Source: a bacterium (lineage in GTDB: Bacteria > Patescibacteriota > Minisyncoccia > Minisyncoccales > JANBVM01). Taken from it: DNA of 33,580 nt. A program made the translations under genes and the position numbers. Below the pieces are notes generated by a model. That model did not search any database. It had not been told where the DNA came from and saw nothing but the letters and a program-made list of their open reading frames with translations. Positions 1 to 33,580 of the stretch are shown in pieces; the stretch's first letter is position 1, and every line of letters begins with the position of its first letter. The DNA lies in contig JAUVBU010000001.1 in assembly GCA_030591065.1 (NCBI GenBank), positions 1-33,580 of the forward strand. The letters are read 5' to 3'.

Positions 1-26
1 AAGGGAGCTCTGTAAGTTTACTTTTG

Positions 27-110
27 TGCCGCGGGTGGGAGTCGAACCCACAAGCTGTTTCCAGCACAAACTTCTGAAGCTTGCGTGTCTACCAGTTTCA
101 CCACCGCGAC
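27..110 (-). tRNA. tRNA-Leu, anticodon CAG, type II with long variable arm; 3' CCA not encoded
   Basis: Reverse complement folds as a cloverleaf: 7-bp acceptor stem GTCGCGG/CCGCGGC (one G-U pair), D-arm, anticodon stem CAAGC/GTTTG with loop TTCAGAA giving anticodon CAG, long variable stem-loop, and T-arm GTGGG-TTCGACT-CCCAC. Folded by eye; no tRNA-finding program was run. Confidence 0.8.
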
Positions 111-222
111 TAGTGTTGCGAAACTTTTTATTTACCTGTATGAGAAAAATGAAAACTAGTGTCAAAAATTAATACTTTTTTTGTGTAAAAATTTAGAGAA
201 AACTATTTTCCATAGAGAGATT

Positions 223-1050
223 TTATTTTTTTGTTTTTGAGAGAAAAATAAAGCTTTTTGTCCACTTTTCTTTATCTCCACATTCTAGCCATTTTCCTTT
301 TACGCAAAATCCAAAAACTTTTTTCCCCTCTTTAACCATTTCTTTTAAGGCGTTAGCTAAAATGATTTCTCCATTTTGAGGTTTTATTTTTTTAAGATAC
401 TTAAAGATTTCAGGGGTCATAACGTAGTTTCCAACTAATGCAAAGTTGGAAGGAAGATTTTTTTTAGGTTTTTCTATTAAATCTTCAATTTCGTATAATC
501 CATTTTTACTCTTTTTTACTTTAGGTACTCCGTAAGCAGAAAGCTTGTTTTTAGGCATTTTATACAAACAAACGAGTGGTTTTTTGATTACCTTAAAGGC
601 TTTTATAAGTTGGGTGGGGAATTGTTCTTTTCCCCAAGAAAGGTCATCTCCAAAAAGAACCAAGAAGGGTTCTTTTCCCACAAGCTTTTCAGCCTTTAAT
701 ATGGCGTCTCCGTCTCCTAACGGTTTTTTTTGAATTACGTACTTGCACTTTATTTTCGGAATCTCTTTTAAGGCTTTTATAGCTGCTACCTTCTTTCTTT
801 TTTTAAGAAGCTTTAGAAGAGCTTTTTCTTCTCTAAAATATTTTAGAATGTAATTTTTAAAGATGTCCTTTTTTTTGGGAGAAACTACAAAAATAATTTC
901 TTCAATTCCGGCGTTAATGGCAGAATCAATTACATATTGAATTACAGGTTTAGTTCCTAGTGGAAAAAACTCTTTTGGTAAAACTTTTGATAGTGGCAAA
1001 AACCTTGTTCCTAATCCTGCCATTGGTATAACTACTTTTTTTATTTTCAT
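223..1050 (-). CDS. galU: UTP--glucose-1-phosphate uridylyltransferase-like sugar nucleotidyltransferase
   Basis: The 275-aa N-terminus MKIKKVVIPMAGLGTRFLPLSKVLPKE matches the GalU / G1P-nucleotidyltransferase signature PxAGxGTRxLP..K..PKE. TAA stop. Confidence 0.7.
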   Translation of the reverse strand: MKIKKVVIPMAGLGTRFLPLSKVLPKEFFPLGTKPVIQYVIDSAINAGIEEIIFVVSPKKKDIFKNYILKYFREEKALLKLLKKRKKVAAIKALKEIPKIKCKYVIQKKPLGDGDAILKAEKLVGKEPFLVLFGDDLSWGKEQFPTQLIKAFKVIKKPLVCLYKMPKNKLSAYGVPKVKKSKNGLYEIEDLIEKPKKNLPSNFALVGNYVMTPEIFKYLKKIKPQNGEIILANALKEMVKEGKKVFGFCVKGKWLECGDKEKWTKSFIFLSKTKK

Positions 1051-1083
1051 TTTAATGGTGTATCTCTTAGATTAGTTGATTGA

Positions 1084-2079
1084 TTATTTTTTCATTTTTT
1101 TCTTAAATTTTTCGACGAGTTCAACTGGAATAGGATCTATTTTGTTTTCTAGGGCTAGATAATATGATACCCAATCACTCAAGATAAGACTGGAAAAGAT
1201 TTTAGATAAAGTGTTTTTTCCTTCCATTTTAATAAAATCTACTTTAATCTTTTTGCTTCTTAATATTTCTGCTGTTAACTTCATCCTTTTTAATATTTTG
1301 GGATTATCTTTCGCGTCTCTTAATATTAAAGCATGAAATTTTCCTATTTTTTGCTTTTCAATTCTTGAGAATCCAACCATTTCATTATGGTTTAATTCTG
1401 GGAGATAATTATGAAAAGAAGGCACCTTGGAGTTTTCATTGAATTTAATTTTCCAGATTCGAGCAATCTCTTTAATTTTATCAGAAGCATAAATTAAAGG
1501 AATCTTATTTTTTAGTTTTTTAGCCAACCTTCTTCCCTGTGCTTCTAGTTTTTTAGAGTTAAGTTCTTTCTCTAAAGATAAAATAGCTTTTTCTTTATTT
1601 TCAATAAGGCGAGCTTTAAATAAAAGTTTTACTAAAGATCCAAATTGAAAACCTAAAGTTGTTCTGGGAGGATAATTTTTAGGGAAGAGGACTAAGGGAA
1701 CATTTTTTTTCTTACAAGCCTTAGCTAGTTTTCCACCAGAAGTAATAGCTGCTATTTTTAGTTTTTTTCTTTGAGCTTCTTTAAATGCAGATAAAACCTC
1801 TTCGGTATTTCCAGAATAAGAAATAAATAATACTAAATATTCCTTATCTACAAACTTAGGGAGAGAGTATTTCCTGTTTATTATTAAAGGAACTCTGGTT
1901 TTATAGTCTTCTAGCCACGTTTTTAGAATTTCTCCTCCTAGGGCGCTACCACCCATAGCACAAATTATTACAGCCTTGAACTTGCCATGAATCTTGATAT
2001 CTTTAACAGCTTCAACCCCAACTTTAAATTGTGTTGGAAAATCTAAGATGATTTGACGCATGTTAGATGTATTTGTCAT
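1084..2079 (-). CDS. bifunctional phosphoglucose/phosphomannose isomerase (SIS domain, archaeal-type PGI/PMI)
   Basis: 331 aa. The motif CAMGGSALGGEIL, the length and the organisation are typical of the archaeal/CPR-type PGI/PMI family. Confidence 0.65.
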   Translation of the reverse strand: MTNTSNMRQIILDFPTQFKVGVEAVKDIKIHGKFKAVIICAMGGSALGGEILKTWLEDYKTRVPLIINRKYSLPKFVDKEYLVLFISYSGNTEEVLSAFKEAQRKKLKIAAITSGGKLAKACKKKNVPLVLFPKNYPPRTTLGFQFGSLVKLLFKARLIENKEKAILSLEKELNSKKLEAQGRRLAKKLKNKIPLIYASDKIKEIARIWKIKFNENSKVPSFHNYLPELNHNEMVGFSRIEKQKIGKFHALILRDAKDNPKILKRMKLTAEILRSKKIKVDFIKMEGKNTLSKIFSSLILSDWVSYYLALENKIDPIPVELVEKFKKKMKK

Positions 2080-2117
2080 GGTTTTTTTATTAAATTATAA
2101 AAAGTTCTTTATAAAGA

Positions 2118-4106
2118 CTATTTCCAAGCTCTTTTTGTGTGGATATACCAATTTCCGATTTCGCTAAATCTTTTTGATGAATCAGCAAGAATTCCGGTTG
2201 ATATTCCTTGAATTTCTTCTGAAACAAAATAACGATAATCTGGGGTGTAAAGAAAAATTGCAGGGCAATCTTCGAGGAGAAGATTTTGAAACTCTTCTAA
2301 GCTTTCTTGTCTTTCTGTTGCGTCCAAAGATTTTCTATTAGCTTCTAAAAGCTTATCACACTCTGTATTTTCATAATCAGTTAGGTTTAATCCGATTTCT
2401 CCCTTTTGAGAAGAGTGCCAAAAGGGGAATGGGTCTGGAATTAAACTTAAAATTTCTCCGAACAAAAGGGCTTCGAACTCTCTTTTACGAAGAATATCTC
2501 TCTTCATAATACTAATATCGAAAGTTTGAATTTCTACATCAACCCCTAATAATCCCCACTGGTTTTTTAAGAGAGTAGCTATTTCTATTAAAAGGGGCTG
2601 GTCAACTGTTAAGAGAGAAAATTTAAGAGGAATTTTTTCTTCTGGTTTTTCAAAGCAAACTTCGTTTAATTTTTCTCTTGTTTTACTTTTTACATCTCCA
2701 GTTCCCTGAGTTAAGCCAAAGGGACTTAAAACATCGCTACTATATTTTTCTTGAAATTTAATTACAGCGGCTTTGGTTTGGGAGCCAAAATATCCTGTTA
2801 TTTTTCCTTCTGGATAAATTTCTGGCCCACCAGCAGAAGGATTAGCTAAGCATTTTTGAAGTTCTGTCACCTCTGAACCTTTTGATCCAACAGATAAATT
2901 AGCTTCAAACTTAAAGGCTATATCTTTTTTTATAGTTTTTTCTCTAAAACCATTTTCTTGAAGTAAAAATCCAGCTTCTTCTAAGAGACTATTTGCTTCC
3001 TCAACATTATATTCATAAAGATATAAAGGGTCTTCAAAGCCATAAATATTAGGAAGAATAGGGGAATTTATAATTTTTCCTTGACCTAAAAGGATTGTTT
3101 CTAAAAGTTCTTTTTTATTTGTACCATAAGTTAAAGCCATTCTAACTTCTTTTTCAGCTAAAGCTTCAGCTTTATCTTCTGGAGCATCTTGGTTAAAAAA
3201 AACAGAAAAATATCTTGGTATGGAAAAAGAGTAAATATTTTCAGTTTCAGGAAGTGGACTAGTCGAATCTAGGGAGAATCCTTTGATTTTTCCTTCTTCA
3301 TAAGCTACTATTAGTTCTTCTTCTGTTTCAAAAAACAAGAAAGATATTTTAGAAAGATGGGGAGCTTCGTTGAAATATAATGGGTTTTTAACTAAATCTA
3401 AAGAAATAATCCTTCCTTCACTATCTTGAAATAAATCTTCTAATTTGTATGGCCCAGAACCTATAGGGTTAAGGTTCTTTCTTGTTAATAGAAGGTTTTT
3501 TAAAGAAACATCTTTCCAGATATGTTCTGGTATTATCTTCAAAGTACAGTTTTCTAAAAAGACAGAAGATGGATTTTTAAGAGTAAAACGTAAAACAAAG
3601 TCAGAAATTTTTATTATTTCCACCCCTAGCCACATTGGCCTTAAAGGGCTCCCTGCTTCAGAGTTTTTAATTGTTTCTATTGTGAAGATAATGTCATCTA
3701 CTGTTAGTGGCTCAGAATCTTCCCATAGAATATTTTTTTTTAAATGAAACTCGTAAATCTTTCCGTCTTCGAAAATATTATAATTTTTTGCTAAATCTAA
3801 TTTAAGCGTACCACTGGAATCATATTTCATTAAACCTGAGAAAATAAGTTCAGTTAGGTCTCGGTCTACGTCTGACGCGGCAGAGTAAAGGGGATTAATA
3901 AATAAAGGAGAACCTACTACTCCTTCTATATATGTTCCACCTGAGGTTGGGACAATCTTTGTTTTTTCAAAATAAAAATTACCTAAAAGAAAAGATAGGG
4001 ATGTGAAAAATAAAAAAGAAAGAAGAAGAAAAGAGAATCTTTCTCTCTTACCTAAAACTTTAAAAAATTGCCCCCACTGTTGTGTCGAAGGCCGTTTAGC
4101 AATCAT
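2118..4106 (-). CDS. membrane-anchored family-5 solute-binding protein (peptide/nickel-type SBP) with an inserted peptidoglycan-binding (PG_binding_1-like) domain
   Basis: 662 aa. N-terminal hydrophobic anchor FSFLLLSFLFFTSLSFLLG. SBP_bac_5-like core. The internal segment TELQKCLAN...GKITGYFGSQTKAAVIKFQEKY matches the PG_binding_1 pattern LQ..L....DG.FG..T..AV..FQ. No ABC permease or ATPase genes are adjacent. Confidence 0.6.
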   Translation of the reverse strand: MIAKRPSTQQWGQFFKVLGKRERFSFLLLSFLFFTSLSFLLGNFYFEKTKIVPTSGGTYIEGVVGSPLFINPLYSAASDVDRDLTELIFSGLMKYDSSGTLKLDLAKNYNIFEDGKIYEFHLKKNILWEDSEPLTVDDIIFTIETIKNSEAGSPLRPMWLGVEIIKISDFVLRFTLKNPSSVFLENCTLKIIPEHIWKDVSLKNLLLTRKNLNPIGSGPYKLEDLFQDSEGRIISLDLVKNPLYFNEAPHLSKISFLFFETEEELIVAYEEGKIKGFSLDSTSPLPETENIYSFSIPRYFSVFFNQDAPEDKAEALAEKEVRMALTYGTNKKELLETILLGQGKIINSPILPNIYGFEDPLYLYEYNVEEANSLLEEAGFLLQENGFREKTIKKDIAFKFEANLSVGSKGSEVTELQKCLANPSAGGPEIYPEGKITGYFGSQTKAAVIKFQEKYSSDVLSPFGLTQGTGDVKSKTREKLNEVCFEKPEEKIPLKFSLLTVDQPLLIEIATLLKNQWGLLGVDVEIQTFDISIMKRDILRKREFEALLFGEILSLIPDPFPFWHSSQKGEIGLNLTDYENTECDKLLEANRKSLDATERQESLEEFQNLLLEDCPAIFLYTPDYRYFVSEEIQGISTGILADSSKRFSEIGNWYIHTKRAWK

Positions 4107-4114
4107 GAGTTAAA

Positions 4115-4330
4115 TTAGATAGTAATATTTAATAAGGCTAAAGCAACAAAGGCTGTGCCCAAAACTACTGTTGCCCAAAAAATCTTTTTTTCTGCACCTC
4201 TTCTTGCTGAGTAAAATTCTCCGCTTCCACCAAAAGCAGAACCCAAAGAACTTCCTCTTTGCTGTAAGAGAATTAAAATCATTAAAGATATAGATACTGT
4301 AATTTGTGAGATAAGTAAAAGGTTGTTCAT
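4115..4330 (-). CDS. secG: preprotein translocase subunit SecG; start taken at the internal Met MNNLLLIS rather than the longest ORF
   Basis: LLILLQQRGSSLGSAFGGSGE...YSARRGAEK is the SecG signature. The longer upstream ORF would overlap the next gene by 112 nt; starting at 4330 gives the usual 4-nt ATGA overlap. Confidence 0.7.
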   Translation of the reverse strand: MNNLLLISQITVSISLMILILLQQRGSSLGSAFGGSGEFYSARRGAEKKIFWATVVLGTAFVALALLNITI

Positions 4331-4704
4331 TTTCTTAATCCTAGAAAAAAGTTTGTTATCCAAACAATAGCTGCTGTGAAGAATAATGGAGTTAATCCCA
4401 ATACTGTAAATTCTTGGAAGAAGACGTCCAAGAGCCAAATAGTTATTAAGTCAAGAATAAAGGGAAACAGGCCTAACGTCAAGAGCCTTAAAGGAAGAGT
4501 TATCCTATTTATTATCGGCCTAACAAAGAAATTAACTATACCCAAAATACCTCCAACTAAAAGTAACGCTTGTATTTCTTGGGCAATTTCTATTCTAAAA
4601 AAAGTTTCTCCTGGGATAACTTCTAAGCTAGCTCCAGGAACAAACCTTCCTGCTAGAAAAATTGATAAAACTCCGGCAACAATGTGCCAAAATAGTCGTT
4701 CCAT
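4327..4704 (-). CDS. PF04020 (DUF360 / phage-holin_4_2-like, YvlD-type) four-helix membrane protein
   Basis: IVNFFVRPIINRITLPLRLLTLGLFPFILDLITIWLL closely parallels B. subtilis YvlD (LVNTFIRPIL..LTLPLTILTLGLFSLVIN). Confidence 0.7.
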   Translation of the reverse strand: MERLFWHIVAGVLSIFLAGRFVPGASLEVIPGETFFRIEIAQEIQALLLVGGILGIVNFFVRPIINRITLPLRLLTLGLFPFILDLITIWLLDVFFQEFTVLGLTPLFFTAAIVWITNFFLGLRK

Positions 4705-4724
4705 AAATGATATATTAATTGAAA

Positions 4725-4753
4725 ACTATACTCTTTGGCCTTTAGAATGTCAA
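4725..4753 (-). promoter_or_regulatory. putative sigma70 promoter (TTGACA-N17-TATAGT on the minus strand) for the PF04020-secG operon
   Basis: The reverse complement reads tTTGACAttctaaaggccaaagagTATAGT about 20 nt upstream of the ATG at 4704. Confidence 0.4.
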
Positions 4754-4797
4754 ACTAAAGAGTTCTTCTTTTCCAAAAGTATAATAGCAAAAAAGGA

Positions 4798-6123
4798 CTA
4801 ACTTAGCAACCCTTTTTTTCTTAACTTTTTATGATAGGTTATAGCAAAACGATGAGACTCGTCCCTTAGCTGTAAAACCAAATCAAATATTTCTCTGGGT
4901 AATTTTTCTAATAAAAGTGGTTCTTTGTAATTCTCAATATATAGCTTGTTATATTTTTTTGCTATACTGGCAATTATTATTTTTTTAGCTACACTATTTT
5001 CTTTTTTTACCAAAAGAGCAGTGTTTAGTTGAGGTTTTCCCCCATCTATTAAAACTAAGCCCGGGAGGGTCCACTCAGGATGTTTTAATCTTCTACTTAA
5101 AACTTCTTTTATCATTGCGGTGTCGTTCGGCTTTCCTGTGATTTTAATTTTAAAACGACGATACAGTTCTTTTTTAGATTTGCCATCAAGAAAGACAACC
5201 ATAGCCCCTGTGGCAAATTTACCGCAAATATTAGAAATATCATAAGCCTCAATTCTAGAAATATTCTTTTTTGTTTTTTATATTTTTTTTAGCTTGCTTT
5301 CAGTTTTTTTCCAACTGGATAAAGTTTTTTGTTTTGTTTTCCTAAAAACATCTTTTGAATCAGTGAACTCAATTTGTCTTTTAATGTTTACTGTCTTAAA
5401 CATTGGTAGGCGAGCGTTTTCTAGGATTTTTTCTAAAGCAAAAAATTGGTCTCTTATTTTCGCAGCTCTTTCAAATTTTTGAGACCTAGACATTATTTTC
5501 ATCTCTCTTTTTAAATTTTTAAGTACTACAGAACCGCTTCCCATTAAAACGGAGATTAATCTTTTAATGTTTTTTTGATATTCTTTTTTGTTTGGGTTTG
5601 GTCCTGGACAAAGATCTAATTGACACCAAGGACACAAAACTTTCGAATGTTTTTTAACGGTATAATAAGGGAAAACCCTTCTGAGTACTTTTAAGGTGCT
5701 TTTAATGGCAGAGCCATCTACAAATGGTCCTATAAATATTGCCTTTTCTTTAGCTTCTTTTGTTTTTGACTGGTGAGTCCAAAATATTTGCGGTAATTCT
5801 GCCTTTGTAATGCCTACGTAAAAATAGTTTTTATTATCTTTCCAAACAATATTGTATTTTGGTCTGTATTTTTTAATTAGATTGGCTTCTAAAATTAAAG
5901 CTTCTATTTCTGAGTTTGTTTCAATATATCCTATAGTTTTTACTTGATCTATAAAAAGATTGTCTCGGTAGTTGTTTTTTTGAAAATGGCTATTTGTTCG
6001 TTTTCTAAGATTAATAGCCTTACCAATATATAAAAAATCTTTATTTTTCTTAAACACATAAACTCCAGGCTTTTGAGGAAACTTAGAGGCGGAGTCTTTT
6101 TTTAAAAGTTTAAATCTTTTCAT
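4798..6123 (-). pseudogene. uvrC: excinuclease ABC subunit C (short form, no HhH2 tail) interrupted by a single in-frame TAA at 5278-5280 (minus-strand codon); the two ORF-track pieces 5278..6123 and 4798..5202 are one reading frame
   Basis: N-terminal piece: GIY-YIG (PGVYVFKK..LYIGKAINLRKR..SH), a Cys-rich segment and the UVR domain (FERAAKIRDQFFALEKI). The frame continues after the TAA as KTKKNISRIEAYDISNICGKFATGAMVVFLDGK, which is the UvrC RIECFDISH / VVF.DG motif, then LIDGGKPQLN and ESHRFAITYHKKLR. Both ORFs are in the same minus-strand frame, checked arithmetically. Confidence 0.65.
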
Positions 6124-6163
6124 TTTTTATCAAAAGTAGCTTAGTTTTTCATTATACTAGAGG

Positions 6164-6192
6164 TTGAAAAGTTTTGGAATTTAAGATATAAT
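6164..6192 (+). promoter_or_regulatory. sigma70-type promoter TTGAAA-N17-TATAAT for uvrA; the ATG lies 9 nt after the -10 element (near-leaderless)
   Basis: ttgaaa at 6164-6169 and tataat at 6187-6192; uvrA ATG at 6201. A divergent TATAAT for uvrC is present on the other strand (6151-6156). Confidence 0.45.
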
Positions 6193-6200
6193 AACCGGCC

Positions 6201-9041
6201 ATGTCTAAAAAATTTATTAAAATTAGGGGAGCCAAAGTTCACAACCTAAAAAATATTAATTTAGATATTCCTAAAGACAAATTAGTTGTTATTACTGGAG
6301 TTTCTGGTTCTGGTAAAACTTCCCTAGCTTTTGACACTCTTTACGCTGAAGGACAAAGAAGATACGTAGAATCTCTTTCTGCTTATGCTAGGCAATTTTT
6401 GGGTATAATGCAAAAACCTAACGTAGATAAAATTGAAGGAATCTCTCCAGCCATTTCGATTGATCAAAGAAAGGCATCTCACAATCCAAGGTCTACGGTA
6501 GGAACAATTACTGAAATATATGATTATTTAAGGTTGCTTTTTGCTAGAATTGGTACTCCTCATTGTCCTAAGTGTGGAAAAAAGATTTCAAGACAAACGA
6601 TTGATCAAATTACAAAACAAGTCTTAGGTTTAAAAAATAATGGGTCTAAAGTATCTGAAATCATGATTCTTGGGCCGGTAATTAGAGAAAAGAAAGGAGA
6701 ATATCACGGAGTTTTAGAGGAAATTCAAAGAAGTGGCTTTATTAGGGTTCGGGTTGATGGAGTAACGTATCGAACAGAAGAAGCTTTAATTTTAAAATTA
6801 GATAGATACAAAAAACACAATATTAACGTTGTGGTTGATCGGCTTATATTAGATAAAGATTTAGATAGAGCAAGGTTGGTTGATTCTTTAGAAACAGCTC
6901 TAAAATTAGGAAAGGGGGTTGCAATTATTCATCAACTATCAAAAAGCCAAGAAAAGAACCCAGAAGATTTAATTTTTTCAGAGCACTTTGCTTGCGAAAA
7001 ATGTAATATTTCTCTCCCAGAATTAGAACCAAGGTTATTTTCTTTTAATTCTCCATACGGTGCCTGTCCTTCCTGTCAAGGATTAGGTCGAAGATTAAAA
7101 GCGGACCCCAAAAGGGTAATTCCTAATTTAAATTTATCTATTGCCGAAGGGGCGGTTTTCCCCTGGGCTTATGCTTCTCATAAGGTTGGCCGTCAAGGAT
7201 ATTTTTGGAAAAAGCTAGAGGATTTAGCTCAAAGAAATAACTTTTCCTTGAATAATCCGGTTAAAGATTTACCAGAAACAGCTATAAATTTAATTTTATA
7301 TGGGGATAATAAATTTGAAGGTGTTGTTTTGTGGCTAGAAAGAAAGTTTTACGAAACAGGGTCAGAGCAGGCTAGGGATGAATATAGAAAATATATGGTG
7401 GAAAGGGAGTGTAGTACCTGTAATAGTAGGAGGTTAAAACCAGAAGTTTTAGCTGTAAAAGTAGCTCGAAAATCAATTTCGGAAATAGTAGATATGTCTA
7501 TTATCGAAACTAAAGTTTTTTTTAACGAATTATTAATAAAATTAAAACCTGAAGAACAAAAGATTGCTCAACCTATTATTAAGGAAATTATAAATCGACT
7601 TCAATTTTTAATTGATGTTGGTTTAAATTATTTAACCTTAAATAGGCAATCTTCTAGTCTTTCAGGGGGAGAGGAAGAAAGGATAAGATTAGCTACTCAA
7701 ATTGGATCAAGACTTACTGGGGTTTTATATATTCTAGATGAACCTTCAATTGGTCTTCATCCTAGAGATCAGGAAAGGTTAATTAAAACTCTTAAAAAAT
7801 TAAGAGATTTAGGCAATACGGTATTAGTTGTTGAGCACGACCCTCAAACCATTGCAGCTGCTGATTGGGTTATAGATATAGGTCCTGGTGCCGGAAAGCA
7901 CGGAGGAAAAGTTATTTTTGAGGGAACACCGAAAAAGCTACTTAAAACTCACTGTTTAACTGGAGACTATCTTTCTGGAAGAAAAAAGGTTGAAATTCCT
8001 AAAAAAGTAACACCGAACGACTCTTCGGTAGAGGTTAAAAAAAAACCTGAATTTTTAGTTATTAAGGGAGCTAAAGAACACAACTTAAAGAATATCGAAG
8101 TTAAGATCCCGTTAAGCAAGCTAGTCTGTATTACCGGTGCTTCTGGTTCTGGAAAGTCTTCTTTAATGAATGATATTTTAGCAAAAACCTTAATGAGAAA
8201 ATTTTACAATTCAAAAGAAGAGCCAGGAAAACATAAAAAGATTTTAGGATTAAACTATCTTAATAAGGTTGTCTTAATTGATCAATCTCCCATAGGAAGA
8301 ACTCCTAGGTCTAATCCAGCTACATATACAGGAGTTTTTACTTATGTTAGAGATCTTTTCGCAAAAACAAAAGAAGCTAGGATTAGGGGATATAATATTG
8401 GTAGATTTTCTTTCAACGTAAAAGGTGGAAGGTGTGAGAAGTGTCAAGGTCAAGGACAAATTAAAATTGAAATGTATTTTTTACCAGATATCTATATTCA
8501 ATGTTCAGAATGTAAAGGTAAAAGATTTAATAAGGAAACTTTATCAGTAGAATATAAGGGAAAAAACATTGCTGAGATTCTAGACTCTGCCGTAGAAGAT
8601 ACTTTAGATTTTTTTAAAAATATTCCAGGGTTATTTCAAAAAATAAAAGTTTTAAATGATGTAGGTTTGGGATATCTTAGTTTGGGACAACCAGCCCCTT
8701 CTTTGTCTGGGGGAGAAGCGCAGAGGATAAAATTAGCAGCTGAACTTTCTAAAAAAGCAACAGGAAGAACTCTTTATATTTTAGATGAACCTACTACTGG
8801 ACTTCACCCCGATGACGTTAAAAGGTTAGTGCAGGTCTTAAGAAAGCTAGTAGATAAAGGAAACACTGTTTTAGTGATAGAACACAACCTAGATGTTATT
8901 AAAAACTCAGATTGGGTTATTGATTTAGGTCCAGAAGGAGGAGACGAGGGAGGACAGATTATATTTGAAGGTAGTTCTGAAGACATAGTAAAGTGTAAAG
9001 AAAGTTATACTGGAAAGTTTTTAAAGAAAGCTTTATTCTAA
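6201..9041 (+). CDS. uvrA: excinuclease ABC subunit A
   Basis: 946 aa. Two ABC ATPase modules (GVSGSGKTSLAFDTLYAEGQRRYVESLS; GASGSGKSSL), zinc-finger Cys clusters and an LSGGE signature present twice. Confidence 0.95.
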   Translation: MSKKFIKIRGAKVHNLKNINLDIPKDKLVVITGVSGSGKTSLAFDTLYAEGQRRYVESLSAYARQFLGIMQKPNVDKIEGISPAISIDQRKASHNPRSTVGTITEIYDYLRLLFARIGTPHCPKCGKKISRQTIDQITKQVLGLKNNGSKVSEIMILGPVIREKKGEYHGVLEEIQRSGFIRVRVDGVTYRTEEALILKLDRYKKHNINVVVDRLILDKDLDRARLVDSLETALKLGKGVAIIHQLSKSQEKNPEDLIFSEHFACEKCNISLPELEPRLFSFNSPYGACPSCQGLGRRLKADPKRVIPNLNLSIAEGAVFPWAYASHKVGRQGYFWKKLEDLAQRNNFSLNNPVKDLPETAINLILYGDNKFEGVVLWLERKFYETGSEQARDEYRKYMVERECSTCNSRRLKPEVLAVKVARKSISEIVDMSIIETKVFFNELLIKLKPEEQKIAQPIIKEIINRLQFLIDVGLNYLTLNRQSSSLSGGEEERIRLATQIGSRLTGVLYILDEPSIGLHPRDQERLIKTLKKLRDLGNTVLVVEHDPQTIAAADWVIDIGPGAGKHGGKVIFEGTPKKLLKTHCLTGDYLSGRKKVEIPKKVTPNDSSVEVKKKPEFLVIKGAKEHNLKNIEVKIPLSKLVCITGASGSGKSSLMNDILAKTLMRKFYNSKEEPGKHKKILGLNYLNKVVLIDQSPIGRTPRSNPATYTGVFTYVRDLFAKTKEARIRGYNIGRFSFNVKGGRCEKCQGQGQIKIEMYFLPDIYIQCSECKGKRFNKETLSVEYKGKNIAEILDSAVEDTLDFFKNIPGLFQKIKVLNDVGLGYLSLGQPAPSLSGGEAQRIKLAAELSKKATGRTLYILDEPTTGLHPDDVKRLVQVLRKLVDKGNTVLVIEHNLDVIKNSDWVIDLGPEGGDEGGQIIFEGSSEDIVKCKESYTGKFLKKALF

Positions 9042-9119
9042 TTATTAAAAATTTACAGAAAAAATTAGTTGTGGAAAACCATTCTTCGTAACTAAAAATA
9101 GCCTTATTTACTTTAAAAC

Positions 9120-9148
9120 TTGACATATTTTCTACTTTTTTTTATATT
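9120..9148 (+). promoter_or_regulatory. sigma70 promoter TTGACA-N17-TATATT upstream of groES
   Basis: ttgaca at 9120-9125 and tatatt at 9143-9148. Confidence 0.5.
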
Positions 9149-9163
9149 TGATATATACAGAAA

Positions 9164-9190
9164 TTAGCACTCAAAGGTCGAGCCTGCTAA
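9164..9190 (+). promoter_or_regulatory. CIRCE-like HrcA operator (TTAGCACTC-N9-GCCTGCTAA; 16 of 18 positions match consensus)
   Basis: The left half is a perfect TTAGCACTC, the spacer is 9 nt, and the right half differs at 2 positions from GAGTGCTAA. It lies directly downstream of the -10 element, which is where CIRCE sits in groESL operons. Confidence 0.55.
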
Positions 9191-9293
9191 TATTTAAAAA
9201 ATAATATATAAAGAAACAAGGGACAGGAAATAGGACGTTTTGTGAAAAAAATGCACAATTTCCTGTTTACTGTCCATTGTGCACTACAAAAAA

Positions 9294-9584
9294 ATGAACA
9301 TAAAACCTTTGGCAGATTATATTTTAATCGAACCAGTAAAAGAAGAAGAGAAAACAAAGTCCGGAATTTTTTTACCAGAAACAGCTAATAAAGAAAGACC
9401 TGAGCAAGGCAATGTTATTGCTGTAGGTCCTGGAAAAAGAAATAAAACCGGACAAGTTATTCCTATGGATGTAAAAGTAGGACAAACAGTTTTATTTACA
9501 AAATACGGTCCAAACGAAATAAAGGTTGATGGTAAGGAATACCTTATCGCAAAAGAAGAAGATATTTTAGCAATAGTAGAATAA
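9294..9584 (+). CDS. groES: co-chaperonin GroES (start at MNIKPL rather than the GTG-extended ORF)
   Basis: [31 protein letters not shown]...[20 protein letters not shown] is the canonical GroES sequence. Confidence 0.9.
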
Positions 9585-9673
9585 AAAATATTTCCTAAAA
9601 TATAAAAACACGAATTTTACTATTTACTTTACTAGATATCTTTAAGATAAAAATGGCAAAGAAAAATAGATAA

Positions 9674-11377
<1,704 letters not shown>

Positions 11378-11574
11378 GCTTATTTCGTTTAAACTGTCCC
11401 CGTTGTTAATAATAAGTTTCTATTTTTTCTTTAATCTTAATATAAGGTTACAGAATATCTTAGAGGCTTTAACTTAACAATGGGGGCTTTAATTAGAGTT
11501 AAAATTAAGATATAATTTAAACAGAAAAGGTCAGATTTTTAATTTAAAAATATAAATACTTAATTATTTAAAAT

Positions 11575-12123
11575 ATGATTTATATTATTTTAGGTGTATT
11601 AGTTGCTTTTGTTTTTTGGATAATTCTTATCTATAACGGATTGGTAAAACTTAAAAATAGAGCAAAAGAAGCTTGGGCTGACATCGATGTTCAGCTTAAA
11701 AGGAGATATAATTTAATCCCAAATTTAGTAGAAACAGTAAAGGGATACGCTTCTCACGAAAAGGGTCTTTTCGAAAAAGTAGCAGAAGCTCGTTCTAGAG
11801 CAATGGGAGCTACCGATATGAAGGAGCGACAAGAAGCAGAAAATGTTTTGTCCGGTACTCTTAAAAGTATTATTGCAATTTCCGAAAGTTATCCCGATCT
11901 TAAGGCCTCTCAAAATTTTTTAGAACTCCAAAGAGAGCTTCGAGATACCGAAGATAAAGTTCAGGCTTCTAGGAGATTTTACAACACAAACGTACGAGAC
12001 TTAAATATTAAGATTGAAAGTTTTCCAGCAAATGTTTTTGTTCCTTCTTTTGGTTTTAAAAAGATGGATTTATTTGAATTAACAGAGCCAGAAGAAAGAG
12101 AAGCACCAAAAGTAAAATTTTAA
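11575..12123 (+). CDS. lemA: LemA family membrane protein
   Basis: N-terminal TM helix, then NGLVKLKNRAKEAWADIDVQLKRRYNLIPNLVETVKGYASHEK, which matches the LemA family. Confidence 0.8.
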   Translation: MIYIILGVLVAFVFWIILIYNGLVKLKNRAKEAWADIDVQLKRRYNLIPNLVETVKGYASHEKGLFEKVAEARSRAMGATDMKERQEAENVLSGTLKSIIAISESYPDLKASQNFLELQRELRDTEDKVQASRRFYNTNVRDLNIKIESFPANVFVPSFGFKKMDLFELTEPEEREAPKVKF

Positions 12124-12190
12124 GATAAAGAATAAACCCTGAAATAATTTTTTAGCATTTTGTTTTCGGAATTTTGACATTAAAAAATAT

Positions 12191-12207
12191 AGATAATTTA
12201 ATTATCT
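12191..12207. promoter_or_regulatory. perfect 17-bp palindrome AGATAATT-T-AATTATCT between a TTGACA promoter-like element and the htpX start; candidate operator
   Basis: Seen directly in the sequence; 18 nt upstream of the htpX ATG, with TTGACA at about 12174. Confidence 0.35.
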
Positions 12208-12224
12208 AGATTATTAACTTGTAA

Positions 12225-13124
12225 ATGACCTCACCTAACCTATATACTCAAGCGGACTCCAACGTTTATAAAACGTGGTTTTTACTTACGTTTTTTTTAG
12301 TTTTCGTTATTTTTTTAGGATGGCTCTTTAGTTCTATTTTAGATAATAATGTTTTTTTAATTATAGCGATTATTTTAAGTATTTCACAAAGTATTGCTGG
12401 TTATTGGTATTCCGATAAAATTGTTTTAGCTATGGCTGGGGCTTCTCTTATTGAAAAAAAAGATAGTCCAGAACTCTACCGAATCGTAGAAAACCTTTCT
12501 ATTACAGCTGGATTACCTATTCCTAAGATTTATATTATTAATGAGTCTCAGCCCAATGCGTTTGCAACAGGAAGAGATGCTAAGCATGCTGTTGTTGCGG
12601 TTACAAAAGGTCTTTTAGAAAAACTAGACAGATCAGAATTAGAAGGAGTTCTTGCTCACGAATTGGCTCATATTGGAAATAAAGATATGCTTTTAGGAAC
12701 AGTTGTGGTAGTATTGGTAGGAGTAATTTCCTTGCTCTCCAGAATGTTCTTAAGGTCTGGAGCTTTAAGTAGAAGAAATTCAAAGAGCTCAAGAAACGCA
12801 GGTGGACTCATTGGCATCCTAGGTCTTGTTGGAGCCATTTTATCTCCGATAGTAGCTTTATTTATTCAGTTGGCAATTTCAAGAAAAAGGGAGTTTCTAG
12901 CTGATGCTACGGGAGCTCTTTTGACTAGGTATCCAGAAGGCTTAGCTAGTGCATTAGAAAAGATTTCTCAAGATAACACTCCTATTAGAAAAACAGATAG
13001 ATCAATTGCTCATTTATATATTTCTAGTCCTTTTAAGGGAAAAAATTCAATAGGAAAGCTTTTTTCTACTCATCCTCCGGCAGAAGAGAGAATAAAAATT
13101 TTAAGAGGAATGGAAGTTAAATAA
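12225..13124 (+). CDS. htpX: M48-family zinc metalloprotease HtpX
   Basis: Two N-terminal TM helices, the HELAHIGNKDM zinc motif (HExxH) and two further TM helices; 299 aa. Confidence 0.8.
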   Translation: MTSPNLYTQADSNVYKTWFLLTFFLVFVIFLGWLFSSILDNNVFLIIAIILSISQSIAGYWYSDKIVLAMAGASLIEKKDSPELYRIVENLSITAGLPIPKIYIINESQPNAFATGRDAKHAVVAVTKGLLEKLDRSELEGVLAHELAHIGNKDMLLGTVVVVLVGVISLLSRMFLRSGALSRRNSKSSRNAGGLIGILGLVGAILSPIVALFIQLAISRKREFLADATGALLTRYPEGLASALEKISQDNTPIRKTDRSIAHLYISSPFKGKNSIGKLFSTHPPAEERIKILRGMEVK

Positions 13125-13142
13125 CTTGGATTTGTATAGGGT

Positions 13143-13229
13143 GGAGGGGTTCCAGAGAGGCCGAATGGGCTTGCTTGGAAAGCAAGTGTATGGGAAACCG
13201 TACCGTGAGTTCGAATCTCACCCCCTCCG
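13143..13229 (+). tRNA. tRNA-Ser, anticodon GGA, type II; CCA not encoded
   Basis: Acceptor stem GGAGGGG/CCCCTCC, anticodon stem CTTGC/GCAAG with loop TTGGAAA, long variable stem-loop GTATGG-GAAA-CCGTAC, and T-arm GTGAG-TTCGAAT-CTCAC. The antisense 66-aa ORF 13070..13270 is an artefact of this tRNA. Confidence 0.8.
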
Positions 13230-13256
13230 CTTTGTACAAATTTATCTTTATTTTTT

Positions 13257-13892
13257 ATGGATAAAAACAATTCATTAATAATGGTTGTGAATAAAAAGCA
13301 TCTTTTTCAAGATGATAGTTTTCAAGGATTTAAACCTAATCAAAACGGAAAATACATTTCAAGGATACTTAAAAATTTTGAATATATAAAAAGAGGGGTA
13401 GCCGAAAAGAGCACAATATATAAGCAACCGATAGGATATTGTTTAATTGTAAACCCTACTTCAAAAAAGATATTTGCTTACGAGAGGGCTTTAAAGAAGT
13501 CTAGATCTTTTGAGAAAAGATTACATGGAAAATGGTCTTTTGGAGTGGGTGGACATATTGAAAAAACAGATGCAAAAAATAATAATCCTATTTTAGCGAG
13601 CCTATTAAGAGAATTAGAAGAAGAAGTTTCTTTTAATGTGCTAGGAGAGCCTAAATTATTAGGATATATTAACGATGACGAAACTGACGTTGGTAAAGTT
13701 CATTTCGGAATATTATATGTTTTTGAAACTGACTCAACTGAAGTTTTTCCAAAAGGGCTAGAAATTCAATCTGGTGAATTAGCTCCAATCGAAAAACTAG
13801 AGAACATTTGTTTTTCCTCTCATTTTAACGTTGAGAGCTGGTCAAAGATTTCACTTAATCCCTTAAAGTCATATTTATCACATTTAATTTAA
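13257..13892 (+). CDS. Nudix-like hydrolase with an unusually long insertion inside the Nudix box
   Basis: GKWSFGVGGHIE ...(15-aa insert)... LLRELEEEVSF resembles GX5EX7REUXEEXGU with an insertion after the first Glu. The start of the ORF overlaps the tRNA end, so the true start may be later. Confidence 0.4.
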   Translation: MDKNNSLIMVVNKKHLFQDDSFQGFKPNQNGKYISRILKNFEYIKRGVAEKSTIYKQPIGYCLIVNPTSKKIFAYERALKKSRSFEKRLHGKWSFGVGGHIEKTDAKNNNPILASLLRELEEEVSFNVLGEPKLLGYINDDETDVGKVHFGILYVFETDSTEVFPKGLEIQSGELAPIEKLENICFSSHFNVESWSKISLNPLKSYLSHLI

Positions 13893-13898
13893 AAAAAA

Positions 13899-14447
13899 AT
13901 GATAAACATAACTAGTGCAGAAATTAGTAATCTTACTCAAAATATAATAACTTGGGTTTTAGCTCATGGAATTAAAATTGTTCTTATTTTAATTACCACT
14001 GTTTTAATAAATCGTTTTCTAAAAACCTTTATTGAAAAATCTATAACAGGACGGGTTGAAGATAAGATATTAGGTGTTGACGGAAAAAAGAGAGGAGAAA
14101 CACTAATAAGTATATTTGAAGGAACTTTTAAGTTTATATCTTGGATAATAGCTTTTTTGATGATTTTACCCGAACTTGGTGTTGAAGTTGCTCCGCTTTT
14201 AGCTGGGGTAGGGGTAATTGGATTAGCTATTGGTATGGCAGCAAGGGGTATCGTTTCAGACTTTTTATCTGGATTATTTATTATTATAGAAAATCAATAT
14301 TATATAGGGGATCGAGTTAAAATTGCTGGGATAGAGGGTATAGTAAAAGAAATAACGTTAAGGAGAACAATAATAGAGGACGAAAACGGCACCTCTCATT
14401 TAATTCCAAACAGTAAAATAACTATTGTTTCTAAAAAAAATAAATAA
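13899..14447 (+). CDS. small MscS-family mechanosensitive channel (minimal 182-aa form)
   Basis: Pore-helix region GLAIGMAARGIVSDFLSGLFIIIENQYYIGDRVKIAGIEGIVKEITLRRTIIEDENGTSHLIPNS matches the MscS TM3 / beta-domain pattern. Confidence 0.65.
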   Translation: MINITSAEISNLTQNIITWVLAHGIKIVLILITTVLINRFLKTFIEKSITGRVEDKILGVDGKKRGETLISIFEGTFKFISWIIAFLMILPELGVEVAPLLAGVGVIGLAIGMAARGIVSDFLSGLFIIIENQYYIGDRVKIAGIEGIVKEITLRRTIIEDENGTSHLIPNSKITIVSKKNK

Positions 14448-14452
14448 CTATT

Positions 14453-15610
14453 ATGTTTCTTGATTATTTTAAAAAAAGAGCAATAAGAGGGAAAGCTTTA
14501 AAAGAAATTAAACAACTAAAAGATAAAAAAGGGTTTTTAAAAGCGGGTATTCCCAAATTCTCCCGTCTTTTTGGTAGAGATTCATTAATTTCTGCAGCTC
14601 AAATGTTAGATAAAAATCCCGGTATTTGCCAAGCTACCCTTGAAGTTCTTTCTCAACTTCAAGGAAAGGTATTTAATGACGAGAGAGAAGAAGAGCCCGG
14701 AAAAATAATTCACGAAACTGAACTGGAAAAATCTGGACACTCAAAGGGTAGGCTTCTTTTTCCTTATTATGGTTCAGTTGATTCTACTCCGTTATTTTTA
14801 ATATTATTTTCCCTCTATTATAGAAGAACAAGAAATATTAAATTTTTAAACAGTCATTGGAAAAAGATTTTAATGGCTTTAAATTGGATGGAAGAATATG
14901 GAGATAAAGATAAAGATCTTTTTTTGGAATATCAAAGAAAAAGTCAAAAAGGACTTTTTCACCAAGGATGGAAAGATAGTTTCGAAAACCATTTAAAAGT
15001 TAAACCTCCAGTTTCTTTAGTCGAAGCTCAGGGTTATCAATATTTAGCCTTAAAAGAAAGTGCTTACTTAGCTGATATAAAGGAAGATTGGGATTTAGAG
15101 AAAAAACTTAAAAAAAGAGCCGAAAAATTAAAAGAAAAATTTAATAAAGAGTTTTGGATGAAAGATAAAAAATATTTTGCTCTAGCTTTAAATAAAGATA
15201 AAAAACAAAGAAAGGTTATTACGTCAAACCCAGGACATCTACTTTTTACAGGAATAATAGGAATATCTAAGGCCAACTTAGTCGTAAAAAGACTATTTCA
15301 AAAAGACCTCTTTACTCCTTTTGGTATTAGAACACACTCTTCTCTTGAGTCTGATTTTGATGCTAAATCTTATCATCTAGGTGCAGTTTGGCCACACGAC
15401 AACTGGATTATAGCTCAAGGGTTGAAAAAAATGGGGTATAAAGAAGAATATCTAAAAATAAAAAAAGCTATTTTATTAGCTTATGAAGAATTAGGTTTTT
15501 TGCCTGAATTTTACGGTGTAATTAATGGAAAAATTACTCTAAAAATGAGAAAAGAGCCTTGTTATCCTCAGGCTTGGGCGTCTGGAACACTGGTTAGTCT
15601 GTTTTCTTAA
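14453..15610 (+). CDS. (alpha/alpha)6-barrel glycoside hydrolase, amylo-alpha-1,6-glucosidase (GDE_C / GH15-GH63 clan)-like
   Basis: FGRDSLISA, EPGKIIHE, GSVDSTPLF, HQGWKDS and LGAVWPHDNW resemble the conserved motifs of debranching-enzyme C-domain / GH63-like hydrolases. Substrate unknown. Confidence 0.5.
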   Translation: MFLDYFKKRAIRGKALKEIKQLKDKKGFLKAGIPKFSRLFGRDSLISAAQMLDKNPGICQATLEVLSQLQGKVFNDEREEEPGKIIHETELEKSGHSKGRLLFPYYGSVDSTPLFLILFSLYYRRTRNIKFLNSHWKKILMALNWMEEYGDKDKDLFLEYQRKSQKGLFHQGWKDSFENHLKVKPPVSLVEAQGYQYLALKESAYLADIKEDWDLEKKLKKRAEKLKEKFNKEFWMKDKKYFALALNKDKKQRKVITSNPGHLLFTGIIGISKANLVVKRLFQKDLFTPFGIRTHSSLESDFDAKSYHLGAVWPHDNWIIAQGLKKMGYKEEYLKIKKAILLAYEELGFLPEFYGVINGKITLKMRKEPCYPQAWASGTLVSLFS

Positions 15611-15624
15611 ACATACTATTGTAA

Positions 15625-16596
15625 TTATATCTCTATAATTTTATTAAAACCTAAAGAGCAACCCTGAAGAAGTCTTTTAAAAAAACTTCTTCTTTTTTTT
15701 AGAAGTTGAGCTTTTATTTCTTTGGGCTTAGCCTCTAGTCCTCCGACTGCTAAATAAAAAATTATAATAGGAAAAAGTTTTTTAAATATAACCTTTTCTT
15801 TTTTAGAAAGAAGATTTATGTAGGTTTTGAGAAAAGTATTTCTTATAGGTTTTTTTGCTTGCCAAAAATGAGTAAATAAATATGCTACATCAAAAGCAAA
15901 ACTATTAATTTGAATTAACTCCCAATCTATAATTTTCAATTTTCCTTTTGAAATTATTATATTGCCAAGATTTAAGTCTCCGTGACAAAAATATTTACTT
16001 TCTTTTTTTAATAAAGCTTCGTTTTCTTTAAATAGCTTTATTATCTTATTTGCCTCTTTTTTATTAAGAACTTTTTTTTCTATCAAGGAAGAAATAAGAT
16101 TAATAGAATCTAAGTAATTTTCAGCTGGGAACTTTTCTAGCTTCACGTTTTTTAAAGATAAGAGTGAAACTTTTTTTATCTTATAAAGCGCTTGAGCTAT
16201 TAGTTCGGCGTTATTTTTAGTCACATTCTTTTTTAATTGTTCGTTTTTTCCGAGAGGGGATGTTAAAAAATATTCTCTAGTAAGCCATTCAAAACTTTTC
16301 TCTTTTTTTCCAAAATATATTTTAGGGAGATGCTCTGAAACTTCAAAAACTTCTTTTTTTGTTGTCTTTAAAAAAGAAGTCTCGCGTAACATTTTCTTTT
16401 TTGCATCAAGATTTTTGTGTAGTCTTGCATAGAAAAGAACCCTCTCTTTTTTAGAGTTAAAACATAACGAGGAGTATCTATGTTTATTACCCTTCGTTTT
16501 CTTAATAAAATTTTTAGGAGAAACAACGGGTTTTAGTTCTAGTTTTTTTAGAACAAAATCAATCTTTCGGTTGATATTTGGAATTAAATTGTCCAC
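15625..16596 (-). CDS. APH / choline-kinase-family small-molecule kinase (phosphotransferase enzyme family)
   Basis: The catalytic loop FCHGDLNLGNIII and LKIIDWE (Brenner HGDxxxxN and DxE) are present; 323 aa. Confidence 0.65.
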   Translation of the reverse strand: MDNLIPNINRKIDFVLKKLELKPVVSPKNFIKKTKGNKHRYSSLCFNSKKERVLFYARLHKNLDAKKKMLRETSFLKTTKKEVFEVSEHLPKIYFGKKEKSFEWLTREYFLTSPLGKNEQLKKNVTKNNAELIAQALYKIKKVSLLSLKNVKLEKFPAENYLDSINLISSLIEKKVLNKKEANKIIKLFKENEALLKKESKYFCHGDLNLGNIIISKGKLKIIDWELIQINSFAFDVAYLFTHFWQAKKPIRNTFLKTYINLLSKKEKVIFKKLFPIIIFYLAVGGLEAKPKEIKAQLLKKRRSFFKRLLQGCSLGFNKIIEI

Positions 16597-16668
16597 ACCC
16601 TTTAGGCTATGGTTTTATCCGATAGCCTTAAAATTATTTATTCTATTTTAACTTAGCTCTTTTTTGTT

Positions 16669-17778
16669 TTATTTCTGCTTGGACGCAATTTTTAGAAAAA
16701 CCTTTTCATATCCATCTATCATTGCTTCAATGCTAAATTTCTCTTGCACCCTATCTCGACAATCTTTTCTGTTAATTTGATCAATCTTTTTGATTGCTTT
16801 TACCATTCCATTTAAATTTTTTACTATAAAACCTGTTTTTCCATGAGCTATTACTTCGCGAGCTGACCCACGATCAAAGGTGATAACTGGTGTTCCGCAA
16901 GCCATAGCCTCTATAAAGGTTAATCCAAAAGCTTCTTCCCATCGAATTGGGCACAAAAGAGCTTTTGCTTGGTTGTAATATTTATAGGTAAGATTATATG
17001 GGATGTTTCCTACGTATCGAATATCTTTATTTAGGTATGGTTTTATTTTTTTATCCCAATATCTTCCTTCGGCTGGTATTCCGGCAATAAGAAGCTTCTC
17101 TTTCGCCTTTAAACTTGCTTGGACAGCTATATCAACTCCTTTAACTGGAATTATTCTTCCTAGGAATAAAAGAGAATCTTTAGGTTTTTCATTAAACGGA
17201 AAAAGATTTAAGTCAATTCCATTATAAACAGTAGCTGCATAGTTTAGTTTTGGAGCAGGCTTTCTTTGAGCATTAGATATTGATACAAAGTGTTGATTTT
17301 TAGAAGAGAACATCTTGAAAACTTCTGCTCGCCAAGGATAAATAGGGTCATGTACCGTATAAACAACTGGAATTTTTTGAAAAGCTAGAGCAAAGGGCAT
17401 TACCCTGTCGAGGGGGTGAGTATGAAGAATATCAAACTTTTCTTTTATCGCCGTCTTATACATTAAGGAGATAAAGTATTGATCCCACAAAGAGAAAAGT
17501 TTATTGGTTTCGGTTTTAGCATGAGGGCCAGATAAAATCTTTAGATTTTTCTTACCAGAGATTCCGTGAAGGGGTTTTACTTTTCCAGTAATTACTTTGG
17601 TAACTTTTAGTTTAGAACCTTCTGGAGCAAAGAAGTAAACCTCATGACCTCTTTTTTTTAAGCCTTCTGCTACTGCCTTAGCAATAAGCATGGGAGCATA
17701 AATAATTCCTTTTGGTTCGGGAACAGTATAATGACCAGTTATCATCATACCAATTTTCAGTTTCTTTTTTTTAACCAT
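16669..17778 (-). CDS. GT4-family (GT-B fold) glycosyltransferase, paralog 1 of 3
   Basis: EAFGLTFIEAMACGTPVITFDRGSAREVI (E-x7-E donor-binding motif) and the shared C-terminal tail KKIDQINRKDCRDRV..F. Confidence 0.75.
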   Translation of the reverse strand: MVKKKKLKIGMMITGHYTVPEPKGIIYAPMLIAKAVAEGLKKRGHEVYFFAPEGSKLKVTKVITGKVKPLHGISGKKNLKILSGPHAKTETNKLFSLWDQYFISLMYKTAIKEKFDILHTHPLDRVMPFALAFQKIPVVYTVHDPIYPWRAEVFKMFSSKNQHFVSISNAQRKPAPKLNYAATVYNGIDLNLFPFNEKPKDSLLFLGRIIPVKGVDIAVQASLKAKEKLLIAGIPAEGRYWDKKIKPYLNKDIRYVGNIPYNLTYKYYNQAKALLCPIRWEEAFGLTFIEAMACGTPVITFDRGSAREVIAHGKTGFIVKNLNGMVKAIKKIDQINRKDCRDRVQEKFSIEAMIDGYEKVFLKIASKQK

Positions 17779-17779
17779 A

Positions 17780-18868
17780 TTATTTACCAGCTAATTTGTA
17801 ATAGAGTTTTTCGTATTCGTCTGTCATTTTCTGATAAGTGAAATTATCATCTACCCATCTTCGGCAATCACTTCTCTCGATTTGATCAATCTTCTTAATT
17901 GCTTCAACCAACCCTTGAATATTCTTTTTACCATTTTTATCTTCCATAGGAAGAACAAATCCGGTTTTTCCGTCTTTTACAACTTCAGAAACAGAACCTT
18001 TGTCAAAAGCAATAACAGGGGTTCCGCAAGCCATAGACTCGGCCATAATTAATCCAAATGGTTCGTGCCATTCTATTGGATAAAGGCAGGCGATAGCATT
18101 ACCGTAAAAATCAGAAAGCTGATCTTGTGATAATTCTCCTATGTACTTAATTTTATTATTAAGTCGAGGCTTTATCTTTTCTTTAAAGTAACCTTCGCTA
18201 TCTGGATCTAATCTTCCAGCTAAGACTAAATTAATTCCGGTTCTTTCTGCAGCCTCAATAGCATTTTCTATTCCCTTATAAGGGTCAATACGGGCAATCC
18301 ATACAAAATGATTTTTTGGTTTTGGATAGAACTTATATTGAGAAGTATCTATTCCGTTATATACAATAGATTGATGAGGAAACTTTATTGGACAAAGAGA
18401 TCTCTGAGATTTAGATATAAAGCAACCATACATGTCTTTTTTATGAAGCTCAAACATTTTAAGCCTAGTAGGGAATAAGTCTGGATTAGTGATAGAAGAC
18501 AGATAAAGGGGGTTATGAAAAGTATGTAACATAGGAGTTTTAACTAATTCTTGAAAGAATAGTGGCCATAAATCTAAATGAGCGTGTATTACATCAAAAT
18601 CTTTTGCTTGTCTTAAGGCACGAGATATATTTTCTAAATTCCAAAAAGGATCCGTCCAAGGAATATTATCTTTTTTAAGGGCTCTAGGACGAACAGAAAC
18701 AAGCTTAGCTTTTGTTTTAGAATCACCAGAAGCAAATAGTGTTACGTCGTGACCTCTTTTTATTAATTCTTCTGTTAAATAATGCACAACCCTTTCTATT
18801 CCACCGTATTTTTCTGGTGGAACACTAATCCATAATGGTGATATTTGAGCAATTTTGAGTTTTTTCAT
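17780..18868 (-). CDS. GT4-family glycosyltransferase, paralog 2 of 3
   Basis: N-terminal IAQISPLWISVPPEKYGGIERVV...GHDVTLFASGDS; EPFGLIMAESMACGTPVIAFDKGSVSEVV; tail KKIDQIERSDCRRWV. Confidence 0.75.
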   Translation of the reverse strand: MKKLKIAQISPLWISVPPEKYGGIERVVHYLTEELIKRGHDVTLFASGDSKTKAKLVSVRPRALKKDNIPWTDPFWNLENISRALRQAKDFDVIHAHLDLWPLFFQELVKTPMLHTFHNPLYLSSITNPDLFPTRLKMFELHKKDMYGCFISKSQRSLCPIKFPHQSIVYNGIDTSQYKFYPKPKNHFVWIARIDPYKGIENAIEAAERTGINLVLAGRLDPDSEGYFKEKIKPRLNNKIKYIGELSQDQLSDFYGNAIACLYPIEWHEPFGLIMAESMACGTPVIAFDKGSVSEVVKDGKTGFVLPMEDKNGKKNIQGLVEAIKKIDQIERSDCRRWVDDNFTYQKMTDEYEKLYYKLAGK

Positions 18869-18904
18869 CTTTTTTTATTAATTTATTAAGTTTATATTTT
18901 TTTA

Positions 18905-19936
18905 TTAATTATTTTCCGATTTCTTTTTCAATTTTTTGTAAAGTTTTTCGTATCTATTAACCATTCTTTTTAGATTGAAGTTTTTATTAATATGATCTCT
19001 ACAATCTGCCCTAGAAATGGTTTTAATTTTTTTAAGAGCCTGACAAGCTTCTTCGACCGAATTAACTAAAAAGCCAGTTTTACCATCTTTAATTAACTCA
19101 GGCATTGCCCCTTCTTTGTAGGCAATAACCGGAGTGCCACAAGCCATAGCTTCTATAACTACTAACCCAAAAGGTTCCGCTCTTTTTACGGGGAAGATAA
19201 AAGCTTTAGCGTTTTTAACAAGTTCTATTTTCTTTTTAAAGTCTGAGGCGCCTACAAATTGAATTTTTTTACCATCAATTAAAGGTTTAATTCTAAAATT
19301 AAAATATTCTGCATAGGCTGGCAAAATATTTCCAGAGATAATAAGATTTTCTTTACTTAATTTAGCAATATCGATTGCTTCAGCTATTCCTTTTCCAGGA
19401 CAGATTTTAGATAACCAGAGAACATAATCCTTTGGCTTTTCGTTAAAGGGATATCTTTCTAGTGGTAGTCCGTGATAAATTGTTTTGAGAATATTTAATC
19501 CAGGACCAGACCTTCTTTGATTTTCTGAAATAGAAATATAATTTACGTTTGGAAATCTTTTATAGAGAATTCTCGTCTCTTCGTTTAAGGGATGATGGAG
19601 AGTTGTTATTATCGGTGGCTTTAAAAGTTTAGTGTAAGCACTAGTATAAAACTCACAATGATCGTGAATAATGTCAAAATTGTTTTGAAGTGATATTAAT
19701 TTTTCGTAAAGAAGAGCATAAACAGCATGGGGAGCTTTTAACTTTGCTCTCCATAAAGATTTCGGCCAAATAGGAACTAGTTTAGCTGAAGTTTTTGAAT
19801 CTTCTGTGGCAAAAAGAGTGACTTCATGACCCCTTCTAGTTAGTTCGTCGCAAAGCCAAGAAACTACAAGTTCGGTTCCGCCATAGGTATGTGGGGGGAC
19901 AGGAATCCAAAGCGGGGCAATTTGAGCGATACGCAT
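18905..19936 (-). CDS. GT4-family glycosyltransferase, paralog 3 of 3
   Basis: IAQIAPLWIPVPPHTYGGTELVV...GHEVTLFATEDS; EPFGLVVIEAMACGTPVIAYKEGAMPELI; tail KKIKTISRADCRDHI. Confidence 0.75.
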   Translation of the reverse strand: MRIAQIAPLWIPVPPHTYGGTELVVSWLCDELTRRGHEVTLFATEDSKTSAKLVPIWPKSLWRAKLKAPHAVYALLYEKLISLQNNFDIIHDHCEFYTSAYTKLLKPPIITTLHHPLNEETRILYKRFPNVNYISISENQRRSGPGLNILKTIYHGLPLERYPFNEKPKDYVLWLSKICPGKGIAEAIDIAKLSKENLIISGNILPAYAEYFNFRIKPLIDGKKIQFVGASDFKKKIELVKNAKAFIFPVKRAEPFGLVVIEAMACGTPVIAYKEGAMPELIKDGKTGFLVNSVEEACQALKKIKTISRADCRDHINKNFNLKRMVNRYEKLYKKLKKKSENN

Positions 19937-20095
19937 ATGTTCTGTTTTTTTAAAAACTTAAGCTTTTTAAATTTGGAATAAAAATATCAATCTGGAAAAA
20001 TAGGGTAAATAAAATATTAAAAAATAGACAGTTTCTAGCTGTTTTTTATTGAAAATTTATCTTTTTTATTATATCATAAACCTGCAAATCGGACT

Positions 20096-21817
20096 ATGTT
20101 AAATTCTCCTATCGAAGAAATAAAAGAAAAACTTGATATTATTGAAGTACTTGGAGGTTATATCAAGTTAAAAAAAGCTGGAGTGAACTACAAAGCTGTT
20201 TGTCCCTTTCATTCTGAAAAAACTCCTTCTTTTTTTGTTTCTCCTGCCAGACAAATTTGGCATTGTTTTGGTTGTGGTGCTGGTCATAGTATTTTTGATT
20301 TTGTTATGAAAATAGAGGGAGTAGAATTTGCAGATGCTTTACGTATATTAGCTCAAAAAGCTGGAGTAGAATTAAAGCCAATAAAGCCTGAACTGAAAAC
20401 AAAGCGGCAAAGATTGTACGAAGTTTCTGAGTTAGCAGCTAAATTTTTTGAAAAACAACTTGGTAATAGTCTTAATGGAAAAAAAGCAAAGAAGTATTTA
20501 TTAGAAAGAAAACTGAGTGAAAATACAATTAAAGAGTGGAGGCTTGGGTGGGCTCCTGATGCTTGGCATGGATTATCTAATTTTTTAATTTCTCAAAAAT
20601 ACAACGGAAGTGAAGTAGAGCAGGTTGGGCTTGCTGTAAAAACAAAGCAAGGAAAGTATGGTGATCGTTTCCGAGGAAGAGTGATGTTTCCTGTTTTTGA
20701 TTTTAATTCAAACGTTATTGGTTATGGAGGAAGAGTTCTTAAAAAAACTAAAGATACGGCAAAGTACCTTAACACCCCAAATACTTTTTTATATGATAAG
20801 GGAAAAACTTTGTACGGACTAGATAGGGCTAGGATAGAAATAAGGAAAAAAGATTTTTGTATCTTAGTAGAGGGATATGTGGATGTTATAATATCTCATC
20901 AGTCTGGCATTAAAAACGTGGTAGCTACTTCCGGGACAGCTTTAACCTTAAATCATTTAAATATATTAAAAAGATATTCTAATAATTTATTTTTAGCCTT
21001 TGATATGGATTTTGCGGGAGATACTGCTACCAAGAGAGGAATAGATTTGGCCCGCGCTAAAGGATTTAATTTAAAAGTTGTAAAGTTGCCGGAGGGAAAA
21101 GACCCAGATAATGTTATTTCAGAGAACCCAGAAGATTTTAAAAAAATGGTTAACAAAGCTCTTTCTATTGTAGAATTTTATTTTCAAGATGCCTTATCTA
21201 GGTTTGATAAAAAAACCCCAGAAGGCAAAAGAGAAATATCAAAACTATTATTACCTGTAATCAAAAAAGTTTCGAGCCGGATAGAGCAGTCTTCTTGGGT
21301 TCAAAGATTAGCCAAAGAACTTATGGTAAAAGAAGAATATATTGAAGAAGAATTAAAGAAAATAAAAAACAGTAAATCTTTTAAGGATGAGGCTGTTACT
21401 AAAACACAAACCTCAATACCGCAAAAAACAAGAAAAGATCTTTTAGAGGAGAGCTTAATATCTTTACTTCTTAAAAATCCTAAAAATTTTGAGTTGGTTG
21501 ATAAAGAGCTTTTGACTTGTTTTTCGTCAAAATCTCAAGAAGCTTTAAATCATCTTGCTGACAGAAAAAACATTTCTCCAGAACTAAATAGTTTTTTTGC
21601 TTATCTTGGAATAAAAGCAGATCTTGAAAAAATTGAAGAGGAAGAAATTGTTCCCGAAATAAAATTTTGCCTAAAAGGGATAGAATCTCTTGATATAAAA
21701 AACGAAATGGATCAGATTTCTCTTCAAATTAAGGGAGCAGAAGCAGAAAAAAACTTTGAAAAAGTAAAAAGTCTTACTGAGCAATTTAATGCTTTATCTA
21801 AAAAAATTAATCAATAA
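20096..21817 (+). CDS. dnaG: DNA primase
   Basis: CHC2 zinc finger (CPFHSEKTPSF...CFGCG), TOPRIM region (ILVEGYVDVI) and a C-terminal DnaB-interaction region; 573 aa. Only 9 nt separate it from rpoD, the conserved dnaG-rpoD arrangement. Confidence 0.9.
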   Translation: MLNSPIEEIKEKLDIIEVLGGYIKLKKAGVNYKAVCPFHSEKTPSFFVSPARQIWHCFGCGAGHSIFDFVMKIEGVEFADALRILAQKAGVELKPIKPELKTKRQRLYEVSELAAKFFEKQLGNSLNGKKAKKYLLERKLSENTIKEWRLGWAPDAWHGLSNFLISQKYNGSEVEQVGLAVKTKQGKYGDRFRGRVMFPVFDFNSNVIGYGGRVLKKTKDTAKYLNTPNTFLYDKGKTLYGLDRARIEIRKKDFCILVEGYVDVIISHQSGIKNVVATSGTALTLNHLNILKRYSNNLFLAFDMDFAGDTATKRGIDLARAKGFNLKVVKLPEGKDPDNVISENPEDFKKMVNKALSIVEFYFQDALSRFDKKTPEGKREISKLLLPVIKKVSSRIEQSSWVQRLAKELMVKEEYIEEELKKIKNSKSFKDEAVTKTQTSIPQKTRKDLLEESLISLLLKNPKNFELVDKELLTCFSSKSQEALNHLADRKNISPELNSFFAYLGIKADLEKIEEEEIVPEIKFCLKGIESLDIKNEMDQISLQIKGAEAEKNFEKVKSLTEQFNALSKKINQ

Positions 21818-21826
21818 CTAGTTTTT

Positions 21827-23164
21827 ATGAAAAAGAAAGAAAAAAAAGGAACGACTATATCTAAAAAAAATAAAGTTCGTTCAGTAAAGTTAACTAGTAA
21901 AAAAAAGATTGTAAAAAAATCACAACCTAAAAAACTTGGAGTTAAAAAAGTAAAAAAGGTAAAAAAGAACACTATAAAGAAAAAAGTTTCCGTAAAAAAG
22001 AAGAAAATCGTAACGAAGAAAAAGATTTCGGTAAAGAAAAAAATTGTAACGAAGAAAAAAATTACCACTAAAGCCAAAAAGAAAAAAAGAGTGGTCCGCA
22101 GGGGTAGATTTAAAAAAGTTTTCACAGAAGAAAAGGTTGAAAAAGTTATTGAAAAAGCTTCTAAAAGGGGATTTATTACTGTGTCAGAAATCTTATATAC
22201 TTTTCCTGATCCAGAAAAAGATATTAGTGGTTTAGAAGATTTCTATGAAGAATTAGACAAAAAAGGAATTGAGCTTAAAGATGTTGTAGACTTTTTAACA
22301 ACAGAAAAAAAGAAGAAAACAAAACTTCTTGGAAAAAAGATTGATCCGGTTCAAATGTATTTAAAGGAAATTGGAAGAGTTTCTTTTTTAACGGCTCAAG
22401 AAGAAAAAGAGCTTTCAAAGAAAATTGAAAAAGGGGACAAAGAAGCAAAAAAGACACTAGCTAGAGCAAACTTACGATTAGTGGTTTCTATAGCTAAAAA
22501 ATACATTGGAAGATCTCCCAACCTAACTATCCTTGATTTAATTCAAGAAGGAAATCTGGGACTATTTAGAGCGGTTGAAAAATTTGACTGGAGAAGAGGT
22601 TATAAGTTTTCTACCTATGCTACTTGGTGGATAAGACAGTCAATCAGTAGGGCTTTAGCAGATCAAGCTAGAACAATCAGAATACCGGTACACATGATAG
22701 AAACTCTTTCGAAATTTAATAAAACAAAAAGAAATCTTTTGAAGAGTTTGGGTAGGGATCCTCTCCCAGAAGAAATTGCAGCAGAAATGGGACTGCTTGT
22801 AGAAAAAGTTCATCATCTAATGAAAATTTCTCAAAGAACAGTTTCTTTAGAAACTCCTGTTGGGGGAGATGATGACGATTCTGTTTTAGCTGAGTTTATT
22901 AAGGACAAGAAGACAGCTTCTCCATCTTCTGACGCAGCCAGAGCTTTATTAAGGGAAAGATTAGGAACAATTCTAATAGATTTAACTCCCAGAGAGCAAA
23001 AGGTTCTTTCTATGAGATTTGGTTTAAAGGATGGAGTTACCCACACACTAGAAGAAGTTGGTAAGGTTTTTGGAGTAACAAGGGAAAGGATTCGTCAAAT
23101 CGAAGCTAAGGCTTTAGAGAAAATTCGTCAGCACAAATCTTTGAAAAAACTGAAGGGGTATTGA
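21827..23164 (+). CDS. rpoD: primary sigma-70 factor RpoD with a ~100-aa lysine-rich low-complexity N-terminal extension
   Basis: Regions 1.2 through 4 are recognisable ([11 protein letters not shown]; [31 protein letters not shown]; [17 protein letters not shown]). The first ~100 residues are a K-rich stretch including the tandem [12 protein letters not shown] repeat. TGA stop. Confidence 0.9.
22001..22073 (+). repeat. tandem ~36-bp coding repeat (2 copies) encoding [10 protein letters not shown](S/T)(V/T) inside the rpoD 5' region
   Basis: aagaaaatcgtaacgaagaaaaagatttcggtaaag followed by aaaaaaattgtaacgaagaaaaaaattaccactaaag. The antisense F-rich ORF 21811..22125 is an artefact of this region. 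Confidence 0.7.
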
Positions 23165-23198
23165 AAAAAAGAAGAAAACTCCATATAATTAAAAATAT

Positions 23199-23273
23199 TC
23201 CGGCGTGGCGCAATGGTAGCGCGGGTGCCTGTTAAGCACTAGGTTGTGGGTTCGAATCCTACCGCCGGAGCCA
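23199..23273 (+). tRNA. tRNA-Asn, anticodon GTT, with genomically encoded 3' CCA
   Basis: Acceptor TCCGGCG/CGCCGGA, D-arm GCGC-AATGGTA-GCGC, anticodon stem GGTGC/GCACT with loop CTGTTAA, T-arm GTGGG-TTCGAAT-CCTAC, discriminator G, then CCA. Confidence 0.85.
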
Positions 23274-23277
23274 CTAA

Positions 23278-23301
23278 CCGTCTATCTATAGGCGGTTTTT
23301 T
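23278..23301 (+). terminator. rho-independent terminator (CCGTCTAT-CT-ATAGGCGG + TTTTTT) after tRNA-Asn
   Basis: GC-anchored hairpin followed by a T-run. A near-identical module recurs at 23902-23927. Confidence 0.6.
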
Positions 23302-23474
23302 GATAAAACGAAACAATATGGAACAAATAACAATAAAAGAGCTTACAAGGTTAATAAAATTAAAATAAACTTTATTATTACTTAATAGCTCTTGAGTATT
23401 CAGCTTGAGCCTTGGGTGATAGTGGGACTGGTTGTATTCTTGACAAAGTTAAAAAAGTGTGGTAAAGTTAAAGC

Positions 23475-23630
23475 ATGGATAAATGGGATATGGTTGCCCT
23501 TACCTATTTAATACTGGCAACATTGTTCGTTGGTATTACCCTAATAATGGGTAGTACTATGAGGGAGATAAGTCCTGTAATAATCTCACTCCCAGTTGTT
23601 GCTCTTCCTTTAATAATCAGTGACGATTAA
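23475..23630 (+). CDS. small hydrophobic ORF (51 aa, two predicted TM segments), possibly leaderless; hypothetical
   Basis: MDKWDMVALTYLILATLFVGITLIMGSTMREISPVIISLPVVALPLIISDD. It is preceded by TTGACA-N17-(TGg)TAAAGT ending about 8 nt before the ATG. Not in the ORF track because it falls below its size cutoff. Confidence 0.3.
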   Translation: MDKWDMVALTYLILATLFVGITLIMGSTMREISPVIISLPVVALPLIISDD

Positions 23631-23748
23631 TTTAAGGAAGAGGAAAAGTAGAGAATTCTAAAAAAATCTTTTTTCTTCTCTTTTTTCAAGCCTATAATTA
23701 AAAATTGTAAGCTGGAAAAAGGAAACTAAAGAAGAAAAAGATATAAAG

Positions 23749-23774
23749 CTGTCTAGATTACTAGGCAGTTTTTG
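23749..23774 (+). terminator. rho-independent terminator (CTGTCTAG-ATTA-CTAGGCAG + TTTTTG)
   Basis: 8-bp stem with one G-U pair, then a T-run; about 120 nt downstream of the small ORF. Confidence 0.5.
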
Positions 23775-23901
23775 TTTGTTTTGAGAGTCTAAACAAGTTC
23801 TAATAAAACCCTTTGATTTCCACTAATTTTTCCTTCATTTTAACTATATAGTCTCTATTTTCTAAAATTATAATAAGCTTTGGGCTGGGGAGCAAAGATT
23901 T

Positions 23902-23927
23902 CCGTCTATTAAGTTAGGCGGTTTTTT
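23902..23927 (+). terminator. second copy of the CCGTCTA...TAGGCGG-TTTTTTG terminator module
   Basis: CCGTCTA-TTAAGT-TAGGCGG-TTTTTT, followed by gtaaaa as in the first copy. Confidence 0.5.
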
Positions 23928-23963
23928 GGTAAAATTTATAAAATACATGATTAAATTAGTAAT

Positions 23964-24398
23964 ATGACTTATAAGCACACCCAGATTGGATATTTAATAA
24001 TATTTACCTTACTTACTGTAATTTTACTTTTCGGGATTATTTTGACACAAGCTGGCTTTAATTCTATTACTCTTGCCACAATGTTTTTTATTCCGTTTCT
24101 TCTTGCTTCTTTTGCGTCGCTTAAAGTAATGATTAATGAAAACTATCTACAGATTAAGTTTGGTTATGGAATATTTAGAAAACGCTTTATACTTAGAGAA
24201 ATAATTTCAGTAAAAACTGTAAAAAATCATTGGTATTACGGATGGGGAATAAGATTATTATTGTGGCCTCATTTGGTGATTTATAATGTTTCTGGTTTTG
24301 ACGCGGTTGAGATAAAAATGAAAAATGGTAAAACATATAGAATAGGCACAGATGAACCCAAGAGTTTAGAGTACGCAATTATACAAGCAATTAAATGA
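23964..24398 (+). CDS. two-TM membrane protein with a C-terminal bacterial PH-like (bPH/YdbT-like) beta domain; hypothetical
   Basis: 144 aa. Two hydrophobic helices, then a beta-rich segment IKFGYGIFRKRFILREIISVKTV...GFDAVEIKMKNGKTYRIG. Confidence 0.45.
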   Translation: MTYKHTQIGYLIIFTLLTVILLFGIILTQAGFNSITLATMFFIPFLLASFASLKVMINENYLQIKFGYGIFRKRFILREIISVKTVKNHWYYGWGIRLLLWPHLVIYNVSGFDAVEIKMKNGKTYRIGTDEPKSLEYAIIQAIK

Positions 24399-24574
24399 TA
24401 AATACCGGAAGTTTAAACTCAAATTTTATCAGGTATAGATTCTATATTATCTGTCTTTTAGAACACTAAACCTTTTATTTTTTTTATTTCTTCTTTTTTC
24501 TTATGATTAAAACCCTTGTCTTTTTAAAGGAAAAAGAATAAAGTGGTCATAGAACCTTTGAAGAGGTGAAAATA

Positions 24575-24772
24575 ATGGATAAAGCAGAAAAATTAAAAAA
24601 CTACAGAAAAGAATTAAAAAAAATAGCAGACAGAAAGTTAAAGGAAGTTATCTTTAACTATAGCGATATTGGTGGAGAAGGAGGAGTTAGTAGTCTTTCC
24701 TTAGAGTTTCCCTCGCTGTGCTTTTTAATAAGCTTGAAAAGAGAGCTTGTGACAGTTCATGTAAAAGCTTAA
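24575..24772 (+). CDS. small hypothetical protein (65 aa) with a strong SD (AAGAGGTG) 6 nt upstream; the ORF track's GTG-extended start was not used
   Basis: MDKAEKLKNYRKELKKIADRKLKEV... is a charged N-terminal helix with a hydrophobic C-terminus. It is followed by the hairpin ACACTTC-CAAG-GAGGTGT + T7 (24786-24810). Confidence 0.3.
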   Translation: MDKAEKLKNYRKELKKIADRKLKEVIFNYSDIGGEGGVSSLSLEFPSLCFLISLKRELVTVHVKA

Positions 24773-24906
24773 ATAGTTTTTTATAACACTTCCAAGGAGG
24801 TGTTTTTTTATTAAGAAGGGAAATAAAAATTGTTGCACCTATTATTTTTTTTGATTAATATAAGGTTAGAACAAGGTTTTATTAATTAAAAAAAATTATA
24901 AAAAAT

Positions 24907-25845
24907 ATGAATTCTTATAATATTAAAGTTATGAATTATAAAAATACTAACTCAGTTCAGTTTTTTATCAGAACTGTTGTTTGGGTAATATCCTTTTTAT
25001 TACTAACTATAATTAGTAAAACTCTTTTCGAGACTTTTAATAGTTTTTGGCTTTTTGGATTTCCCCTAACTGTATTGAATTTTTTTATATCGAGCGCTTT
25101 AGCTAAAATGTTTTTCATCTTACCTGAATGGGAAAACCTAGTTCTTTTACAACTAGGAAAATTCCATTCTGTAAAAGAAGCTGGGTTTTTCATTATTCCA
25201 CCATTTATTTGTTCAGTAGCAGCTATTGTTGATAAAAGAATTGAAACTCATCAAGTTGAAGCAACAAATACTCTTACTAAAGATAATGTTCCTATAAAAG
25301 TCACCGCAGCGGTTGAGTTTCGAGTAGAAGATCCTAAAAAAGCAATAATTGATGTTTTAAATTATAGAGAGTCTGTAATTTGGCTTGCTACAGAGGCGCT
25401 TAAAAATACCATTGGTAGTTTAGACTTAAGGGGGCTTCTTAGTGAAAGAGAACATATTGCAACTTCTCTAAAAGAGCAAATAGACAATGGAGCTGTTGCT
25501 TATGGAGTAGACGTTAGGGCTGTGAGAATTACTGATATTGACACCCCGCAAACACTTATTGAAGAGTTGGCAGTTATAGCTAGATCTAAAAGAGCAGCAA
25601 AAGCTAAACAAATACAAGCTGAAGCAGAAGTTTTAGTTGCTCAAAAAATCTCTGAAGCAACAGAAATTTTATCGAAACAAGAAGGATCCTTAAAATTAAG
25701 AGAGCTTCAAATGCTTAGCGATGTAAGTAAAGAAGAAAGCTCAATGATAATTATATATCCTTATGGGGAGAAAGGAGGGCAAAGTATAGCTAGCGCAGCA
25801 GCTGGTAGTAGGAAAAATGCTATAAAAAAAGAAGATAATAAATAA
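24907..25845 (+). CDS. SPFH / band-7 (stomatin/slipin-like) membrane protein
   Basis: GKFHSVKEAGFFIIPPFI...VDKRIETHQVEATNTLTKDNVPIKVTAAVEFRVEDPKKAI and a coiled-coil tail (KRAAKAKQIQAEAE). The N-terminus has at least two hydrophobic segments. No NfeD partner is adjacent. Confidence 0.75.
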   Translation: MNSYNIKVMNYKNTNSVQFFIRTVVWVISFLLLTIISKTLFETFNSFWLFGFPLTVLNFFISSALAKMFFILPEWENLVLLQLGKFHSVKEAGFFIIPPFICSVAAIVDKRIETHQVEATNTLTKDNVPIKVTAAVEFRVEDPKKAIIDVLNYRESVIWLATEALKNTIGSLDLRGLLSEREHIATSLKEQIDNGAVAYGVDVRAVRITDIDTPQTLIEELAVIARSKRAAKAKQIQAEAEVLVAQKISEATEILSKQEGSLKLRELQMLSDVSKEESSMIIIYPYGEKGGQSIASAAAGSRKNAIKKEDNK

Positions 25846-25860
25846 TCTCTTTTAAAACTT

Positions 25861-25889
25861 AAAACTGCCTAATATTTTAGGCAGTTTTT
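25861..25889. terminator. bidirectional terminator between convergent SPFH and pyk genes (AAAA-CTGCCTAA-TATT-TTAGGCAG-TTTTT)
   Basis: Perfect 8-bp stem flanked by an A-run and a T-run. Confidence 0.7.
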
Positions 25890-25919
25890 GTGTTAATTCT
25901 TTTCTCTAATAAAGAGTTA

Positions 25920-27356
25920 CTAAGGAATTTCTTGAATTCTCACAACGCTAGTTTTTCCTTTTGTTCCCCAGTCTTCAGCATAAATAATAATTACCTTTTC
26001 TCCTTTTTTAAAATTCTTCTTTTTTTTAATATAACCTAAAATTCCCTCTATATCTTTTGCGCTTCTTTTTCTATAAAGATCTTTCCCTTTTTCTTTTAGA
26101 AGGGGAGTAACTCCATAAAGAAGGCAAAGTTGATCTCTCACTTTTTTATCATCTGTTAGCCCTAGGATGGGTAGATTAGGGCGGAGCCGGGAAAGCATTT
26201 GGGTTGTCGCTCCTTTTTTAGTTATAGTTACAAAAGCTCTAACTTTTTCTTTTTGACAAAAAGAGCTCATCCAAAGATTATATGCAGAATAACAAATAGA
26301 GGCGGTTTGATGAGTTAAATCATAATTAAAATGTCTTGGGGGTTTTCTTTTTTTCTCCCAAAAACGACAGATTCTTTCTATTACCAAAACTGTTTTTAGG
26401 GGATATTTTCCAGTAGAAGTTTCTCTAGAAAGCATAACTGTATCTGTATAATCAAGAACAGCATTAGCAACATCGGAAACTTCTGCTCTAGTGGGAAAAG
26501 GATTGTCAGCCATAGATTCTAACATTTGAGTGGCGGTAATAACTGGCTTTCCAACTTCAACGCATCTTTTAATAATCTTTTTCTGATAATAAGGAACTTG
26601 TTCTAAGGGAATTTCTATACCCAAATCTCCTCTAGCTATCATTATTCCATTAGAAGCTTCCAGAATTTCCTCAAAATTAGCTAAAGCTTGAGGTGTTTCT
26701 ATTTTAGCTAAAATTTTAGTAGATAAAGAAAGCTTTTTAACTTCTTTTCTTAGGATTTGAATATCTTTTTTGCTTCGCACAAAAGATAGGGCTAAATAAT
26801 CAATTTCATGCTTAGTTGCTAAAGATAAACCCTTTACATCTTTAGCTAAAAGAGAAGAAAATGAAACTTCCAGACCAGGGACATTAATTCCTTTTCTGTT
26901 CATGATTATTCCTCCTCTGATGACTTTAGCAAAAAGACTATTTTTGGTACTTTTTAAAATTTCAAACTTAATTTTACCGTCATCTATAAATAATTCTTTT
27001 CCTTTTGTTATTGTGTGCTGAAAAAGAGATTCTGATGCGGGAATCGCGTCCCTAGAGGGAGCTGAAGTATTTTTTTTAACAAAAGTAACCTTATCTCCCT
27101 TTTTAACTTTAAGTCCTTTTTCCGGTAATTTACCAATCCTAATTTCAGGTCCTTGTAAATCTAAAAGAATAGCTATAGGAGTAGATGTTTCATTGGAAGC
27201 TTGTTCAAGGGTTTTAATACAATTACTGTGCCATTCATAGCTGCCGTGTTTTAAATTAAACCTAAAAATGTTTACTCCTGCCTTAATAAGAGAGATGAGT
27301 GTAGATTTTTTTTCTACCGCAGGTCCTACGGTAGCAATAATTTTAGTTAAAGACAT
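25920..27356 (-). CDS. pyk: pyruvate kinase
   Basis: MSLTKIIATVGPA; IMIARGDLGIEIP; KPVITATQMLESM; C-terminal regulatory domain; 478 aa. Confidence 0.9.
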   Translation of the reverse strand: MSLTKIIATVGPAVEKKSTLISLIKAGVNIFRFNLKHGSYEWHSNCIKTLEQASNETSTPIAILLDLQGPEIRIGKLPEKGLKVKKGDKVTFVKKNTSAPSRDAIPASESLFQHTITKGKELFIDDGKIKFEILKSTKNSLFAKVIRGGIIMNRKGINVPGLEVSFSSLLAKDVKGLSLATKHEIDYLALSFVRSKKDIQILRKEVKKLSLSTKILAKIETPQALANFEEILEASNGIMIARGDLGIEIPLEQVPYYQKKIIKRCVEVGKPVITATQMLESMADNPFPTRAEVSDVANAVLDYTDTVMLSRETSTGKYPLKTVLVIERICRFWEKKRKPPRHFNYDLTHQTASICYSAYNLWMSSFCQKEKVRAFVTITKKGATTQMLSRLRPNLPILGLTDDKKVRDQLCLLYGVTPLLKEKGKDLYRKRSAKDIEGILGYIKKKKNFKKGEKVIIIYAEDWGTKGKTSVVRIQEIP

Positions 27357-27552
27357 AACGATATATTAGCAAAAAATCTAACAATTGTCTCGTCTAGTCT
27401 TTCTTAACAGCTTTAAGATGTTTTTTTTGAAGACCTTTTATTTCGTTGTTTTTTAAAAACTCAACTAGGTAAAAATCGCCAAGCGAGTTATTTTCTAGTA
27501 AAATAGAACAAAGGTCAGTTCTGATTTAATTAACTAATTTATTTTTAAAATA

Positions 27553-27771
27553 ATGTTTGGAACTACACTTATAATAATAGGCTCATTTTTTCTATTAAAA
27601 AACTTAGGACTCATTAGTGGTAGTCTTTGGAATATTGTTTGGCCCTCCTTGATAATTATTCTTGGTTTAAAGTCTGTTTTTAGAAAAAAGTATAACTATT
27701 TTGATAAATTTCACAGATTTAAAGAAGAAGCACATAAATTTAATGAAGGGATGCGTAAAGAGGAAAAATAA
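27553..27771 (+). CDS. DUF5668-like (LiaF/LiaI-type TM region) mini membrane protein
   Basis: MFGTTLIIIGSFFLLKNLGLIS...WNIVWPSLIIILGL has the two-helix pattern of this family, followed by a charged tail. Confidence 0.45.
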   Translation: MFGTTLIIIGSFFLLKNLGLISGSLWNIVWPSLIIILGLKSVFRKKYNYFDKFHRFKEEAHKFNEGMRKEEK

Positions 27772-28120
27772 CTTTATTAAAGAATAAAACCATCTCCAAT
27801 AAGTGCTGGTCCTAAAGTTTTTACTGCAAGACTTGGTTTTTTATTCTGTTTTTTAATTTCTTTCTTTTATGTATTCAATTTTCCTTTAATAGCAAACTAT
27901 CTTTCTTTTTTAATGATAGTTCTTGCTTTTCTTGAATTATTTTTTGATTTTTGTCTTGGATGTAAGGTTTATGCTTTTTTACGCAAGTTCAATCATTAGT
28001 TAAATTGTAGTCTGTTTTTTTTAAGTAAAATTTTCAGCTATGTTTCTAATAAATTAATTTTTTGATAAAATAAAGAATAAAAAGTTTTAAATATGGGTTA
28101 ATAATTAAAAGGCAAAAATT

Positions 28121-28645
28121 ATGAAAAAAAGAATTAAAGTTTTAGTGGCTATATTAGTGACGCTTACAGTGTCGTCTTTTGCGTTAGCTCAAGGCAATCA
28201 ACAAGGTCAAGGAGAGCCACAACAAATCAACGCTGATAATAAAGGAATAGAGTTAGCATCTCAGAGTTTAAAGAGAGTGATTAGTCGTAATAATAACCCT
28301 GGGGTTGGTGAACAAATTAGAGCTATGGTTGAAAGTCACGAAGAAATACAAATAAGAACCAAAACAGCTTTGAATCAAATGAGCCAAAGAAGTAGTATGG
28401 TTAAATTTTTTATTGGACCTGATTATAAAAATGCTGGACAAGTAAGAAGTGATGTTATTGGTTTAAGAAACGACATTAAAAAATTAGAACAAATTAAGAA
28501 GGGATACTCTCCAGATGATACCGGAGATATCCAGGGAGCTATTGAAGAACTACAAGTTGAAGCTAACGAACTGGAAAATCAGCTTACGAAAGAATTGTCA
28601 GGTTTTAGTCTTTTTGGTTGGCTATCTAAGCTCTTAGCTAATTAA
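28121..28645 (+). CDS. secreted/periplasmic hypothetical protein (signal peptide [25 protein letters not shown]; helical, Q/N-rich)
   Basis: Typical Sec signal peptide. No recognisable catalytic motif. Ends 44 nt before rubrerythrin. Confidence 0.45.
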
Positions 28646-28689
28646 GGAGACAAGAAAACAAAAAGTTATATAAATTAAAATTAAAAAAG

Positions 28690-29274
28690 ATGAATGATAC
28701 TATTAAAAATTTAACCAAGGCTTTTATTGGCGAAAGTCAGGCTAGAAATAGGTATAGTTTTTATGCTAAAATAGCCAAAAAAGAAGGCTTTGAACAAATT
28801 GCCGAAATTTTTCTCATTACTGCCGAAAACGAAAAAGAGCACGCTAAAAGGTTGTTTGAACACATCAATCAGTTAAAAGAAAAGAGCGAGGATAATTTAG
28901 ATGAGATTGAAGTTACAGCTGTGGCTCCAACAATATTTAGTAATACGGTTGATAATCTTAGGTCTGCTATTTCTGGTGAGAATTATGAGCACACTCAAAT
29001 GTATCCAGAATTTGCTGACGTAGCAGAAAGTGAAGGTTTCCCCGAAATTGCCAAAAGATTAAGGGCTATTGCTATAGCTGAAAAACATCACGAAGAAAGA
29101 TTTCAAAAACTTTTAAAAGAAGTAGAAGCTGGTACAGTATTTAAAAAAGAAAAAGAAGTTTCATGGGTTTGTCGGGAGTGCGGTTATGTTCATTTTGGGA
29201 CAGAGGCACCAGAAAAGTGTCCATCTTGTGATCACCCCAGAAGCTTTTATCAAATTAAAGCTGAGGAATACTAA
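28690..29274 (+). CDS. rbr: rubrerythrin (ferritin-like diiron domain plus C-terminal rubredoxin-like CxxC...CxxC)
   Basis: [35 protein letters not shown], then [10 protein letters not shown]...KCPSCDHP. Confidence 0.9.
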
Positions 29275-29278
29275 AAAA

Positions 29279-29680
29279 ATGACTCAAAAAACTCAAATAT
29301 ATAAATGTAATATCTGTGGGAATATCGTGGAAATTTTAGACGTTGGGGCCGGACAACTTGTTTGTTGCAATCAACAAATGGAGTTATTAGAAGAAAAAAA
29401 CAAAGAAGAAGGCTTAGAAAAACATTTGCCCGTGATAGAAGAGTTGCCAGCCAATGCTTGTCAAGGGAAAGATGGAGTTAAAATAAAAGTGGGGGAAGTA
29501 GAGCACCCTATGGAGGAAAACCACTATATTGAGTGGATAGAAATTATTCCGGCAGATAATAAGAGAGGGAAGAAGTTTTTAAAACCAGGAGATAAGCCAG
29601 AAGTGGAATTTTATACTAGAAAGGAAGTTATTGGAGCTAGGGCCTATTGTAATGTTCATGGACTATGGAAGGTTGGCTAA
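29279..29680 (+). CDS. dfx: desulfoferrodoxin (2Fe superoxide reductase); true start MTQKTQ at 29279, not the extended ORF from 29186
   Basis: Desulforedoxin domain YKCNICGNIVEILDVGAGQLVCCNQQM and SOR domain HYIEWIEII...AYCNVHGLW. The extended ORF would overlap rubrerythrin by 89 nt in another frame. Confidence 0.85.
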   Translation: MTQKTQIYKCNICGNIVEILDVGAGQLVCCNQQMELLEEKNKEEGLEKHLPVIEELPANACQGKDGVKIKVGEVEHPMEENHYIEWIEIIPADNKRGKKFLKPGDKPEVEFYTRKEVIGARAYCNVHGLWKVG

Positions 29681-29812
29681 AAGTTATTAACTAAAAATTC
29701 TAATATTACTATTAGGGTTTATGATATAATTAAAAAATCTCTATTAGAGATTTTAATAAAAGCCGAAGAAATTAACATTTTTATATAAACTTAATTTAAG
29801 TAAGGTAAAAGC

Positions 29813-30814
29813 ATGAGTAAAAAGATAACTTTTTCAATCGTAGGATTAGTGGTAATTATTTTAGGCGTAGTTGCTTGGAATAACCTAAGCACAAAACCAG
29901 AAGATTCTTTTGTGGAAAAAAAAATGATAACATTTGCTGAGGGGGCTCTTACTGCTCCATGTTATCCAATCACTAAAGTTATAACAGACATTTGGAATAA
30001 ATATTTACCAAATATAGTTTCTACTCCAGAGCTTGACCCAGGTCGTTTAGTGGATAATTTAAAAAATATTGAAGAGGGAAAGTTTGATTTTAGGTGGACA
30101 ATGAGTAGTTTAGCTTTTTATAGCTACAATGGTCTAAAAATCGAAGATTTAAAAGGTAATCCAATGAAATCCTTAAGAACAATAGGTTCTTTTTGGAACC
30201 ATGAGCTTCACCTTATTGTTAGTGCAGACTCTTTAATCAATGACATCGCTGATTTTAAAGGTCAAAAAGTTAAAGTAGTTGTGCCTTCAGAGAAAGCATG
30301 GACGGCTATAACAGCAAAAGAGCTATTTGGAATATATGGAATATCTCCAGATTTAGTTGAAATAATTTCTGTTCCACTTAGTGAAATCGCTGGATCGTTA
30401 AAGGCAAAAGACGCTGATATTGCTGTTCTTGCTATATCGGTAAAGTCTATGCAATCAAATATTTTTAAAAAAGCAGAAGGTTTAAGATTTTTAGCATTAA
30501 GTCAGGAAATTATTAAAAAAACAACAGAAAAGCTTCCATATTATGTCGAGGGGTCAATTCCTAAGAATACTTATCTCAACCAAGTAAACGATATAAACGG
30601 AATTGTAATAAAAGGAATTATAGTTTGCAGAGAAGACATGGATTCAGACTTAGTTTATACTTTAACAAAAACTATATTTGACCACGTTGACGAGATAAAA
30701 GAAGCAACCCCATTAGTAGAAGATATGTTTTTAGAAACAGCAGTAACGGGCCTAGCTATTCCTTTACATCCTGGAGCTGCAAAATATTATGCTGAAATGG
30801 GATTAACTCCTTAA
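29813..30814 (+). CDS. TAXI-family (TRAP-associated) periplasmic solute-binding protein, N-terminally membrane-anchored
   Basis: Signal-anchor MSKKITFSIVGLVVIILGVVAW. The C-terminal LAIPLHPGAAKYYAEMGL is the hallmark TAXI ending (PLHPGA.KYY). No TRAP permease is nearby. Confidence 0.6.
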   Translation: MSKKITFSIVGLVVIILGVVAWNNLSTKPEDSFVEKKMITFAEGALTAPCYPITKVITDIWNKYLPNIVSTPELDPGRLVDNLKNIEEGKFDFRWTMSSLAFYSYNGLKIEDLKGNPMKSLRTIGSFWNHELHLIVSADSLINDIADFKGQKVKVVVPSEKAWTAITAKELFGIYGISPDLVEIISVPLSEIAGSLKAKDADIAVLAISVKSMQSNIFKKAEGLRFLALSQEIIKKTTEKLPYYVEGSIPKNTYLNQVNDINGIVIKGIIVCREDMDSDLVYTLTKTIFDHVDEIKEATPLVEDMFLETAVTGLAIPLHPGAAKYYAEMGLTP

Positions 30815-30830
30815 TTAAGGTTTTTACGCT

Positions 30831-32099
30831 ATGGAAATAAAGTTATCGTTAAGAAGAAAGGCTCCTATATTTGCTTTGGGATTAGTAATAATACCCATGT
30901 TAGCAATAAGTTTGTTTTTTTATGCTAGAACCCGCGAAGTGTTAATGGAAACTATTTCTGTTAATAACACGTCTTTTACGTTAAGTGCAGCGAGGGGGAT
31001 AAGGGATCAAACTCTAAGTTTTATAAATATTTTAGAGTCTTCTGTTCCCAGCATTCTTATGGCTGAAACGGAGACAGAAAAAAAAGAACTACTAATCGGA
31101 TTAAAAAAAGGGTTTGTTTCTATTAGTTCATTATCTATTTTAAATAGTAACGGAAAAGAAATAATTCGCTCAGACGATAAGGAGCTGAAAGATTGTGAGA
31201 ATAATCCAGAATTCTATATAGCAAAAGAGGAAGGGTTTTATTTATCTTGGTTTGAATACAATAAAGAACAAGAATTATCTTCGATTATTATCTCTGTTCC
31301 TATGTGGGAAGAAAATAACTTAAAAGGAGTTTTGAAAGCAGAAATCTTTCTTTACGAAATTTGGAATCAAGCTATAATTTCCTCTCTTTCTTTGAACGAT
31401 AATTGTTATATTGTTACCCAAGAAGGAGATTTTGTTGCAAAAATTATTACTGCGAATGAAAGTTTTGTATCTCCAGACTTAGAAGAAATTGCTATAACAA
31501 GCGCTTTAAATAAAAGATTGTTTACCGAAGAGAGAGAGACAGAGTCTGGTGAAATGTTAATTATTGCTAGTCCTATTCCTGTTCTTAATTGGGAATTAGT
31601 AGTATTTCGACCAACATCTGAAATTTATGAACCAATAATTAAGATTAGAAACGAAGTTATTGTAATCGGCTTTTTTAGCTTAGTGTTAGTTTCTGTTGCA
31701 GCTCTTTTGTTTTCTAAAAAAATTGTTGAACCTATTGATAGACTCTACAGGGGAGCAAAAATAATAGGTAGTGGTAACTTAGATCATAGGGTTGATATTA
31801 AGAGTGGAGATGAAATTGAAGAGCTAGCAAAAGAGTTTAATAATATGGTCGATGGTTTAAAAGTTTCTCAAGCAGCCCTAGAAGAAGAAAGAGCTCTCTT
31901 AGAAATAAAAGTCGGAGCAAGAACAAGAGAGTTAGAAGAGTTTACCGAAAGTTTAGAAGAAAAAATTAAAGAGAGAACCAAAGAGCTTGAAAAAAAGCTT
32001 GTTGAGCTTGAAACCTTTAGAAAACTAACTATTGATAGGGAATTAAAAATGATTCTATTAAAAAAAGAGATTAAGAAACTAAAAGAGAGAGATTATTAA
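30831..32099 (+). CDS. membrane signal transducer: TM - periplasmic Cache-like domain (~240 aa) - TM - HAMP - coiled coil, with no kinase, MCP, GGDEF or other output domain
   Basis: TM1 at residues ~12-31 and TM2 VIVIGFFSLVLVSVAALLF. HAMP: IVEPIDRLYRGAKIIGSGNLDHRVDIKSGDEIEELAKEFNNMVDGLK. Then ~70 aa of heptad-rich EELEK sequence to the stop. No H-box or ATP-binding motifs are present. Confidence 0.6.
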   Translation: MEIKLSLRRKAPIFALGLVIIPMLAISLFFYARTREVLMETISVNNTSFTLSAARGIRDQTLSFINILESSVPSILMAETETEKKELLIGLKKGFVSISSLSILNSNGKEIIRSDDKELKDCENNPEFYIAKEEGFYLSWFEYNKEQELSSIIISVPMWEENNLKGVLKAEIFLYEIWNQAIISSLSLNDNCYIVTQEGDFVAKIITANESFVSPDLEEIAITSALNKRLFTEERETESGEMLIIASPIPVLNWELVVFRPTSEIYEPIIKIRNEVIVIGFFSLVLVSVAALLFSKKIVEPIDRLYRGAKIIGSGNLDHRVDIKSGDEIEELAKEFNNMVDGLKVSQAALEEERALLEIKVGARTRELEEFTESLEEKIKERTKELEKKLVELETFRKLTIDRELKMILLKKEIKKLKERDY

Positions 32100-32100
32100 T

Positions 32101-32700
32101 ATGGATCAACCAATCTCAAAAGAAGAGCTAGATAAAGCCTCTTTGGTTATAGGGGAACTAAGGGGATTAGGAATGAAAAATGAACTGGAATTTATTCTCA
32201 AAGAAGAAGGTCCGGAAGGATTAGAAAGGCTTGAGCAAACAATGGAGCAGTTGGGTTTTCCTATAAAGTATAAGGAGATAAAAGCAATGAATTTTTATCC
32301 ACTTAGCACGTACGTCGTTACTCTATTAGTAATGGACAATCTTTTTCATTACAACAATGAAAAGATTCAGGAAAAAGGAGAATTTTTAACTAAAGTTTCT
32401 TTAGTGGTAAGACTTTATTTGAAAAACTTTGTTTCTCTTGAGAAAGTAGCAAAAGATGTCTCAAAAATGTGGAGGAAATATTACACCATAGGAGACTTTA
32501 AAATAATGGAACTTGACGAGGAGAAAAGATGTGGAATAATAAGGCTCGAAAATTTTTATCTTCACCCTTTCCACATAGAAACTCTTAAAGGATATTTTCG
32601 GGCTATAGTTAAAATGGTAGTTAAAAGTGAGGTTGTTTGCGAAGAACGAAAAGAGTTTGATGGAGACGAAAAAAACCACGAATTTTCACTTAAATGGTAA
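32101..32700 (+). CDS. cytoplasmic small protein, possibly V4R / XylR_N-like ligand-binding fold; translationally coupled to the transducer (stop and start 1 nt apart)
   Basis: The C-terminal RCGIIRLENFYLHPFHIETLKGYFRAIVKMVVKSEVVCEERKEFDGDEKNHEFSL resembles the V4R pattern G.....E.......GY..G......V.V.E..C...GD....F.I. Low-confidence similarity by eye. Confidence 0.3.
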   Translation: MDQPISKEELDKASLVIGELRGLGMKNELEFILKEEGPEGLERLEQTMEQLGFPIKYKEIKAMNFYPLSTYVVTLLVMDNLFHYNNEKIQEKGEFLTKVSLVVRLYLKNFVSLEKVAKDVSKMWRKYYTIGDFKIMELDEEKRCGIIRLENFYLHPFHIETLKGYFRAIVKMVVKSEVVCEERKEFDGDEKNHEFSLKW

Positions 32701-32864
32701 GGCTTTATTTTCTTAGTTTGAGGTTAAAATAGTTATATTAATCGCCTTCACTTTTTCTCAAAGCTATATGATTAATTTTAAGCTTTGGTAAATATGGGCG
32801 ATTTTTTATTGGAAAGAGATATAAGTTGATGGAATAAAAAGTATTAGTTTGTTGTAGTAATATT

Positions 32865-33437
32865 ATGGAGCAAAGAAAATCAAAAAAATCTGATGAAGAA
32901 ATTGTTGCTCTAGTTCAGGCTGGAGATATTGATTTTTTTGAATTTTTAATTAATCGTTATAAAGAAAAAATTAAACGTTATGCCAGAAAATTTCTTTCTG
33001 AATCGGAAGACATAAATGACATTGTCCAGGAAATTTTTATAAAAGCCTATATAAACATTCAAAGCTTTGATATAAAAAGAAAGTTTTCTTCTTGGCTTTA
33101 CAGGATTGCTCACAACGAACTTGTTAACGCTTTAAAAAAGAAAAAGAAAAACATTTTACCCTTGTTTGAGTTAGATACTTTTCTTCCCCGTAAACTTCAA
33201 GACGATTCTTTTCGGAAAAGTATAGATCGTAAGGATACAAAAAAAATGATTGATAGGTGTCTTGATAGGGTGGAGCCGAAATATCGCGAACCAATTATTC
33301 TTTATTACTTAGAAGAATTATCTTATCAGGAAATTTCGGAAGTGATGCGGATACCTATTTCAACTGTTGGAACTAGAATAAAAAGAGGGAAAAAAAACAT
33401 GAAATCTATTTTTAAAAAACTAGGATATAGTTTATGA
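32865..33437 (+). CDS. ECF-subfamily sigma-70 factor (regions 2 and 4)
   Basis: DIVQEIFIKAYINIQSFDIKRKFSSWLYRIAHNELVN (region 2) and YQEISEVMRIPISTVGTRIKRGKKNMK (region 4 HTH); 190 aa; TGA stop. Confidence 0.8.
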   Translation: MEQRKSKKSDEEIVALVQAGDIDFFEFLINRYKEKIKRYARKFLSESEDINDIVQEIFIKAYINIQSFDIKRKFSSWLYRIAHNELVNALKKKKKNILPLFELDTFLPRKLQDDSFRKSIDRKDTKKMIDRCLDRVEPKYREPIILYYLEELSYQEISEVMRIPISTVGTRIKRGKKNMKSIFKKLGYSL

Positions 33438-33580
33438 ATAACCAATTAGAAAAAAACCATATTACCGAGAAAATACTCGGTAAGATAAAAACTGAAAAAA
33501 TTAAAATGAAGCCCAAAATATACTTTATTCTAAGGATGGCTTTGTTGGTTTTGGGAACCTTAACTTTAGCTTCTTTTATT
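33434..33580 (+). CDS. probable anti-sigma factor (partial, runs off the window end); ATGA start/stop overlap with the ECF sigma gene
   Basis: MNNQLEKNHITEKILGKIKTEKIKMKPKIYFILRMALLVLGTLTLASFI is a short cytoplasmic segment followed by a TM helix, the usual layout of ECF anti-sigma factors. Position and coupling support the call. Confidence 0.35.
   Translation, partial: MNNQLEKNHITEKILGKIKTEKIKMKPKIYFILRMALLVLGTLTLASFI

Follow-up and report, generated by a model that had tools for sequence, protein, structure and literature searches.

The rpoD gene of the analyzed window (the whole stretch of 33,580 nucleotides) encodes a sigma factor that begins with a tail of 97 amino acids carrying a net charge of +49, which is predicted to be a disordered addition ahead of region 1.1. 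Comparison with homologs suggests that the tail is a widespread trait of Patescibacteria (CPR), found in most of the phylum and not peculiar to one gene. A large, little-studied bacterial radiation thus appears to keep a folded region 1.1 amid approximately 50 net positive charges, with the electrostatics of the sigma factor N-terminus inverted. Of the functions that can be proposed, a tether to DNA that relies on charge is the one that we favor, with some reservation.

Genomic context and domain organization of the sigma factor

The rpoD gene is preceded by dnaG, with the ATG 9 nt past the dnaG end, in a window with a GC content of 32%; the same dnaG-rpoD neighborhood is present in two related loci (L001 and L002). 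The features discussed below are as follows.

20096..21817, forward strand: dnaG (DNA primase), directly upstream of rpoD and in the same frame (Pfam Zn_ribbon_DnaG, DNAG_N, Toprim, DnaB_bind)
21827..23164, forward strand: rpoD/sigA-type sigma factor gene, 445 aa (Pfam regions 1.1, 1.2, 2, 3 and 4)
21827..22117, forward strand: polycationic N-terminal tail, predicted to be disordered, aa 1-97 (composition, pLDDT, homologs)
21943..21967, forward strand: 9-bp tandem repeat, period 9, 2.9 copies, 94% matches, encoding (V)KK units (Tandem Repeats Finder)
21977..22063, forward strand: 36-bp tandem duplication with an 18-bp sub-period, 2.3 copies, 82% matches, score 112 (Tandem Repeats Finder)
22097..22117, forward strand: junction motif RRGRFKK, aa 91-97 (homolog alignment, composition)
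22118..22306, forward strand: retained region 1.1 domain, aa 98-160, net charge -8 (Pfam, SigA alignment, AlphaFold)
22307..22342, forward strand: basic linker between regions 1.1 and 1.2, aa 161-172, net charge +7 (composition)
22343..23131, forward strand: regions 1.2 (aa 173-206), 2 (aa 211-283), 3 (aa 292-367) and 4 (aa 385-435), without a large non-conserved insertion (Pfam)

The product contains the conserved regions 1.2, 2, 3 and 4 that define group 1 sigma-70 factors, all with Pfam scores above the respective cutoffs (PF00140, 56.3 bits; PF04542, 74.6; PF04539, 66.3; PF04545, 60.9), as well as region 1.1, which is specific to this group and is detected here by Pfam, by alignment with SigA and in the predicted fold. 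Together with the adjacency to dnaG, these domains bear out the assignment of the protein to the RpoD type that had been made in a sequence-only reading of this DNA, and the protein is presumably an RpoD/SigA-type sigma factor with a housekeeping role. The best solved relatives are SigA of S. aureus (7.9e-114) and SigA of B. subtilis (1.1e-109), with the PDB entries 7ckq and 8x6f. The best NCBIfam model is NF006666, the Firmicute-type RpoD, which covers aa 98-445; the scores remain below the curated cutoffs of the RpoD equivalogs (443.7 vs 572 for NF006666 and 337.1 vs 354 for TIGR02393), which probably reflects the divergence of the phylum. The tail accounts only partly for this sub-cutoff naming because the conserved core is divergent too. 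The generic name that NCBI gives to the homologs, 'sigma-70 family', fits scores below the equivalog cutoffs. The closest homologs bearing a name belong to Candidatus Nealsonbacteria, Pacebacteria or the 'Patescibacteria group', and the host is probably a Nealsonbacteria-like bacterium of the Patescibacteria (CPR). The exact 445-aa protein has no record in the public gene index.

Composition and repeat structure of the tail

The tail consists of 45 K, 5 R, a single E, no D and other residues, with K/V/I/T/S making up 81% of the sequence. Measured against the proteome of the window itself (K 11.8%, D+E 12.1%), both the excess of lysine (P(K>=45 of 97) = 3e-17) and the scarcity of acidic residues (P(D+E<=1) = 5e-5) far exceed chance. 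The richest 30-aa stretch of K+R reaches 57% in rpoD and at most 43% in every other ORF of the window, so that rpoD is the only gene in the window with a tract of this kind. Pfam contains no family with a match to the tail (aa 1-97) at E<=0.1, and there is no homology to linker histones or Hc1; the resemblance of the tail to histone H1 and Hc1 is only compositional.

The first of two 12-aa repeat units begins at aa 58 (nt 21998) and the second at aa 70 (nt 22034), and together they span aa 58-81 (nt 21998-22069). The DNA identity at a lag of 36 within the repeat is 29/36, a value attained in 1 of 2000 codon shuffles, and the protein identity of the two units is 10/12, attained in 166 of 5000 shuffles; the 36-bp duplication is therefore beyond chance in DNA and merely modestly unusual in protein, given the simple composition. 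Composition, Tandem Repeats Finder and the shuffles thus agree with the previous description of a basic, K/V/I/T/S-rich N-terminus with a repeated 12-aa unit that derives from a tandem repeat of approximately 36 bp. The A-runs within the tail do not exceed 8 nt, and an enrichment of AAG over AAA in the tail, which would break poly-A runs, is not significant (32:13 vs 812:220, p=0.27).

Region 1.1 is retained between basic segments

The sequence-only reading had placed the tail where region 1.1 normally is and had taken approximately 100 K-rich residues for the whole stretch before region 1.2. Neither statement holds: region 1.2 starts at aa 173 and is preceded by 172 residues, which include a folded and still net acidic region 1.1 at aa 98-160. 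PF03979 matches aa 101-155 with 30.6 bits (cutoff 22.5), and the product aligns from aa 98 to 444 with residues 16-365 of S. aureus SigA and from aa 102 to 444 with residues 15-368 of B. subtilis SigA. In the AlphaFold2 model, which was computed from an alignment of 44 sequences, aa 101-157 form a confident helical domain (pLDDT 84-87; helices 101-114, 119-125, 133-146 and 153-157), and the sigma core is confident as well. Residues from aa 1 to approximately 95 have a pLDDT of 40-47 and no secondary structure, and the linker 158-169 is of low confidence.

Directly before the first helix of region 1.1, the homologs share the consensus RGRxKKVF, in which F99 is nearly invariant. An AT-hook-like RGRP or GRPKK, flanked by K/R, is found at this junction in 63 of the 118 alignable close homologs, and is absent from the Saccharibacteria homologs. 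The rpoD product and its nearest clade have GR[F/Y]KK at this position; the RRGRFKK of the rpoD product has no proline and thus differs from the canonical AT-hook core R-G-R-P.

For comparison of charges, the boundaries of region 1.1 were taken from BLAST-anchored coordinates. The net charge ahead of region 1.2, canonically strongly negative, is +48 in the rpoD product, with medians of +35 in the 118 close homologs and +20 in 17 CPR loci, against a median of -17 (range -29 to -7) in 54 non-CPR sigma factors, and the inversion of N-terminal charge postulated previously is thereby upheld. Region 1.1 itself stays acidic in the CPR species loci (-11 to -4), and the linker between regions 1.1 and 1.2, which in CPR is neutralized or basic, has a median charge of +3 in the 118 close homologs and of -7.5 in the 54 non-CPR proteins. 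Thus, it is the added tail together with a linker that is short and basic here and normally acidic, on either side of an acidic region 1.1, that shifts the net charge of the N-terminus from about -17 to +48.

Distribution of the tail in Patescibacteria and other bacteria

Among the best 120 homologs, all 118 alignable proteins possess a K/R-rich tail of 30-98 aa with a net charge between +18 and +59 (median +37); the sigma core is 66-77% identical among these proteins, and the tails align poorly. Comparison of rpoD N-termini in related genomes, which had been proposed on the basis of the single sequence, thus recovers K/R-rich tails.

The species sample was obtained from a scan of GTDB species representatives with a mixed return, of which, to avoid circularity, only records named as CPR were counted. 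These 15 representatives included eight Saccharibacteria, two Paceibacterota and one 'Patescibacteria group' record, and 13 of them have tails with a net charge of at least +17. The tailed lineages are Moraniibacteriota, Yanofskybacteria, Saccharibacteria, Falkowbacteria, Paceibacterota and Kaiserbacteria. In two of the named Patescibacteria representatives the tail is short or missing (L024, a short one with +5, and L047, none, with +1), which indicates that the tail is not indispensable. Four further loci (L005, L014, L015 and L021), which we grouped with CPR but whose records do not name them so, were left out of the count and are also tailed; L021 bears the label Gammaproteobacteria, taken here to be an error. 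The tail is absent from all 54 non-CPR sigma factors sampled, mostly from Bacillota, whose segment before region 1.1 is 12 aa long in the median, with net charges from -9 to +8. Given its presence in 118 of 118 alignable close homologs and in 13 of 15 named CPR representatives, the tail cannot be regarded as the peculiarity of a single gene.

Evolution of the tail

The rpoD product and its 91%-identical relative P0001 differ by 23 substitutions and a single indel; 17 of the substitutions, and the indel, are located within residues 1 to 100. This indel, 21 nt long and in frame (KKKKIVT), lies inside the 36-bp repeat. Another pair of homologs, P0006 and P0008, is identical save for one 9-aa repeat unit, and in the close homolog pairs compared, every indel is located within the tail and is in frame, as anticipated by the sequence-only reading, in which the repeat had been considered a likely hotspot for length variation. 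A search of JGI metagenome contigs for repeat-length variants between the anchors AAAGTTTCCGTAAAAAAG N{75,105} AGGGGTAG matched only the contig of the known relative. In practical terms, the rpoD repeat is an in-frame length-variable locus. Phase variation at the tail repeat was considered and rejected because every unit has a length divisible by 3 and none of the observed indels shifts the frame.

Across CPR loci with a GC content of 31-54%, K+R make up 31-51% of the tail and D/E are nearly absent; with rising GC, R partly replaces K, and A/P replace V/I/T (Spearman 0.62, p=0.006). These comparisons suggest that the tail is kept for its charge and not for its sequence, and that it changes fast through in-frame slippage of short lysine-rich units while the charge is held, a combination that argues against purely neutral expansion.

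Possible functions of the tail

An acidic region 1.1 that mimics DNA and serves autoinhibition is a textbook trait of primary sigma factors; in the holoenzyme, the region sits in the positively charged DNA channel until formation of the open complex drives it out. A tail with a charge of +49 could hardly share this channel with region 1.1 and would be expected to project into the solvent, where, judging by its charge and by analogy, it would bind the DNA backbone or minor groove without sequence preference. A tether of this kind would hold the sigma factor or the holoenzyme on the AT-rich nucleoid and raise its occupancy, assist the promoter search, and stabilize promoter complexes after region 1.1 exits the DNA channel. 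We consider this role of the tail, as a non-sequence-specific electrostatic tether, to be somewhat probable; it would be comparable to that of the histone H1 tail or of the lysine repeats in actinobacterial TopA, HupS and HrdB. If the tail does bind DNA, this would bear on promoter search and retention by RNA polymerase in very small, regulator-poor cells, on the evolution of disordered polycationic tails under selection for charge alone, and on why unrelated phyla recurrently have lysine repeats in their primary sigma factors.

Several observations count against a DNA tether. The junction of the rpoD product reads RGRF and not RGRP, and L024 and L047 have a short tail and no tail, respectively. 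Furthermore, polycations also bind RNA, polyphosphate and acidic proteins, and the adjacent acidic region 1.1 is a possible intramolecular partner.

A more far-reaching version, which seems doubtful to us, is that the tail reverses the logic of region 1.1. Under this scenario, the CPR sigma factor, free or in the holoenzyme, would be constitutively DNA-bound and would act as a nucleoid-resident, partly architectural initiation factor that compensates for the sparse transcription factors and nucleoid proteins of reduced genomes; the tail would actively take hold of DNA on the downstream or upstream side and assist in displacing region 1.1 from the RNA polymerase channel. If true, a constitutively DNA-bound sigma factor in CPR would represent a phylum-wide alternative mode of bacterial promoter engagement.

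Among the alternatives to the DNA tether, the one that fares best, although we regard it as unlikely, is that the tail is functional and has a ligand other than duplex DNA, such as RNA (nascent transcript or rRNA), polyphosphate or an acidic protein, or that it folds back on region 1.1 and acts as a switch within the molecule, modulating autoinhibition or the assembly of sigma with core. The evidence from conservation of charge is equal for this alternative and for the tether, the tail adjoins an acidic region 1.1 domain with a net charge of -8, and lysine-rich tracts figure in passages of a paper on E. coli polyphosphate-binding proteins (PMC12345225). However, no partner is identifiable from the sequence, the lysine repeats documented in bacteria occur preferentially in DNA-binding proteins (PMC5714199) and, with respect to the fold-back, a charge of +49 is far beyond what would be needed to neutralize a domain of -8.

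Still less likely, in our view, is that the tail is a tolerated, functionless low-complexity expansion that arose when A-rich codons slipped during replication of an AT-rich genome and that was simply never lost. The tandem 9-, 18- and 36-bp repeats, the rapid indels and poorly conserved sequence of the tail, and its absence in some Patescibacteria are all compatible with such an origin, as are the 32% GC of the window and a proteome that already contains 11.8% Lys. Against it, the same K+R fraction persists in loci with up to 54% GC, acidic residues are nearly excluded (P=5e-5) even though K to E is a single transition, no other ORF of the window contains such a tract, and the AT-rich Bacillota sigma factors sampled lack the tail.

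Translation of the tail

The open reading frame and its homologs indicate that the basic tail is almost certainly translated. An in-frame TAA at 21815-21817, the stop codon of dnaG, lies 3 codons before the ATG of rpoD; the frame contains no further ATG before codon 177, and the sole alternative in-frame start codons before region 1.2 are GTG89 and GTG119. In P0001 (contig L001), the relative with 91% identity, GTG89 is replaced by ATA, and the ATG and upstream sequence are identical to those of rpoD; GTG119 is located within region 1.1. A downstream start that would remove the K-rich region from the protein, a possibility raised in the earlier reading, is thus very improbable. Tails without an internal Met are found in 91 of the 120 homologs, and the other two forward frames across the tail are closed. 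No Shine-Dalgarno motif is visible before rpoD, nor before nearly all ORFs of the window, so that its absence is uninformative with regard to the start. An antisense, Phe-rich ORF of 104 aa (21811..22125, reverse strand) was rejected as a gene: it mirrors the Lys codons, and in 6 of 12 homologous loci this frame is interrupted.

That the tail is untranslated because the true start lies downstream, or that the duplication is an assembly artefact, appears very improbable: gene callers favor the longest ORF and the exact protein has no entry in the public collection, but, in addition to the evidence on start codons, the predicted or reconstructed ORFs of about 135 homologs begin with such a K/R-rich tail, the indels are multiples of 3, the form of the nearest relative is present on 4 contigs that were assembled in four samples (two JGI, two ENA), and a 36-bp duplication is far below sequencing-read length.

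Comparison with known systems

Compared with SigA of Firmicutes (B. subtilis, S. aureus), aa 98-445 of the rpoD product align end to end, region 1.1 included, without a large non-conserved insertion. The two differ in the segments flanking region 1.1: the Firmicute proteins have approximately 12-15 neutral residues before region 1.1 and an acidic linker after it, whereas the rpoD product has a 97-aa tail of +49 and a basic linker. Similarly to E. coli sigma70, the protein has a helical region 1.1 that is predicted to be folded and is net negative; however, this region is mildly acidic (-8) and has basic segments on both sides, and the whole N-terminal region cannot serve as a polyanionic DNA mimic.

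The tail, with several short tandem Lys-rich units in a segment predicted to be disordered, has the makeup of a lysine repeat, and in this respect it resembles the actinobacterial lysine repeats (the C-terminal domain of TopA, HupS/HupB and HrdB) and B. pertussis RpoD, although the spacers in these systems are A/P/T and those of the tail are V/I/T/S. In HrdB, the repeats are presumably placed between regions 1.1 and 1.2 and not at the extreme N-terminus, and we know of no sigma factor in which a function of lysine repeats has been shown. Lysine repeats have been reported to stabilize the TopA-DNA complex, to be more common than expected among DNA-binding proteins, with Streptomyces HrdB and B. 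pertussis RpoD as examples, and to be associated with GC-rich genomes (PMC5714199). The latter association does not extend to the present case: the window has 32% GC, and the tails are found in loci with 31-54% GC.

Like the tail described here, the N-terminal part of M. tuberculosis SigA is a long disordered extension on a primary sigma factor, with no sequence similarity to the tail. It includes a basic N-terminal stretch. This disordered N-terminus is functionally important and is absent from all structures, its critical segment comprising residues 132-179 and being regulated by phosphorylation (PMC10011835). With regard to AT-hooks, WhiB7 supplies its hook in trans while bound to sigma region 4 (PMC3905903), whereas in 63 of the 118 homologs an AT-hook-like element is physically attached to the sigma factor.

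Full-text searches returned no description of a lysine-rich or basic tail on primary sigma factors of CPR/Patescibacteria, and passages of a cross-phylum promoter study that includes a CPR species (PMC12641261) do not mention the tail, with 'N-terminal' occurring nowhere in its text. Thus, lysine repeats in primary sigma factors are already known from Streptomyces HrdB and B. pertussis RpoD, and the tail of CPR is apparently undescribed. The CPR tail is set apart from these systems by its position at the very start of the protein, in front of a region 1.1 that is retained, by its occurrence in AT-rich genomes and by its presence in most of a phylum.

A basic linker joining regions 1.1 and 1.2

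The primary sigma factor encoded by rpoD departs from the usual charge pattern at a further site, the linker that joins region 1.1 to region 1.2.

22307-22342, + strand: 1.1-1.2 linker of the sigma factor, short and basic

Across the clade comprising this protein and its homologs, the linker spans 11-20 aa and carries a charge of 0 to +8, whereas in the 54 sigma factors from outside the CPR it is acidic, with a median of -7.5. The basic linker is a second charge reversal, distinct from the Lys-rich N-terminal tail.

Genomic context of the dnaG-rpoD locus

16669-19936, - strand: three consecutive genes for GT4-family glycosyltransferases, upstream of dnaG and on the opposite strand to it
21811-22125, - strand: Phe-rich antisense ORF of 104 aa, the mirror of the Lys-rich tail
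23199-23273: tRNA-Asn(GTT) gene, beginning 35 nt past the rpoD stop

In the Phe-rich ORF, the AAA and AAG lysine codons of the tail are read as TTT and CTT. Given that this frame is interrupted in 6 of the 12 homologous loci, the ORF was rejected as a gene and is considered an artefact.

Recognisable Shine-Dalgarno motifs are nearly absent within 25 nt upstream of the approximately 27 ORFs of the whole window, which suggests that translation initiation in this genome is independent of Shine-Dalgarno pairing.

Elsewhere in the window, uvrC (4798-6123, - strand) is seemingly in two pieces, separated by 75 nt.

5278..6123, - strand: uvrC ORF of 281 aa with the GIY-YIG and UVR motifs
4798..5202, - strand: separate uvrC ORF of 134 aa with the UvrC RNase H endonuclease domain

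No helix-hairpin-helix C-terminus of UvrC was seen at this locus, and positions 4115-4800 contain only small overlapping ORFs. A frameshift could account for this arrangement, as could a pseudogene or a gene that is truly split.

N-terminal extensions in other sigma factors

One sigma factor locus from the scan of GTDB species representatives (L021, CAZMYU010000013.1) encodes a protein that shares 55% identity with the query and begins with a K-rich tail of the CPR type (+21); its record bears the title 'uncultured Gammaproteobacteria bacterium', a taxonomic label that is probably wrong. Long N-terminal extensions of 47-116 aa are also present on several SigA proteins of Clostridia (loci L026, L067, L079, L053 and L072). 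However, these are mixed-charge, K/E-rich and near neutral (+3 to +7), and the CPR tails are unlike them.

Follow-up and report, generated by a model that had tools for sequence, protein, structure and literature searches.

Three consecutive genes, encoding a solute-binding protein (SBP), a two-transmembrane (two-TM) transducer with no output domain and a small soluble protein, form a sensory input module typical of Patescibacteria, and this triad is the core of the finding. It is a real and apparently undescribed variant of SBP-dependent signalling. The module lies near the end of the 33,580-nucleotide stretch of DNA analysed here (the window) and is followed by genes for an ECF sigma factor and a putative anti-sigma. 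ORF calling on the window recovered all five open reading frames (ORFs) of the original prediction at their coordinates. In that prediction, the conserved triad, the output-less receptor and the V4R resemblance of the small protein (at the level of its family) have stood, whereas control of the ECF sigma factor has not. The features are listed below.

29813..30814, + strand: TAXI-family SBP gene, 333 aa (TIGR02122, NMT1_3)
30831..32099, + strand: two-TM dCache-HAMP-coiled-coil transducer gene, 422 aa (HAMP, model, Foldseek)
30933..31625, + strand: extracytoplasmic double-Cache region, transducer residues ~35-265 (model secondary structure, Foldseek)
31710..31859, + strand: HAMP domain, transducer residues 294-343 (PF00672, 2.9e-13)
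31899..32090, + strand: conserved C-terminal coiled-coil module, transducer residues 357-420 (alignment, profile search)
32101..32700, + strand: gene for a stand-alone soluble 199-aa protein, H-NOX-like fold, V4R-type C-terminal half
32865..33437, + strand: ECF-type sigma factor gene, 190 aa (Sigma70_r2, r4_2, TIGR02937)
33434..33580, + strand: 5' part of a membrane protein gene, putative anti-sigma (sequence; cut by the window end)
29737..32040, no strand: segment cleanly missing from the collinear relative L006 (blastn)

The gene for the 199-aa protein starts 1 nt past the transducer stop codon, a spacing that suggests co-translation, and is separated from the sigma gene by 164 nt. The last ORF, beginning at 33434, shares 4 nt (ATGA) with the end of the sigma gene and continues beyond the window.

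The TAXI solute-binding protein

The first protein matches TIGR02122 at 200 bits (3e-59; cut-off 84) and Pfam NMT1_3 at 156 bits (2e-45; cut-off 27), and a single hydrophobic anchor can be read at its N-terminus, in agreement with its earlier description as a membrane-anchored TAXI protein. The predicted lack of a TRAP permease was also confirmed: no DctM/DctQ-type gene was found among the 31 larger ORFs (about 110 aa or longer) scanned in the window, in which pyruvate kinase and rubrerythrin were assigned via the precomputed matches of the L008 orthologs. No TRAP membrane component was present in the flanks of L008, L010 or L012, and no transporter or permease gene adjoined these SBPs in any locus examined. 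The first gene is thus a clear TAXI gene by its TIGR02122 score but, unlike those of TAXI-TRAP transporters, it has no DctQ/DctM-type gene in the window or beside the homologous TAXI genes examined, and is paired with a receptor instead. In homologous loci, the SBP position is filled by TAXI (the window, L008-L012, L093-L095, L109), Bmp/PnrA (L096-L108, L110-L116) or SBP_bac_8 (L015) proteins. We propose that the TAXI protein is the extracytoplasmic ligand receptor of the module.

A dCache-HAMP transducer with no output domain

A HAMP domain directly follows TM2 in the 422-aa protein (PF00672, 50.3 bits; cut-off 25). The dCache_1 model (PF02743) scores 33.2 bits on this copy, below its gathering score of 45, and homologs carry precomputed PF02743 matches. 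An AlphaFold model (pLDDT 81) has a long stalk helix, PAS-like alpha/beta modules at residues 81-185 and 191-261, the HAMP domain and one continuous helix over residues 328-420, the part after HAMP being only ~90 residues long. Foldseek aligned it with the ligand-binding domains of Mlp24, DctB, KinD, PctA and Tlp3 (target TM-score 0.65-0.79, E of 1e-9 to 1e-11). The model and these matches give the dCache architecture, a stalk helix and two tandem PAS-like modules between two TMs; the predicted HAMP assignment is borne out by Pfam, whereas the Cache assignment falls short by Pfam score but holds by model and Foldseek. Clades with different SBP families all show strong conservation of the distal Cache module, which might mean that this module has a ligand of its own.

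Pfam and NCBIfam searches detected no output domain in the transducer (HisKA, HATPase, MCPsignal, GGDEF or other): it has neither HisKA/DHp nor HATPase_c, does not match MCPsignal (PF00015), and is matched by NCBIfam kinase models only at the TM2-HAMP region. About 45 full-length homologs of 388-461 aa, those named being from Patescibacteria, likewise have dCache and HAMP as their sole domains. This bears out the claim of an output-less transducer and rules out a truncated histidine kinase or methyl-accepting protein (MCP), since the homologs are of the same length and equally devoid of an output domain. Among homologs, the nearest with an output domain share 25-29% identity and are kinases of 620-685 aa with the architecture dCache-HAMP-HisKA-HATPase.

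A C-terminal coiled-coil module shared by many sensors

All transducer homologs end in a coiled-coil (CC) module with the consensus ...ERTKEL...ELEKFxKLTVGRELKMIELKKEI...; in the window protein, it is made up of two ...ARTxEL... signalling-helix repeats followed by ELETFRKLTIDRELKMILLKKEIKKLKE. L386, L393, E394, R403, E404, M407, L410 and K411 are invariant in the transducer-family alignment, which contains no conserved His in the module, and no Pfam model covers the region. A profile search with the module found 1848 proteins at E<=1e-3. In 45 non-redundant sensors with differing input domains (dCache-HAMP, TM-HAMP, PAS-only, HisKA_7TM-PAS, 6TM_PilS and REC-PAS proteins), the module lies at the very C-terminal end, always with only 1-26 residues remaining beyond it. 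It is the only candidate for an output element in the transducer. In 21 of 38 non-redundant cases, the gene directly behind such a sensor encodes a 199-aa family protein; in the other 17 it does not.

The 199-aa protein

The 199-aa protein has an H-NOX-like fold. The window copy has no family match of its own, and 21 of 27 family members match Pfam V4R (PF02830) over residues ~158-198 (best 2.9e-9), so the V4R-like C-terminus that had been predicted holds for the family. V4R is the sensory domain of DmpR, XylR, MopR and PoxR, and is also known from archaeal MJ1460. The protein studied here differs from these in being stand-alone, with no fusion to an AAA+ activator, in having an additional N-terminal helical subdomain, through which the whole resembles H-NOX, and, for the window copy, in lacking two metal ligands and a V4R match. 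By sequence, the family does not resemble H-NOX: hhalign against Tt H-NOX gave a probability of 0.3, that is, no detectable sequence similarity. Unlike stand-alone H-NOX proteins and the H-NOX domain of soluble guanylate cyclase, it has no conserved proximal heme-ligating His (helix F) and no Y-x-S-x-R motif, and most members have a V4R-type Cys/Cys/His pattern instead; across the 27 aligned members, H193, in the last strand, is the sole conserved His.

The zinc site of DmpR is formed by Cys/Glu/Cys/Cys (C151, E172, C177 and C185; PMC7264223). In the 199-aa family, C159 is present in 47 of 62 members, C185 in 45 and H193 in 54, and E182 hardly varies. With I159 and E185, the window copy departs from the residue pattern of the DmpR zinc site. 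Copies that follow CC-module sensors have the pattern I-C-E-H (window), L/F-K-E-H (L102 group) or L-L-T-H (L010), whereas orphan copies are almost all C-C-C-H; this loss of metal-site residues behind CC-module sensors is what one would expect if a ligand sensor had turned into an adaptor.

The family comprises 907 clusters at 50% identity and extends far beyond the triad: orphan and tandem copies are numerous (L001, L004, L006, L117, L118), and many lie at a distance from any CC-module gene (L001, L004, L118, L119). In the best 150 of the 907 clusters, no member was fused to a HAMP, coiled-coil or kinase domain. On the signalling path, the most likely role of the 199-aa protein is that of a co-sensor or adaptor, rather than of a terminal output.

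Conservation of the neighbourhood

The triad is present in L008, L009 and L093 (85-86% receptor identity), L012 (66%) and L010 (43%), and versions preceded by a Bmp or SBP_bac_8 gene occur in ~15 further loci. The neighbourhood is thus conserved down to 43% receptor identity, with the SBP family swapped. L010 (TAXI) and L102, L110 and L111 (Bmp) have a common upstream flank with a 5'-3' exonuclease gene, and holA and a Mur ligase gene flank the locus downstream in both L010 and L102. Different SBP families thus occupy a single chromosomal position, and the pairing of SBP and transducer persists while the family changes. In L010, L018, L100, L102, L103, L110 and L116, the small-protein gene is followed by a PAS-HisKA-HATPase kinase gene and, where the contig continues, by genes for two REC proteins. 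In the lineage studied here, no kinase gene lies within 8 kb on either side of the triad in L008.

In blastn comparisons, L006 matched window positions 28424-29736 and 32041-32889 at 83-85%, with nothing between. The gap corresponds to the TAXI gene and the transducer gene except for its last ~19 codons, which are kept as a 3' remnant before an intact 199-aa gene. This close relative has therefore deleted the SBP and receptor genes and kept the 199-aa gene, which means that the small protein is not strictly dependent on the transducer.

The sigma factor was correctly identified as ECF-type (Sigma70_r2 68 bits, r4_2 61 bits, TIGR02937 109 bits with the cut-off at 43). The ORF after it, of which 49 codons lie within the window, is a putative anti-sigma by its position; its full-length L008 ortholog is a multi-TM protein of 251 aa with no precomputed Pfam match. 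The sigma gene adjoins the triad only in L008, L009 and L093, all at receptor identities of at least 85%, and is absent from the triad in L010, L012 and the Bmp-type loci. By gene order, the sigma factor is a lineage-specific neighbour outside the conserved module.

Proposed mechanism and alternative explanations

On balance, we lean slightly towards a mechanism in which the signal runs from the SBP through the dCache-HAMP transducer and its CC module to the small protein and/or a PAS kinase. The membrane-tethered SBP, here a TAXI protein, would capture an extracellular ligand and dock on the double-Cache domain of the transducer, as LuxP does on LuxQ or HptA on HptS. The signal would then pass the membrane via HAMP into the long signalling-helix coiled coil, ending in the conserved module of ~45-65 aa that would occupy the usual place of the histidine-kinase core and work through protein-protein contact. 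Its partner could be the co-encoded 199-aa H-NOX/V4R-fold protein and/or a separate soluble PAS histidine kinase, perhaps the one whose gene comes next after the triad in more distant relatives, where two single-domain receivers are encoded as well. Each of these physical interactions is inferred, and so is the kinase that acts downstream in this genome. The probable recipients of the signal are kinases with genes of their own rather than the adjoining sigma gene, and on this reading the ECF sigma/anti-sigma pair is an unrelated neighbour. In favour of this mechanism are the output-less family, the recurrent CC module, the conserved triad with its swapped SBPs and no transporter genes beside them, the 199-aa family genes behind 21 of 38 CC-module sensors, the kinase genes behind the triad in distant relatives and the layout of L042 described below. 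L117 also fits: it encodes a PilS-type 6TM sensor ending in the CC module, together with a sensor-less HisKA-HATPase core of 234 aa, the gene for which lies between pilB and pilC. Harder to reconcile with it are the many orphan copies of the 199-aa family, the lack of fusions in the clusters searched, the 17 CC-module sensors with no such gene behind them, the retention of the 199-aa gene in L006, the lack of a kinase gene near the triad in this lineage and the conservation of the distal Cache module.

Stand-alone H-NOX proteins regulate HnoK-type kinases, and the 199-aa protein, with its similar fold, might likewise be an independent cytoplasmic sensor of a small molecule or metal that regulates a kinase directly and adjoins the transducer, with no contact between them, only since both feed one kinase. 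The V4R-type Cys/Glu/Cys/His residues of most members, with the spacing of the DmpR zinc site (PMC7264223), would suit such a role, as would the position of the gene directly upstream of a PAS kinase gene in L010, L018, L100, L102, L110, L116, L106 and L108, the many family copies unlinked to CC-module genes and the retention of the gene in L006 after deletion of the transducer. In the gammaproteobacterial L042, the layout is the same and a hemerythrin replaces the small protein, which also points in this direction. However, no kinase gene lies nearby in the window, L008, L012 or L098, where the small protein comes after a CC-module sensor, the copies behind such sensors are those that have lost the metal-site residues kept by almost all orphans, and the 1-nt spacing points to co-translation with the transducer. 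We consider this explanation unlikely, though it deserves to be kept in mind.

The original prediction, in which the 199-aa protein is recruited by the transducer as an output and the neighbouring sigma/anti-sigma pair is thereby controlled, is much less probable. The five genes are co-directional and keep the same order in L008, L009 and L093, but this shared order carries little independent weight because these are close relatives (the L008 block has 91% nucleotide identity). L012 has the triad without sigma, the corresponding place in L010 and all Bmp-type loci is taken either by kinase and receiver genes or by genes for PAS-CC and FIST proteins, and the 164-nt gap sets the sigma gene apart from the triad. 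Least probable of all is that the TAXI protein works for a TRAP permease whose genes lie elsewhere and that the 422-aa protein is a functionless, degenerate remnant of a kinase or chemoreceptor. TAXI proteins are classified as TRAP subunits (TIGR02122), the visible genome amounts to 33.6 kb and the related L006 lost both genes; nevertheless, the output-less architecture and invariant residues along the whole protein, including the tail, are kept down to 42% identity in many lineages, the SBP-transducer pairing outlasts the change of SBP family, and permease genes are lacking beside the SBP genes of all loci examined.

Comparison with known systems

In LuxP-LuxQ, HptA-HptS, NspS-MbaA and BasB-BasT, SBP-dependent dCache receptors that have been reviewed together (PMC8050422), an SBP gene likewise lies beside that for a two-TM double-Cache/PAS receptor, unlinked to transporter genes. 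These receptors have a kinase, GGDEF/EAL or MCP output, whereas the transducer described here has only its CC module, and TAXI is an SBP family outside those examples. A closer parallel is GlnH-GlnX-PknG of Actinobacteria, the only characterised SBP-stimulated Ser/Thr kinase (PMC8050422), a three-component system that likewise combines an SBP with a transmembrane transducer devoid of output and with a cytoplasmic kinase from a gene of its own (PMC8050422, PMC9769921); we found no output-less SBP-coupled transducer besides GlnX. Unlike the present transducer, GlnX has four-helix-bundle periplasmic domains and neither HAMP nor a conserved C-terminal module, its partner PknG is a Ser/Thr kinase, and no H-NOX/V4R-like protein is part of that system.

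To our knowledge, almost nothing is known of how the ultrasmall, host-dependent Patescibacteria sense their surroundings. The locus suggests how SBPs may be wired to signalling with no enzymatic receptor, and points to two sizeable families without a curated model, the CC module (1848 matches), which seems to stand in for a kinase core on many kinds of sensor, and the H-NOX/V4R-fold family (907 clusters). If true, the trans-acting arrangement would be a second, far more widespread example beside GlnH-GlnX-PknG, and would explain how several inputs are served by few kinases in tiny genomes. Although the organisms are uncultured, the components lend themselves to binding tests, because they are small and soluble or easily truncated. 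It is possible, if rather doubtful, that Patescibacteria and some other bacteria have a general split architecture, in which many kinase-less sensors (SBP-coupled dCache-HAMP, TM-HAMP, PAS, 7TM and PilS-type) would share the CC docking or output module, H-NOX/V4R-fold adaptors or co-sensors and a few soluble or minimal histidine-kinase cores, so that a very small genome could retain many inputs.

Gene content of the block and of the window

All five co-directional open reading frames (ORFs) of the block were present at the positions originally predicted. They are listed below with the other features assigned in the window.

Features of the window, with coordinates, strand where assigned, and identity
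27-110 (-): tRNA gene
2118-4106 (-): SBP_bac_5 (peptide/nickel-type) binding protein, 662 aa, with an inserted PG_binding_1 peptidoglycan-binding domain
13143-13229 (+): tRNA gene
23199-23270 (+): tRNA gene
28690-29274: rubrerythrin (Pfam, via the ortholog in locus L008)
29279-29680: desulfoferrodoxin, 133 aa, from its true start (the listed 164-aa ORF from 29186 overlaps rubrerythrin)
29813-30814 (+): TAXI solute-binding protein (SBP); TIGR02122 at 200 bits (cut-off 84), NMT1_3 at 2e-45
30831-32099 (+): dCache-HAMP transducer, 422 aa; HAMP at 50 bits, dCache_1 at 33 bits (below the threshold of 45)
32101-32700 (+): 199-aa protein, starting 1 nt past the transducer stop
32865-33437 (+): ECF sigma factor, separated from the 199-aa gene by a 164-nt gap

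The TAXI SBP has a single hydrophobic anchor at its N-terminus, and a membrane protein gene, cut by the window end, overlaps the ECF sigma gene by 4 nt. No TRAP permease was found among the larger window ORFs scanned, the remainder of which are housekeeping genes (UvrA, GroEL, DnaG, RpoD, pyruvate kinase, glycosyltransferases). The genome is low-GC (about 31% GC), and homologs, where named, come from Patescibacteria, near Nealsonbacteria, Gribaldobacteria and Parcubacteria. The three tRNA genes are the sole Rfam matches in the window, with no riboswitch upstream of the block; promoter-like matches in the block were fewer than in shuffled sequence, and a terminator scan found none in its intergenic gaps. 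Rubrerythrin and desulfoferrodoxin lie directly 5' of the block, where they are kept in two related loci (L006 and L008); this oxidative-stress pair adjoins a protein with a gas-sensor-like fold.

A transducer ending in a conserved coiled coil

In the AlphaFold model of the transducer (built on 22 homologs, pLDDT 81), a transmembrane and stalk helix (residues 7-77) is followed by two PAS-like modules (81-185 and 191-261), then by TM2, HAMP and a single unbroken helix (328-420). The model was matched in Foldseek by the dCache ligand-binding domains of Mlp24, DctB, KinD, PctA and Tlp3 (E 1e-9 to 1e-11). The predicted Cache-like periplasmic domain is, therefore, upheld at the level of fold, although its dCache_1 score falls short of the threshold; the HAMP assignment stands. 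No kinase, MCP, cyclase or other output domain was detected with Pfam and NCBIfam, the NCBIfam kinase models covering the TM2-HAMP region only. In a search of 5.8 billion proteins, the full-length homologs (about 45; E < 1e-80, 388-461 aa, 42-86% identity) had, without exception, dCache and/or HAMP only, and the first homologs with an output domain were kinases of 620-685 aa at 25-29% identity. The protein is, thus, output-less as proposed; a truncated kinase or MCP can be ruled out, because the homologs keep the output-less length and the C-terminus has invariant residues of its own. No TAXI gene was found with a TAXI profile upstream of distant dCache-HAMP kinases from other phyla (loci L020-L092), ruling out inheritance of the TAXI pairing from those kinases.

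The C-terminus is among the best-conserved parts of the homolog alignment. Two signalling-helix repeats, ...(A/E)RTxEL..., precede ELE(K/R)Fx(K/R)L(T/A)(V/I)GRELKM(I/V)ELKKEIxxLK, and the invariant residues are L386, L393, E394, R403, E404, M407, L410 and K411. When this tail (the CC module, residues ~357-420) was used as a profile, it was located at the extreme C-terminus, with 1-26 residues after it, in 45 non-redundant proteins from the fetched loci, the N-terminal parts of which are dCache-HAMP, TM-HAMP (313-349 aa), PAS only (189-198 aa), HisKA_7TM-PAS, 6TM_PilS or REC-PAS. Since it is C-terminal on such varied sensors, it occupies the usual position of their kinase core, and it is the sole candidate output element of the transducer. 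No Pfam model covers it, and a literature search for its motif strings found no paper containing them. Database-wide, the profile matched 1848 proteins at E <= 1e-3. Many of the top matches are very short (62-121 aa; e.g. proteins P0173, P0189, P0257 and P0226), some of them on long contigs, and free-standing copies of the CC module may, therefore, exist; the other short matches are probably contig-end fragments.

The 199-aa protein family

The window copy of the small protein has no family match of its own. Its first search returned 27 close homologs, almost all of 199-203 aa, 21 of which match Pfam V4R over residues ~158-198 (best 2.9e-9), such that the predicted V4R-like C-terminus holds at the family level. 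When 1.84 billion cluster representatives were searched with a profile, the family grew to 907 clusters at E <= 1e-3 (296 at E <= 1e-30), with lengths nearly all of 186-221 aa. The longer members are only tandem duplications, among them a 405-aa and a 410-aa representative that are tandem fusions. Among the best 150 of the 907 clusters, no fusion to HAMP, coiled-coil or kinase domains was found, tandem duplications aside. BcsD, the VirS N-terminal domain, YslB and TRAPP Bet3-type proteins were intermediate in the comparison. PDB sequences gave no match in a profile search, and an hhalign comparison with the verified Tt H-NOX sequence was not significant; the H-NOX link is thus at the level of fold only. 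H193 is the only conserved histidine, so the canonical heme ligands are absent; taken as a whole, the protein is more aptly called a heme-less member of the H-NOX/V4R superfamily. A literature search for V4R or H-NOX in Patescibacteria retrieved no relevant paper.

Most family members have C159, E182, C185 and H193. The zinc ligands of DmpR are C151, C177 and C185, and a Glu is interposed (PMC7264223); the C-x25-C-x7-H spacing of the family equals that of these three residues. A C-C-C-H site (159, 180, 185, 193) is intact in almost all copies not adjoining a CC-module sensor (a protein ending in the CC module), whereas this candidate metal site is degenerate in many copies following one. Judged by its residues at this site, the window copy probably no longer binds metal.

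Residues at site positions 159/180/185/193 in sensor-adjacent copies
Window clade: I-C-E-H
L102, L110, L111, L112, L116: (L/F)-K-E-H
L010: L-L-T-H
Last copy in L106 and L108: R-V-S-H

Conservation of the triad and exchange of the binding protein

The triad of TAXI SBP, transducer and 199-aa genes is conserved as a neighbourhood in relatives. In L008, L009 and L093 (85-86% receptor identity), rubrerythrin/desulfoferrodoxin genes lie upstream and ECF genes downstream, as in the window; L012 (66%) has other flanks and no sigma factor, and in L010 and L011 (43%) the triad lies on a 463-kb contig. The suggestion that the module controls the adjacent ECF sigma factor was not borne out: the sigma gene adjoins the triad only in relatives with at least 85% receptor identity and is absent from L012 and distant loci, and it was rejected as a conserved target.

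About 15 further loci have a Bmp/PnrA-type SBP ahead of the homologous transducer, and L015 has an SBP_bac_8 protein there; L106 and L109 contain additional pairs of SBP and sensor (SBP_bac_3-like as judged from the sequence; ABC_sub_bind according to Pfam). A 5'-3' exonuclease gene lies directly 5' of the SBP gene both in L010 (TAXI) and in L102, L110 and L111 (Bmp), the Bmp-type loci having an extra REC gene before it, and further downstream holA and a Mur ligase gene are common to L010 and L102. The chromosomal position is the same and the SBP family different, indicating that the SBP family has been exchanged in place. No permease genes were found beside triad-type SBPs in the loci examined.

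Of the 38 non-redundant CC-module sensors with sufficient sequence beyond them (L007 added), 21 have a 199-aa family member as the very next gene. A PAS-PAS-HisKA-HATPase kinase (520-560 aa) follows the small protein in L010, L018, L100, L102, L103, L110 and L116, and is itself followed, where the contig continues, by two single-domain REC proteins; in L008, the 8 kb to either side of the triad contain no kinase gene. In L015, L098, L107 and L109, the small protein is followed by more small-protein copies, a PAS-CC protein and a stand-alone FIST protein. FIST_N+FIST_C (~393 aa) and PAS-CC (~194 aa) proteins recur 3' of small-protein genes in these loci and in L016 (e.g. L098 5281-6462), and a stand-alone PocR sensor domain (185 aa) lies upstream in L102; these loci are collections of single-domain sensors. 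The same layout is found outside Patescibacteria in L042, from a gammaproteobacterial MAG (CAZNEH010000001, 1526-9295), which encodes STAS, HAMP-PAS-CC, dCache-HAMP-CC, a 141-aa hemerythrin, a 1151-aa HAMP-PAS kinase and two REC proteins, but with hemerythrin in place of the H-NOX/V4R-like protein.

Proposed mechanism and role of the small protein

In the best-supported reading, the triad is an SBP-dependent, kinase-less input module, the interactions of which we infer throughout. The tethered SBP would contact the dCache domain and pass on a ligand signal, HAMP and the signalling helix would relay the change to the CC module, and the CC module would act by contact on the H-NOX/V4R-fold protein and/or a soluble PAS kinase. 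Precedents for the role of the small protein are provided by the H-NOX/HnoK pairing and by the packing of H-NOX against a coiled coil in soluble guanylate cyclase. The proposed first step resembles SBP-to-receptor reporting in LuxPQ, HptAS and NspS-MbaA (PMC8050422). GlnH-GlnX-PknG is a characterized combination of SBP, output-less transducer and cytoplasmic kinase (PMC8050422), the only one found. Each part comes from an established superfamily (TAXI, dCache, HAMP, V4R/H-NOX, ECF). No curated model or description was found for the output-less architecture with a dedicated C-terminal module, for the stand-alone H-NOX/V4R-fold family, or for their linkage with interchangeable SBPs, and the module is viewed as a variant of SBP-dependent (three-component-like) signalling. 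It may represent a general wiring principle in reduced genomes.

The small protein may be an adaptor that binds the transducer tail, as suggested by the 1-nt spacing of the two genes and by the fact that it is specifically the sensor-adjacent copies that lack metal-site residues through loss. Alternatively, it may be an independent co-sensor that binds the kinase only, a reading favoured by the hemerythrin analogue in L042, by orphan copies and by a natural deletion. The 199-aa family extends far beyond the triad, with orphan or tandem copies lacking a nearby CC-module gene in L001 (a complete 689-kb genome), L004, L118 and L119. In L006 (GCA_030622665.1), a close relative that is collinear with the window on both sides, the counterpart of window positions 29737-32040 is cleanly missing (compared with L006 7880-8000), which takes out the TAXI gene and the transducer gene except for its last ~17-19 codons. 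A short A/T-rich repeat (AATTAAAAA) contains the junction. The transducer 3' remnant and an intact downstream 199-aa gene, its product 86% identical to the window copy, are kept; the small protein is, thus, not strictly tied to this transducer.

Tandem arrays of three to six 199-aa paralogs occur within single genomes (L004 3858-8600, L006 1543-11344, L118 6001-9176). Five family copies are found in L117 (GCA_030638505.1, 1543-12528), which also encodes a STAS protein. A PilS-type 6TM sensor in this locus has the CC module at its end where a kinase would be expected; near it, genes for a 234-aa HisKA-HATPase core without a sensor part and for a REC protein are inserted between pilB and pilC. 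The arrangement may reflect a split kinase of the PilS type in control of type IV pili.
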